53,354 bases of DNA from a virus (lineage: Duplodnaviria > Caudoviricetes): positions 1 to 53,354 of IMG/VR virus record IMGVR_UViG_3300022752_000098, one strand, 5' to 3'. Below, one piece after another: positions 1-53,354 of the stretch. The notes under the pieces were generated by a model. The model saw nothing but the letters and a program-made list of their open reading frames with translations, was not told the origin of the DNA and ran no database searches. Both the position numbers and the translations under genes were made by a program. How positions within the stretch are numbered: the stretch's first letter is position 1; each line of letters starts with the position of its first letter.

Positions 1-1
1 T

Positions 2-802
2 TGGTATTCATTGATTTTAAACTCTACAGGCGGATCCAATACTGCTTCTGGTGTATTTTCAATGTACAGTAACACAACTGGTAGTAGCAATACAGCATAC
101 GGTTATCAGTCTTTATATACCAACACTGTAAACGGAAATAACACGGCAATTGGTCGTTCAGCATTACAAAATAGTGATGCGGCTGATAATACGGCGTTGG
201 GACATAGTGCTGGATTAGCTGTTACAAGCGGTCAACAAAATACACTGATTGGTCGAGCCGCGGGAAATTCAGGCACGAACAACCTGACAACTGGCTCCAA
301 CAACATTCTGCTTGGCTATAACTCTGAGGCATCTTCTGCCACAGTCAGCAACGAAGTCACAATCGGTAACACTTCTATTACCAGCACGCGCTTGCGTGGC
401 GTTGTTGAACACAACATGGCTATCTTTGAGCAAGCCACTATTTCCGCAACTGCGGCAACAGGAACAATTGCTTATTACGCCCGTAGCCAATCAGTTCTGT
501 ACTACACATCCAATGCTTCTGCAAACTGGACAGTTAACTTAACTGGTGCATCAGGCGTTACTTTGAACAGCATTATGCAAACAGGTCAATCAATGACTGT
601 TGCGTTCTTGGTTACTCAAGGTTCAACTGCTTATTACAACAGCGCAGTTCAAGTAGATGGGTCTTCTGTTACACCTAAGTGGCAAGGTGGTACTGCACCT
701 AGCGCTGGTAACGCAAGTTCTGTTGATACTTATGTCTATACTGTGATTAAAACTGGTAGTGCGGCATTCACTGTGTTGGCTTCACAAACCAAGTTTGCAT
801 AA
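2..802 (+). CDS. Tail fibre/spike protein, 5'-truncated (beta-helix NTAxG repeats plus C-terminal module)
   Basis: Frame is open from the window start; repeated NTAxGxxAL units; C-terminal YYTSNA..W.VN..V.PKWQGG.AP module also begins in the last ORF of the window. Confidence 0.75.
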   Translation, partial: WYSLILNSTGGSNTASGVFSMYSNTTGSSNTAYGYQSLYTNTVNGNNTAIGRSALQNSDAADNTALGHSAGLAVTSGQQNTLIGRAAGNSGTNNLTTGSNNILLGYNSEASSATVSNEVTIGNTSITSTRLRGVVEHNMAIFEQATISATAATGTIAYYARSQSVLYYTSNASANWTVNLTGASGVTLNSIMQTGQSMTVAFLVTQGSTAYYNSAVQVDGSSVTPKWQGGTAPSAGNASSVDTYVYTVIKTGSAAFTVLASQTKFA

Positions 803-811
803 GGACTGACC

Positions 812-2713
812 ATGCCAATTATCGGTGCTAAAGGTTCCCCATCGTCAGGCGGTTTTGGGCAGTTTGCTCAGAGCGGTGCTGTCAATTACATTGAAGATGT
901 GTTTAGTACATGGCTATATAATGGCAATAGCACATCCCAGACCATCACCAATGGTATTGATTTGACAGGTAAAGGTGGGCTAGTTTGGATTAAGTATCGT
1001 AATTTTGGTGATGACCATGTTTTATTTGATACCGCTAGAGGCGCAACAAATTATCTTATTACAAACACCACAGACCCCCAATCAACAATCGCGCAATCAC
1101 TTACGTCATTTAATTCAACAGGATTTTCTCTTGGTTCGTCATCTCGAGTAAATGGAACTACCACATCTCCAGCAAACTATGTCTCATGGACATTCCGCAA
1201 GCAAGCAAAGTTTTTTGATGTTGTGACTTTTACATCTAATGGTTCTGGTGGAGGAACTTTTTCTCACAACTTGGGTTCTGTTCCCGGATGTGTAATTATG
1301 AAATCAACAGATGTGGCTAGTAGTTGGATAACATATCATCAATCTACTGGAACATCTAAATATTTAGAACTGCAAAGTTCTGCCGCACAACAAAACGCAA
1401 CAAATTGGATTAGCGTAGATAGCACAACCGTAACAGTTGCAAGCGGTTGGCTTGGGGCAAATAGGTCAATAGTTGCCTATCTTTTTGCTTCCAACGCAGG
1501 AGGCTTTGGTCTGACTGGTACAGACAATGTTATTTCGTGTGGGTCGTTTACTACTAACGGCTCTGGAAATGTATCTCAAGTTAGCCTTGGTTACGAGCCT
1601 CAATGGGTTTTATACAAAACAACAGATGTAGCGGACAACTGGCGACTTGTTGATTCAATGCGTGGTATGCCAGTAACCGCACCTACTGGAGAGCCTGTAT
1701 TAAAACCAAATTTGTCTGACGCAGAACAGGCAGATGCTGGTGTTGTTGTTCCCAATGCAACTGGTTTTTCTATCAATGGTGCTTCTCCATCTTTTACATA
1801 CATCTACATAGCCATTCGTAGAGGCCCAATGAAAGTGCCTACGGATGCGACTAAGGTGTTTAAACCAGATTTTCTTTATGGAACAGATACAAATGTTCAA
1901 CGATACTTAGGTTCTGTTGCAGACTTCAACATTGTTGGTTTTAGAAATGGTAGTGCTGGTAATGCTCAACAATTTAGTTCAAGATTAACAGGTGGAAATA
2001 CTTTACAAAGTAGTTCAACTAATGCGGAAGCAGCTAATTCAATAACTTGGGATACAAATTTAGGAAGTAACCCAGGCGCTGGAACTTTAAACACAAATTT
2101 TATTAACTATGCTTTTGCACGAGCGCCCAGCTTCTTTGATGTGGTTTGCTATACAGGGAATGGGACTTATGCCGCCCGGAATCATAATCTTACTGTAGCC
2201 CCAGAACTTTCTATTACAAAACAAAGAGATGGCAGTTTTTTCTATTGGACTGTTATTTATGCAACATCTTCTACGCTGGGTAATTACCTATCTTTAAACA
2301 GAACGGATGCCGCTGGTTTTTTTGGATCAACTGGGTTTACAGCAACTCAATTTGGATTGGCTGATGACACAAATACTAAAACCTACGTTACTTACCTTTT
2401 TGCAACCTGTCCCGGCGTTTCCAAAGTAGGCTCATACACAGGCACAGGCGCAACGCAGACTATTTCTTGTGGCTTCACGGGCGGTGCAAGGTTTGTCCTC
2501 ATCAAGCGCACCGATAGCACAGGCGATTGGTATGTTTGGGACACGGCCCGTGGCATGACAGCAGGTACAGACCCATCACTGTTACTAAACTCTACAGCCG
2601 CTGAAGTAAACGCCAACAGCATCTACACAACAACTGGCGGCTTTCAAATAGTCAGCACAGCGGCTGGCATCAACGCCTCTGGCGGGACATACATTTTCCT
2701 TGCCATTTCTTGA
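812..2713 (+). CDS. Tail fibre/receptor-binding protein with internally repeated beta modules
   Basis: 633 aa, G/S/T-rich; repeated FFDVV..T.NG...HNL..P and W...D..RG units; RBS AAGGA upstream. Confidence 0.7.
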   Translation: MPIIGAKGSPSSGGFGQFAQSGAVNYIEDVFSTWLYNGNSTSQTITNGIDLTGKGGLVWIKYRNFGDDHVLFDTARGATNYLITNTTDPQSTIAQSLTSFNSTGFSLGSSSRVNGTTTSPANYVSWTFRKQAKFFDVVTFTSNGSGGGTFSHNLGSVPGCVIMKSTDVASSWITYHQSTGTSKYLELQSSAAQQNATNWISVDSTTVTVASGWLGANRSIVAYLFASNAGGFGLTGTDNVISCGSFTTNGSGNVSQVSLGYEPQWVLYKTTDVADNWRLVDSMRGMPVTAPTGEPVLKPNLSDAEQADAGVVVPNATGFSINGASPSFTYIYIAIRRGPMKVPTDATKVFKPDFLYGTDTNVQRYLGSVADFNIVGFRNGSAGNAQQFSSRLTGGNTLQSSSTNAEAANSITWDTNLGSNPGAGTLNTNFINYAFARAPSFFDVVCYTGNGTYAARNHNLTVAPELSITKQRDGSFFYWTVIYATSSTLGNYLSLNRTDAAGFFGSTGFTATQFGLADDTNTKTYVTYLFATCPGVSKVGSYTGTGATQTISCGFTGGARFVLIKRTDSTGDWYVWDTARGMTAGTDPSLLLNSTAAEVNANSIYTTTGGFQIVSTAAGINASGGTYIFLAIS

Positions 2714-2714
2714 T

Positions 2715-3242
2715 ATGACTAAAGACCCGTATCTCAAAGCGTACACGCAACAAAAATCTAACGCTAAACAGCGTGGGGTTGAGTTTGTGTTGACGTTTGA
2801 TGAATGGAAACAAATTTGGCTTTATTCGGGTAAATGGGAACAAAGAGGTCGGGGTGCAGAAAAATACTGTATGTGCCGTGTCGGTGATGCTGGTTGTTAT
2901 CAAGTAGGCAACGTGTTTATTGGTCTTGGCAAACACAATGTTCGTGACGGTAATTTAGGCAAACTTGATAGCAATGAAACCAAACGCAAAAAATCTGAGG
3001 CGTTGCGTGGTATGCCTCACCCTTGGAGTGCTGGTAAAAACAACGCTATGCACAGGCCTGAAGTGAAAGCAAAACTAAGCGCATCAATTAGTGGTTCAAA
3101 ACATTATTCTGCCAAAATGGTTGGAACGCCACATGGCATTTGGGGTTCTGCTGTTGAATGTGCAAAAGCATTGCGTATGCCAGAACCAACAGTAAACTGG
3201 CGTTGTAGGAATCAAAAATTAGGCTTTGCCTACCTTACATAA
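2715..3242 (+). mobile_element. Free-standing putative homing endonuclease (His-Me-like N-terminus, NUMOD3-type tail)
   Basis: NAKQRGVEFVLTFDEW and CMCRVGDAGCY..GNV; ETKRKKSEALRG and EVKAKLSASISG repeats; ATG 1 nt after the upstream TGA; interrupts the fibre-chaperone pair. Confidence 0.65.
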
Positions 3243-3251
3243 AGGAACATC

Positions 3252-3758
3252 ATGCAAGTAAGAATCAGAGAAACAGGCGCAGTCATGTACGAAAGTCAAT
3301 TTCGTGCATACACAAAAGCTAATGGTGGCCCATCATGGGAAACAACAACAACTGAAGTCTTAGAGGCTTTAGGTGCTGATGTAGTCTTGGAAGGCGCACA
3401 AGCAACAGGTGGGACTGTTTATCAATACTCTCAACGTGATGGCGTTGAACAGATTGATGGCAAGTGGTACACAAAGTATATTCTTGGCCCAGTGTTCACA
3501 GACCGCGCCGCATCAGAAGGCCAGCCTGCCCAGACAGCCGCCGAGCAGGAAACTGCTTACAAGGCAATGAAGGACGCAGAGCAAGCTACATCTGTACGCA
3601 ACCAGCGTACCCAACTGCTCAAAGACTGCGACTGGACACAGATTGCCGACAGCACCGCAGATAAAACTGCATGGGCAACATACCGCCAAGCTTTGCGCGA
3701 CATCACCACGCAGGCAGGCTTTCCTTGGACTATCATTTGGCCAACACAACCGGAGTAA
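3252..3758 (+). CDS. Tail fibre assembly chaperone-like protein
   Basis: C-terminal VRNQRTQLLKDCDWTQ...WATYRQALRDI..Q.GFPW...WP signature; RBS AAGGA. Confidence 0.75.
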   Translation: MQVRIRETGAVMYESQFRAYTKANGGPSWETTTTEVLEALGADVVLEGAQATGGTVYQYSQRDGVEQIDGKWYTKYILGPVFTDRAASEGQPAQTAAEQETAYKAMKDAEQATSVRNQRTQLLKDCDWTQIADSTADKTAWATYRQALRDITTQAGFPWTIIWPTQPE

Positions 3759-3761
3759 ATC

Positions 3762-3971
3762 ATGGATACACAAACACCAGAGCAAATTGCTCGACACTAC
3801 AGTGCCGCAATGGACAGCGTTAACCTCATCAACGGCGGCAAGCCTGAGCACATGAGCGACATAGACTGGGCCGATTGCTTGCGCCGCAACAAAGAGCATT
3901 TGAACATCATGTTGGCTAAAGACTTTTGGACGACGGAAGACTTGACACCACTTCGTAACGCCTCGGTATAA
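3762..3971 (+). CDS. Hypothetical protein
   Basis: 69 aa, RBS GGAG, tightly packed in the operon. Confidence 0.7.
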   Translation: MDTQTPEQIARHYSAAMDSVNLINGGKPEHMSDIDWADCLRRNKEHLNIMLAKDFWTTEDLTPLRNASV

Positions 3972-3979
3972 GGAAAAAC

Positions 3980-4135
3980 ATGAAATTGCACATTGACATT
4001 GAAGTTGTAAACCAAGTTCTTGGCTACCTTGGCACACGCCCCTATCAAGAAGTTTATGGGTTAATCCAAGCGATTCAAGAAGCCGCAAAACCACCAGAGG
4101 TTCCAAAGGTTGAAGATGGAACAAGTGGAGACTAA
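3980..4135 (+). CDS. Hypothetical protein (51 aa, not in the ORF track)
   Basis: AAGGA RBS then ATG 3980; MKLHIDIEVVNQVLGYLGTRPYQEV...; TAA at 4133-4135. Confidence 0.7.
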   Translation: MKLHIDIEVVNQVLGYLGTRPYQEVYGLIQAIQEAAKPPEVPKVEDGTSGD

Positions 4136-4310
4136 GCTTGCTGTGCATGAAGCCATCTGCTCAGAGCGCTACAACAGCATAGACCGCTCTTTGCGCGATG
4201 GGGACAAGCGCATGACCAAGATCGAATACCTCTTGTATGGGGTGATCGTCTGCGTGTTGTTTGGCCCCGGCGTCGCGGGCGAGTTCGTCAAAAAGCTTTT
4301 GGGGCTATAG
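4116..4310 (+). CDS. Small membrane protein (holin/XhlA-like candidate)
   Basis: HEAICSERY coiled segment then one hydrophobic helix (YLLYGVIVCVLFG); lies in the lysis region. Confidence 0.6.
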   Translation: MEQVETKLAVHEAICSERYNSIDRSLRDGDKRMTKIEYLLYGVIVCVLFGPGVAGEFVKKLLGL

Positions 4311-4311
4311 C

Positions 4312-4404
4312 ATGAGGGATTGGGTCGAAGCATTCATTGCGGCGACTCTTTTAATTGCGTTTGTCATCTATGGCACGTACATAATTGCATGGAGTTGGAG
4401 TTGA
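4312..4404 (+). CDS. 30-aa single-TM peptide (not in the ORF track)
   Basis: MRDWVEAFIAATLLIAFVIYGTYIIAWSWS*; fills the gap between neighbours with 1-nt spacing. Confidence 0.5.
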   Translation: MRDWVEAFIAATLLIAFVIYGTYIIAWSWS

Positions 4405-4405
4405 T

Positions 4406-4675
4406 ATGAATTGGTCAGACGCACTCAAAGCAGTAATACCTATCGTTGTCATGTCGTTGGCGTGGCTACTGGGGCAGGTCAACTCTTTCTCTGAGCGCCT
4501 GACTAAGATTGAAGGCCAGATGCCTGCTTTGATTACCAAAGAAGGCGTACCTACGGACAGCCCTATCAGCGCCGAGCGTCGCGCCATTATGAAAGAGCAA
4601 TTGATGAACCACATCAACGAGTTGCAAGTCAAAGTTCGCTTGCTTGAAGAACGTGAAAAGTTAGGGAAAAAATAA
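4406..4675 (+). CDS. Membrane-anchored coiled-coil protein (lysis-associated?)
   Basis: N-terminal TM (AVIPIVVMSLAWLLG) followed by coiled coil; TAATG overlap with the next gene. Confidence 0.6.
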   Translation: MNWSDALKAVIPIVVMSLAWLLGQVNSFSERLTKIEGQMPALITKEGVPTDSPISAERRAIMKEQLMNHINELQVKVRLLEEREKLGKK

Positions 4676-5169
4676 TGTTTGAAATCCTATCTGGCGGTAT
4701 TCTGGGATCTGTGTTTGGCGGTCTGTTCCGCCTTGCGCCCGAGGTACTAAAGTTCTTTGATAAGAAAAATGAACGTGCCCATGAGCTATTGATGTTCTCC
4801 CGCCAGTGCGAACTGGAGCAACTGCGTGGCCAGATGAAGTTAGCTGAGATTGGCGCTCAACGTGAAGCCGCTATTGACGTAGGTGTCATGGATGCGTTCA
4901 ACAACGCCATCACTCAGCAGGCCGAGATGGTCAAAGCCGCAGGCGGTTGGGTTGCTAGTCTGTCAGCATCTGTGCGTCCAGTGGTCACATATTGGGTGCT
5001 GTTTGTCTGGTCGTTTATTCACGTATGGTTTGCATGGAACGCATGGCTTGCTGGTGCGCCAGCAGTAGAAGTGTTTAAAACCATGATGACACCTGACTTC
5101 TCCGCCTTGTTGTCTGGGACAATTAACTATTGGTTCCTCGATAGAACTCTGAAGCAACGTGGGTTATGA
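4675..5169 (+). CDS. Holin candidate (GTA 3TM-holin-like)
   Basis: SVRPVVTY motif, hydrophobic helices, terminal YWFLDR; directly upstream of the lysozyme. Confidence 0.65.
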   Translation: MFEILSGGILGSVFGGLFRLAPEVLKFFDKKNERAHELLMFSRQCELEQLRGQMKLAEIGAQREAAIDVGVMDAFNNAITQQAEMVKAAGGWVASLSASVRPVVTYWVLFVWSFIHVWFAWNAWLAGAPAVEVFKTMMTPDFSALLSGTINYWFLDRTLKQRGL

Positions 5170-5606
5170 ACTTAGAGATAGCCTCAGCGCTGTGTCGCCA
5201 GTTCGAGGGCTACAAGGCTAAACCGTATTTGTGTCCTGCGGGTATTGCTACGATTGGCTATGGTTCTACCTACTACCACGATGGTCGTAAGGTAACCCTT
5301 GAAGACCCACCGATGGATGAGCCTATGGCTAGAGCGCTTTTGATGGTGGAGCTAGAGCATACGTACTTGCAGGGAGTCCTGCGGAACTGCCCCATCTTGG
5401 CAACTGACGAGCGCAAGTGCAACGCAATTGTGGACTTCTGCTACAACCTTGGCACTGGAAGACTCCAGACCTCCACCCTAAAGCGCAAGATCAACGCTCA
5501 AGACTGGGATGGGGCTAAGGAAGAGCTTATGAAGTGGAACAAAGGCGGCGGTAAGGTTCTGGCTGGTCTAACCAAGCGCAGAACGGCTGAATGCGCCTTG
5601 TTTTAA
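5166..5606 (+). CDS. Endolysin, GH24 phage lysozyme
   Basis: FEG...PYLCPAG..TIGYG catalytic motif; FCYNLG; GLTKRR.AE. Confidence 0.92.
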   Translation: MNLEIASALCRQFEGYKAKPYLCPAGIATIGYGSTYYHDGRKVTLEDPPMDEPMARALLMVELEHTYLQGVLRNCPILATDERKCNAIVDFCYNLGTGRLQTSTLKRKINAQDWDGAKEELMKWNKGGGKVLAGLTKRRTAECALF

Positions 5607-5626
5607 ATTAAAAGGCATATTAAAAT
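5598..5626 (+). promoter_or_regulatory. Putative sigma70 promoter for the tail/ejection operon
   Basis: TTGTTT-17 nt-TAAAAT upstream of a GAGGTG RBS and ATG 5654. Confidence 0.45.
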
Positions 5627-5653
5627 GCCACAACGAATCTACGAGGTGAACGC

Positions 5654-6289
5654 ATGGCGACTGCAAGTGTTATGACCTATGACAGTTTGGTCGAGAACAT
5701 CCAGTCCTATCTGGAGCGTAATGACGCCTCCACGTTGGACAAGATCCCCCTGTTTATCATGCTAGCTGAGCAGGTTATAGCCTCTCAGATCAAGTTTTTG
5801 GGCAATTTGACGGTTAACACCAGCACAATGACTGCTGGGGCTAACGTGATTGACAAGCCTGCTCGTTGGCACAAAACCGTCTCTATGAACATCACTGTAG
5901 CTGGTGAGCGCCAGCCAGTCTTTAACCGCAGGTATGAATACCTTCGTGAATACTGGCCAGACCCTGCCGCTACGGACATCCCTAAGTTTTACTGCGACTA
6001 CGACTACACCCACTGGATGGTGGCGCCTACGCCTGCCTCGGCTTACAATTTTGAGGTTTTGTATTACGAGCGCGTTCAACCTTTGGACAGCTCTAATCAG
6101 ACCAACTGGTTCACAATTTATGCGCCTCAAGCCCTGCTGTACGGCTCTTTGCTTCAGGCTATGCCATTCCTCAAGAACGATGAACGAGTACCTATGTGGC
6201 AGGCTCAGTACAAGCTAATCATGGACGTTTTAACAGCAGAAGACAAGTTGCGTCTTGCAGACCGTCAAGCAATCGCTAACGACAGCTAA
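5654..6289 (+). CDS. Tail adaptor/tubular protein A-like
   Basis: 211 aa; IPLFIMLAEQ..., P..YYERVQPL...TNW...APQALLYGSL pattern of podovirus adaptors; position. Confidence 0.65.
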   Translation: MATASVMTYDSLVENIQSYLERNDASTLDKIPLFIMLAEQVIASQIKFLGNLTVNTSTMTAGANVIDKPARWHKTVSMNITVAGERQPVFNRRYEYLREYWPDPAATDIPKFYCDYDYTHWMVAPTPASAYNFEVLYYERVQPLDSSNQTNWFTIYAPQALLYGSLLQAMPFLKNDERVPMWQAQYKLIMDVLTAEDKLRLADRQAIANDS

Positions 6290-6297
6290 GGATTAAC

Positions 6298-7527
6298 ATG
6301 AGCTACAACTCACCATTCACAGGTAACGTCATTCAACCGACGGACGTCTCTTATCGTTCTGTTACGCTGAGTGCTAACACCCAATTACAGTGGCCTATCA
6401 ACGGCAACGCCACAGATGACTATGCGGCTAGGATCATGGACGTTACCGCATCCGCGGCCAGCCTTAGCCTGTACATGCCTCCAGCGAACCAAGCCTCTGT
6501 AGGTCAAGATGCCTTGATTCGTAACGTTGGGTCTAACACTTTTACGGTCAAAGATTACGCTGGCGCAAATACGATAATCTCTATCGCCGCAGGTCAGTCT
6601 AAGTACGTTTACATCACAGCCAACCCAACAGTTACAGGGACGTGGGGCAATATTGCTTTTGGCACTGGAACTTCTTCTGCTGATGCCGCGACGTTGGCAG
6701 GCTTCGGATTGGTTGCAAGCGGTACAACACTGAACCAAAGCCACCCAGCTCAATCAATCGTGACTGGTGGAGTTTTTGCTACTACAGATAGAGCCCAGAC
6801 ATTGGTTTGGTCTGGTGGTGCTGGTACTTACACGCTCCCATCTACATCTACCCTTGGCAATAATTGGTTTGTGCTGTTTAAGAACAGCGGTACAGGTTCA
6901 ATGGTGATTTCAGCGGGTGACAACATTGACGGGGCGTCTACCAAGACGTTTGCCCCAACAGAGTCAGCATTTATTGTATGTACAGGTACAACCTACATTA
7001 CTGTGGGCTACGGTGTCAGCTCACAGTTTTTCTACACTTCATTGATTAAAGCTGTAACAACTGGTTCTTACACACTAAGTGCTAGTGAGGCGTCTAACAC
7101 CATTCAGACGTACACAGGGACGCTTACAGGCAACGTGACAGTGGTTTATCCACCTGTGGTGAACTTGTATGTGATCAAGAACTCCGTGACCGCTGGCGGC
7201 TATACGCTGACCGTAGGAACTGGTTCTGGAACATCTGTGGTTATTCCTTCTGGTCAGCAGGTGACTTTGGCTTGCGATGGTACTAACTTTTTTAACGCCA
7301 ATACATCACAAGCTGGATCAATTCTCACTGTCTCATTGTCTGATGGCACTGTCAGTGCACCTTCATTAAGCTTTGCAAGTGAGACAAACACTGGTGTTTA
7401 TCGTGCTGGAGCTGGACAATTTAACACCGCTATTTTGGGTGTTGTGAGATCTACATTGTCTGCAACAGGTTTGGCGATTGCTGGTACTGGTAACTTCACG
7501 GGTGGCGTTGCTGGGGGCACGTTCTAA
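6298..7527 (+). CDS. Virion tail protein (short fibre)
   Basis: T/G/S-rich; DGTVSAPSLSFASETNTGVY motif; ends GGTF like the 50643 protein. Confidence 0.6.
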   Translation: MSYNSPFTGNVIQPTDVSYRSVTLSANTQLQWPINGNATDDYAARIMDVTASAASLSLYMPPANQASVGQDALIRNVGSNTFTVKDYAGANTIISIAAGQSKYVYITANPTVTGTWGNIAFGTGTSSADAATLAGFGLVASGTTLNQSHPAQSIVTGGVFATTDRAQTLVWSGGAGTYTLPSTSTLGNNWFVLFKNSGTGSMVISAGDNIDGASTKTFAPTESAFIVCTGTTYITVGYGVSSQFFYTSLIKAVTTGSYTLSASEASNTIQTYTGTLTGNVTVVYPPVVNLYVIKNSVTAGGYTLTVGTGSGTSVVIPSGQQVTLACDGTNFFNANTSQAGSILTVSLSDGTVSAPSLSFASETNTGVYRAGAGQFNTAILGVVRSTLSATGLAIAGTGNFTGGVAGGTF

Positions 7528-9767
7528 TGACAAAAAAAGTCTTCGCGCTTGACACAAAGCCGGGCATCCAGCGCGATGGCACTGTCTTCGACAAAGAGTT
7601 CTACAACTCAGGTCGTTGGGTAAGGTTTCAGCGCGGTCGCCCTCGTAAGGTAGGTGGTTATAGGCAGATCACTGCTGGGATTTCAGGCCCCTCTCGCGGG
7701 ATCTACGTCAACCCACAGCAAAGCTTTAACAACGTGTTTAATGGGCACTCCAAGGGTTTGCAGGTTGTTCCTATTGACAACAACGGCGTGGGAGCTGGCG
7801 TGACTGATTTTACGCTGTCAAACTTTACCGCCTCGGACAATAACCTTTGGCAGTTTGATACGTTCTATGACGTAAGTGGTTCTGGGGATAACTTGCTGTT
7901 GGCGCACCCCGGTCAATCTCTTAACCTCATCGACAACAACATCAACACCCCTGTCTTAGGTGGAAACATCACTGGCACTAGTTTGTCCGCTATTGGTGTT
8001 TTTACTGATTCTATGTATTTGAACAGCACCACCACTGCTTACCTATCAACACAAAACCTTCAGATTGGCGCTGGTCAATCTATCTCTGGAACTGGTATTC
8101 CCTCTGGTACTACTGTTGTCTCAACCAACCTAGCCGTGCCTGTTCTGAATGCTGTAGCCGTAACTGGTATTGCTGGACAATGTTCTTGTACCTCGACAAC
8201 AGGTTTGTATATTGGTCAGACGGTAACTGTCTCTGGAACTAATACTGGAACAGCAACAGGTATTACCTCTGGAGTTAGGTATTACATCATTGCCACGAAC
8301 TACGCCACGACATTTACCTTGTCTGCCACTTCTGGCGGTGGAGCAATTGTTACCACGGCAGGAACAACTACTGGTTTGGTTTTCACCCTTGGACAGATTC
8401 AAAACGTGGTGATCTCTGCCGCGGCTACAACGTCTGGTGCTTCAACCATCACGTTTAACAACAACATCTCGGTTTCTGGTGGCGTTGTTTCTCTTCATCC
8501 TTATGTGTTCGTGTACGGTAATGACGGTTTGATCAAGAACTGTTCAGCGGGCAACATAAATGATTGGGTCTCAGCAGACGCTAATGAGGTCTCTGTAGCG
8601 ACTGGAAAGGTTGTCCAAGGGCTACCCGTCAGGGGCGGCTCAAACGCGCCTTCTGGGCTGTTTTGGAGCCTTGACAGCCTCATCCGTGTGTCATTCATTG
8701 GTGGTGCTGGAACTCCTCCCCAATACTGGCGCTATGACTTGATCTCTTCTCAGTCTTCTATCTTGTCTTCTCAGTCCGTTATTGAGTATGACGGTATCTA
8801 TTATTGGTGCGGTGTTGATCGATTCTTGCTTTACAACGGTGTTGTTAAGGAGATTCCGAACAACATGAACCAAAACTACTTCTTTGACAACTTAAACTAC
8901 GCCCAGCGCGAGAAGGTTTGGGTCTCAAAGGTTCCTCGTTTTGGTGAGATTTGGTGGTTCTACCCACGCGGTGATGCAACAGAGTGTACGGATGCGATCA
9001 TCTACAACATTCGTGAGAATACTTGGTACGACGCAGGCGAGGCTTTGGGCGCTCGTCGCTCTGCTGGTTACTTCTCTCAGGTCTTTCACTATCCAACTTG
9101 GGCGTCATGGGAGACCAATGAAGTTGGTGGCGTGAACGCAATCACATTAACCGCTGGTGGTACTTCTTACACCAACGGAACCTACACCAACCAAGCGCTT
9201 ACAGGTGGAAGCGGATCAGGCGCAACGGCTACGATTGTTGTGGCTGGAGGTATTGTTACCTCTGTGACAATCTTCTCCAAGGGCAAGAACTACGTTGTTG
9301 GTGACACCCTATCTGCCTCACTCCCAGTGGGTTCAGGTTTGATTATCACGGTCAATCAGGTGGTTAACTTTGTATCCTTGTGGCAACACGAGATTGGCAC
9401 TGATGCGGTTCAAGACATTTCAGCGTTTGCGATTGAGTCTTTCTTTGAGACAAATGACTTGGGTTTGGTCTCTGGAGGCCCATCCCAACCATCGCCAGTA
9501 GGTGAGAACAGATGGCTTCGCCTAGAGCGTATTGAGCCTGACTTTATCCAAGAAGGCGAGATGGCGGTCTACGTGACTGGTAGACCATTTGCGCAATCAA
9601 CGGACACGACGACAGGCCCTTACCCATTTGACCCAGATACTGGAAAAGTTGACATGCGCGAACAGCGTCGTGAGCTTCGCTTGAAGTTTGTCTCCAACGT
9701 GGCTGGTGGGGACTACCAAGTTGGTAAGATTCTCTTAGATGCTGATATTGGCGACGTGAGACCGTAA
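7527..9767 (+). CDS. Tail nozzle/stabilisation protein (P22 gp10-like) with inserted beta domains
   Basis: 746 aa; PGIQRDGT...WVRFQRGRPRKVGG; FGEIWWFYP; follows the adaptor. Confidence 0.65.
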   Translation: MTKKVFALDTKPGIQRDGTVFDKEFYNSGRWVRFQRGRPRKVGGYRQITAGISGPSRGIYVNPQQSFNNVFNGHSKGLQVVPIDNNGVGAGVTDFTLSNFTASDNNLWQFDTFYDVSGSGDNLLLAHPGQSLNLIDNNINTPVLGGNITGTSLSAIGVFTDSMYLNSTTTAYLSTQNLQIGAGQSISGTGIPSGTTVVSTNLAVPVLNAVAVTGIAGQCSCTSTTGLYIGQTVTVSGTNTGTATGITSGVRYYIIATNYATTFTLSATSGGGAIVTTAGTTTGLVFTLGQIQNVVISAAATTSGASTITFNNNISVSGGVVSLHPYVFVYGNDGLIKNCSAGNINDWVSADANEVSVATGKVVQGLPVRGGSNAPSGLFWSLDSLIRVSFIGGAGTPPQYWRYDLISSQSSILSSQSVIEYDGIYYWCGVDRFLLYNGVVKEIPNNMNQNYFFDNLNYAQREKVWVSKVPRFGEIWWFYPRGDATECTDAIIYNIRENTWYDAGEALGARRSAGYFSQVFHYPTWASWETNEVGGVNAITLTAGGTSYTNGTYTNQALTGGSGSGATATIVVAGGIVTSVTIFSKGKNYVVGDTLSASLPVGSGLIITVNQVVNFVSLWQHEIGTDAVQDISAFAIESFFETNDLGLVSGGPSQPSPVGENRWLRLERIEPDFIQEGEMAVYVTGRPFAQSTDTTTGPYPFDPDTGKVDMREQRRELRLKFVSNVAGGDYQVGKILLDADIGDVRP

Positions 9768-10027
9768 TGGCGAACATTCTCAACGTCTCACAGGTCTACG
9801 ATCCAAGGTATCATTCGTTTGAATCTTGGGCTTGCCTTATGGTTGAGCTTTATGGTGCTCAGAACTTGTCGATTCCTACACCGAACACAGATTGGAAAGA
9901 GTGGGCGGCGGGTTTGAAGGGTATTGATGTGTTTACGAACGAAGGCATCCCCGGGCCGTACATCTATAACGACTGGCAAGAATGGGCTGAAGCGCTCGTC
10001 AACGCAGTTAACCCAGCGGTAAATTAA
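9767..10027 (+). CDS. Hypothetical virion protein
   Basis: Trp-rich 86 aa; TAATG coupling. Confidence 0.65.
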   Translation: MANILNVSQVYDPRYHSFESWACLMVELYGAQNLSIPTPNTDWKEWAAGLKGIDVFTNEGIPGPYIYNDWQEWAEALVNAVNPAVN

Positions 10028-10029
10028 AA

Positions 10030-13000
10030 ATGGCAGAATCAATAATTACTACTCCGCCTGCGACTCTTCCTAGCTACGAGCGTGCGTATTCCGCTTTTGG
10101 TGGGAAAGAAGCCACTGATAACTTGCTTACGCAGTTAAGGGGTATGGGGTTATCTGAAGATGTTATTGAGTCTGCCATATCCCCGTACTACCAAACAGCT
10201 CCTACAGCAACAACTGGTGCTTTGAGTCAAGCCACAACTGGTACAGCAAATACTGGTGGTTTGTCTACTATCGCTAACCCATTGGTTACTGGTAACTGGG
10301 GTAATGACAATCTAACTTTAGCTGATGCCAAAACGGCTGGTTATACCGCTGGATCTACTACTGGGGCTACTACTGGATCAACAAGTGGTCTATCTACTAT
10401 TGCCAACCCATTGATTACTGGTAATTGGGGTAACGATAATTTGACATTGGCTGATGCGGCAAATAAAACCGCAAATACAGGCGCTTTAACACAAGTCACA
10501 ACTGGCGCAGACACTACAACAACTGGTGGCTTATCCACTTTAAACAACACGTCTGTTGTTACACCACCAGTTGCTGATCCTTATGATGCAATTTCAGCCG
10601 CATGGGGTCGCGGAGACTATGCGGCTACCAATAAACTTATTGCCGACTCTGGCTTAACAAAAGCAGACATCCAGTCTCATTACAACCTTGATGATGCAAC
10701 CATGAATTGGGTGCTCGGTCAGGGCATCAAAACTGCTGATACACCTGCTGTAACTACTGGAGCAGACACAACTAGCGGTTTGTCTGTCCTAAACAATACC
10801 GCTACAAGCACTGGAACTTCAGTTGGCACAAGCGTATCTACTAAAACGTCTACTGGCACATCGACACTGCTTGATAATTTACATGCGGCTTACCAGAAAC
10901 AAGGCGCAACAACTGGGACTATTGAAACAACCGAACAAGGTGATAAGGTAGTTTACAACCCCTCTGATTTGGGTGACGGTTGGATGGCGTGGGAGTTGCC
11001 TGCGGAGATTGTTGGCTATCAAGGTCAAGGTCAAGATGCAACACCAATTACAGCGCCAGCTCAGCTTGGTGGTTTTGCCAAGCATGTTGGCGATGTTGTA
11101 AATTATTACGACACAAACGGCACGTTCTTGTATTCCGCAAAAGATACAAGTACGTGGCAACAGGTTCTGTCTGATTTGCAACCACTTGTCATGGCGGCGT
11201 CTGGTTATTTGACCAGCCCAGCAGGTTTGGGTCTTGGATCGACCGTAGGTTCAACGGTTTCAAATACTCTTGGTCTTAATTTAAGTAATGCGGCGAACTC
11301 AGCGCTTGGTACAGGTTTATTAACTGGAACTCTGGCTCAAGCGACTGGTGGTGACTTTGTAACTGGTGCACTTGCTGGCGCCGCTACAGCTTCTCCTAAC
11401 CTGACAATTGGTGGAACAAGCCTTACGCTTGGGAATGTAAACCTCGCCTCCAAGTTATTGAAAGCTACAGATGTTGCATCTGTTTTGAACATCTTGTCTT
11501 CGGACAAATCCATCTCCAGTGCTATGAGTGGAGCTGTTGGCGCTGATACATCTGCCAAAGTGAGAGATGGGTTGTCTGTTGCCAGTGCAATTACAAACTT
11601 GCAATCTGGCAATACTGGCGCGGCTCTGAGCAACATTGCTAGTTTGACAAAGAGCTCAGATTTAAATATTGCTGGCGCGGCAACTTCATTGGTTCAGGCT
11701 ATTCAATCAGGAAACCAAAGCAACATTACGAATGCTTTTAACAACCTTGCAAATGCCACAAAAGCTAGTACAGCAACAACAACTGGAACTACTGGTACAG
11801 CCACAAAGACCTCTGGTTTAGACGCTGGATCTTTGACCAACTTGCAAGCCTTGTACGACAATAATTCAACCGCATTGGGTACACCGATTACTGGCGGATT
11901 GTCTGGTACAGATTCGTTTTCTACCGCGCTGAACAACTTGTCTGACACGCAACTTGCAAGTGTCAGTAAATTTGCCGACACCATGGCAAGCATCGAAGGT
12001 CAAGAGGGAACAAAGACAGCACTAGCATTTATTCCATTGGCTATTGATATTCTTGGTCATGGAGCTGTTGCGCTTGCCGCTTGGTTTGCAAGAGGGCCTA
12101 GCGGCGAAAAACCGACAGAACAAGAAGCAAGTTCTGTCGCCGCTACTGTTAACTTTATCAAAGACCCTAGCACAACCAAAGAGTCTCTAAAGGCGGCTGG
12201 TATCAATGTTACTGATGAGCAATTTAATCAGTTAAAAATAGCCGCGGCTGATCCGACAACTCAAGAAGCAATTGACACAATTTTTGTCACAGCCAAAAAA
12301 GAAAAAACCGTTCTGACCGAGGAAGAGAAAAAAGAACGTGACCAACAATTTGCTGATAAGTTTTCTCAATACGCTTCTAACTCAAGTTCTAGCGCAAGCA
12401 ACGATATAGCTTTGTCGGCATTCATTGCTTCTAAGAATGCTGGCGCTAGTGATGCTGATGCATTTGCGGCATCTCAGTTAGCTTCTGGTAAGTCCTTATC
12501 AGGCTCTTCAACTGCTGGTTCTACCTCTGCTTCCGCTGGATCAACTGCTGGATCATCTTCTGCGGCGGCTGGATCTACATCTACTAGTGGATCTACTGCT
12601 GGTGGATCTACTGCTGGAGGTTCTGGCGATGCTGGAGCGGCGGGTGCGGCTGGAGCTAATAGTGCTGGTTATGAATACGCCAAGAACAATCAAGGCTTGG
12701 ATTCGTACTACAACAGCATCAATGCCTTCTTAAGCGGCAATCCAACGCCTACACAAATTGCTGAAGCTAAAGCAAAGTTCGGTATCAGTGATGCAGACAT
12801 TGCCGCCGCCAAAGCACGTACAGGAACTACTGGTACTGGCTCTGGTTCTGCAACTACTGGAACTGGTGGCGGCAGTGGTACAGCGACTACTGGTACTGGT
12901 GGTGGTGTTCAAACAGGTACATCTGTTACCACAGGTACAAATGTTTCAACCAGCACATCTGTATCAACAGGTACTAATACTTCGACAAGCACGTCTGTTT

Positions 13001-14376
13001 CTACAGGTACATCAATTAGTACATCGACTGGCGTAAGTACATCAACAAACAGTAGCACTTCCACAGGTACATCTACTGGGACAAGTACAGGAACATCTAC
13101 AGGTACTTCCACGGGAACCAGCACAGGGACTTCAACTGGAACAAGTACGGGAACTTCCACAGGAACCTCCACGGGAACATCTACAGGAACTTCTACGGGA
13201 ACAAGTACAGGCACCTCAACTGGAACAAGTACTGGGACATCAACAGGTACTAGCACAGGTACTTCAACTGGTACATCTACGGAAACCAGCACTGGAACAT
13301 CTACAGGAACATCTACAGGAACATCTACAGGAACATCTACAGGAACGTCTACTGGTACATCGACTGGTACTTCTACTGGAACATCCACAGGAACCAGTAC
13401 GGGCACAAGTACGGGCACAAGTACAGGGACTTCTACTGGCACATCCACTGGAACTTCAACAGGAACTTCAACAGGAACGTCTACTGGTACATCTACAGGT
13501 ACAAGTACTGGAACCTCTACTGGCACTTCTACAGGAACATCGACAGGCACTGGAACGGGTACTGGGACAGGGACAGGGACTGGAACTAGAACTGGAACTG
13601 GGACAGGTACTGGAACGGGTACGGGTACAGGCACAGGCACAGGCACAGGCACAGGGACAGGGACAGGTACAAGCATTTCCACAAGTACTTCTATTCCAAG
13701 AACCACATCTACTTTTGTTGCTGGCACACCAGCTCAAGGTGGGCGTGGTAAACCAACCGAGTTCTTGAAGGAGCAACTCCTTAAGACTTACATGACCAAA
13801 GAAAGTTTTAAGGATCCCTTGGCACAATTTAATAAAATTCGCCAAGACATGGCTAAGGAAAACATGATGCAACAAGGCGTAGACCCTCGCTTGGCGGCGA
13901 TTTTGGCGGCTAAATCTGTTGGTGAAGAGCCACCACCAAAACAAACGTACAACTACGGCGAAGAGCCTGAGAGCATTGACGATATCCTTGGTCTAAAGAC
14001 TGAAGGTGATCGGGGTTATGCCCAAGGCGGATACGTACAACCACTTATGGCTCAAGGTGGCATGGCTTTGCCACTCTTGGCGGCAAAAGGTGGACTCCCT
14101 GCCATGCACAAGGGTCGCGAAGACTTCCGTGACGGCAAACACGTAGCTGGTGAGGGTGATGGTCAGTCTGACGACATCCCTGCCATGTTGGCTGACGGTG
14201 AGTTTGTTTTCCCTGCGGACGTGGTTTCTGCACTAGGAAATGGCTCAACAAAGGCAGGAACGGATAAACTATACGAAATGATGCATTCAATTCGTGATAG
14301 AGCGCGGTCTAAGGGGGCAAAAGACCTTCCCCCACCCGCATTGAAATCACCACTAGATTACCTAAAGAAACGGTAA
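10030..14376 (+). CDS. Large internal/ejection protein with S/T/G repeats and a C-terminal tape-measure-like GxGDGxSDDIPAMLxDGEFV domain
   Basis: 1448 aa; low-complexity repeats; YAQGG..MAQGG..HVAGEGDGQSDDIPAMLADGEFVFPADVV. Confidence 0.65.
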   Translation: MAESIITTPPATLPSYERAYSAFGGKEATDNLLTQLRGMGLSEDVIESAISPYYQTAPTATTGALSQATTGTANTGGLSTIANPLVTGNWGNDNLTLADAKTAGYTAGSTTGATTGSTSGLSTIANPLITGNWGNDNLTLADAANKTANTGALTQVTTGADTTTTGGLSTLNNTSVVTPPVADPYDAISAAWGRGDYAATNKLIADSGLTKADIQSHYNLDDATMNWVLGQGIKTADTPAVTTGADTTSGLSVLNNTATSTGTSVGTSVSTKTSTGTSTLLDNLHAAYQKQGATTGTIETTEQGDKVVYNPSDLGDGWMAWELPAEIVGYQGQGQDATPITAPAQLGGFAKHVGDVVNYYDTNGTFLYSAKDTSTWQQVLSDLQPLVMAASGYLTSPAGLGLGSTVGSTVSNTLGLNLSNAANSALGTGLLTGTLAQATGGDFVTGALAGAATASPNLTIGGTSLTLGNVNLASKLLKATDVASVLNILSSDKSISSAMSGAVGADTSAKVRDGLSVASAITNLQSGNTGAALSNIASLTKSSDLNIAGAATSLVQAIQSGNQSNITNAFNNLANATKASTATTTGTTGTATKTSGLDAGSLTNLQALYDNNSTALGTPITGGLSGTDSFSTALNNLSDTQLASVSKFADTMASIEGQEGTKTALAFIPLAIDILGHGAVALAAWFARGPSGEKPTEQEASSVAATVNFIKDPSTTKESLKAAGINVTDEQFNQLKIAAADPTTQEAIDTIFVTAKKEKTVLTEEEKKERDQQFADKFSQYASNSSSSASNDIALSAFIASKNAGASDADAFAASQLASGKSLSGSSTAGSTSASAGSTAGSSSAAAGSTSTSGSTAGGSTAGGSGDAGAAGAAGANSAGYEYAKNNQGLDSYYNSINAFLSGNPTPTQIAEAKAKFGISDADIAAAKARTGTTGTGSGSATTGTGGGSGTATTGTGGGVQTGTSVTTGTNVSTSTSVSTGTNTSTSTSVSTGTSISTSTGVSTSTNSSTSTGTSTGTSTGTSTGTSTGTSTGTSTGTSTGTSTGTSTGTSTGTSTGTSTGTSTGTSTGTSTGTSTGTSTGTSTETSTGTSTGTSTGTSTGTSTGTSTGTSTGTSTGTSTGTSTGTSTGTSTGTSTGTSTGTSTGTSTGTSTGTSTGTSTGTSTGTSTGTSTGTGTGTGTGTGTGTRTGTGTGTGTGTGTGTGTGTGTGTGTGTSISTSTSIPRTTSTFVAGTPAQGGRGKPTEFLKEQLLKTYMTKESFKDPLAQFNKIRQDMAKENMMQQGVDPRLAAILAAKSVGEEPPPKQTYNYGEEPESIDDILGLKTEGDRGYAQGGYVQPLMAQGGMALPLLAAKGGLPAMHKGREDFRDGKHVAGEGDGQSDDIPAMLADGEFVFPADVVSALGNGSTKAGTDKLYEMMHSIRDRARSKGAKDLPPPALKSPLDYLKKR
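10258..10459 (+). repeat. Internal duplication encoding GLSTIANPL(V/I)TGNWGNDNLTLADA twice
   Basis: Copies at ~10258-10329 and ~10387-10458 with synonymous differences. Confidence 0.85.
13057..13668 (+). repeat. Coding tandem repeat: 41 x 12-nt (TSTG) then 20 x 6-nt (TG)
   Basis: 13057-13548 = 41 tetrapeptides (one TSTE); 13549-13668 = 20 dipeptides (one TR). Confidence 0.92.
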
Positions 14377-14386
14377 GGAGCACACC

Positions 14387-15427
14387 ATGGGACTATTTAC
14401 TGGAGCCGCACCACCAGACGTAACCAAGACGCAAACAACGACGTCTACCACGCCTGACTACTACACGGACTATCTGTCCAAGCTTTCGCAGGCTGGGCAG
14501 TCCTACATGGGTTCTTTTGATCCAACAACAAAAGCCTATACCCCGCCGAACCAAGCTGATTTGATTACAGCGGGATCTCCTTACGTTGCACCGCTGACTG
14601 AAGAACAGAAAAACGTATTTAGTTACGCGCCTACAGCCTTGATGCGTTATCAAGATCCTCTTAACCAAGCTTTGACAGCAGGCAAGTCGGGCATGGATGT
14701 TAGCCAAGCTGACATCTCTAAGTTCTACAACCCATACGAAGAGGCTGTGGTTGGTGGACTAGGTGCACAAAGCGCTACAAACGTACAGCGTAATCTGATG
14801 CCTCAGCTTAAGGCTGGCTTTGTTGGCTCTGGTGGTTTGGGTAGCCAACGCTATGCAAACGCTCTTGGTCAGACCATGGGCGACGTAAACACTAATCTAT
14901 TGCAAGAGCAGAACAAGACTCGCATGGCTGGCTACAACACAGCACTTGATGCGGCTATGAAAGAAGCTCAGTTGTCAAACCAAGCATCTGCCGCACTGAC
15001 AGGTCTAGGTTCTGCTGAACAACAAGCCGCAACAACTGGTTTGAAGACTGGTGCTGATATTGGTGCTTTAGAGCAGGCGTACACACAGTCACAGATCAAT
15101 GCACCTCTGACTATGTCTTCTAATGTGGCTCAGTTGCTCAAGGGGTACACAGTGCCAACGGCGCAGACGCAGACGTATAAAGGCCCCGGCGACGTGTACC
15201 AGCCCTCCCCACTATCTCAGATTGCTAGTCTTGGCACTCTGTTGGCTAGTGGCTTCAACAATGCTGGTTCTGGTTGGGGTAACTTGTTGCTTAAAAAATT
15301 AGGTTCTTCTGCAACTTCTGCTGATGCCGATAAAATATTAAATGAGTACTTTAAAAGCAATAGTAATAGTACATTTGTAGATGAAAACGACAATCCTGTA
15401 AACGATACAACTGATTACGAGGATTGA
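14387..15427 (+). CDS. Putative ejection (DNA pilot-like) protein
   Basis: A/G/Q-rich; FYNPYEEAVV and GGLGSQRY segments typical of podovirus ejection proteins; AAGGAG RBS. Confidence 0.6.
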   Translation: MGLFTGAAPPDVTKTQTTTSTTPDYYTDYLSKLSQAGQSYMGSFDPTTKAYTPPNQADLITAGSPYVAPLTEEQKNVFSYAPTALMRYQDPLNQALTAGKSGMDVSQADISKFYNPYEEAVVGGLGAQSATNVQRNLMPQLKAGFVGSGGLGSQRYANALGQTMGDVNTNLLQEQNKTRMAGYNTALDAAMKEAQLSNQASAALTGLGSAEQQAATTGLKTGADIGALEQAYTQSQINAPLTMSSNVAQLLKGYTVPTAQTQTYKGPGDVYQPSPLSQIASLGTLLASGFNNAGSGWGNLLLKKLGSSATSADADKILNEYFKSNSNSTFVDENDNPVNDTTDYED

Positions 15428-15430
15428 AAA

Positions 15431-16978
15431 ATGGCACTTCCATCAAGCTTACTTAAAAAGCCTGTTGATCTTTCTGGTGATTCACCAGAAGATGAAGAAT
15501 ATAAACTTGACTTTAAAAAGTCTCAGGCTGATCTAAAAGCGGCTCTTGCCGCTCGTGAAAATCAACTGTTTGATCCAGTTCTGTTGGCGTTAGCCCAAGG
15601 GTTTGCCGCTCCTACTCGTTCTGGTGGCTTTGGTGAGTCATTAGGTACTGCCGCAGGCTTGGCTAATACTGCCGCACAAGCTCAGCAAAAAGGCTTGATG
15701 GAAAACGCACAGATGCGTATGCAATTAGCCCAGATGGGTTTAGAGCAAGGACGTAAAGAAAAAGCTCAAAACATGGTTAGCGGGTTGTTCAATCCTTCCG
15801 AGGGTGCACCAACTGTCGGTGCGCCTGCTGGGGCTTCCGTTTCTGAATCTAACCAACCATCTGCTCAGCCTACTGGTGGTATGCGCTCAATTACTGGTGC
15901 TGATATTTTCAAAATCAGTCAGTACGACAAAGACATGGGCGATGCTCTAGCCAAAGCAGTTGGCGTAGATAGGGATCGTTTCAAGATCTCGCAGAATGGT
16001 ATTGTGTTTGATACGGCTACAGAGAAGTACTTGAACATACCGATCCCCGGTCAAACTCAGTCTAAGTTTGATACGCCATTCGGCTCATTCAACATGACCC
16101 CTAACGAGTACGCACAGCTTGGTCAAGCAATATCTCAGGGTAAGGGCAGGGAATGGATGGACATGTGGCGTCAAGGCAAGATTGACGTATCTGGTCAACC
16201 TATCGCTGGCGCCGTACCCTCCCCTGCTAATGCCCCTGCTGGCGCTCCAGCACCAAATATTGTTGGACGTCAAACAACTTCTGATGCCGATATCGCCGCC
16301 GCCGCTAAGAAGGTAGAAGCTGAAGGAACTGCCAGAACTCGTATCGCACAAACCACAGAGGTCAAAGATGCCGCCAAAGCCGCTGTAACCTTGATTCCTT
16401 TGTACGACAGGGCTGAAAAGCTGTTGAAGACTAAAGGCATTGACACTGCTTTAGGTGTCCTTGAGAAGCCTGACTTCTTGGCTCAGATTGGTACTATTGC
16501 TGATGAAGGCATTCGGGTTGGCCCGTATGCCATCAACGCGCCAAGTATTCGTAAGATCGTTACAAACTTTGCACAAGATCAAAACGTGATCAATGCTCTT
16601 ACTGAGCTGGGTCAAGTAGAGGCAATGTGGCAGTTCGCTCAGCGTAAAGGTTTGGGTTCTGGAACGTCTGTGTCTAACATGGAACAGCAGTTGGTGAACG
16701 CGATGGGGCCGAACTTCAAAGACCCCAAAGACGCCTACGTCAAGAAACTTCAGTTCATGCGTGAGAAGGCTAACTTTGAGCAATTGCTTGGCAAAGAACT
16801 TTACCGCACTGGTTTGCAGTATGAGGACTACGTCAATTCAAACGACTTTGACCGCATTTTTGCTGACTACAGAACACGCTTAGAGCGCATCGGTGAAGTT
16901 AAGATGCCCCCAAAGCTTGGAGGCCCTGTTAACCCAGCGGCTGGTAATGATCTGCGTAAAAAGATAGGACTTCCATAA
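15431..16978 (+). CDS. Putative ejection protein
   Basis: LLALAQGFAAPTRSGGFGESLG; GTSVSNME near the C-terminus; position. Confidence 0.55.
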   Translation: MALPSSLLKKPVDLSGDSPEDEEYKLDFKKSQADLKAALAARENQLFDPVLLALAQGFAAPTRSGGFGESLGTAAGLANTAAQAQQKGLMENAQMRMQLAQMGLEQGRKEKAQNMVSGLFNPSEGAPTVGAPAGASVSESNQPSAQPTGGMRSITGADIFKISQYDKDMGDALAKAVGVDRDRFKISQNGIVFDTATEKYLNIPIPGQTQSKFDTPFGSFNMTPNEYAQLGQAISQGKGREWMDMWRQGKIDVSGQPIAGAVPSPANAPAGAPAPNIVGRQTTSDADIAAAAKKVEAEGTARTRIAQTTEVKDAAKAAVTLIPLYDRAEKLLKTKGIDTALGVLEKPDFLAQIGTIADEGIRVGPYAINAPSIRKIVTNFAQDQNVINALTELGQVEAMWQFAQRKGLGSGTSVSNMEQQLVNAMGPNFKDPKDAYVKKLQFMREKANFEQLLGKELYRTGLQYEDYVNSNDFDRIFADYRTRLERIGEVKMPPKLGGPVNPAAGNDLRKKIGLP

Positions 16979-18186
16979 TGGCTGAATCACAAAAACCAAT
17001 GGCGTTTCTTGAAACTCTTGATAAGACGCAAGAAAAATTTGCAGATGAGATTATTGAAAAGTCTAAAATGAAAGGCATGGATCCTCGCCTTAGTTTGGCT
17101 TTGGTCTATCGAGAGAGCAAGTTTGATCCCAACGCTGTAGGTGGAGTTGGTGAGATTGGTCTTTTTCAAGTCAAGCCTTCTACTGGCAAGTTGATGGGTT
17201 ATTCGGAAAAAGATCTTAGAAATCCTTCCAAAAACATTGATGCTGGGTTGCAGTATTTAAACCAGAACTTGATCAAGTTCAATGATCCAGTGCTGGCTGT
17301 GGCTGGGTACAACGCAGGCCCTGACCACCCGTACTTTGCAGACCCCAAGATTCCTTTGCCTGAGAGCACGGTTAATTACGTCAGAGACATCAAAGATCTT
17401 GGTGGGTTTACTGAGACACCTAAAGAAGACACATCACCTCCTCCCCCTCCTCCTTCAGAGCCTGCGTCAGAGGATGACCTGCGCAAGCAAAAAGCCGCCA
17501 TGATTGGTGGGTTAGGTGGGTTTGGTGCGGGTGCGGCTCAGACGATGTTTGGTGGTGGTGGGCAAGGTGGTGTGACGACGAACGCGCAGACCCCCGGCGG
17601 GCGCTACGCCGCCAAGACTGGTTACGGCATAGGAGAAGGCTCCACCAAAGAGGTTATAGATCGCTACAAGAGGTTTGCGCCACAACCCTTGGGTGAGCAG
17701 ATGTTGGCTGATCCTAAGAAGAGCTCCATGGGGGCAGGCCCTCGGAGCTTGCAGGTGGTGCCCGGGACTGTTGCGCCGCTCTCCATCAACAGACAGGTTC
17801 CTACTCCACCTCCAACTCCCACGCTTCAAAACATACGTCAAGGCGCGCAGGCTATGGGGAATGTGATGGGGAGGATCCCCGTGGTGCCCGGAGTCCTTGG
17901 CGGAGCCACCACAGGCTACCAAGGTCAGGAAGCATTTGATCGTTACCAAAAGGGTGACATGACAGGAGCTACCATCGCTGGTATGGGCGCTCTAGGAGGG
18001 CTTGCATCAATGGTTCCTCACCCAGCTACCAGAGCACTCGGTGCTCTGGTAGCTACGGTCTCTCCTGCCGCTCTAGCGGTGCTTGACAAGATGCGTACAA
18101 TGAACCAACAACCCAAGGTTCCTGCATCGCCTGAAGAATTACAGAATGCAAAAAATCCTGCTTTCATGTATCCTAGCATCCGTTGA
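16978..18186 (+). CDS. Virion-associated lytic transglycosylase (SLT domain) ejection protein
   Basis: RESKFDPNA (catalytic Glu), GEIGLFQV, NIDAGLQYL, AVAGYNAG, TVNYV. Confidence 0.85.
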   Translation: MAESQKPMAFLETLDKTQEKFADEIIEKSKMKGMDPRLSLALVYRESKFDPNAVGGVGEIGLFQVKPSTGKLMGYSEKDLRNPSKNIDAGLQYLNQNLIKFNDPVLAVAGYNAGPDHPYFADPKIPLPESTVNYVRDIKDLGGFTETPKEDTSPPPPPPSEPASEDDLRKQKAAMIGGLGGFGAGAAQTMFGGGGQGGVTTNAQTPGGRYAAKTGYGIGEGSTKEVIDRYKRFAPQPLGEQMLADPKKSSMGAGPRSLQVVPGTVAPLSINRQVPTPPPTPTLQNIRQGAQAMGNVMGRIPVVPGVLGGATTGYQGQEAFDRYQKGDMTGATIAGMGALGGLASMVPHPATRALGALVATVSPAALAVLDKMRTMNQQPKVPASPEELQNAKNPAFMYPSIR

Positions 18187-18227
18187 GTTGTCCTTTCATA
18201 GAGCTAAACGCAGTTGCCTATGAATTT

Positions 18228-18258
18228 GCCCTCCCCTAATACGGGAGGGCTTTTTTTT
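18228..18258 (+). terminator. Rho-independent terminator at the convergence of late and early operons
   Basis: GCCCTCCC-7 nt-GGGAGGGC followed by T8. Confidence 0.9.
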
Positions 18259-18481
18259 ACAGCTCTTGCTCAAACCTCTTAGCATCCACAAGGTCGTCAA
18301 ACTCGTGGCATTCCTTACGGTCTCTAGGGTTTTCATTGAACTCTGGTTTGGCAAAGTCCCTGACCACGTAGTACCGCTGAGCGTCCTCTGACCAAGCTTT
18401 GATTTGATCAAGAAAGATTGGAAGCTGGGAGGGCTTCCAGTCCTCGCCGAACAGCTCATTGACAAACTGCTTAGGCGTCAT
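18257..18481 (-). CDS. Hypothetical protein
   Basis: 74 aa, ATGA-coupled; last gene of the leftward operon. Confidence 0.65.
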   Translation of the reverse strand: MTPKQFVNELFGEDWKPSQLPIFLDQIKAWSEDAQRYYVVRDFAKPEFNENPRDRKECHEFDDLVDAKRFEQEL

Positions 18482-18705
18482 AGGTTCTCGCGGTATTCAC
18501 CAAGGGCGCGAGCTACGTTGGTGTTGAGCGAGTTAACAAACTTGATGCACATGTCGCGCTCTGTTTTAACAATAGCAGGCATAGCCGCCATGATGAAGCC
18601 GTCAGCCAGATTCTGAAGATCTTCCTCGAGAAAGTTATAGTTTTCCTCAAGTTGGATCTTAAAAAAGGCTTGTTTGATGTCGTCTGGGGTTAGATAGGGG
18701 TTCAT
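18478..18705 (-). CDS. Hypothetical protein
   Basis: 75 aa, ATGA overlaps on both sides. Confidence 0.65.
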   Translation of the reverse strand: MNPYLTPDDIKQAFFKIQLEENYNFLEEDLQNLADGFIMAAMPAIVKTERDMCIKFVNSLNTNVARALGEYRENL

Positions 18706-19463
18706 GTGTGTTTGTTTTTTGCTTGCCAGTATTTGAGGAGGTGATAAAACATCTCCTCCCCGCGTTCGAGGTCTTCTTCAGACCATTCTTTGGTGACGCA
18801 GAGCCCGGGCTCCGTGACCGACACAAAGACGTTTGCGCATCTTGCACGAGGAAGATTTACCCCCAAGCGATAAGCGGCTAATTGCATCAGGTGCTCGTCA
18901 TAAACGTCCACCTTGTTTGGATCTGTGAATTCCTTTGTTTTAAAGTCAATCACCACGCCATCGCCGTCTTCGGTGTGTAGGTCTAGCTTGCCTCCAAACC
19001 CTAGCTCATTGGCGAAGGACTTCTCAGCAACCCACGTAGGCTCACCAAAGTGCTTCTTGACCTCCTCACCTACACCCAATTGGTACTCGACCATGTTAGC
19101 GATCATGACGCCTTCGTACCAGCTCTCAAGCGCTGTGTGCACCTCTGTACCGCGCTGGGCGGCGGCGCGAGCGTGTTCCTTGGAGTCTTTGATGACCCGC
19201 TGGACGTAGAGGTCTTCTGCCTCATCTGGCGCCCTTGGGAGGGTCATGGCGGCGAGCATCATTTGGTTGAGCTTCCACGCCTCGAGACCCGGCTTCGCGG
19301 CACAGCCAATGATCGTTGTTACCGATGGCACAAGATCTAGCTTGCGCGCATCCGCTAGTGTAGTGTTGCGTAGATTCCCGTTCTTGGCTTCTACGGTGTA
19401 TTTTGGTGCACCTTGGCGAGTGTACCAATGGGAGCTTTCACTTGCTCGTACAGTTATTGACAT
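18702..19463 (-). CDS. PD-(D/E)XK (Cas4/RecB-like) exonuclease
   Basis: PSVTTII, RGTEVH, E...GGKLDL...IDFKT, QLAAY motifs. Confidence 0.85.
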   Translation of the reverse strand: MSITVRASESSHWYTRQGAPKYTVEAKNGNLRNTTLADARKLDLVPSVTTIIGCAAKPGLEAWKLNQMMLAAMTLPRAPDEAEDLYVQRVIKDSKEHARAAAQRGTEVHTALESWYEGVMIANMVEYQLGVGEEVKKHFGEPTWVAEKSFANELGFGGKLDLHTEDGDGVVIDFKTKEFTDPNKVDVYDEHLMQLAAYRLGVNLPRARCANVFVSVTEPGLCVTKEWSEEDLERGEEMFYHLLKYWQAKNKHT

Positions 19464-19471
19464 TTTGTCCT

Positions 19472-19834
19472 TCAGTGGTTAATTTTTGATCGCCAGACAT
19501 TGAGCTTCATGCCGTGCACCTTGCGGCTTTCGGCTGTAGTGATGCCTGCGTACTCGATGACGTTGTTCTTTTTTGCCATGTTCACAATGTGCCCCCAAGC
19601 GCGAGGCTCAGGTGGTGGGGGAACGTCTAAGCTGTCACGCCTAACTTGCTCTGTGGTGAACTCATGGTGCAACTTTGCGTACTGAACAAACGTCTCGTAG
19701 GCAATTGTTTTCCATTCTTCGCCAGCGTTATCAGCCGCAACCTTTGCCAAGGCGTGGCCAAGCTGTAAACCCGTAGGTGGGGGCAGATGCCCCCCAAACA
19801 GGTCAAGTGTTAATTCGTCCCGTTCGTTTTTCAT
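19472..19834 (-). CDS. Hypothetical protein (possible winged HTH)
   Basis: ATG 19834; FTTEQVR...PEPRAWG...VWRS. Confidence 0.6.
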   Translation of the reverse strand: MKNERDELTLDLFGGHLPPPTGLQLGHALAKVAADNAGEEWKTIAYETFVQYAKLHHEFTTEQVRRDSLDVPPPPEPRAWGHIVNMAKKNNVIEYAGITTAESRKVHGMKLNVWRSKINH

Positions 19835-19836
19835 GA

Positions 19837-20262
19837 TCAGAACTCTTCCCTTAGCTCTTTGTGACGTTGTTTGTGGCAAGGCTCGCAGAGCCACATAACG
19901 TCAAGAGGTTTGTCGTAGTCTTCATGATGTGCAAGAGACTTAACTTCTGCACAACGAACACAAGGTTGCCGAATAAGTTCGCCAGCACGAATTGCTCTTG
20001 CAACGGCTGAGTGAGCCACTGTTCTGCGCTTGTCTTCAGCTCTCCAAGCCCTAGTAACTTCCGTTTGAAGCTTGAGTCTGTGTGGCAATTTGCCGCGCTC
20101 TCTGTCGTATTCACGAATTTTTTCAAGGTTTTTTTCACGGTGTTTCCCTACGTCGTTTTTGGTACAGGCCTTGCATTTATTCAAATAACCGTCGCCCATT
20201 TGTGAGTGTTTATAAAACTCTGTGAATGGCTTGACTGTTTTGCATTTAAAACATTCCTTCAT
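19837..20262 (-). mobile_element. HNH endonuclease with N-terminal Zn finger (putative homing endonuclease)
   Basis: CFKC..CKAC, CVRC, HHEDYDKPLDVMWLCEPCH. Confidence 0.75.
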
Positions 20263-20294
20263 GACGCACCTCCTTATGTTGATGCGCCATTATA
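20260..20294 (-). promoter_or_regulatory. Hairpin occluding RBS/AUG of the HNH gene, with overlapping TATAAT
   Basis: Minus strand: TATAATGGCGCATC-AACATAAGGA-GGTGCGTCAT(G); 10-bp stem with two G-U pairs. Confidence 0.65.
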
Positions 20295-20304
20295 CCCGTT
20301 CTAA

Positions 20305-20973
20305 TCAAAAAGGAAGGTCATCCTCCATATCATCAAAGCCAGAGCCAGATGAGCCTGAAGCCGCTTTAACGGCGTTTTGGGCGGGTTTTTTGGCTTGCTT
20401 AGCCTGCCACTCAGGTGAAGCCTGAATTTTCTCCTTGAGCCCTTTACCGAACGTCTCAAAAAGATCGTAGTCGGGCTCAGCCAAACGGAAGATTTGGTTG
20501 GGGTTTACGGCAGGGGGTAAGCCAGCTTGTTTGACAATGGGTGGGACGGGAGAGATGCTACCAACGTTGGAGTACATCTTGCCGTTCTTGCCCGGTCTCT
20601 GGATCACGTTCAACATGCACCAAGCCCCAAGGATGGAGGAGATGTCAAAGCGGCGCATCTCTTCCTCTGTAAACGGCTTGTTTCTCCAACCTTGCAGGTC
20701 AGTGCGCAAGTTAGCCTTCTCGTTCCAGCTTAGTGTGTAATTCTTGAAGATGGCTAGAGGGTTACCAGTGTTGGTGACCAGCTCGTTGCCGCTGTCGTCT
20801 TTGCCATGGAGCTCCCAGCCCAGCATGATCTTGCGCTGTTGCTTTGTCTCGCCCATGTATTCGACTGTTTGAGTTCCAAGGTCAACGATGCGATAGCAAC
20901 GCGCCAAGTGAAGCCCTGCGGGTACTGGGGTGAACTCACCGCCAGTGGATGTGTTTTCTACAATAAATGTCAT
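20305..20973 (-). CDS. ssDNA-binding/annealing-type protein
   Basis: PAGLHLARCYRIVDLGTQ OB-like start; acidic DDMEDDLPF C-terminal tail; near the exonuclease. Confidence 0.7.
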   Translation of the reverse strand: MTFIVENTSTGGEFTPVPAGLHLARCYRIVDLGTQTVEYMGETKQQRKIMLGWELHGKDDSGNELVTNTGNPLAIFKNYTLSWNEKANLRTDLQGWRNKPFTEEEMRRFDISSILGAWCMLNVIQRPGKNGKMYSNVGSISPVPPIVKQAGLPPAVNPNQIFRLAEPDYDLFETFGKGLKEKIQASPEWQAKQAKKPAQNAVKAASGSSGSGFDDMEDDLPF

Positions 20974-21134
20974 GATTTTTCCTTAAAAATTTCGTTAAAT
21001 TGGCTAGTAAATTGGTTAATAAATTCGTCAAGTATTGGGCTGTTTTTCTTTGCCTCCTCAAGTAAATATTTGCTGTATTCCTGTTGTTCAACAGGGTCGT
21101 TTTTCCATTGTTCGTACTCTTGATTTGTTGCCAT
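20970..21134 (-). CDS. Hypothetical protein (54 aa, not in the ORF track)
   Basis: MATNQEYEQWKNDP...IFKEKS*; ATGA overlap with the SSB-like gene. Confidence 0.6.
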   Translation of the reverse strand: MATNQEYEQWKNDPVEQQEYSKYLLEEAKKNSPILDEFINQFTSQFNEIFKEKS

Positions 21135-21142
21135 GGTTATTC

Positions 21143-21352
21143 TCAATCTGAGTCTCCAAAAAATAATGCCATACCCACGTAGTCAGGAAGCTTCATGCCG
21201 CCGTTGTAGATGTGGTTGATGTCAATGTTCTCGTTCATGCCTTCGGCAATGCCAGCGTAGTAATGAAGCTGTTCTGTGTTCCAGTCCAGCACCATCAAAA
21301 AGCCAAGCCGTCCCTTACTCGTGTCATACCAAATTGTGTCCTGTAGGTTCAT
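21143..21352 (-). CDS. Hypothetical protein
   Basis: 69 aa, coupled to the upstream gene. Confidence 0.6.
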   Translation of the reverse strand: MNLQDTIWYDTSKGRLGFLMVLDWNTEQLHYYAGIAEGMNENIDINHIYNGGMKLPDYVGMALFFGDSD

Positions 21353-22242
21353 TGTGTTTCCAATGCATATATTTTGTTAATCTTTGAACCGATACCAGCA
21401 TTCACAACTGTTGAGTTCACCCAAGTATTGCCTATTGGTAACCTACGAATATGACCACGACGAAGGTGCTCTCTGGGTGATCTATGGCTTGCATCACCAA
21501 AGCCCTTGGCGGATTTTGATTGACTTGCAACTGTCAAGACGTGATAGTCATTAAAGGGTAGCGCTCCTCGCTTCATTGCCCCTTTATTCATCTTGCGCTG
21601 TGGAAGTGATTCAATGCCCACATTCTTGCAAGACAGTGCTTCTATTAAACCCATCACCGAGTTGCACTCGTCCATCATGTCGCAGTAGGCGTTTTCTTGC
21701 CATTTTTCCCCAAAATGTTTTTCAGCCAAACCACAAGTGTCGTGAAAATACACGCCCAATTTTTCAACTGATTTGCTACCAAGTACTTTTTCAAGCTGGT
21801 CATCTTTTATAAAATCGTCTTCTTTGGCGTTTGTTAACACACAAGCTAAATACGGTTGAATTTGCCAGCGTTCAATTAAATTAACATTGAAGCAAACCAT
21901 TGACGCAACGGTAATTACATCTTGATGTTGCGATGCAATAACAATTCTTTTTCTTGCTGGCGAGACTTTGGTGGCTCCAAAATATTTTTCTGAAATACCA
22001 CCCTTATTGGTACATTCATATTCAATGACAATTGATTCATATGGGAGTTTGATAATTTCAGGCAAAGCGGCAAGTTCGGTGTCAAAAATTTTGCCGTTTT
22101 CTGGCATAACAAACTTAACTGCGTTGAAAGCCGTATGGAAGATTGTTTTGACAAAACTTTCATATTCGTCAGTGTCACAAATTCTTTTGTATGAACCAAG
22201 GATAGATGGCGCGGCTTTGCGCAAGTAATCATGTGGTTGCAT
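21349..22242 (-). CDS. Hypothetical protein with C-terminal SPREHLRRGHIRRL motif; AT-rich
   Basis: ATG 22242 overlaps the upstream TGA; HxRRGHxR motif. Confidence 0.65.
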   Translation of the reverse strand: MQPHDYLRKAAPSILGSYKRICDTDEYESFVKTIFHTAFNAVKFVMPENGKIFDTELAALPEIIKLPYESIVIEYECTNKGGISEKYFGATKVSPARKRIVIASQHQDVITVASMVCFNVNLIERWQIQPYLACVLTNAKEDDFIKDDQLEKVLGSKSVEKLGVYFHDTCGLAEKHFGEKWQENAYCDMMDECNSVMGLIEALSCKNVGIESLPQRKMNKGAMKRGALPFNDYHVLTVASQSKSAKGFGDASHRSPREHLRRGHIRRLPIGNTWVNSTVVNAGIGSKINKIYALETQ

Positions 22243-22340
22243 CAAGGTCTCCAAATAAACACATCAAGGGCCAAGATGACTGCGCCAATGGCAAACAGGA
22301 TCACATTGACGGTGAGGGTGCGGAATTCTTTGTCGGTCAT
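22242..22340 (-). CDS. 32-aa membrane peptide (not in the ORF track)
   Basis: MTDKEFRTLTVNVILFAIGAVILALDVFIWRP*; coupled on both sides. Confidence 0.55.
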   Translation of the reverse strand: MTDKEFRTLTVNVILFAIGAVILALDVFIWRP

Positions 22341-22570
22341 GCTTTTCTCGCTTTCAGCATGGCATCTGCAATTGAATAAGATTCTTCCGCAATGATTGGA
22401 AAAAATTCATCCCAATCGGCATAGTCATCGTTATCAGTTTCAAACTGAGTTCTTCGATGAGAAGCCATAGTTTGCATAGCTTTAGCCGCAAAGTAATCAC
22501 GCAAAGTCATGCCTTCAATTTTTTCTTTGTACATATTTTCATGTGGGAATGCGTACTCTTTTTTCATCAC
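22337..22570 (-). CDS. Hypothetical phage protein (GMTLRDYFAAKAMQ family)
   Basis: GMTLRDYFAAKAMQ...IADAMLKAR motif. Confidence 0.75.
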   Translation of the reverse strand: MMKKEYAFPHENMYKEKIEGMTLRDYFAAKAMQTMASHRRTQFETDNDDYADWDEFFPIIAEESYSIADAMLKARKA

Positions 22571-22785
22571 AAATCCAATGCAAAAAGGGTTGTGAAGATA
22601 GCGAACAAGAAGACCATGTACGCAACCCAGCCATAGACACGGCGCTCTGAGAACTCAGGCTCAATGCCAAGCAGAGCCATCTGAATGCGTTCAGCATCAG
22701 CGCTCATGTAGTTTTTGGGGGGAGGGCTGTACATACAGCCAATGCGAAGACCAGACTTGGTCGTGAGGGGAAGGTGTTTTTCCAT
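22567..22785 (-). CDS. First gene of the leftward early operon; C-terminal TM
   Basis: GGAG RBS before ATG 22785; TTKSGLRIGCMY.PP motif. Confidence 0.6.
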   Translation of the reverse strand: MEKHLPLTTKSGLRIGCMYSPPPKNYMSADAERIQMALLGIEPEFSERRVYGWVAYMVFLFAIFTTLFALDL

Positions 22786-22820
22786 TTGATTCTCCATAAC
22801 CGCCGTATCGGCGTGCACGA

Positions 22821-22850
22821 ATCTTAACACGATGTTAAAAACCATTGCAA
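22821..22850 (-). promoter_or_regulatory. Leftward early promoter with overlapping TTAAC-N5-GTTAA palindrome
   Basis: Minus strand TTGCAA-18 nt-TAAGAT with extended -10 TG; palindrome at 22824-22838. Confidence 0.6.
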
Positions 22851-22874
22851 CACAATCCTGAGTAAGTTGTGGGG

Positions 22875-22903
22875 TTTCTTTTAATTCAAAGTTAATGTAT
22901 ACT
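22875..22903 (+). promoter_or_regulatory. Rightward promoter with operator-like TTAAT-N5-GTTAA
   Basis: -10 TATACT at 22898-22903, weak -35; predicted start ~22909-22910 coincides with the first RNA stem. Confidence 0.5.
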
Positions 22904-22908
22904 CTGCC

Positions 22909-23284
22909 GCGTTGGTGGTGTATTGGGTTAGCGCCGATACAGACTTAACCGTCGGACGAAACGCTTAAAAGCACACTGCTTTATGTGAGCCACCAACGCC
23001 AACACGCATGGGGATTGACTCGGCAACCAAGGTAGGCGTGGGCTGGAACGATAAGCCCGTTACCACGCACAGTCCCCAGCCGTGTTGATGGATGCATACA
23101 TCAATCGTCTTGGACACGCAGACGTTAACGTGAGGTGGATCTCGGTGGAATCCCGAGAGCTAACATGCATGGGGATTGTCCTCTGGGGGTTCCCGGAGGC
23201 CCGGAACAGTCCCCAGCCGTGTTGGCGAACTGTAGTGGAGTGCAACCCCTCATAGTTGTATCTAAAACACGCTGATCGCCAACA
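22909..23284 (+). ncRNA. Array of structured RNA elements in the cro leader
   Basis: 10-bp stem 22909-22918/22990-22999; two cassettes AACA(C/T)GCATGGGGATTG...ACAGTCCCCAGCCGTGTTG (23000-23087, 23159-23226); further hairpins; no credible CDS. Confidence 0.7.
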
Positions 23285-23300
23285 AACAATTAAGGACACG

Positions 23301-23504
23301 ATGACATTGCGGGAGTATTTTGAGTCGGAGCCGTTGGGCGCACGTGGTGAGATGGCTAAGTATTTGGGCATTAGCCTGACATGGATGTCGCTGTTAATCC
23401 ATGAGCGTAGAACTGCGTCTGCCGCTTTGGCGGTAAAGATTGAGAAAGCAACTCAAGGGCTGGTCACAAGAAAAGACTTGCGTCCAGATTTGTTTTTCGT
23501 GTAA
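23301..23504 (+). CDS. Cro/YdaS-like HTH regulator
   Basis: MAKYLGISLTWMS; IEKATQGLVTRKDLRPDL; AAGGA RBS. Confidence 0.8.
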   Translation: MTLREYFESEPLGARGEMAKYLGISLTWMSLLIHERRTASAALAVKIEKATQGLVTRKDLRPDLFFV

Positions 23505-23512
23505 CATAGTTT

Positions 23513-23607
23513 GAAACACGGCTAGGTTTGGGGTAGCTCCCCTTACCGAAAAGCGTCCCATCCCCGCCTGCCGCAGTTTCTTTAGGGATGTGAATTTTGG
23601 GATCGGT
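23513..23607 (+). promoter_or_regulatory. Structured 5' leader of the replication initiator gene
   Basis: GAAAC..CGGCTAGG / CCTGCCG..GTTTC outer stem, GGGG-TAGCT-CCCC inner hairpin, CATCCC complementary to downstream GGGATG. Confidence 0.55.
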
Positions 23608-24390
23608 ATGCACTACTATCAATTCAACATTGGTGACTATGCAAGTCACACCCGCCACCTCGATATGTACGAGGATTTGGCTTATCGTCGTTTGCTCGAC
23701 ATGTACTATCTTCACGAACGCCCGTTGAACGCCGATTCAACGGCTGTTGCCAAGCAAATTGGTATGCGGGAGAAGGTTCAAGTTGTTCAGGATGTCTTAA
23801 ATGAGTTTTTCCAACTTGGTGATGAGGGTTGGGTAAATGATCGTGCGGACAAAGAAATTAAGCATTTTCACTCAAAAATTGAGCAAGCTTCACGCGCCGG
23901 CAAAGCATCTGCTGAACGCAGGAGTAACGCCCGTTCAACGGACGTTCAACCAACCAATAAACAAGAACCAAGAACCAATAACCAAGAACCAAGTTTTACA
24001 GTATCTAAAGATACTGTTCGTCCGCCAGAAGGCGAACCAGAGGAAAAACCGAATCCCAAGTTACCCGGTTGTGATCACAAAGGTGTGTTGGCTCTTTACC
24101 ACTCTACTTTGCCAAACCTTCCTGTTATCGAGATTTGGAACGAGACCCGTGCTGGTTACTTAAGACAAAGATGGCGAGAGGTTGCGCTGGACTTATCCAA
24201 GGATGGCCCAGTTACCCATGCTGACATCATGGCTTGGTGGAAAACATTCTTCGAGCACATCAAGGGCTCAAAGTTCCTGACTGGACGAACACAGAGCAAA
24301 GACAAGCCGCCGTTCTTGGCTGACCTAGAGTGGGTCATCAAGCCAACCAACTTCGCAAAAATAATTGAAGGCAAATATCACAGGGATTGA
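23608..24390 (+). CDS. Replication initiator, YdaU/DUF1376 family
   Basis: MHYYQFNIGDY..HT.HL...EDLAYRRLLDMYY; C-terminal ADLEWVIKPTNFAKIIEGKY. Confidence 0.85.
   Translation: MHYYQFNIGDYASHTRHLDMYEDLAYRRLLDMYYLHERPLNADSTAVAKQIGMREKVQVVQDVLNEFFQLGDEGWVNDRADKEIKHFHSKIEQASRAGKASAERRSNARSTDVQPTNKQEPRTNNQEPSFTVSKDTVRPPEGEPEEKPNPKLPGCDHKGVLALYHSTLPNLPVIEIWNETRAGYLRQRWREVALDLSKDGPVTHADIMAWWKTFFEHIKGSKFLTGRTQSKDKPPFLADLEWVIKPTNFAKIIEGKYHRD
23914..23993. repeat. Putative replication origin iterons inside the initiator gene
   Basis: AACG recurring at 11-nt spacing (CGTTCAAC twice) then AACCAA(G/T) 7-mers; lambdoid origins lie in the initiator linker. Confidence 0.5.
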
Positions 24391-24392
24391 TC

Positions 24393-24806
24393 ATGGCATT
24401 AAAAAACTTTTCAAAATTCAACAAAACCGAAGCCGATGAAGGCCCAAACAACCACAACTGCTTTGCCAATGGTTGCCCTATGGCTGGCTCAATCTCAACT
24501 GGTGGACATTGGGTCTGTGCCTACCACCATCAATCCCTGCCAACGGAATGGCCTCGCGTGACAGAATCCCTGCGCGACTGCGAGAAGATTCGCCTTGCGA
24601 TCAATGAGGTGATGGTGATCGACATGATCTCTTGGGGCGCCAAGGTCAATGGTTACCCACCCAAGTGGCAAGAGTTTGCCGCACTGTTTGACAACGAGCC
24701 TGAGCTCCAGCCGAAAGAGCACGAGATAATTCGAAAAACTAAGTACGAGTACCGCCTGCGTAATGAGCTGGCTATTCGTGCGGGACTGGCAAAGAGGAAA
24801 GCATGA
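24393..24806 (+). CDS. Hypothetical Zn-binding protein after the initiator
   Basis: CFANGC...CAYH. Confidence 0.6.
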   Translation: MALKNFSKFNKTEADEGPNNHNCFANGCPMAGSISTGGHWVCAYHHQSLPTEWPRVTESLRDCEKIRLAINEVMVIDMISWGAKVNGYPPKWQEFAALFDNEPELQPKEHEIIRKTKYEYRLRNELAIRAGLAKRKA

Positions 24807-25021
24807 CAAAAGATGAAGCTCAAAAAATCCTCGACCAGATCCGCGAAGGGTTTGGCAATGCCTACACCGAGGCTTGCGCCATCGAATGTCTCTATCTCAC
24901 AGGAGACCTTGGAACACATGAGGCAGTGCGAAGCACGGGAGTGGATGAGACGATACGAGAAGAAAGCTATCGAGCTAGGCTCAGAGAGCGCGCGATTGTG
25001 GTGGGCAAAAGTAAAGAGTGA
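24803..25021 (+). CDS. Hypothetical protein
   Basis: ATGA-coupled; ECLYLTGDL. Confidence 0.5.
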   Translation: MTKDEAQKILDQIREGFGNAYTEACAIECLYLTGDLGTHEAVRSTGVDETIREESYRARLRERAIVVGKSKE

Positions 25022-25112
25022 CATTGAAAAGCGGCGTGGCACTGATGCCATGCTAGATCTTACTAACCGAATGAACAAGGAGCGTGGAAATGGCAAAAGT
25101 AGAACTAAGTGA
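24858..25112 (+). CDS. Hypothetical protein (start uncertain), overlapping the previous gene
   Basis: EHMRQCEAREW...IEKRRG motif. Confidence 0.5.
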   Translation: MPTPRLAPSNVSISQETLEHMRQCEAREWMRRYEKKAIELGSESARLWWAKVKSDIEKRRGTDAMLDLTNRMNKERGNGKSRTK

Positions 25113-25338
25113 CTTTCAGCGTAAATTCTTTGCGCAAGGGACTGGTCAGCAATTGTTTACAGCTAAGGAGTTCGAGGAAGGCATGGCGCAAGCCAAAGCT
25201 GAAATCATGGCTGTGGCGATTCAAACAACCAAACAAGCTATCGGCATTGAGCGAGAAGCCTGCGCGCAGATTGCCCAACAAGCTGGCTTTGACGAGCTGG
25301 CTTATGCAATTCGCACGAGAATGCACCGTGCGGGTTGA
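25090..25338 (+). CDS. Hypothetical protein
   Basis: EREACAQIA...AYAIRTR phage motif. Confidence 0.6.
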   Translation: MAKVELSDFQRKFFAQGTGQQLFTAKEFEEGMAQAKAEIMAVAIQTTKQAIGIEREACAQIAQQAGFDELAYAIRTRMHRAG

Positions 25339-25687
25339 GTTGGACTTTCCGCCGGCGGAGTTGTTTCCCAATCGTGCCAAAGGTGTCCACTGGGGCAAGC
25401 TGTACAAGCTCCGATCGGACTACCGTGACAGCAGTACTTGGTTGGCTAAACACCAGATCAAGAACTGGAAGCATGGTGGCGGCAACATTAAGCTGACGGT
25501 TACGTTTGAAATGCCCGATAAGCGTAAGCGTGACGCAGATAACTGCCTTGCCGCGGCAAAGGGTGCGTTGGACGGGTTAGCTGATGCTTTGTTGGTCAAT
25601 GACCAGCTCTTCCAGCCAATCTTGATTTACAGGCAAGAGGGCAAGAAGCCCGGCAAACTTATCGTAGAAATTGAGGAGCTGACATGA
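25328..25687 (+). CDS. rusA: RusA-like Holliday junction resolvase
   Basis: GTG start; PDKRKRDADNCL..K..LDGLADAL.VND signature. Confidence 0.75.
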   Translation: MRVELDFPPAELFPNRAKGVHWGKLYKLRSDYRDSSTWLAKHQIKNWKHGGGNIKLTVTFEMPDKRKRDADNCLAAAKGALDGLADALLVNDQLFQPILIYRQEGKKPGKLIVEIEELT

Positions 25688-26037
25688 GCGAGAAAATGAT
25701 TGACCCTAATGACGCTGTGGACTTTATGATTGCCCACTCTGCCAAATACGCCGAGGCCGAGGCCAACAAGGTGTTTATGGAGGAGCTGAGAAAAACAATC
25801 AAAGCCGAGGAGATGAAAAACGCTGAAGCCTACGGCAATGGCGAGTACAAGACCGCCGCCATGCAGGAACGCGAAGCCTACGCCTCCCCACGCTACAAAG
25901 AGCACCTAGAAGCCCTCAGACAAGCCGTACAGGAGCGCGAGCGTCTTCGGTGGCTCCTCATAGCCTGTCAGGAAAGAATCGCCGTATGGCGTTCTATGGA
26001 AGCTTCTAACCGCCACGTTGACAAGGCTACCCTGTGA
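25684..26037 (+). CDS. Hypothetical coiled-coil protein
   Basis: QEREAYASPRY...VWRSMEAS.R. Confidence 0.65.
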   Translation: MSEKMIDPNDAVDFMIAHSAKYAEAEANKVFMEELRKTIKAEEMKNAEAYGNGEYKTAAMQEREAYASPRYKEHLEALRQAVQERERLRWLLIACQERIAVWRSMEASNRHVDKATL

Positions 26038-26306
26038 ACAACAACTTAACCGCCAAAGAAAAAGCCTACGTCGGGCTGGTGAAGGAGCTCCCATGCTCAG
26101 TGTGTGATGCGGAGGGCCCAAGCGACGCCCACCATGTCAAACAACACCGTCAGTACACCGTGGTGGCATTGTGTAAGTCCTGCCATCAGGGGAGCAAGAT
26201 GGGCTGGCACGGGGAGAAGAGGGCTTGGGCTATAGCCAAGATGGAAGAGATCGATGCCCTGAACGTGACGATTCAGAGGGTAATTGAGCTGTTGATGAGA
26301 CGTTAA
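26034..26306 (+). CDS. Ref/DUF968-like HNH nuclease
   Basis: LPCSVC...AHH...LCKSCHQG..GWHG. Confidence 0.7.
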   Translation: MNNNLTAKEKAYVGLVKELPCSVCDAEGPSDAHHVKQHRQYTVVALCKSCHQGSKMGWHGEKRAWAIAKMEEIDALNVTIQRVIELLMRR

Positions 26307-26391
26307 GGTTGTCCCATTTTTATTCTTTTTTTTGACACAAAACTAGCCTACGATTTCATGGCAACAATCGGTTGCGCTTACGGGAGAAGTC

Positions 26392-26646
26392 ATGAAATTT
26401 GAAATGGAATTGGGTTTTATTGAAAATGAGAAAATTACAATTGAAACGTGGGACTTTGACAAAATTCAAATCATCAGAGATTTCATTGCTTTTCAAGAAG
26501 AACACGGCTGGGCTGTTGAATATGAAGCAATTGACTGTGATGAGGATGATTTTGAAGAAGACACAGAAGAAGAAATAGCTGTTGCAGACTCAAAAACCAA
26601 AGCAGAAGTGGCGCCCTTTGCTTTATACGCCCACGAGCCTTTGTAG
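26392..26646 (+). CDS. Acidic hypothetical protein
   Basis: GGAG RBS; D/E-rich. Confidence 0.6.
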   Translation: MKFEMELGFIENEKITIETWDFDKIQIIRDFIAFQEEHGWAVEYEAIDCDEDDFEEDTEEEIAVADSKTKAEVAPFALYAHEPL

Positions 26647-26654
26647 CCTATAAG

Positions 26655-26798
26655 CTACTTTGCCAAAAGATAAAGCCCCACATTGCTAAAGGCGTACCCT
26701 GCGTACACAATAGCCATGTGTGGGTTTTCTTTTACGAGCTGTTCTCCAGCTATGTAGGCATAGATAAACCCAGTGATGATGATTAAAGTTGCGCTCAA
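26655..26798 (-). CDS. 47-aa two-TM membrane protein (not in the ORF track)
   Basis: TTG start overlapping the phosphoesterase stop; SATLIIITGFIYAY...GYAFSNVGLYLLAK*. Confidence 0.55.
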   Translation of the reverse strand: MSATLIIITGFIYAYIAGEQLVKENPHMAIVYAGYAFSNVGLYLLAK

Positions 26799-27787
26799 AA
26801 TTCACTCACGTCGTACACGGAACCCCTGAACTCGATGAGTCCTTCGCCAAACTTATGGACAAGCTCTGGCCACAACAATCGCCCATTGAAAAAATTTAAC
26901 ACTGCAAAACCACTACGGTGGTTGCTTGGATTTAGTTCGGCATAGGTAAATTGAGGGCCGTCAATTTCAGCCAATGTGCCGGTATCAACGCCAAACCTGT
27001 TTCCTCGGAGATCTTGGAATGGGGTCACCTTGAGCGCATGTAAGTGCCCACATACCGTACTGACCCCCGCATTCAAGGTTGAGTTGTGTGTACTATGCAC
27101 GCCATTTTTGTAACGGTGTTTGACAATGACGTCATCGGTAGGCCACACCGCCCAACAGAAGTCCCAATTTGGGATATGGTCTGTCAACTTAAAGCCCTGA
27201 ACATCTTTAAATTGTGGTGCGTGTTGGGCTAAACGATTGCCAAATCTGATGTCGTGGTTGCCCCATGTAAACAGTAGCTTTACATTGTGACGGGCGGCTT
27301 TGGCGACCTCCTCAATCTCACCCAACGCACCTTGCGTAGCTTTGAGTTCTTGAATAACAGAAGTTTGGGGAAGTTCAGTAACGTCATGACGTGATATAGA
27401 GGCTCCATCAAACGCATCCCCGTTACATATCACCGCATGGGGCTTGAATTCTTGAATGGCCCACAATAAACCTTTAAAGGCCGTTGATCTTTGACCGGGT
27501 ATGAAGTGCGCGTCACTGAAAACAATTACACATGAGTCCAACATGCCAAGTTTTACTTGTCTTAATGGCGAGAAAGATTTTGGCCTCGTAAGGTCATATT
27601 TAGCACTACGGAAGTCTGAAGCAGGTAATTTGACGTCATGGGTTTCTTCCATACTACGTCTGCGGTAGTTCACTGCTCTTTCGGTAATACCTAAAATTTT
27701 TGCTATTTTTGTAACAGATTGATGTGTGTCCCACAAATCCATAAACTGTTCATCTGTACAGGAATTCATGCCGTTAGTTGATACCAT
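26795..27787 (-). CDS. Calcineurin-like metallophosphoesterase with N-terminal HTH
   Basis: SDAH, NGDAFD, GNHD, KH, GHLH motifs; IAKILGITERAV HTH. Confidence 0.85.
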   Translation of the reverse strand: MVSTNGMNSCTDEQFMDLWDTHQSVTKIAKILGITERAVNYRRRSMEETHDVKLPASDFRSAKYDLTRPKSFSPLRQVKLGMLDSCVIVFSDAHFIPGQRSTAFKGLLWAIQEFKPHAVICNGDAFDGASISRHDVTELPQTSVIQELKATQGALGEIEEVAKAARHNVKLLFTWGNHDIRFGNRLAQHAPQFKDVQGFKLTDHIPNWDFCWAVWPTDDVIVKHRYKNGVHSTHNSTLNAGVSTVCGHLHALKVTPFQDLRGNRFGVDTGTLAEIDGPQFTYAELNPSNHRSGFAVLNFFNGRLLWPELVHKFGEGLIEFRGSVYDVSEF

Positions 27788-28148
27788 GAGAATCCTTAGT
27801 CAAAAGTTGCTCTAACAGATTGATGATGCGGTGCTCCTGTTTTTCCAGCTCGTCTTCACTTGTCTTAGGATCTTGAGCCGCCGTCATAAGATCGTGCAAA
27901 AAAACATGAAGCAACTCGTGCAGAGCTGTTCTCTCAAGACTCTTGGGTGTGATCTTTTCAGAACCCCAATCACCCAGTCGGTACGTTGCAAGCCTTGCCC
28001 CATCATTGAACTCAACGGAAGCCATAGCTTGCTTGGCTGGCTTGAGTCCTTTTTCAATACGCCAATCACCAAGACTCAATATTTGTTGCCACTTTTTGAC
28101 ACTTTGTGCAAAGTATGCGGCATCGTGTGGTGTAGGAATGTTAGGCAT
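27774..28148 (-). CDS. Small zincin-like metallopeptidase
   Basis: ALHELLH (HExxH) with downstream QEH. Confidence 0.65.
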   Translation of the reverse strand: MPNIPTPHDAAYFAQSVKKWQQILSLGDWRIEKGLKPAKQAMASVEFNDGARLATYRLGDWGSEKITPKSLERTALHELLHVFLHDLMTAAQDPKTSEDELEKQEHRIINLLEQLLTKDSHGIN

Positions 28149-28203
28149 TACAAGACCTTATACAAACTTTATTACACTTTTATTTAATAAATAAATTATC
28201 GAT

Positions 28204-28272
28204 TATTAGGGTTTGTCCTAATAAAAATATTTTTAAAAAGATCACACAAGCGCTTTAACTTGATGTTAAGAT
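28204..28272 (+). promoter_or_regulatory. AT-rich divergent control region with inverted repeat and operator/extended -10
   Basis: TTATTAGG-GTTTGT-CCTAATAA; TTAACTTGATGTTAA (28255-28269) overlapping TG-T-TAAGAT. Confidence 0.6.
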
Positions 28273-28313
28273 AGCGTCACTGCAATAAGCAGGTTATTTG
28301 AAAGACATACATT

Positions 28314-28628
28314 ATGACTATAGCAACACAAATCCAGACAGAAGCCCTGATCTCCACAATCACTTCTGACATCGACGCACTTTATGTGCTTGACCAACAA
28401 GCCAAAGCATTGGCTGAGCAAGTCAAAGCTCTCAAAGAATCCATTGCCAACAAGTATGGCGAAGGCGAACACAAAGGCGAACTACACAGCGTGACAGTCC
28501 AGTTGGTTCAGGTCTCTGGCACAGTTGACTACAAAAAGCTGTGCATCTCCTACGGCATCGGCGACGAAGTCTTGGCTACCTTCCGCAAGGCAAGCCGTGC
28601 CGACATTCGCGTAACACCAGCCAAGTAA
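28314..28628 (+). CDS. Hypothetical protein
   Basis: 104 aa; first gene after the promoter. Confidence 0.65.
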   Translation: MTIATQIQTEALISTITSDIDALYVLDQQAKALAEQVKALKESIANKYGEGEHKGELHSVTVQLVQVSGTVDYKKLCISYGIGDEVLATFRKASRADIRVTPAK

Positions 28629-28638
28629 GGAGCCAACC

Positions 28639-29152
28639 ATGACTACTTTATTCAAATTGGAAGAGCACCTCATGATGTTGTTGGTCGAAGACAAGATCTG
28701 TTTTGAAGAGGGCGACTGGGATCGTCTGGAAAGCATTCGTTTGGCAATAGACGACACACGCGATCAGATCGAATCTTTTAACAAGAAGGTAAAAGCATGA
28801 CCACCGAAATCGAAACATCATTCAACACGGAGGCTGAAGTTCGTGTCAGCCTCGATCAGTACGACGACGGCGTGTGGCTGTCCCTGCAAGGGCGCCGTGC
28901 CAGCATGGGCGTCCCCCTTACACGTGCAGAAGCCGAGCAACTCTTGGCTAACCTGCAAACTGTCCTTAAACAATGAGCGAAACAATCATGAGTGACTACA
29001 TCAAAGGATTCGACGCAGGCGTTGACTGCGTTTTGACCGAAATTAAACGCTTGGAGAAAATCGGGCCTATAAGCCTCGATCAGCTACTCAAGCACCTTGA
29101 CCCTCAACGAGACCAGAAAACGGCTCAAAAGCCCGAAAAAGGGGCTCCATGA
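28639..29152 (+). CDS. Three coupled small hypothetical genes (28639-28800, 28797-28976, 28973-29152; not in the ORF track)
   Basis: AAGGAG RBS then successive ATGA overlaps; each frame open for 53-59 aa. Confidence 0.6.
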
Positions 29153-29397
29153 GCATGGCTGTGATCAATAGCGTAAGAGTTGCGCTTCGCGGAATACCTG
29201 ATGGCATGACCTTAGAAGAACTAGCGGATCTGCTAAACCGACCAAGAACAAACATCAGAAAGGTTTTAAAGAACATGCCTGACGTGTACATAGACAGATG
29301 GGAGCCCGCACCACGTAAGCAGTACAAAGCTGTTTGGTGCGCTTGCATCCCCCCAAAAGATTGTCCAAGACCAGAAGGAGCTAGTCATGATAATTAA
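29149..29397 (+). CDS. HTH-containing hypothetical protein
   Basis: DGMTLEELADLL...MPDVYIDRW...CPRP. Confidence 0.65.
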   Translation: MSMAVINSVRVALRGIPDGMTLEELADLLNRPRTNIRKVLKNMPDVYIDRWEPAPRKQYKAVWCACIPPKDCPRPEGASHDN

Positions 29398-29677
29398 ACG
29401 TGCGATTGCTGTAGACAGCCTTACCAAAGTTTGCGAGGAAAGCCTAAGTCTTATCAAGCAATTGATTGACGCTGACAACGAGGTGTATGCCAAAGGATAC
29501 GAGGATGGCATGGCGGCTCAGGCTCAAGTGCAAAAGACTTTAAGACCTTGGGTAGGGCTGACGGTCGAAGAAATTGAGGCAATTGGCAAGCCGCACGAGG
29601 AAAAAGACAGAAGTATTCAGGCGTGGGGGCTTTTTGCTTGCGATATTGAAGCCAAACTCAAGGAGAAGAACACATGA
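29387..29677 (+). CDS. Hypothetical protein (WVGLT..E...IEAKLKEKN module)
   Basis: Module shared with the next gene. Confidence 0.65.
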   Translation: MIIKRAIAVDSLTKVCEESLSLIKQLIDADNEVYAKGYEDGMAAQAQVQKTLRPWVGLTVEEIEAIGKPHEEKDRSIQAWGLFACDIEAKLKEKNT

Positions 29678-30099
29678 CCAAAAATGAAGCACTACGCCTT
29701 GCAATTGAATCGCTGTGTTGTGTGCGAGACATGGTTGGGCATCCTGACAATTTGGAATACATCGACCATCAGGTTGCCAAGATTGAGGCCGCACTAGAAG
29801 CGAAGGATGAGCCTGTTGGTAAGTTGCAGAAGCCTACGGGTGAACGTGCTTGGTTCACGATTTTTGAGTTAAACGCATGGGCTGACAAGAAGTTATCCGA
29901 GAATCCACATTGGGTAATGCCGAAAGATGAGCCTGAGCGTGATGACCCCCCACCACAGCGCACATGGGTAGGGCTGACGGATGAGGAGATCCAAAAGGCT
30001 TTGGGTGTAACGCCTGAAAGTTCTAACTGGAATATGATCATGGTGCTTGAATGGGCAAAGAAGATTGAAGTCGCAATACTAGAGAAAAACAATGCCTGA
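29674..30099 (+). CDS. Hypothetical protein (WVGLTDEEI module)
   Basis: ATGA-coupled; repeated KDEP. Confidence 0.65.
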   Translation: MTKNEALRLAIESLCCVRDMVGHPDNLEYIDHQVAKIEAALEAKDEPVGKLQKPTGERAWFTIFELNAWADKKLSENPHWVMPKDEPERDDPPPQRTWVGLTDEEIQKALGVTPESSNWNMIMVLEWAKKIEVAILEKNNA

Positions 30100-30295
30100 A
30101 CCTAAACTGAAGTTGGTATTTGAAGAAGGTTGCTTTGACGGGTTTGATGGAACGCCTGACGAGCTGGCTGAGATGATTGCTGAGCTACACCGTTTGGCGG
30201 CAGACGGAACCATCATGGACGGAGCTGTTCCCTTGGATGATGATCAAATCGAAGAGCTCAATGAAGCTAAAAGCAGACGGGAGCAGAGGCAATGA
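30092..30295 (+). CDS. Acidic hypothetical protein
   Basis: GCFDGFDGTPDEL. Confidence 0.6.
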   Translation: MPEPKLKLVFEEGCFDGFDGTPDELAEMIAELHRLAADGTIMDGAVPLDDDQIEELNEAKSRREQRQ

Positions 30296-30978
30296 CCAGA
30301 AGAGTAGCAATTGTCAGCCCGTCCTATGACGGTAAGATCGTGTGTGACCACGCCATAGCATTGGTAACCATCTTTCAGAGAGCGGCGTCAGAGCGTCCAG
30401 ATCTACACCTAAGCCTGCAATACTGGATGGGTGAAGCTCTCCTACAAAAAGCCAGAAACAACCTGTTCTGCGATGCTTATGACAACGGAGTCGACGACAT
30501 TGTGTTTTTGGACGTAGATCAGGGATTTGACGCTCAGGCGTTTTTTGACGTGCTTGACCATCCTGTCGATGCTGTAGGCATAACAGCAAGGATGAAAACA
30601 GACGAGGAACGGTACACACACCGCCCAGAAGACCCCAAAAAGCACCGCTGGAACCAAGAACTGAAGCTATTGGAGGTTGAGTACCTTGCCACAGGATTTT
30701 TGCGTTTAAGCAGAAAAGCCATGAAAGCCTTATACGACGCATCTGTACCATACAACGATGGCAAGGAACGCAGACTTATCTGTGACGTGCAGATCATCAA
30801 TGGTGGAATGATCTCAGAAGACATCCAGATCGGCAAAAAGCTCAAAGAAGCTGGAATACAGAGCTATTTGGATATTAGGCACACATGCTCCCACTTTGGC
30901 GTCAAAAAGTATGAGGGCGACTACCAGTACAAGTACGCTGAGTCAGTTCTTGCTGAACTTATGGAGAAAGACAAGTGA
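30292..30978 (+). CDS. Glycosyltransferase, GT-A fold
   Basis: IVSPSY, ARN, FLDVD (DxD), ATGFLRL, SED, CSH. Confidence 0.8.
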   Translation: MTRRVAIVSPSYDGKIVCDHAIALVTIFQRAASERPDLHLSLQYWMGEALLQKARNNLFCDAYDNGVDDIVFLDVDQGFDAQAFFDVLDHPVDAVGITARMKTDEERYTHRPEDPKKHRWNQELKLLEVEYLATGFLRLSRKAMKALYDASVPYNDGKERRLICDVQIINGGMISEDIQIGKKLKEAGIQSYLDIRHTCSHFGVKKYEGDYQYKYAESVLAELMEKDK

Positions 30979-31142
30979 CGGAGCAGGAGACGATTGAAGA
31001 GCTACAGGTCAAAGTGCAGGAGCTTGAGTCAAAGCTGAAACATGCTCAGGCAAAAGCCGCAAAACTGGAAAGCGAAAACAAAGCCTTTAAAGCAACCATC
31101 AAAGACATGGACAGAAGGATCATGAGAGGGTTGAAAGACTGA
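30975..31142 (+). CDS. Coiled-coil hypothetical protein (55 aa, not in the ORF track)
   Basis: GTGA overlap; heptad pattern. Confidence 0.5.
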   Translation: MTEQETIEELQVKVQELESKLKHAQAKAAKLESENKAFKATIKDMDRRIMRGLKD

Positions 31143-31145
31143 CCA

Positions 31146-31184
31146 TTGCAAACAAAACAAAACGTGCGTTAAACTTCACGTTAA
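31146..31184 (+). promoter_or_regulatory. Promoter upstream of terS with operator-like site
   Basis: TTGCAA-18 nt-TAAACT; TAAACTTCACGTTAA at 31170-31184; AAGGAG RBS follows. Confidence 0.55.
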
Positions 31185-31198
31185 AAGGAGTTCCAGCA

Positions 31199-31756
31199 AT
31201 GGCAAAGAAACCAAAGAGTCTTTCCAGCGACACTGTCGCCGATGTGACAGGTAAGCCGCAAACAAAAGTAGAGACAAAGATGGGCAGACCTTCCATATAC
31301 ACGGAAGAGTTAGCTAACGATATATGCGTAAGGCTAGGACTAGGTCAGAGCTTGCGCAAGATATGCTTAGATGAGGATATGCCAAGCCTGCGAAGTGTGA
31401 TGGGTTGGTTGACAACGAAGCCTGACTTCTTGCAACAATACACCCGCGCACGGGAAATCCAAGCCGAGACTCAGTTTGATGAATTAATAGACATAGTTGA
31501 CCAACCGCCTGAGCTGAGCCACGTCGTGGACAAGAACGGTGAGCTGGTTGAGGTCAAGTTCGACTCCTCTTACGTACAATGGATGAAGCTTAGGGTTGAC
31601 ACCCGCAAATGGACAGCCGCTCGCATGGCGCCCAAGAAGTATGGTGAGCACAAGCAACTAGAACAGGCTCAAGACCTCACTGTCATTGATGTCAACGTCA
31701 GAGACATGATGGACGTGGCTGTCAAGCGCCTAGAGTTGATCAGGATCGCTGAATGA
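31199..31756 (+). CDS. terS: Terminase small subunit
   Basis: GRPSIYTEELANDIC..L..GQSLRKIC....MPS; LRVDTRKW.AARMAPKKYG. Confidence 0.88.
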   Translation: MAKKPKSLSSDTVADVTGKPQTKVETKMGRPSIYTEELANDICVRLGLGQSLRKICLDEDMPSLRSVMGWLTTKPDFLQQYTRAREIQAETQFDELIDIVDQPPELSHVVDKNGELVEVKFDSSYVQWMKLRVDTRKWTAARMAPKKYGEHKQLEQAQDLTVIDVNVRDMMDVAVKRLELIRIAE

Positions 31757-33186
31757 GCGCTGTTATTGAGCAGGACATTTTGGACATCTTGCAAGACGAG
31801 GATCTTCGCAAGAGTCTAGGCCCACTCCACGGAGCCGCCTACGCCACACGCATTAAATGGCTCTCAGGGGCGTTTAATCATCAGAAGCTACCCCAAGGTG
31901 AGTGGTGGTCTATCTGGCTCATGCTGGCTGGTCGTGGCGCTGGCAAGACCCGTACCGCGGCTGAACAGCTCTGGTGGTGGGCGTGGGAGAACCCTAACAC
32001 ACGGTGGCTAGTCTCCGCCCCTACATCGATGGATGTCAGGGGTACGTGCTTTGAGGGTGAATCAGGACTCATTGCCGTGATCCCACCTGTATTGATACGA
32101 GACTACAACAAAGCTTTACACGAGATCGTATTGGTCAACGGTAGCCTGATCAAAGGTATCTCAGCGTCAGAGCCTGATCGTTTCCGTGGTGGTCAGTACC
32201 ATGGTGCATGGCTAGACGAGCTTGCGGCATGGGACTACCTTGACGAAGCTTGGTACAACATCCAGTTTGCCGTGCGTCTAAAAAAGGACGACGGCAGGAC
32301 TCAGATCATTGCCACAACTACCCCACGTCCCAAAGACTTGATTGTGGAGCTCGTAGGGCGCGAAGGAGACGACGTAGCCCTTACGACGGCATCTACCTAC
32401 GTCAATTTAGCTAACCTTGCTCCAAGCTTCCAAAAGCAGATTCTTGCATACGAGGGAACTAAGATTGGTAGGCAGGAGATCCACGCTGAGCTGATCGACC
32501 CAGAAGAGTCAGGCATCGTCAAGCGCGAGATGTTCAAGCTATGGGCGCCTAACAAGGCGTTCCCTAAGTTCGAGTACATCTTGCAAAGCTATGACTGCGC
32601 CAGCTCGGAGAAGACTGTCAACGATCCGACAGCGGCCATCACGTTTGGTGTGTTCAAGCCACTGGATGGCCCCATGTCCGCAATGATCATCGACTGCTGG
32701 CAAGACCGCCTCCAATACCCAGATCTGCGCCCCAAGGTGATTGAAGAGTACGACGTGGTTTACGGCGAGGGCAAGAACAAGAAGCGGGTTGACCTGATCC
32801 TCGTGGAAGACAAGTCCGCAGGCATAGCTCTTATACAAGACTTACAGCGTGGTCATCTGCCTGTGAGGGCGTATAACCCGGGCCGAGCCGACAAGATCCA
32901 GCGCCTGAACATCGTCTCCAACATCATTGCCGCTGGGCGTGTATGGATCCCTGAGAGCAGTGTGCGTAAGGGTTACGTCAAGGACTGGGCTGAGGGCTTT
33001 GTCTCCCAGATCTGTAGCTTCCCTGACTCGACCCATGATGACTTCGTGGACGCCTGCACCCAAGGGCTACGGTTCCTGCGTGATGCTGGCTGGCTAGACA
33101 TTGATGGCGCGCCACGGGACGACTACGACATGGACGACTACATTGACAGCGGTAGACGCAAACTGGAGAACCCTTATGCCGCATAA
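31753..33186 (+). CDS. terL: Terminase large subunit
   Basis: Walker A AGRGAGKT, Walker B WLDE, TTTP, nuclease SYD..A and HDDFVDA. Confidence 0.95.
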   Translation: MSAVIEQDILDILQDEDLRKSLGPLHGAAYATRIKWLSGAFNHQKLPQGEWWSIWLMLAGRGAGKTRTAAEQLWWWAWENPNTRWLVSAPTSMDVRGTCFEGESGLIAVIPPVLIRDYNKALHEIVLVNGSLIKGISASEPDRFRGGQYHGAWLDELAAWDYLDEAWYNIQFAVRLKKDDGRTQIIATTTPRPKDLIVELVGREGDDVALTTASTYVNLANLAPSFQKQILAYEGTKIGRQEIHAELIDPEESGIVKREMFKLWAPNKAFPKFEYILQSYDCASSEKTVNDPTAAITFGVFKPLDGPMSAMIIDCWQDRLQYPDLRPKVIEEYDVVYGEGKNKKRVDLILVEDKSAGIALIQDLQRGHLPVRAYNPGRADKIQRLNIVSNIIAAGRVWIPESSVRKGYVKDWAEGFVSQICSFPDSTHDDFVDACTQGLRFLRDAGWLDIDGAPRDDYDMDDYIDSGRRKLENPYAA

Positions 33187-33829
33187 AGTTGGGGTCATCA
33201 TCCCTACCTACAAAAGACCAGACCTACTTCGTCAGGCGGTGCTCCAATGGATTGTCCAGACTGTCAAGCCTGATGTCCTGTGCATCAACCAAAACGGTAG
33301 CGAGGAGAGCTACGAGTGGGTGATTGAGGATTTAAAGCCCCTGATCAATATTAAGTTTATTCATGTACCTAGCACGATCAAGCAACACCTGTGGTATGCC
33401 CTACCCCTGAGTCAGCTCCTCGTGGAAGGGTGCGACGTGTTCCTATGGGCAGACCATGACGACATTTACTACCGTGACCATGTGGAAAAGAAGCTTGCCG
33501 CGCTGGAGGGGCATGACGTTACATTGTCAGACACTTGTGGGGTCTTGTTCCTAAAATCGCATGATTACAAGTACCAAAAGCCTGAGAAGTTCACCGCCCA
33601 CGCCCCCGGCGGCATGTCCTCCTCCACCGCCTTCAACAAGAACTTCGCGCTGGCGCTGATGCTGGATCTGGTCACTGATGAGCAATACTACTACTCTGAT
33701 AACGTGTTGGCATTCACGACAATGCCCAAACACAGTAAGAACGTGACTCAGGACGTGACCACGGTATACGTCTCCCATAAAGGCTCACACAGTTCTGGGC
33801 ATTGGGCTGAAAGCGTCCTAGGTGCATAG
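33176..33829 (+). CDS. Glycosyltransferase family 2
   Basis: VGVIIPTYKRPDLL..AV; WADHDD (DxD). Confidence 0.8.
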   Translation: MPHKVGVIIPTYKRPDLLRQAVLQWIVQTVKPDVLCINQNGSEESYEWVIEDLKPLINIKFIHVPSTIKQHLWYALPLSQLLVEGCDVFLWADHDDIYYRDHVEKKLAALEGHDVTLSDTCGVLFLKSHDYKYQKPEKFTAHAPGGMSSSTAFNKNFALALMLDLVTDEQYYYSDNVLAFTTMPKHSKNVTQDVTTVYVSHKGSHSSGHWAESVLGA

Positions 33830-33855
33830 ACACAGCATGAGCACCAAGGTATCAT
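33827..33855 (+). promoter_or_regulatory. Putative sigma70 promoter for the head operon
   Basis: TAGACA-17 nt-TATCAT upstream of AGGA RBS and ATG 33886. Confidence 0.6.
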
Positions 33856-33885
33856 TGGGGCAACAGCAACTCAGCAGGATAAGCC

Positions 33886-36800
33886 ATGGCTGACGAAAAC
33901 AAACCAGCGTTCTACCCACGAGTTGGGCGCACCATAGCCAAGAACTTTAGGTCGGCTCAGCCACCAGCCTTTGTTGAAGATCCTAGAGCGATGGATCTGC
34001 CCCAGTACGGCGACGTTGATTTGAGCGTTCCATCTAAGGAAAACCTTGAGATGGCTCGTCGCATGGCTGAGCGCGATGCCCAACTCAAGCGCCAGCAAGA
34101 GGCTGACAGATCACCACTCGAGAAGCTTGCTGGTGGCATACAAGCTGGTAGGTTCCTCGGCTCAGCCCTAACCCAAGGCATCAACTCAATCCCTACTCGC
34201 ATCTTTAAGGGTGATGAGGCGGCTGACAAGTTCATGCAAGAGCGCCTGTATAAGCCTGAGCAACCTCTGGCGTATGAGTACGCAGGTGACGTAGGTGACT
34301 TTCTCGAAAAGCTTGAGACTGAATACAAGATCCCACCAGTGCTACCCGAGGCGGTGGCTTTGCAGTTCCTGTCAGGCCCAGCCACGTCCCAAGCCATGAA
34401 GGCGGCAGGTAAAGGCGTAGAGCGAGCTGGTATGGCGTTAGAGCGTGGCATGGAGCCAGTCGTCAAGGGCGCCTTAGAGCGTGGTGGTCTACCTCGTGAG
34501 ATGGCTATGGCGATGGGTGCTAACACGCAGGCGAACGTGATGAAGCCTTCAGGTAAGGGAGCAAACTGGTTAGGCGGCAAGCGTGGAAGCGTGGAAGCTC
34601 AGCTTGGCAAGATGAAGATGGCTGACTATACAACTCCCGAACAAATGACTGAGTTGCAAAAGTCAATTGATACAGCCAAAAGAATCATGGGTGATGACCC
34701 TGAAGTTCAACGTGCCGTCAATCAAATGGAAAATGAGTTGTCAACTGCTAAGCGTAACAACGCCATCAACTCTTGGATTGATAGCAATCTGCGCAATTAC
34801 GTGAAGAACCAGATGGCTACGCCTGACGATCCAGTCCGTAAGCTTGCAGAAGAAGGCATTTTGCACATGGCTCCTTATGGAGAACAGGGCGTTGTGTCGT
34901 CCCGTTTGATGAACAAGCGTATGGGTTTAGGGCAAGATCCGTTAGGCATGGGGCGCAGTGATCCCGCTAGATTCTGGGAGCGCATGAGCGACATCTCTGT
35001 CGATGCATACCCTGCTGGCTCATACAAATACGGCTCACTAGATGAGTCGATCCTTGCGGATAATCCATGGCTTCAGAAGGTTCCTGACGACACCATGATT
35101 TACTCTGGCAAAGGGTTGAGTGGCGATCTTGGCTTTGATCACATCATTGATGTACTGCGTCAAGATGTCCGTGAAGGCCGCATTCGTCCAGAGCAACTAA
35201 ACAAAGTCAGCATGGAGCAAGCTGTGCGACGTGTTCATGAGTACGACCAAGAGATGGCTAAGAAGATGGCTGAGGCTCAAGTTAAGGCTACCGAGGGTAT
35301 GCCTGTTTACAAAGAATATCCAGAGGGCTATAAGTGGATTGAACTTACTACGCCAGAGCCAAAAATACCCGAAGGTTCTGTGTTTGAAGAGTACAACGGT
35401 ATGCAACGCTTATTTGGGCCTAATGGTGAGTCGCTCAGTGTTGGCGCAACCAAAGAAGAGGCCACAAAACTCTATAAGCGGCAAGAGCGAGAAAAGCAAC
35501 TTGAAGAAGCCTTGCAGTACGAAGGCAACACTATGGGCCACTGCGTCGGAGGCTATTGCCCTGACGTGCTGGAAGGCCGCACACGGATCTTCAGCCTGCG
35601 CGATACCAAGGGTGAGCCACATGTGACGGTTGAGGTTCAACCAAACCAGCATTTAGATTACAACTCTTGGTTCAATAAACAACCAGAAGAAATTCAAAAC
35701 AAGATTGCTCAACGTAGGTTGCAAGACAAAAATCACGACATATACGAAGGCCCAGAATATCTTGCCGCTCGTGAAGCTTTGGCTCCACGCATTGTTCAGA
35801 TTAAAGGTAAACAGAACCGCGCACCAAAAGAAGACTACCTGCCATATGTTCAGGACTTTGTAAGAAGCGGTAATTGGTCTCAGGTTGGTGACTTACAAAA
35901 TACTGGCTTAATTCGCAAGAGTGACTTGATCGATAAGTTTTCTCCAGATGAATTAGATGCTATAGGCGCTGGTGAATTTCTTACCAAAGGCGAACACGAT
36001 GATTTGTTGCTAAAAGCATTGCGCCCACCAGCCGAAGGCATGAAGCGTGGCGGTGTGGTCATCTCCAACAACCCAGACACCATGATGCTGGAAGTTAACA
36101 ACCAGAAGATGAAGAACGGCGTTCCTGCATACGGCGGTGCTGGTGCTGTTCTCAAGGAAGGTCTGAAGGCGGTTAAGCCACCAAAAATTGAGGTTCCTAT
36201 TCGCTTTCCAGTCTCAAGAGGCCCTAGCATTCCAGAGATCAGGGCTATGGCTGAGCGCATGGCTCCTCAAGTCATGGGTGAGTTTGTTCGCGCCGCACCA
36301 ACGCCAAGCAACCCAAAGCCAAGCACAAGCGTAATTGGCAAAACTCAGAAACAGTTTGAGCGTGAAAAGACGTTGCCGATTGAGTACGAGAACATTAAGC
36401 CAGAAGTAACGCCTGAAGAGTTTGACTACGCCAAGAAGAAGGGCGCTTTGCTAATTGGTGCGCAGGGGGATGTGACGCCCGGCAACCGCATGTTGATGTC
36501 AATCGATGAGCAACCGCTGTCCGTTCCTGTTCACCTGCAAGCTGGGCCTGAGTGGGAACTGTACAACCCCACAGCATGGGCGGCCTCAGACCAGATGGCT
36601 AAGACTTACATGAAGAGAGCAGGTCAAGCCGCAGAGGCTTATGACGCTGACCCGTATCTGCACTATCACAAGATGACACCAGATGCGAACTTCTATGCCA
36701 TGCATCACCTAAACTCAGTCCTTGGACATTTGCGACCAGAAGAACTGATGTTGCGTGACCCCAAGCTGTATCAACAAATGGTAGAAGAGATCCGCACACG

Positions 36801-37389
36801 CGACGTAGGCTATGGTAAGCATCCTGAGTTTGAAGGGTTTGAAGACCCGCTGAACTTACAGATCCACGCCCAAATGGATCCTAACTTCCGTCGCCATCTT
36901 AGCGCTATCTTCAATGGCCCCAAGTTTACTGAGCGCTACGGCTTGAACAGTGGTCAGGATGTATTAGCCGCCACATCGTTGCCAGAGCTTCGTGACTTAG
37001 AAGCTGGCGCTAGTGGCTATGCTGTCGTGCCGTTAGACGTTAAGGCTCCCTTGAAACACTTTGGGGCTGAGAGCCAAACCTACGATACTGGCTTCCCCAA
37101 GGCTGGCCCTTCTGGACGTTCTAAGTATCCTTCGCCCTACCAGCTAATCTATCGTGATACGCTGAATTGGATGAAGGAGAACCCTTCTGAGAATAAGTCG
37201 AGTGAGTTTGGTCGCATGAATATGATCGTGCCTAAGCAACAGATTGACAACGAGCTAATCGAGGCCATTGGTGAGTACCAACGCCGCATGAAGGAGCTGA
37301 CAGGCAAGAAGAAGGGTGGAGCTGTCAAGAAAGCCGCTGGTGGCGCTATTACTGGTGACGACTTAATCTTAGAAGAGAGACCACTATGA
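33886..37389 (+). CDS. Large polyvalent-type protein with PcfJ-like domain; apparent two-module fusion
   Basis: EGNTMGHCVGGY...IFSLRD.KGEPHVTVEV...QIKGKQN; internal MKRGG..NNPDTM motif. Confidence 0.65.
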   Translation: MADENKPAFYPRVGRTIAKNFRSAQPPAFVEDPRAMDLPQYGDVDLSVPSKENLEMARRMAERDAQLKRQQEADRSPLEKLAGGIQAGRFLGSALTQGINSIPTRIFKGDEAADKFMQERLYKPEQPLAYEYAGDVGDFLEKLETEYKIPPVLPEAVALQFLSGPATSQAMKAAGKGVERAGMALERGMEPVVKGALERGGLPREMAMAMGANTQANVMKPSGKGANWLGGKRGSVEAQLGKMKMADYTTPEQMTELQKSIDTAKRIMGDDPEVQRAVNQMENELSTAKRNNAINSWIDSNLRNYVKNQMATPDDPVRKLAEEGILHMAPYGEQGVVSSRLMNKRMGLGQDPLGMGRSDPARFWERMSDISVDAYPAGSYKYGSLDESILADNPWLQKVPDDTMIYSGKGLSGDLGFDHIIDVLRQDVREGRIRPEQLNKVSMEQAVRRVHEYDQEMAKKMAEAQVKATEGMPVYKEYPEGYKWIELTTPEPKIPEGSVFEEYNGMQRLFGPNGESLSVGATKEEATKLYKRQEREKQLEEALQYEGNTMGHCVGGYCPDVLEGRTRIFSLRDTKGEPHVTVEVQPNQHLDYNSWFNKQPEEIQNKIAQRRLQDKNHDIYEGPEYLAAREALAPRIVQIKGKQNRAPKEDYLPYVQDFVRSGNWSQVGDLQNTGLIRKSDLIDKFSPDELDAIGAGEFLTKGEHDDLLLKALRPPAEGMKRGGVVISNNPDTMMLEVNNQKMKNGVPAYGGAGAVLKEGLKAVKPPKIEVPIRFPVSRGPSIPEIRAMAERMAPQVMGEFVRAAPTPSNPKPSTSVIGKTQKQFEREKTLPIEYENIKPEVTPEEFDYAKKKGALLIGAQGDVTPGNRMLMSIDEQPLSVPVHLQAGPEWELYNPTAWAASDQMAKTYMKRAGQAAEAYDADPYLHYHKMTPDANFYAMHHLNSVLGHLRPEELMLRDPKLYQQMVEEIRTRDVGYGKHPEFEGFEDPLNLQIHAQMDPNFRRHLSAIFNGPKFTERYGLNSGQDVLAATSLPELRDLEAGASGYAVVPLDVKAPLKHFGAESQTYDTGFPKAGPSGRSKYPSPYQLIYRDTLNWMKENPSENKSSEFGRMNMIVPKQQIDNELIEAIGEYQRRMKELTGKKKGGAVKKAAGGAITGDDLILEERPL

Positions 37390-38969
37390 GCCTCATTGGA
37401 GCCTTGACCCAAGTTGGCGGTAAAGCCGTCAAGAAGACTGCACCTTTCTACTCTGCTGTAGATGAGGCGTTAGCTAACCTAAAGCGCAACAAGGGTACGG
37501 GCATTGAGTTCTTGACGGAAGTGCTGAAGCAACCCGGTGTCAAGAAGGCGGAGATAGCTGACCGCAAGCTTGAGCAGGCATTCAAAGCCAAGGGCAAGAT
37601 GACCAAGGAAGAGGCACAGCAAGTCCTCGCTGACAACCCGCCACCTAAGCTTCAAGAAAGGATACGCGAAGAGCTTACCGACAAAGAGCGTCAAGAAATG
37701 ATTGACGACAACATGGAGCGGTATGACTACAGGCGCTACAACGACGTTCCTAGTTCGCGTATGCAAGAGTGGCATGATGAAATTGATGCCGAAGACGTGC
37801 AACATGCCGCGCACAGGTTGCCCGGTGGGTCAAACTACCGCGAGATCTTGTTGAAGCTACCCAAAGAATTCAGCGATATAGAGTCAAGACGCATGATGTC
37901 CCTTGAGGCTAACCTGCGTCGTGGTGAATTGCCAGAATCTCAAATGCAAGAGCTTTTGGCTTTACAGGCAAAAAAACAAAATTCACAAGAGCCATATTAT
38001 TCGTCTCATTATTTGACTGACCCCAACCTTTTAGCGCACATGCGTGTCATAGACCGCAAAGGCCCGAATGGTGAGAAGATCCTGCACGTTGAAGAGATCC
38101 AATCTGACTGGCATCAGGAAGGCCGCAAAAAAGGCTATCAACTTTCCGATAAAGATTGGACAAAAGAAGATGCTGACAGATTGGAAGATTTGGTTGCCAA
38201 TCAACGCAACTTAAATGATTCTGATAGAAAAGAGTTGCAAGCATTAAGAGACAAAGGCACTATCATTAGGGAAAAAATAGGTGTACCCGACGCACCATTC
38301 AAAAAGAATTGGCACGAGCTGGCTATGAAGCGCCTGCTTAACTACGCCGCTGACAATGGGTACGACAGCATCGCCATAACGCCCGGCTCAGAGCAAGCCA
38401 AGCGTTGGAAAAACGAAGCACTCAAGGTTCACTACGATCAAAAGATCCCACAGTTCTTGAATGAGTTTGGCAGACCGTACGGCGTAGAGATGGGACAGAT
38501 GCCATTTGATGCAGGCGGCTATAAGGTTAACCGCGACAACTTCCCACTGCCATATCGTGTAGAACTGCAAAACTCGCCTGACATCATTTCACGCCACGCT
38601 ACACCAGAGGAGGCTTGGGCAGAGGCTGAAAGACTTGGATCAATCCCCCTGCACCACTTCAAGGTCACGCCAGAGATGCGTGAGTCCATCAAGCAAAAGG
38701 GCTTACCCCTGTACCAACAGATCGGCATCCCAACTGCTGGCGCTGGTGCGGCTTCTCAGATACCTGAAACAATGCAAGAACCCGTGCTTGAACCAGAAGT
38801 TAAAAAGGCTGATGGCGGCGCAGTAAATTTCAACACAGCACCTGATATGTCTGACGGAGGGCGTATCATGCAGGGTGCTCCATTTAAACGTGGAGGTAAA
38901 GTCAAGTTGACAACCAACCGCGATACCATGTTCATGGAACTGAGCAACAAGAAGCTCAAAAGGAAATAA
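37386..38969 (+). CDS. Large polyvalent-type protein (EEIQSDWHQ domain)
   Basis: FYSAV, GVKKAEI, LPGGSNYREILL, VEEIQSDWHQ, PDAPFKK.W, GYDSIA. Confidence 0.6.
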   Translation: MSLIGALTQVGGKAVKKTAPFYSAVDEALANLKRNKGTGIEFLTEVLKQPGVKKAEIADRKLEQAFKAKGKMTKEEAQQVLADNPPPKLQERIREELTDKERQEMIDDNMERYDYRRYNDVPSSRMQEWHDEIDAEDVQHAAHRLPGGSNYREILLKLPKEFSDIESRRMMSLEANLRRGELPESQMQELLALQAKKQNSQEPYYSSHYLTDPNLLAHMRVIDRKGPNGEKILHVEEIQSDWHQEGRKKGYQLSDKDWTKEDADRLEDLVANQRNLNDSDRKELQALRDKGTIIREKIGVPDAPFKKNWHELAMKRLLNYAADNGYDSIAITPGSEQAKRWKNEALKVHYDQKIPQFLNEFGRPYGVEMGQMPFDAGGYKVNRDNFPLPYRVELQNSPDIISRHATPEEAWAEAERLGSIPLHHFKVTPEMRESIKQKGLPLYQQIGIPTAGAGAASQIPETMQEPVLEPEVKKADGGAVNFNTAPDMSDGGRIMQGAPFKRGGKVKLTTNRDTMFMELSNKKLKRK

Positions 38970-38972
38970 GCT

Positions 38973-41531
38973 ATGGCGACACAATTCCCACAAGACCCAA
39001 ACGCAGGTCGCTTTATTGATGGTCTGAGAGATCAGCAAGCTGAGGCTGACCAAGACATGGAGTTTGAGATCCCTACTGACGACCAAGAGATTGAGGAGCT
39101 CCCAGACGGGTCTGCCATTGTGCGTATGCCAACCAAAGGCCCGATGGAGGACGAAGACTTCTACCAGAACTTGTCTGATGTGCTTGATCCATACGACCTG
39201 AACAAGATCGCTATGCGCTATATGGACTTGGTCGAGAACGACAAAAAGTCCCGTGAGGAGCGCGACAAGAAGTACGAAGAGGGTTTGAAGCGCACGGGTA
39301 TGGGGAATGATGCCCCCGGCGGTGCAACCTTCATGGGCGCATCAAAAGTGGTACACCCAGTGATGGCTGAAGCCTGCGTTGACTTCGCTTCTCGTGCCAT
39401 CAAGGAGATGTTTCCACCTGATGGGCCAACCCGCACCAAGATCTTGGGCAAGGTTGACGAGGAGAAGATCACCAAAGCCGAGCGTAAGCGCGACTACATG
39501 AACTGGCAGTTGACTGAGCAGATCGAAGAGTTCCGCGACGAGCAGGAGCAGATGCTGACTCAGCTCCCACTAGGTGGCTCACAGTACATGAAGCTCTGGT
39601 ACGACGAGAAAAAGAAGCGTCCCTGTGCTGAGTTCATGCCAATCGACAACATCCTGTTGCCTTTTGCCGCGGCTAACTTCTACACAGCCCAGCGCGTCAC
39701 TGAAATGCAGACGATCACCGAGTGGGAGTTCAAGAACCGCATTCGCTCAGGTCTGTACCGTGACATCGACCTGATTCGCGTCAGTGCTGAGCCAGAGGAA
39801 ACCCACTCTGAGAAAGCTAACAACAAGATTGAAGGTCGCAAGTACGAAGATAACGAAGACGGTCTGCGTAAGGTCTACCACATCTACACATGGCTTGAGC
39901 TTGATGACGACCCACTGACAGACGGTGAGTCCGCCCCATATATCCTGATGGTTGACGAGCATGAGAATGAGTGCGTTGGTCTCTACCGTAATTGGGAAGA
40001 GGGCGACGAAACCATGACCAAACTTGATTGGCTGGTCGAGTTTAAGTTCATCCCATGGCGTGGTGCGTACGCTATTGGCTTGCCACAGCTTATAGGAGGG
40101 CTGTCAGCGGCTCTTACAGGCTCTCTGCGCGCTTTATTGGACTCTGCCCATATCAACAATGCGGCAACCATGCTCAAGCTCAAGGGAGCGAAGATCTCGG
40201 GTCAGTCCCAACAGGTTGACGTAACGCAGGTTTGTGAGATTGAAGGCGCCCCCGGTGTTGACGACATCCGCAAGATCGCTATGCCTATGCCTTTCAACCC
40301 ACCTTCAGCCGTGTTATTCCAGCTTCTAGGCTGGTTAGATGGCGCGGCTAAGGGGGTAGTGACCACCGCAGAGGAAAAGATTGCTGACGTCAACTCCAAC
40401 ACCCCTGTTGGAACCACCCAAGCGCTGATTGAACAGGGTGCGGCAGTATTCTCTGCCATCCACGCACGTTTGCACGACAGTCAAGGTCGCGTTTTGAAGA
40501 TCCTTGGACGCCTGAATCGCTGGTATTTGGATGAACAGCGCAAGGGTGAGATCGTTGCTGACCTTGAAATTAACAAGGAAGACTTCGCATCGAACACAGA
40601 TGTGATCCCTGTCTCTGATCCGCACATCTTCTCTGAGACCCAACGTATGGCGCAGACTCAGTCAGTGATGGCGATCATGGAAAAAAATCCAGATTTGTTT
40701 AACCGCAAGGTAGTGATTGAGCGTTTCTTGAAGCAGATCAAGGTGCCCGGGATCAACGAGCTGATGAAAGACGTCCCCAACCCCGAAGAGCGCCCAGTTG
40801 CCGACGAAAACGTCGCCATGGCTCTCGGTCAGATGGGTTTTGCCTTTATTGATCAAGACCACTTGGCTCACATTCAGGGTCACTTGGACTTTGCTAAAGA
40901 TCCAGCCTTTGGTGCTAACCCCATGATCGCGCCAGCTTTTATCCCTCAAGTCATGGAGCACATCAAACAGCACATCACCTTGTGGTACTTGAAGCGCATG
41001 AACGGTTATGTAACCAAATCTACTGGTAAAAAAGACGCAGATTACGCAAATCCCAAGTTTACAGCCGAGATTGACAAGATATACGCCTTGGCATCTCAAC
41101 ACGTTGCTATGGACAGTGAGAAAGCGTTCAAGGGTGTCATGCCTGTCATCCAGCAGATGATCCAAATGATGCAACAGAACAAGCAACAAGCTCCCTTGCC
41201 ACCCGAAGCGCAGGTTCTCATGCAGACCAGCATGGCGGAAACCCAGCGCCGTGCCGCAAAAGACCAAGCTGACTTACAGTTGGCTGACAAACGTCTCATG
41301 CTAGAAGGTCAAGCGGACGCCGCAAGACTGCAAGCTGAGATGGCTAAGCAACAACAGTCGGATAGCGTCAAGATGTCAGTCAATTCTGCTGACAACCTGA
41401 CCAAAGAACGTATTGAATCTGCAAAATTGACGCGAGACGCGGCGAAATTGCAAAACGAGCAGGCTCAGACTGCACTGAAGCTTCAAAAAGAAGCACAACA
41501 AACCCTAGGAGATCGAAATGGCTACATCTAA
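38973..41531 (+). CDS. Portal protein
   Basis: 852 aa; GASKVVHPVMAEAC; PVGTTQALIEQG..VFSAIHARLH; Q-rich C-terminal coiled coil. Confidence 0.85.
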   Translation: MATQFPQDPNAGRFIDGLRDQQAEADQDMEFEIPTDDQEIEELPDGSAIVRMPTKGPMEDEDFYQNLSDVLDPYDLNKIAMRYMDLVENDKKSREERDKKYEEGLKRTGMGNDAPGGATFMGASKVVHPVMAEACVDFASRAIKEMFPPDGPTRTKILGKVDEEKITKAERKRDYMNWQLTEQIEEFRDEQEQMLTQLPLGGSQYMKLWYDEKKKRPCAEFMPIDNILLPFAAANFYTAQRVTEMQTITEWEFKNRIRSGLYRDIDLIRVSAEPEETHSEKANNKIEGRKYEDNEDGLRKVYHIYTWLELDDDPLTDGESAPYILMVDEHENECVGLYRNWEEGDETMTKLDWLVEFKFIPWRGAYAIGLPQLIGGLSAALTGSLRALLDSAHINNAATMLKLKGAKISGQSQQVDVTQVCEIEGAPGVDDIRKIAMPMPFNPPSAVLFQLLGWLDGAAKGVVTTAEEKIADVNSNTPVGTTQALIEQGAAVFSAIHARLHDSQGRVLKILGRLNRWYLDEQRKGEIVADLEINKEDFASNTDVIPVSDPHIFSETQRMAQTQSVMAIMEKNPDLFNRKVVIERFLKQIKVPGINELMKDVPNPEERPVADENVAMALGQMGFAFIDQDHLAHIQGHLDFAKDPAFGANPMIAPAFIPQVMEHIKQHITLWYLKRMNGYVTKSTGKKDADYANPKFTAEIDKIYALASQHVAMDSEKAFKGVMPVIQQMIQMMQQNKQQAPLPPEAQVLMQTSMAETQRRAAKDQADLQLADKRLMLEGQADAARLQAEMAKQQQSDSVKMSVNSADNLTKERIESAKLTRDAAKLQNEQAQTALKLQKEAQQTLGDRNGYI

Positions 41532-41673
41532 CCCTTACCACAACGAAGCAGTGCCCATGCACAAGCGTATTGCCGCAGGCGAAAAGCTTGATGGCACGTC
41601 CTTGAAGTCAACTGGCGGTCAACAACCTGCCAAAAAACAAGGAGGCGCTCTATCGCAAGCTAAAAAGAAATAA
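41518..41673 (+). CDS. Small basic protein (51 aa, not in the ORF track)
   Basis: AGGAG RBS; MATSNPYH...PMHKRIAAG...KKQGGALSQAKKK*. Confidence 0.65.
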   Translation: MATSNPYHNEAVPMHKRIAAGEKLDGTSLKSTGGQQPAKKQGGALSQAKKK

Positions 41674-41865
41674 ATGTTATTCAATTTAGGTGATCTGATC
41701 GGCGCAATAAAGGCGCGCCAAGCTGAAATAGCTCATTCCTTAGCGGCTGGAAACGTCGCGTCATGGGAGGCGTACCAACGCACGGTCGGACAGAACTTGG
41801 GATTGCAGGAAACCCTCGATCTCATTAACAAAATGTTAAAGGAAAATGAAGAAGATGAGCGATAA
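41674..41865 (+). CDS. Hypothetical protein
   Basis: SWEAYQRTVG...GL; precedes the GroES-like gene. Confidence 0.7.
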   Translation: MLFNLGDLIGAIKARQAEIAHSLAAGNVASWEAYQRTVGQNLGLQETLDLINKMLKENEEDER

Positions 41866-42289
41866 CCCCGAAGTGTTGGAAAACGCTGAAGTGAAGTGGG
41901 CATTCCCCGCTGTGAACCCGGGTGCTAAGCCATTAGGTGGTCGAATTTTGGTGCAATTACGTCGCACACGACAGAAAACGACAGGCGCAGGGATCATTTT
42001 GGTGGAAGAGACCAAAGAGAGCGAGAAATGGAACAACATGGTGGCAAAAGTCATCGAAGTTGGCCCTCTTGCATTTAAAAACCGAGACACCATGCAAGGT
42101 TGGCCAGAAGGCTCGTGGTGCGAAGTTGGTGATTACATCCGAGTCCCCAAATGGGGCGGAGATCGTTGGGAAGTTAAGGTCACAGGCGAGGACGATCACG
42201 AAGATCCAGCCCTTTTTATGATCTTGAACGACCACGAAATCATTGCCAAAGTCATTGGTGATCCCTTAGCTATGAAAGCATTTTTATGA
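41855..42289 (+). CDS. groES: GroES/Cpn10-like co-chaperonin
   Basis: KPLGGRILVQ, TGAGIIL mobile loop, VIEVGP, VGD, ILNDHEIIA. Confidence 0.85.
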   Translation: MSDNPEVLENAEVKWAFPAVNPGAKPLGGRILVQLRRTRQKTTGAGIILVEETKESEKWNNMVAKVIEVGPLAFKNRDTMQGWPEGSWCEVGDYIRVPKWGGDRWEVKVTGEDDHEDPALFMILNDHEIIAKVIGDPLAMKAFL

Positions 42290-43233
42290 CCACAGAAAAC
42301 GAACTTGAAAAGATTGTTGTAACGGAAGAGGCGGACGGTTCAGCCGTTATTGACCTGCCTGACAGCATTGAATCCCCTGACAACGACGACGACGACCGAG
42401 ATATGGCGTCTGGTGGCTCGTCTAACGACGATGTAGCCCCTGAAGACGAGACAGAGTACCAACGTGCTCGTCGTGAGAAAAGACGCGCTAAGCGTGATTT
42501 AGCCAAGAAGACAGGCGTAGAGAAGGACATGAAACTCCAGCACTTGGAACGCAAGAACCAAGAATTGATGGAGCGTTTGTCCGTGGTAGAGCGCAAAACG
42601 CACTCTGCTGACTTAGCCCGTATTGATAAAGCTATTGAAGACCAAGAGCTACGTCTTCAGTACGCCAAGATGAAGATCGCTGAGGCGGCTTCTGCGGCGG
42701 ACGGTAACGCCATGACTGACGCACAAGAGATGATGTATGAGGCTCGTCGTCAGATTGAGGCTTTGGCGTCCTTTAAGAAGTCTGCTGTTGAACCACGCCA
42801 AACCCAAGGAAACGTCCCAGATCCTCGCTTACAACGTTTAGCGGCGAACTGGATGGAAAGAAATGATTGGTACGACCCAAGCGGTCGGGATACCGATTCC
42901 AAGATTGCAAAGCAGATTGACGAGACTCTAGTAGCTGAAGGTTGGAACCCAACTGATCAAGAATATTGGAATGAACTCGATAATCGCTTGCATAAGTACT
43001 TGCCACACAAGTACAATGACAGCACGGACGTACGTTCGTCTACTAAGAGACCAAGGAGTGTTGTAACAAGTTCTGGTCGCGAAAGCGTCAACGGAAGCAC
43101 CAACAGGAACACATTTGTACTGAAACCAGAACAAGTGCGTGCAATGAAGGATGCTGGCTTTTGGGATGATCCCGAGAAGCGATCCAAGATGATTAAGCGA
43201 TATGCGCAAGAAGCTAGAAACAACTCTTACTAA
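42286..43233 (+). CDS. Capsid scaffolding protein
   Basis: Acidic N-terminus, long coiled coil, W..RN.W, between portal and MCP. Confidence 0.65.
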   Translation: MTTENELEKIVVTEEADGSAVIDLPDSIESPDNDDDDRDMASGGSSNDDVAPEDETEYQRARREKRRAKRDLAKKTGVEKDMKLQHLERKNQELMERLSVVERKTHSADLARIDKAIEDQELRLQYAKMKIAEAASAADGNAMTDAQEMMYEARRQIEALASFKKSAVEPRQTQGNVPDPRLQRLAANWMERNDWYDPSGRDTDSKIAKQIDETLVAEGWNPTDQEYWNELDNRLHKYLPHKYNDSTDVRSSTKRPRSVVTSSGRESVNGSTNRNTFVLKPEQVRAMKDAGFWDDPEKRSKMIKRYAQEARNNSY

Positions 43234-43243
43234 GGAAACAAGT

Positions 43244-43795
43244 ATGACCGAATCACGTTTGAAAAAATCTCTGAACGCAGGTGGACGCAATGATCGCGCA
43301 AGCGAGGACGCAAGTCGCGCCGCTCCAGAAACAAAGTTCGTAAGCTCACAGGAACGTCGAAAGATGTGGAGTGATGAATGGAACCAATCAGCACTGCCAA
43401 AAGTACCAGAGATGCCGGGCTGGCACCTCATTTGGCTCTCAACCACCAACGCATACGACACCATTGATAAAAGGGTGCGACTTGGATATACACCCGTGAA
43501 AGCGGACGAAATGTCTGGGTTCGACAACTACAAAGTCAAGGCTGGAGAACACGTTGGGTACATATCATGCAACGAGATGTTGCTGTTCAAATTGCCCATG
43601 GATGTCTACCAAGACGTCATGACGCAACTGCACTACGAAGCTCCCATGGAAGAAGCGGACAAAGTCCGTATTCAACTTGAGAACCTTCAAGGTCAGCGGG
43701 ACAGTAGCGGTAAGTCGCTGGTACGGTTGGAAGGCGAAGGTATGGGTAGGTTTGACCAATCTCAATCTAATCGTGCCCCCATTTTTGAGGGCTAA
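43244..43795 (+). CDS. Head assembly-associated protein
   Basis: P..PGWH..W...RLGYTPV...LLFKLP; position. Confidence 0.6.
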   Translation: MTESRLKKSLNAGGRNDRASEDASRAAPETKFVSSQERRKMWSDEWNQSALPKVPEMPGWHLIWLSTTNAYDTIDKRVRLGYTPVKADEMSGFDNYKVKAGEHVGYISCNEMLLFKLPMDVYQDVMTQLHYEAPMEEADKVRIQLENLQGQRDSSGKSLVRLEGEGMGRFDQSQSNRAPIFEG

Positions 43796-43813
43796 CCTCT
43801 AAGGAGTAAGACT

Positions 43814-44383
43814 ATGTCTGCAACATCTGCTCCGTTTGGCTTTCGCCCTGTTTACCACCCTTCTGGGTTGGATCGAGCAGTTGCGTTGGCTAACGGTATT
43901 CCCAGTGCTTATGCCACTGGTATTCTTAAAAACCAACCCGTAGCTTTGGATACGAACGGTAACATCATTCCCGCAACAGCAGGTAGTGCCTTCATTGGCG
44001 TATTTGCTGGTGTGGAATACACTGATGCTTCTGGTCGTAGACAAATCAACAATCAATGGCCTGCCAATACAGCGTATCAAGCTGGCTCATGCATTGTGTA
44101 CTACTATCAAGATCAACAGATCGTGTATGAAGTGCAATCCAACGCAACGCTGGCTCAGACCGCTATTGGTGACCAAGCAAATATGGCTTCCGCAACAGCA
44201 GGTAGTACAACTACTGGCTTGTCAGCGGCTATGCTTGGAACCGTAGTCGGTGCAGGCTCGCAAGGTGATTTCCGAATCATCGACATCGCCCCATATGCAG
44301 GTAATGCATTTGGAGACCCGTTTGTGATAGTGCGCGTGCAAATTAGCCGCCACCAGTACACAGCTAACATCGTAGCCATTTAA
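43814..44383 (+). CDS. Capsid decoration/minor capsid protein
   Basis: APFGFRPV; IGVFAGVEY; directly upstream of MCP. Confidence 0.65.
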   Translation: MSATSAPFGFRPVYHPSGLDRAVALANGIPSAYATGILKNQPVALDTNGNIIPATAGSAFIGVFAGVEYTDASGRRQINNQWPANTAYQAGSCIVYYYQDQQIVYEVQSNATLAQTAIGDQANMASATAGSTTTGLSAAMLGTVVGAGSQGDFRIIDIAPYAGNAFGDPFVIVRVQISRHQYTANIVAI

Positions 44384-44395
44384 AGGAGTCCCATT

Positions 44396-45313
44396 ATGGC
44401 CGCACCAATGCGCAGTACGGACTTTAGAAGTATCGTTGAACCTATCCTTAACGAATGCTTTGATGGAGTCTATGATCAACGTGCCGATGAATGGTCTCGT
44501 GTTTTCACGGAACAAGACGGCATTCCACGTAACTACCACGAAGAACCCGTCTTGTACGGTTTCGGCGCGGCACCTCAGTTGCCTGACGGCACACCAGTGT
44601 CGTACCAACAGGGTGGTGTTCTGTTCTTGAAACGCTATGTGTACTCTGTGTACGGCTTGGCATTTGCTTTGACCAAAGTTTTGGTTGAAGACGGTGACCA
44701 CATCCGTATCGGTCAGGTGTACGCACGTCACTTGGCTCAGTCATTGATTGAGACTAAAGAGACTTTGTCTGCTAACGTGCTGAACAACGCCTTCACTGGC
44801 GGTGCTACAGCAGGTGGCGATGGCGTGTCATTGATCAACACATCGCACCCTATCGTCAGTGGTACATTCAGCAACCAATTGGCTACAGCCGCTAATCTGT
44901 CACAGACATCGCTTGAGCAGATGTTGATCCAGATTCGTCAAGCTGTGGACAACAACGGTAAGAAGATTCGTTTGGTTCCACGTCAACTCGTCGTGGCTCC
45001 CGGCAACGTCTTCCAAGCTGAAGTTCTACTGAAATCAGTCTTGCGCGCAGGCAATGCAAACAACGACATCAATCCTGTCAAGTCCATCGGTCTGTTGGAC
45101 GAAGGCGCGGCTGTGTTGTCACGTTTGACTAACGCCTCAGCGTTCTTCGTACAAACCGACGCGCCTGAAGGCATGAAGATGATGATGCGTCGCAAGCTCG
45201 AGAAGACCATGGAAGGCGACTTCGAAACTGACTCTATGCGCTACAAAGCGACAGAGCGTTACGACGTGGGCTTCACTGATCCTCGTGCGATGTACGGCAC
45301 TCCCGGCGTCTAA
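44396..45313 (+). CDS. Major capsid protein
   Basis: 305 aa; LIETKE..ANVLNNAF...GDG.SL...HP; PRQLVVAP; YKATERY..GFTDPR; followed by a terminator. Confidence 0.88.
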   Translation: MAAPMRSTDFRSIVEPILNECFDGVYDQRADEWSRVFTEQDGIPRNYHEEPVLYGFGAAPQLPDGTPVSYQQGGVLFLKRYVYSVYGLAFALTKVLVEDGDHIRIGQVYARHLAQSLIETKETLSANVLNNAFTGGATAGGDGVSLINTSHPIVSGTFSNQLATAANLSQTSLEQMLIQIRQAVDNNGKKIRLVPRQLVVAPGNVFQAEVLLKSVLRAGNANNDINPVKSIGLLDEGAAVLSRLTNASAFFVQTDAPEGMKMMMRRKLEKTMEGDFETDSMRYKATERYDVGFTDPRAMYGTPGV

Positions 45314-45320
45314 AGCCAAC

Positions 45321-45353
45321 AGGGGCTGGCATAAAACCTAGCCCCTTATTTTT
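45321..45353 (+). terminator. Rho-independent terminator after MCP
   Basis: AGGGGCTGG-8 nt-CTAGCCCCT then TATTTTT. Confidence 0.8.
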
Positions 45354-45385
45354 AATTTTTGGTCAAACTTTTCAAGGAGCAGACC

Positions 45386-46633
45386 ATGCCTCAATTTTCA
45401 GATGATCTTTTTCTAGGCCCAGCCGAGACCTACATTGGTACGGGCTTGCGCAATTACTCTACTACCGCAATCGGTGGTACTGGTAGCGTTTCTTCTACAA
45501 CACTGACAATCACTTCTGTGGGCTTTGGCGCTCCAATCGTGGTTGGTATGTTTGTTGATGGCGCTGGCGTAACTGACGGTACTTTTATCACTGCCTTTGG
45601 CACTGGTACTGGTGGTGCTGGTACTTACACCCTTAATCAAGCAATCAACATAGCAAACACTGTTGCGTTGACTTTGCATGATTTAGAGGCTTTTGACAAT
45701 CCATCTCCAATGAGCCTTGGTGTTGGCCCTCTGGGTCGCATCTACGTTTGGGATGTGGTTCCTCAAGCCGCTGTTGCAAACAATATTGCCACTGCACAAA
45801 CTCCCACAACCGCTGGTTCTTTAACCTTAACGGCTGGAACCAGTGTGAAGTCGGTCACCACAACCGCTGGCAGTTCAGCCTTTTCGCTTGATGTGCCTCG
45901 CGGTGTTAGCGTGACAACTGCAACCGCCGCTGTTGCGACATTGTCAAGCGTTGTGATTGCTAACACATCTGGTGGTATTACCTTCACCTCGCAAGCAGGT
46001 TTGGTAACTGGTCAGCGTTTGACTATCTCTGGCACTTTAGGTGGCACAGGTACTATCACAGGCTACACCAACCCAACGACCTACATCCTGACTGCTGTGA
46101 CATCAACTTCTGCGACTCTGACCACAACGGCAGGCGCGGCAGTTGTAACTACCGCAGGTACACCAACAGGTTTGACTTACACCTTGGGCGTTGCTCCAGT
46201 GACTGTTACAGTCTCCGGTTTTGACGTCTACGGTCAAGCGATGAGCGAAGCAATCACTTCTAGCGCCGCTGTAAGCACTGCTGTAAGTGGTTTAAAAGCC
46301 TTCTACCTCATTACTTCTGTAACTGTAAGTGGCGCTACTGGTACTGCTTTGACTGTTGGTACAACCAACGTGTTGGGTTGCCCAGTTCGCGTTCCTAACA
46401 TTGCTTATGTAGCAAGCGTTAAGAGCAACAATGTTTTGGCGCAAGATGGCGGTACTTTTACTGCCGCTGACACTGCAACTGCTACGACCACCACTGGTGA
46501 TGTTCGCGGTACATACACCCCTGCTACTGCCTCGAACGGTATCGTTCGCACAGTGGTAGGAATCTTGTTGCCAGCAATCGCTGTCGGCCCTAACGCAACT
46601 CGCGTTGGCGCTCTCGGTGTAACTCAAGCCTAA
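45386..46633 (+). CDS. Virion structural protein (head fibre/decoration) with inserted beta domains
   Basis: AAGGAG RBS before MPQFSDDL; T/G/A-rich; ATTTTGDVRGTY. Confidence 0.6.
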   Translation: MPQFSDDLFLGPAETYIGTGLRNYSTTAIGGTGSVSSTTLTITSVGFGAPIVVGMFVDGAGVTDGTFITAFGTGTGGAGTYTLNQAINIANTVALTLHDLEAFDNPSPMSLGVGPLGRIYVWDVVPQAAVANNIATAQTPTTAGSLTLTAGTSVKSVTTTAGSSAFSLDVPRGVSVTTATAAVATLSSVVIANTSGGITFTSQAGLVTGQRLTISGTLGGTGTITGYTNPTTYILTAVTSTSATLTTTAGAAVVTTAGTPTGLTYTLGVAPVTVTVSGFDVYGQAMSEAITSSAAVSTAVSGLKAFYLITSVTVSGATGTALTVGTTNVLGCPVRVPNIAYVASVKSNNVLAQDGGTFTAADTATATTTTGDVRGTYTPATASNGIVRTVVGILLPAIAVGPNATRVGALGVTQA

Positions 46634-46645
46634 TAGGAGAGCGAC

Positions 46646-47731
46646 ATGGGACAATTTAAACCAATGGTCAAAATGATGACCACTGAGCCAACAGTTGAGT
46701 TAAAGCTCAAAAAAGGCGGATCCGTGAAGAAGGCTATGGGCGGCATGATGGGTGCGCCCATGGATGCTCCTATGGCATCTTCAATGCCTGCTCGCGGTGG
46801 CATGATGCCCGTTGCTCGTCCTAAGCGTCCTTCTATGGCGGCACGTCGTGCGGCTATGATGGGCATGAAGGAAGGTGGCGAGTCTAAAGGTATGCACAAA
46901 GCTGAGATGACGAAGATGAAGGGTCTTGAAAAAGAGCTGAAGTCTCACGAGTCTAAGCCAGCTAGCAAGGGCCATAAAGGTCTGAAGTCTGGTGGTATGG
47001 CTTGCGCTACTGGTGGCGTTTTGAAGTCAACGAAGCCCGGGAACTACGCCACAGGTGGTGTAGTTAACGGTCAAGGCGGCTACAAAAAGGGCGGCAAGGT
47101 CAAGATGGCGGCTGGTGGCGTTCCAAAGAGCGGCATCATCAACACCGAAGGCCAAGGCGGCGAGTATCGCGACACCAAGATGCACACAGCTACACCTGAC
47201 AACAACTCAGCCCCAACAGGCGAAGTGAAGATGGGTAACGCTGGTGGTTACAAAAAAGGCGGTGCAACAAAAAAGCATTACGCTACGGGGGGAGCTGTTA
47301 ACGACAGCGGCCGCGCCGTAGCATATCCTGCTAAGAAACCATCCGCTCCTGTCAGCAATGATCGTCAATCAGGCGCCTTTAAAAAGGGTGGCAGTGTAAC
47401 CCCAGCCCAGAAGAAAGAGCAATCTGCCTTCAAAGCTGAGGGCGCAACAGCAATGAAGCAAGCGAAAGCCCAGAGCAACCTGAAGTATCAATCTGGCGGT
47501 GCGGCTAAATTAACTGACGCATCAAAAGGCGCTTACGACAAATCAATCGGCCCATCTGAGGAAGATATGGACATGGCTAAAGCCATCCGTAGCATCCCTA
47601 GCAAGCTGTATGAGGGTGCGAAGAGCCTGTTTACTAGCAAGGACGACAAACCTTCTGGTTCTGTCACCAAGACTGAGAAGTCCGTGACAGTGTCCCCACC
47701 TAAGAAACGTGGTGGTGCAGTTAAGTGCTGA
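46646..47731 (+). CDS. Basic K/G/M-rich protein built from 13 xx(x)GG-delimited segments
   Basis: LKKGG, KAMGG, MKEGG, LKSGG, CATGG, YATGG x2, YKKGG x2, MAAGG, FKKGG, YQSGG, KKRGG. Confidence 0.7.
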   Translation: MGQFKPMVKMMTTEPTVELKLKKGGSVKKAMGGMMGAPMDAPMASSMPARGGMMPVARPKRPSMAARRAAMMGMKEGGESKGMHKAEMTKMKGLEKELKSHESKPASKGHKGLKSGGMACATGGVLKSTKPGNYATGGVVNGQGGYKKGGKVKMAAGGVPKSGIINTEGQGGEYRDTKMHTATPDNNSAPTGEVKMGNAGGYKKGGATKKHYATGGAVNDSGRAVAYPAKKPSAPVSNDRQSGAFKKGGSVTPAQKKEQSAFKAEGATAMKQAKAQSNLKYQSGGAAKLTDASKGAYDKSIGPSEEDMDMAKAIRSIPSKLYEGAKSLFTSKDDKPSGSVTKTEKSVTVSPPKKRGGAVKC

Positions 47732-47736
47732 ACCTA

Positions 47737-47764
47737 AGTAGGGGGCTTCGGCTCCCTGCTTTTT
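47737..47764 (+). terminator. Rho-independent terminator with cUUCGg loop
   Basis: AGTAGGGGGC-TTCG-GCTCCCTGCT-TTTT. Confidence 0.85.
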
Positions 47765-47779
47765 ATTGGAGAATGAATA

Positions 47780-48184
47780 ATGGCTGATGCAGTTACAAGT
47801 CAAACGCTCTTAGATGGTGAGCGTCTTGCAATCATGAAATTTACAAACATCAGTGATGGCACTGGTGAGACAGCAGTTACCAAAGTGAACGTAGCTAACC
47901 TTACCGCTAGCGCATCAGGTAAACCTTGCACTGGCGTGACTGTTAACAAAATTACTTCTGTTTGCCACGGCTTAGAAGTTCGCATGTACTGGGATGCAAC
48001 AACTGACGTTCCTTTTTTCCTGTCAACCATCAACACCAATTACGAAAACGATTTTTCAAGATTTGGTGGCATTACAAATAATGCTGGAACGGGTAAGAAT
48101 GGAAACATTGTGTTTAGCACATCAGATGCAAGTTCTGGTGATACATACACAGTTGTCCTTGAGATGGTTAAGTCTTACGCCTGA
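47780..48184 (+). CDS. Virion structural protein
   Basis: MADAVTSQT..DG.R..IMKFTNISDGTGE; GGAG RBS. Confidence 0.65.
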   Translation: MADAVTSQTLLDGERLAIMKFTNISDGTGETAVTKVNVANLTASASGKPCTGVTVNKITSVCHGLEVRMYWDATTDVPFFLSTINTNYENDFSRFGGITNNAGTGKNGNIVFSTSDASSGDTYTVVLEMVKSYA

Positions 48185-48186
48185 TC

Positions 48187-48702
48187 ATGCCAAGCAAATC
48201 ACCTGCCCAACATCGTTTGATGGAAGCCGCCGCCCATACCAAGGGTGGCTTTGGTGGTGTCCCCCAAAAGGTCGGCAAAGAGTTTGCCAAGGCCGACAAG
48301 GGTAAACAATTTAAGGAAGGTGGCTTGTATGCCAATATCCATGCAAAACAGCAAAGAATTTCTGAAGGCTCTGGTGAAAAAATGCGTAAGCCCGGTAGCA
48401 AAGGTGCTCCAACGGCTAAAGCTTTTAAAGAGTCAGCCAAAACAGCCCGAATGAAAGACGGTGGCCCAAGTTTGGCCATTGGTCGCGGTGAGAAGCTTCC
48501 TGCCAAACAGGGCGCTGGCTTGACCGCCAAAGGTCGCGAAAAGTACAACCGCGAAACAGGGTCACATTTAAAAGCTCCACAACCCCAAGGCGGCCCTCGC
48601 AGGGACTCGTTTTGCGCGAGAATGGGGCCAGTAGCAGAAAAGAGCGAAAAGGGCAGTAGAGCGCGTGCATCGATGCAACGCTGGAATTGCCCCGGCTGGT
48701 AA
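48187..48702 (+). CDS. Basic three-module protein (C-terminal RDSFCARM..RWNC domain)
   Basis: Segments separated by FKEGG (48310-48324) and MKDGG (48451-48465). Confidence 0.65.
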   Translation: MPSKSPAQHRLMEAAAHTKGGFGGVPQKVGKEFAKADKGKQFKEGGLYANIHAKQQRISEGSGEKMRKPGSKGAPTAKAFKESAKTARMKDGGPSLAIGRGEKLPAKQGAGLTAKGREKYNRETGSHLKAPQPQGGPRRDSFCARMGPVAEKSEKGSRARASMQRWNCPGW

Positions 48703-48711
48703 GGAACACAA

Positions 48712-49782
48712 ATGGCGTACTCAGACACATACGGTCAAACAGTCAATGTCCAAACCCTGATTGATCATGGTGCGAGGCGTGCCGGCAAACTTGCCGAAGA
48801 GCTGACCTCTGAGCAGTTAGTTTCAGCTCGTCAGTCTTTGAGCTTCTTGCTTCAGAACCTGATCAACATCGGCATCCAGTATTTCGCCATCGATAAGATC
48901 GTTTTGGGCGTTTCTGCGAACAATTACATATACAGCCTGCCCGTAGGTGCAAACGACGCTCTAAACGTGCTCTATCGCAAGATGAGCCGCCCTTCTTGTA
49001 GCTACAGTTCTTCTGCTGGTGGTACGGTTTCCAATGTTGGTGACAACAACGTAGACACCTATTGCCAACAAACCAGTGCAAACGGCAATATTTCAGCCAA
49101 TTTTGGGACAAACAACCCAATTTATGCTGGCTCAATCGGCATCTTGCCCTACGTTTCAGGCGGCGGTAGCGCAACTTGGACGCTGACACTGGAATATTCG
49201 ACCGATAACAGCACTTGGACGACGCTTGACAGCCTTGGAACCGTGACTGTGACCGACAACCAGTGGATCTGGACGGATATTAACCCCGGTCAGTCCGTCC
49301 AGTACTACCGCGTACGTGCTTCTAACGGTACGACGCTGGCTTTGCGTGAGTTTTACGTCGGAAACAACTCAACCGAGATCACAATGTCTCGTTTGAACCG
49401 CGACGACTACACAAACCTGCCAAACAAGAACTTTACGGCCAACCAACCGTTTCAATTTTGGTTTGATCGTACGATTCCTCAGCCCACTTTGTACTTGTGG
49501 CCAGTCCCCAGTGATCCATTTGTCCAAATTACCGTCTGGTACAGCAAGCAGATCATGGACGTTGGTTCTTTGACAGACGAGCTGTACATTCCGACCCGTT
49601 GGTATGAAGCAACATTGATGATGCTGGCTCACCGCATGAGCCTAGAGCTCCCCGGTGTTGACATGGCGCGTGTCCAGTACCTTGAGGGTCAAGCTGAGAA
49701 GTATCTGAACATGGTTGAGCAGGAAGAGCGCGACAAGTCGCCGATCTACTTTGCCCCAAACATAGGAGTTTACACACGATGA
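48712..49782 (+). CDS. Head-tail connector/adaptor with inserted discoidin-like beta-sandwich
   Basis: ARQSL.FLL..L.N.G; LEYSTDNSTWT..YYRVR insert; LPNK...QP.QFWFDR...LWPVP. Confidence 0.6.
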   Translation: MAYSDTYGQTVNVQTLIDHGARRAGKLAEELTSEQLVSARQSLSFLLQNLINIGIQYFAIDKIVLGVSANNYIYSLPVGANDALNVLYRKMSRPSCSYSSSAGGTVSNVGDNNVDTYCQQTSANGNISANFGTNNPIYAGSIGILPYVSGGGSATWTLTLEYSTDNSTWTTLDSLGTVTVTDNQWIWTDINPGQSVQYYRVRASNGTTLALREFYVGNNSTEITMSRLNRDDYTNLPNKNFTANQPFQFWFDRTIPQPTLYLWPVPSDPFVQITVWYSKQIMDVGSLTDELYIPTRWYEATLMMLAHRMSLELPGVDMARVQYLEGQAEKYLNMVEQEERDKSPIYFAPNIGVYTR

Positions 49783-50294
49783 CCGTTTGCTCCGTCTATT
49801 GGATTCGCGCACCGCACCACAGTGACATGTTCACTGAGGGTTATGTCGGCGTGTCCAAAGATGCAGACAAGCGCTGGAACTACGGTCACAAGTGGGCTCA
49901 TAAGAACAAGCGTCATGACAACGCGATTTTGTCAAATGCAATCAACAAATACGGTTGGGATACCCTGATCAAAGAAGTTGTGCTGGTCGCAGGCTCTGAA
50001 TACTGCTACGACATTGAAAGCAAGCTTCGTTCTGAAGAGTTAATTGGCTGGAACATTGCTGTTGGCGGATTTAAGCCACCAGTTACAAAGCCACGTGGCG
50101 AAGACTATGTCAGCCCATTGAAAGGCGTTTCACGTCCAACACCGTGGCTCGTCGGCAAAACAAAGCCCATGCCCGAAAACTTCTTCAGCAAAGGCGGAAA
50201 AGCTGGCAAAGGCCGTAAGCAGACACCTGAGCAGATTGCCAAACGTGTTGCCTCTCGCCGTGCTACTCTTGCCGCGCAAGGGAGAACTCACTAA
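49779..50294 (+). mobile_element. Free-standing GIY-YIG-like homing endonuclease
   Basis: SVYWI...GYVGVS...R; AINKYG; GWNIAVGG; GRKQTPEQIAKR tail; ATGA and TAATG coupling. Confidence 0.7.
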
Positions 50295-50641
50295 TGCCTA
50301 TCTTTCTAGACACCCGTGGAAATGCTACTTTATCGATAGCGATCTGTGATCGTTGCAAGATGAAGCGCGACCACGACCAGATGCGGCCTGACCCAAATTT
50401 CCCGGGGTTGCAAGTGTGTGGACAAGGCTGTGCAGATGAGAAAGATCCCTATAGACTTCCAGCCCGAAAAACTGAGAGAATAACGATCAGATTCCCACGT
50501 CCTGACGTGAGCGTTGCCGCCAATGACAACAACATTGTTACAACCCAAAATGGTATCACTGGTGGTAGCTTTATCATCTCGACCGAAGGTAATACTCAGA
50601 ATCCTGAGAACAACGGTAACCTTGACCAACTGAGCCCATAA
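50294..50641 (+). CDS. Hypothetical Zn-binding virion-associated protein
   Basis: ICDRC...GLQVC..GC.D..DP...PRPD. Confidence 0.65.
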   Translation: MPIFLDTRGNATLSIAICDRCKMKRDHDQMRPDPNFPGLQVCGQGCADEKDPYRLPARKTERITIRFPRPDVSVAANDNNIVTTQNGITGGSFIISTEGNTQNPENNGNLDQLSP

Positions 50642-50642
50642 T

Positions 50643-52469
50643 ATGTCCGCACAAGTAACGATCACACAATTACCTACGGCTGGCGCGATTACTGGCACGG
50701 AGCTTGTTCCGATTGTCCAAAATGGTCAGACCGTAAAGACCACGACTGCCGCACTTGCAGGCTCTCCCGTTCAAACTCAGACGTTCATTACAAAGAACCA
50801 AGAGCCAACTCTAAACAACAGTCGTGCCTTGTCCAATGGGACGGGTATAGGGCTTGTTGATGGTGGCCCCCAGTCTACCCTTCAGATTACTTTAAACGCC
50901 GCCTCTGGTAGCTTAGAAGCGGCTTCTAATGGGATGATTGCCAAGACCGCAAGCAACGCTGTTGTGGCAAGGACAATGACCTCCTCTACGGCTGGATTGT
51001 CTATCACCAATGGGGACGGGGTAGCGGGTGCGCCAGTATTTGCTTTGACTGGTGTTGCTTTGGCTGTGGCTGGGGCAACGGGTTTGGGCGCCTTGACGCT
51101 AACCAGCCCAACTACGGTTTCAACAAGACAAATTCTTGGAACAGCAGGTCAAATTAACGTTACCGATGGTAATTTCGTCAACTCGCCCGTTATTGGAATT
51201 GCAAGCGACGCGGTGTTACCCGGCACTGGCGGGGTTGTCATCCCCGTGGGAACGACTGGGCAACGCGGATCATCTACGTTAGGAAACATTCGTTACAACT
51301 CATCAACTGGCTTGTTTGAGGGATTTAACGGTGCTTGGACTTCATTTGCCTCTGGTTCTGGTGTTACATCTATTGCTACGGGTACGGGACTCACCGGAGG
51401 CCCAATCACCTCCACGGGTACTATCTCTCTTGCTGATACGGCGGTGACCCCCGGCGCCTATACCAATGCCAATATTACGGTTGATCAACAGGGTCGCATT
51501 ACTTTGGCTTCAAGTGGTGCGGCTGGAGGTGTAACAACATTTAGCGCAGGCACTACTGGGTTTACTCCTAACACTGCAACCGCTGGCGCCATCACTTTGG
51601 CGGGGACTTTGGCACTTACCAACGGCGGCTCAGGTCAAACCACAGCTCAGGCGGCAATGAACGCTTTTGCGGGTGCGGTCACAAGTGGATCGTACCTGAG
51701 AGGTAACGGAACGAATGTGGTGATGAACACCATACAAGTTGCCGATGTTCCTACGCTTAATCAAAATACGACGGGTACTGCGTCTAATGTTACAGGTACT
51801 GTGGCAATCGCAAATGGTGGCACTGGTCAGACCACAGCCTCCGCGGCATTCAATGCTCTGTCGCCTATCACCACAACTGGTGACTTGATTCTTGGCAATG
51901 GCACTAACAGCGCTACCAGATTACCGATTGGTCTAAACGGTTATCTTTTATCGTCTAATGGCACAACTGCCTCATGGCAACCAGCCCCTGCTGGTGGTGT
52001 GACGACTTTCAGCGCAGGAACCACTGGTTTGACGCCAAACACGGCGACTGGTGGTGCAATCACTTTGGCTGGCACTTTGGCAGTTGCCAATGGCGGAACA
52101 GGTCTTACTGCTGGAACTAGCGGCGGAATACTTGCTTATACGGCAACAGGAACTTTAGCGTCTTCGGCATTGTTGGCGGCAAACGCTTTAATGGTTGGTG
52201 GCGGCGCTGGAGTTGCTCCAAGCACCGCCACTACTGGTACAGGTGTTGTAACGGCTCTAGGGGTCAATACAGGCACGGCAGGGGCGTTTGTAGTCAATGG
52301 CGGCGCATTAGGTACACCATCAAGCGGTACGGTAACTAACCTAACAGGTACGGCATCGATTAACATCAACGGAACTGTTGGTGCTACAACCACAAACACG
52401 GGCGCGTTTACTACTGTAGCCGCAACGACAGTAACTGCAACAACTGGCATCTTCGGAGGAACTTTCTAA
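50643..52469 (+). CDS. Tail fibre protein
   Basis: ITQLP.A....G.E.VPIVQ.G.T N-terminus; multiple GTL..ANGGTG repeats; ends GGTF. Confidence 0.8.
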   Translation: MSAQVTITQLPTAGAITGTELVPIVQNGQTVKTTTAALAGSPVQTQTFITKNQEPTLNNSRALSNGTGIGLVDGGPQSTLQITLNAASGSLEAASNGMIAKTASNAVVARTMTSSTAGLSITNGDGVAGAPVFALTGVALAVAGATGLGALTLTSPTTVSTRQILGTAGQINVTDGNFVNSPVIGIASDAVLPGTGGVVIPVGTTGQRGSSTLGNIRYNSSTGLFEGFNGAWTSFASGSGVTSIATGTGLTGGPITSTGTISLADTAVTPGAYTNANITVDQQGRITLASSGAAGGVTTFSAGTTGFTPNTATAGAITLAGTLALTNGGSGQTTAQAAMNAFAGAVTSGSYLRGNGTNVVMNTIQVADVPTLNQNTTGTASNVTGTVAIANGGTGQTTASAAFNALSPITTTGDLILGNGTNSATRLPIGLNGYLLSSNGTTASWQPAPAGGVTTFSAGTTGLTPNTATGGAITLAGTLAVANGGTGLTAGTSGGILAYTATGTLASSALLAANALMVGGGAGVAPSTATTGTGVVTALGVNTGTAGAFVVNGGALGTPSSGTVTNLTGTASININGTVGATTTNTGAFTTVAATTVTATTGIFGGTF

Positions 52470-53354
52470 TGTCTCAAGCAGGTTATACCCCAATATCGCT
52501 GTACTACAGCACGACGGCTTCCGCTGTCCCAAGTTCTGGCAACTTGGTTGCTGGCGAACTTGCGCTCAACACGTTAGACGAAAAACTGTATTTTAAAAAC
52601 AGCGCAGGCACTGTCAAACTGCTTGCAAGTAATGCAGGCTCATCGGCAACAGTCTCAAGCGTTGCTGTTTCTGGTGGTACGACTGGATTGACCACGTCGG
52701 GAGGCCCGATCACGACGTCTGGCACAATTACGCTGGCAGGAACATTAGCGATTGCTAACGGCGGTACAGGACAAACAACAGCGTCTGCCGCATTTAATGC
52801 TTTGTCTCCAATCACAACTACTGGTGACTTGATTCTTGGAAATGGTACAAACAGCGCCACGCGCCTTGCAATTGGTGCAAATGGTTATGTTTTAACTTCT
52901 AACGGTACAACAGCATCATGGTCTGCGGGAGGCACGGTAACAGCGGTATCAGTTGCATCTGCTAACGGCTTTGCAGGAACAAGTTCTGGTGGTGCAACTC
53001 CAGCCTTGACGTTGTCAACAAGCATTACTGGCGTTTTGAAAGGTAACGGAACCGCTTTATCTGCGGCAACTGCTGGTACGGACTATGTAGCGCCCGCTAC
53101 AGCAACAACCTTTACAGCAACACAAACATTTAGTGGATCAACAAGCGTATTTGGTGCTTCACTTCTAGATGCTAACGAAACAGTCAACGTGGTGGGTTCT
53201 GCGCCCTCTAGCACGACCAATCTATATGTCCAGTCTGGCTCTGTTCAATACTACACAAGCAATGCCGCTAACAACTTTGTTGTGAACTTGGCGTTTTCTA
53301 GCGGTACTTCCATGAACACCGCCTTGTCAACAAACCAATCTGTTACTGCGGCTT
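52469..53354 (+). CDS. Tail fibre protein, 3'-truncated (not in the ORF track)
   Basis: TAATG overlap; MSQAGYTPISLYYS..P..GNL..GELALN..D.KLYFK; ANGGTG repeats; open to the window end. Confidence 0.8.
   Translation, partial: MSQAGYTPISLYYSTTASAVPSSGNLVAGELALNTLDEKLYFKNSAGTVKLLASNAGSSATVSSVAVSGGTTGLTTSGGPITTSGTITLAGTLAIANGGTGQTTASAAFNALSPITTTGDLILGNGTNSATRLAIGANGYVLTSNGTTASWSAGGTVTAVSVASANGFAGTSSGGATPALTLSTSITGVLKGNGTALSAATAGTDYVAPATATTFTATQTFSGSTSVFGASLLDANETVNVVGSAPSSTTNLYVQSGSVQYYTSNAANNFVVNLAFSSGTSMNTALSTNQSVTAA

Follow-up and report, generated by a model that had tools for sequence, protein, structure and literature searches.

The tRNA cluster of phage T4 includes two stable RNAs, species 1 and species 2, to which no function has been assigned, and in E. 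coli the 3' external transcribed spacer of a tRNA operon acts as a sponge for small RNAs. The put RNAs of phage HK022 bring about processive antitermination. In integrons the attC sites carry R'' and R' boxes with the consensus RYYYAAC/GTTRRRY, depend on the IntI integrase and have ORF cassettes between them. Bacterial RNase P is known to cleave the hairpin-like phage RNAs phi80 M3, P4 CI and P1/P7 C4, as described in the part of PMC5499578 that deals with them, and the large RNAs GOLLD and ROOL are located near tRNAs in prophages (PMC5737381, in its account of these two RNAs). The bacterial Y RNA YrlA has an Rsr-binding motif, GNCGAAN0-1G, and a Ro60/Rsr (TROVE) gene within about 4 kb (PMC4201824, in the part on YrlA). 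Here we describe two hairpins in a phage genome that are apparently members of a large, undescribed family of phage RNA elements.

The window, i.e., the whole stretch of DNA analyzed (53,354 nt, IMG/VR record IMGVR_UViG_3300022752_000098), had been described in a first-pass annotation as carrying two look-alike units in which common flanks enclose different inserts, and sequence comparison confirmed both the repeats and their pairing. The 3' flank, ACAGTCCCCAGCCGTGTTG, is present in two copies that are 100% identical (23069-23087 and 23206-23224), and the 5' flank in two copies with 90% identity across 20 nt (22998-23017 and 23159-23178). The flank arms are complementary in both units and enclose inserts (the cargos) of 52 nt in unit 1 and 28 nt in unit 2 (Table 1). 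Once paired, they give an outer helix of 7 bp and an inner helix of 9 bp, separated by a 2x2 loop (C.C and A.G); the fold proposed in the annotation, with the same CA/GC 2x2 loop in both units, was reproduced by folding. The + strand of unit 2 folds at -44.3 kcal/mol (z -5.69) and that of unit 1 at -38.0 kcal/mol (z -2.93), values that none of 200 shuffles equalled in either case. On the - strand the fold of unit 2 was much worse (-30.3) and that of unit 1 slightly better (-40.2), and the fact that unit 1 folds at least equally well on this strand counts against a simple strand call.

Table 1. Features of the RNA island of the window and of its surroundings.
Feature	Position	Strand	Description
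Possible -10 hexamer TATACT	22898..22903	+	Putative rightward early promoter from which the RNA island would be transcribed; read directly
Type B module M0	22909..22999	+	tRNA-sized, cloverleaf-shaped; 10-bp closing helix GCGUUGGUGG/CCACCAACGC
Unit 1 (type A)	23000..23087	+	5' flank 23000-23017, cargo 23018-23069, 3' flank 23070-23087
Spacer	23088..23160	+	Small hairpins; kept upstream of a unit in contig L075
Unit 2 (type A)	23161..23224	+	5' flank 23161-23178, cargo 23179-23206, 3' flank 23207-23224
Second type B module	23221..23283	+	GUUGGCGA (23221-23228) pairs with UCGCCAAC (23276-23283)
cro-like HTH gene (YdaS family)	23301..23504	+	Pfam PF15943, E 2.4e-12; PHROG 35, transcriptional repressor

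The entire cro leader (22909-23283) is a chain of type A and type B modules. The arms of M0 (22909-22918 and 22990-22999) are 100% complementary, and the module, which folds at -35.6 kcal/mol (z -3.09) and ends 1 nt ahead of unit 1, was not called a tRNA by ARAGORN and had no Rfam match. The spacer after unit 1 is weakly structured, with a fold no better than that of shuffled sequences (z +0.59). The outer helix of unit 2 can be extended to 23159/23226, and the 5' strand of the second type B module overlaps the final 4 nt of this unit; the module pairs GCGA with UCGC in its fold and ends 17 nt ahead of the start codon of the cro-like gene, the first gene downstream of the island. The annotation had correctly placed the units between a leftward ORF (22567-22845, - strand) and this gene. 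The “divergent early promoters” that it also postulated were not borne out, since the consensus scan calls none on the + strand and the hexamer TATACT was only read directly, although it is found at the same place in a syntenic contig (L014). The same promoter and terminator scan called no terminator adjoining the window units. As to the cargos, that of unit 1 belongs to a family with three sources among the matches listed (the window, L035 and L093), while that of unit 2 is a member of the commonest family, with at least 29 sources in the pooled set, and has an identical copy elsewhere in the leader of L014, where the same modules appear in a different order.

The exact 3' 19-mer is present in 102 viral contigs, nearly always with a matching 5' flank and with many inserts, which takes the pattern far beyond chance. 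The first-pass annotation had staked its proposal on the flanks being found elsewhere with other inserts and on the units not being an already described Rfam motif; the flanks were found with other inserts in these 102 contigs, and no Rfam motif matches the units, so that both checks favor the proposal. We pooled three scans of viral contigs, carried out with the 19-mer, with the outer helix only (at least 120 matches) and with the inner helix only (at least 120 matches). The strict pooled set contains at least 331 units (at least 282 of them distinct) from at least 265 sources, and among the matches listed there are at least 259 distinct cargos of 24–106 nt that fall in about 136 families, 73 of them confined to one source; these diversity figures are biased because all three scans were anchored on consensus parts. 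A looser pooled set includes at least one evident false positive (window, 17019-17118). The number of units per contig goes from one to four among the matches listed, and at least 70 versions of the inner helix were found, nearly all of them still paired. The commonest family of the first scan comprises 10 cargo variants, with a hairpin that visibly covaries in the alignment.

Outside the viral contigs the element is rare. The exact 19-mer had no match in the contigs of species-representative genomes, where a gapped pattern gave 11 matches, three of them real and all on MAG contigs of 1.8–2.3 kb. No named phage record was matched (blastn, distant mode), and a keyword search of the main texts in a literature library returned no description of the element. 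The stretch is present in DNA runs labelled freshwater, lake or aquatic, four of which may be its own source, the habitat being known from the label alone. Contigs from the RNA libraries of three studies (X16, X17 and X18) hold units, or M0 together with the first bases of unit 1, and one of them (X18) has a near-identical unit 1 in a different context; this material consists of assembled contigs and cannot show transcription, strand or ends.

The base of the units is constant: an outer helix CAACACG/CGUGUUG, the C.C and A.G loop and a G-rich inner helix that includes a U.G pair. With outer helix and loop held fixed, 49 different inner-helix pairs were found in 116 distinct units among the matches listed; 47 of the 49 keep 7 or 8 of 8 positions paired, many of the changes being compensatory. 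In 25 units with short cargos, 96.3% of the cells pair, and there were six two-sided pair changes against 1.3 expected, a number reached by none of 500 shuffles. The outer helix also has compensatory versions, e.g., CCAUACG/CGUAUGG and CCAAACG/CGUUUGG. Both helices, then, covary. The U.G pair, retained in 24 of the 25 short-cargo units, fixes the strand because the opposite one would have a C.A mismatch. Conservation is far higher in the 3' outer strand, which reads CGTGTTG in 114 of 132 units, than in the 5' strand, whose commonest version reaches about 29% (matches listed), a difference which hints that the 3' strand does more than pair. No junction base is conserved except an A before the 3' flank, itself partly imposed by the search pattern.

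One clean case of cargo exchange was found in contigs L025 and L067, which are near-identical over 78 nt upstream and about 190 nt downstream of cargos that are unrelated and measure 50 and 26 nt. Together with the roughly 136 cargo families among the matches listed and the covarying helix, this clean replacement gives strong support to the “reusable scaffold with swappable cargo” of the annotation; phages seem to swap small structured RNAs like cassettes. The replacement took place exactly at the repeats, and one could think that these act as DNA, either as folded attC-like sites or as homology linkers of the PeSL kind, the RNA being incidental. As near-palindromic inverted repeats, the flanks alternate along the island; the order of parts, from outer box and unpaired spacer to inner box and variable terminal structure, is like that of attC; and the - strand of unit 1 folds as well as the + strand. 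Short conserved cassettes, moreover, recombine and shuffle modules in T4-type phages (PMC2839356, in the part on these cassettes). We consider this explanation improbable. The conserved U.G pair would become C.A on the other strand, the orientation relative to tRNAs (18 of 18 among the matches listed) and to downstream genes is fixed, units butt precisely on tRNA ends, and units are present in RNA-library contigs. There is no tyrosine integrase in the record (no PF00589) and no recombinase among the shared neighboring genes. Neither pair of outer boxes (CACCAAC/GTTGGTG and CAACACG/CGTGTTG) fits the attC consensus, so that an identity as integron attC was discarded, and the would-be cassettes between units (40–115 nt) are too short for genes. 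Exchange driven by homology, in any case, does not conflict with the RNA reading, which includes it.

The genomic context ties the units to tRNAs. Only 16 of 205 sources bear tRNAs, and within them 18 of 19 units lie at 500 nt or less from one; all 18 tRNAs within that distance share the strand of the unit (matches listed). The order in L048 is a tRNA-Met, 1 nt, the unit and then, with a 5-nt overlap, a tRNA-Thr. Other neighbors are the type B modules, which are tRNA-sized, have variable interiors closed by GUUGGUG/CACCAAC and overlap about half of the units by 4 nt. Among the matches listed, 142 of 311 contexts have the reverse complement of the unit's own junction 7-mer 20–200 nt downstream (median distance 86 nt), whereas each of two controls gave 10 of 311. 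Of 128 contexts in which the junction departs from the consensus, 25 have its own complement and 6 the consensus complement, and for the junction GTTGGCG the sequence CGCCAAC follows at 20–200 nt in 7 of 8 contexts (matches listed in all three counts). We have counted at least 135 distinct type B modules in at least 74 interior families. M0-like modules, whose first hairpin covaries, occur in 40 of 205 sources, always on the strand of the unit, and 35 of 41 abut a unit (matches listed).

Of 215 upstream contexts among the matches listed, only 14 have a good promoter at the start of the unit, for which reason an own promoter was dropped as a general rule; most units would thus form part of longer transcripts, and their action could be in cis alone. 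One may then regard them as structured spacers or leaders that act in cis and have no function in trans, their cargo being largely unconstrained filler and the hairpins serving to insulate the folding of tRNA-like neighbors, to guide their processing or to protect the 5' end of the downstream mRNA. The units are found in operon leaders or between tRNA-like modules, with gaps of 0–3 nt or overlaps of 4–5 nt, the longest downstream ORF is co-directional in 206 of 246 sources (matches listed), and the search for cargo targets found none. On the other hand, filler is not expected to recur as conserved folded families like the ones described above, and a role as spacer leaves unexplained the sequence conservation of the helix and its C.C/A.G loop over hundreds of unrelated contexts. 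Some units, in addition, are located directly at a predicted transcription start, as free-standing genes. We think that this explanation is rather unlikely.

No conserved protein accompanies the units. When 3,319 six-frame ORFs of 101 sources were clustered all against all, no family was present in more than 30 sources, the commonest neighbor being the large terminase subunit (30 of 101 loci, with the units about 0.4 kb upstream of its gene), and PHROG and Pfam scans of 20 ORFs of the window gave no RNA-binding or RNA-processing protein. As no phage protein travels with the helix, its conserved partner would be a host factor. This would also suit cis-acting RNAs of the put kind, in which the constant helix would bind and modify RNA polymerase to produce processive antitermination; some units begin at a predicted transcription start, and they precede co-directional operons that include cro/replication and terminase. 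However, there are up to four units per contig among the matches listed, some of them between tRNAs, most lack a nearby promoter, and nothing suggests that such a role needs a hypervariable cargo. Antitermination seems very improbable to us.

The annotation had drawn an analogy with the antisense immunity RNAs CI of P4 and C4 of P1. The units would be cut out by RNase P, and their variable loops would pair within the same early operon and set the specificity of immunity. The window units are in the leader of a cro/replication operon, and C4 and CI likewise combine a constant closing helix with variable inner parts. Cargo 1 has a perfect 10-nt complement in the replication gene (23679-23688), and the 3' flank is complementary to 23515-23526 at 11 of 12 positions. 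RNase P does process the CI and C4 RNAs (PMC5499578, in the part on these RNAs). Nevertheless, the longest complement of each window cargo in the genome is 10 nt, a length equalled by 92 and 73 of 100 shuffles, and when the complementarity of inserts to their own phage genome, which the annotation had proposed to look for, was examined in the window, L035, L093, L014 and L097, it amounted to 9–10 nt, matched by 24–92 of 100 shuffles. The same cargo is present in two other contigs, neither of which keeps the 10-nt match. The site at 23515 is part of a separate recurrent motif (23515-23590), whose conserved blocks recur at 11 of the 16 places with a match to its first 12 nt, and the changed copy of the site in L073 is not accompanied by a matching change in the units of that contig. 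This motif aligned with the int-alpA RNA (RF02996) over the full model length at 23.8 bits (threshold 35.8, E 0.021). The Rfam C4 family had no model match at gathering score in the window, nor at E up to 10 in 22700-23700. The record, 95% complete, contains neither a tyrosine integrase domain nor an S24 (CI-type) peptidase domain, so a lysogenic immunity system is not evident, and the units are located upstream of terminase at 30 of 101 loci, or else in tRNA arrays, rather than in a control region. With complementarity at chance level the analogy finds no support, and we judge antisense immunity quite improbable.

Other known classes of elements were also checked. Rfam 15 at gathering score had no match on units or cargos over the whole window and 15 loci, and at E-value thresholds (22700-23700 and six loci) the only one was a tmRNA/tRNA-clan match of the T-arm in the cargo of L055 (E 0.26). 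ARAGORN found no tRNAs in the window and RF00005 did not match over any unit in these scans, which discards a tRNA identity; tRNA-like cargo is not a general rule either, a T-arm-like hairpin being present in only 5 of 277 cargos among the matches listed. The 3' flank may resemble part of E. coli 6S RNA, and the Rfam 6S model gave no match. Bacterial Y RNAs (YrlA/YrlB) were rejected because the record has no TROVE match, the 5' flank lacks GNCGAAN0-1G and Rfam found nothing. REP/REPIN elements do not agree with the distribution found (no exact matches in species-representative genomes, three gapped ones on short MAG contigs, 1–4 units per contig among the matches listed), nor PeSL cassettes with the scarcity of promoters at unit starts and the lack of a terminator beside the window units. 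For self-cleaving ribozymes, TIGR or CRISPR arrays and retron RNAs there were no core motifs, direct repeats, reverse transcriptase or Rfam match.

The reading that we favor, although tentatively and at somewhat less than an even chance, is that of small-RNA cassettes cut from a polycistronic transcript, in which the stem would be a handle and the cargo an effector. Each unit is a long irregular hairpin with a constant base and a distal, separately folded cargo, one of more than 100 unrelated inserts. The units would be transcribed co-directionally with their neighbors in polycistronic “RNA islands”, alternating with tRNAs and type B modules, and the island of the window forms the leader of the cro/replication operon. 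Discrete stable RNAs may arise when host tRNA-processing enzymes cut the chain; RNase P would act at the 5' end of every acceptor-like module, and 3' trimming, or a different endonuclease, elsewhere. Release by processing is plausible, given that units abut tRNAs and that there is the precedent of RNase P acting on other phage RNAs (PMC5499578, in the part on these substrates), whereas RNase III, the enzyme suggested in the annotation, has no specific support. The constant helix could be a handle for processing, for stability or for the binding of a conserved host factor, and at the DNA level it would provide a pair of short homology arms for cargo exchange. The effector part would be the cargo, which is more likely to act as a structured ligand or decoy for host factors than by antisense pairing. 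Because of the 4–5 nt that they have in common, the outer helix of a unit competes with the acceptor-like helix of the type B module or tRNA that follows, and an RNase P cut there would remove most of the 3' strand of the outer helix, so that the handle may exist only in the precursor. Against what this predicts, the distal outer pairs are as strong ahead of a type B module as elsewhere (means of 3.68 and 3.69 of 4 pairs).

A more specific version of these processed cassettes, possible but doubtful, is that of an RNA cassette array of freshwater phages in which two kinds of closing helix, CAACACG...CGUGUUG (with the inner helix) and GUUGGUG...CACCAAC, would alternate as a universal frame for processing and loading. 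The frame would be recognized by a conserved host protein or ribozyme, and the fast-evolving cargos, swapped by recombination, would be an arsenal of decoys or ligands against host factors, e.g., RNA-targeting defences or tRNA-directed enzymes. Such an array, if true, would be an RNA counterpart of the modularity of integrons and CRISPR.

If the units are processed and functional, phages carry and exchange many small structured RNAs behind one conserved stem, and both this layer of phage-host interaction and this kind of modular genetic element would be new. The conserved helix could serve directly as bait for the host factor that reads it, and the cargo families offer a catalogue of RNAs to be tested singly as candidate effectors. 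A constant helix that accepts an arbitrary insert and is released by host enzymes might also become a scaffold for RNA expression in bacteria. Even if the action is only in cis, hundreds of environmental phage genomes have a recurrent, unannotated RNA island, which in the phage described here is the leader of the early operon.

Compared with the known systems, the units are like attC in their outer 7-bp box with AAC/GTT, unpaired spacer, inner box, variable terminus and arrangement in arrays, but they are tied to tRNA ends and to the direction of transcription, and they are found in phages, not in integrons, with no integrase. The spacer RNAs of tRNA operons are functional RNAs released when tRNA precursors are processed, as may also be the case for the units; each comes from a single host locus and works by base pairing, whereas the units have a conserved helix, hypervariable inserts and no pairing target found. 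With YrlA they share a closing stem formed from both ends and a variable module able to mimic tRNA, the tRNA-like part being in normal order in the units and permuted in YrlA. PeSL elements of T4-type phages also consist of short conserved motifs around variable content, with shuffling driven by recombination (PMC2839356, in the part on these elements), but there a promoter and a terminator flank ORFs, while in the units covarying helix strands surround 24–106 nt of structured non-coding sequence. Like T4 species 1 and 2, GOLLD and ROOL, the units are phage-borne, located beside tRNA genes and probably co-transcribed with them; they measure 60–140 nt against the 500–800 nt of GOLLD and ROOL, have no Rfam match and show one conserved helix with unrelated inserts, a trait not known in these four RNAs. 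The P4 CI, P1/P7 C4 and phi80 M3 RNAs are also small phage RNAs whose ends pair as a closing helix around variable internal parts, and they are excised from longer transcripts, in CI and C4 from the operon leader (PMC5499578 for part of these details). The units differ in having no C4 match, no loop-target pairing above chance and no lysogeny module, and in that their closing helix is conserved in sequence over hundreds of contigs while the interior, and not the loops alone, is replaced wholesale.

The two units in the cro leader of the window have, as the first-pass annotation had claimed, common flanks with pairing arms and different inserts. The 3' flank (19 nt) is identical between them and the 5' flank has 90% identity over 20 nt. 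In each unit the base of the fold is a 7-bp outer helix (CAACACG/CGUGUUG), followed by a 2x2 internal loop in which C faces C and A faces G; beyond the loop lies a 9-bp inner helix (UGGGGAUUG/CAGUCCCCA, including a U.G pair). The inserts, or cargos, are predicted to fold independently of this constant stem. The feature is real and the first observation is confirmed. The window comprises an entire IMG/VR virus record (53,354 bases) with a completeness rating of 95%, and no named phage record was similar to the unit region.

Coordinates of the units and of the elements discussed with them (L-numbers are other contigs carrying units or pattern matches)
Feature	Sequence	Position	Strand	Remark
M0	window	22909-22999	+	first module of the cro-leader chain
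Unit 1	window	23000-23087	+	flanks complementary, insert 52 nt
Weakly structured spacer	window	between unit 1 and unit 2	+	
Unit 2	window	23161-23224	+	flanks complementary, insert 28 nt
Type B module	window	23221-23283	+	after unit 2
YdaS/Cro-like gene	window	start codon 17 nt past type B module	+	then DUF1376 replication gene, then RusA
92-aa ORF	window	22567-22845	-	divergent from cro, hydrophobic C-terminus
Structured motif	window	23514-23590	+	directly upstream of DUF1376 replication gene
Cargo family with T-arm	L055	2320-2428	-	
Cargo family with T-arm	L078	70-178	+	
Cargo family with T-arm	L008	1639-1778	+	
Rfam tRNA call	L022	6178-6281	+	104 nt, begins at unit's last bases
Betaproteobacteria-1 RNA (RF02932)	L075	5765-5882	-	full length, 101.5 bits

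Folding energy alone cannot fix the strand, since the stability of unit 1 differs little between the two (-38.0 kcal/mol on the + strand vs. -40.2 on the - strand); for unit 2 the values were -44.3 and -30.3 kcal/mol, respectively. When 25 short-cargo units were aligned, 96.3% of the cells were paired, falling to 37-47% when the partners were slid by 1-3 columns. Six of the 16 pairs had changed on both sides, against 1.3 expected, and none of 500 shuffles reached this number; compensatory versions of the outer helix were also present in the pooled set of units. The U.G pair, which would give a C.A mismatch on the opposite strand, was retained in 24 of the 25. All 18 tRNA genes located within 500 nt of a unit were on its strand, and the longest ORF was co-directional with the unit in 206 of 246 sources downstream and in 153 of 231 upstream. 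Our conclusion from these data is that the element is read in single-stranded form, in the + sense and most simply as RNA. No conserved base was found outside the helix at the cargo junctions.

The exact 19-mer of the 3' flank was present in 102 further viral contigs, nearly all with a matching 5' flank at a variable distance, i.e., the flanks recur with many other inserts. To take away the bias of this anchor two further scans were run, one with only the outer helix and loop fixed and the other with only the inner helix fixed, all three being anchored on some portion of the consensus. The outer-helix scan gave at least 116 distinct units with at least 49 inner-helix versions; among the matches listed, at least 7 of the 8 positions were paired in 47 of the 49, frequently as a result of changes in both strands. 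The inner-helix scan gave at least 132 distinct units and, among the matches listed, 117 of the 132 had GC as the 3' loop, 114 had CGTGTTG as the 3' outer strand and 82 had GTG as the three bases after it, the 5' outer strand being far more variable. The pooled strict set contained at least 331 units from at least 265 sources (1 to 4 per contig), with at least 282 distinct units, at least 70 inner-helix versions and at least 259 distinct cargos of 24-106 nt. These fell into at least 136 cargo families, 73 of them in a single source among the matches listed. The pooled numbers are estimates, because a looser set (at least 355 units) held at least one evident false positive, located at 17019-17118 within a gene of the window.

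Replacement of the cargo can be followed in two contigs, L025 and L067, that are near-identical over 78 nt upstream of the unit (predicted promoter included) and ca. 190 nt downstream. Their cargos (50 and 26 nt) are unrelated and the break points lie exactly at the constant helix, and a contig with the same upstream sequence (L021) has a third cargo. The helix strands thus behave as short homology arms. With a covarying constant helix, more than 100 unrelated inserts and this replacement, the original idea of a scaffold with swappable cargo was right.

Only 16 of 205 sources had a tRNA gene, and in these 18 of 19 units were within 500 nt of one. In contig L048 the order is tRNA-Met, one base, unit and tRNA-Thr, the last five bases of the unit being the first five of tRNA-Thr. 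The exact reverse complement of the junction 7-mer (the last 4 nt of the unit plus the next 3, usually GTTGGTG) was found in 142 of 311 distinct contexts at 20-200 nt downstream (median distance, 86 nt); two controls each gave 10 of 311. Among 128 contexts with variant 7-mers, 25 had the complement of the variant itself and only six that of the consensus. Therefore, about half of the units run directly into a second module (type B), which is tRNA-sized and has an acceptor-like closing helix and a highly varied interior. There were 135 distinct type B modules in 74 families, with GTTCGA or GTTCAA inside 21. Of the 205 sources, 40 contained one such family, M0, which was invariably on the unit strand and adjoined a unit in 35 of 41 cases. 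The complete cro leader of the window is a chain of M0, unit 1, spacer, unit 2 and type B module; L014, syntenic with the window, has a common backbone with modules of another kind and order (a tRNA-like module with a CCA end, the unit-2 cargo and M0). That the units are DNA-level recombination sites is quite improbable, given the strand-specific wobble pair, the constancy of their orientation, the way they directly abut tRNAs and the lack of any integrase found in the record.

Other RNA features accompany these islands. Three cargo families carry a canonical T-arm (5-bp stem, TTCGANN loop) directly before the 3' flank, one with an anticodon-arm-like hairpin too, so that here the position of a tRNA acceptor stem is occupied by the constant helix; T-arm-like cargos were only 5 of 277. 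The tRNA call in L022, ca. 30 nt above normal and with no ARAGORN call, may be a tRNA with an insertion. The RF02932 match in L075, ca. 280 nt downstream of a unit and M0 on the same strand, fits a betaproteobacterial host and suggests more RNA genes in the islands. In L042, L054, L085, L086 and a contig of sequencing run X18, units in several unrelated contexts are immediately preceded by a small conserved hairpin (GACACCCCGGAAAGACGGGG), which may be a further island module. Around some islands (L025, L067 and L021) there is a long-range helix, in which GUUGUUG, located at the predicted start of transcription, is paired with CAACAAC ca. 100-400 nt downstream, just ahead of the next gene. Many units (44 of 262) are preceded by CCAACAAC, which forms the 3' strand either of this type of helix or of a tRNA-like module.

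Whether searched with gathering scores or with permissive E-values, Rfam (release 15) had no motif that matched units or cargos. The 19-mer was absent from the contigs of species-representative genomes (one for each of 185,579 species), where a gapped pattern gave 11 places and only three real units, all on short MAG contigs (1.8-2.3 kb), of which two were binned as Burkholderiales. The other places were Nostoc heptamer repeats or coding sequence; the Nostoc and Mojavia matches (L105, L110, L112, L113 and L115) arose by chance and have no relation to the phage element. In these heterocystous cyanobacteria, GGGGATTG and CAGTCCCC, words of the inner helix, are likewise present as tandem heptamer repeats. 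No protein family was consistently beside the units in 101 loci, the commonest neighbour being the large terminase subunit (30 loci, ca. 0.4 kb downstream), followed by an HNH-like protein (17), the small terminase subunit (16) and the DUF1376 replication protein (15).

The early region of the window is laid out in lambdoid fashion (YdaS/Cro-like, DUF1376 replication protein, RusA), and the 92-aa ORF had no family match. The window contained no tyrosine integrase, S24 (CI/LexA-type) peptidase domain, TROVE/Ro60 gene or tRNA gene (none by ARAGORN), and no RNA-processing protein was recognised among 20 scanned ORFs. The likeness to P4 CI and P1 C4 proposed in the first-pass annotation was not supported, and an immunity RNA of this type is very improbable: there was no covariance-model match, and neither targets nor lysogeny genes were found, the latter in the record. 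The motif upstream of the DUF1376 gene resembles Rfam int-alpA below threshold (23.8 bits vs. 35.8, E 0.021). Its blocks (AACACGGCUAG, a hairpin, CCGAAAAG, CCUGCCG and GUUUCUUU) recur at 11 of 16 places matching its first 12 nt (L009, L014, L019, L022, L031, L036, L044, L053, L073, L096 and the window). At 11 of 12 positions the 3' flank of the units is complementary to the 5' strand of this motif, which we take as coincidence or shared helix vocabulary because in L073, the sole contig with a changed copy of the site, the units show no corresponding change.

A well-placed sigma-70-like promoter with the unit at its predicted +1 was found in 14 of 215 upstream contexts (vs. 1 and 5 in two controls), so that a few units are free-standing genes and most lie inside longer transcripts. 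The units might be purely cis-acting spacers or leaders, which we regard as unlikely, or a put-like antitermination element, which seems hardly credible. Contigs from RNA libraries of three studies hold a near-identical unit 1 in another context (run X18), M0 and unit 2 (X17) and unit flanks around a different cargo (X16). They are only a hint of expression, as contigs cannot prove transcription, strand or ends.

Our preferred reading, to which we give slightly less than an even chance, is that the islands would be transcribed as polycistronic precursors, from which host tRNA-processing enzymes would release discrete stable RNAs, with the helix as handle and the cargo as effector. The acceptor-like helices of type B would provide RNase P sites that would also set the 3' ends of the units; RNase P cleaves hairpin-like phage RNAs such as phi80 M3, P4 CI and P1/P7 C4 (PMC5499578). 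As a handle, the constant helix with its invariant C.C/A.G loop may be recognised by a conserved host factor or may confer stability. Since cargo complementarity to the phage's own genome was at chance level, an antisense role is less probable for the cargo than that of a structured ligand or decoy. Pairing in the outer helix and pairing in the acceptor helix downstream are in competition over 4-5 nt, and the complete handle may therefore exist in the precursor only; the prediction drawn from this competition failed. Conservation of the 3' outer strand beyond pairing needs is a further weak point of the processing model.

The element fell outside the known systems in all the membership tests run. 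Its combination of a sequence-conserved covarying closing helix, more than 100 unrelated structured inserts, an alternating second closing helix and restriction to phages was not found in Rfam or by literature keyword, the motif catalogues of earlier surveys being compared via Rfam alone. The nearest known systems are the phage hairpin RNAs matured by RNase P, the orphan stable RNAs of phage tRNA clusters, and GOLLD and ROOL, described near tRNAs in prophages (PMC5737381). Likewise close are attC sites, Y RNAs (described in PMC4201824) and the PeSL cassettes, whose reported shuffling of modules in T4-type phages (PMC2839356) recalls the exchange of cargo between units, although PeSLs are promoter-terminator pairs around ORFs.
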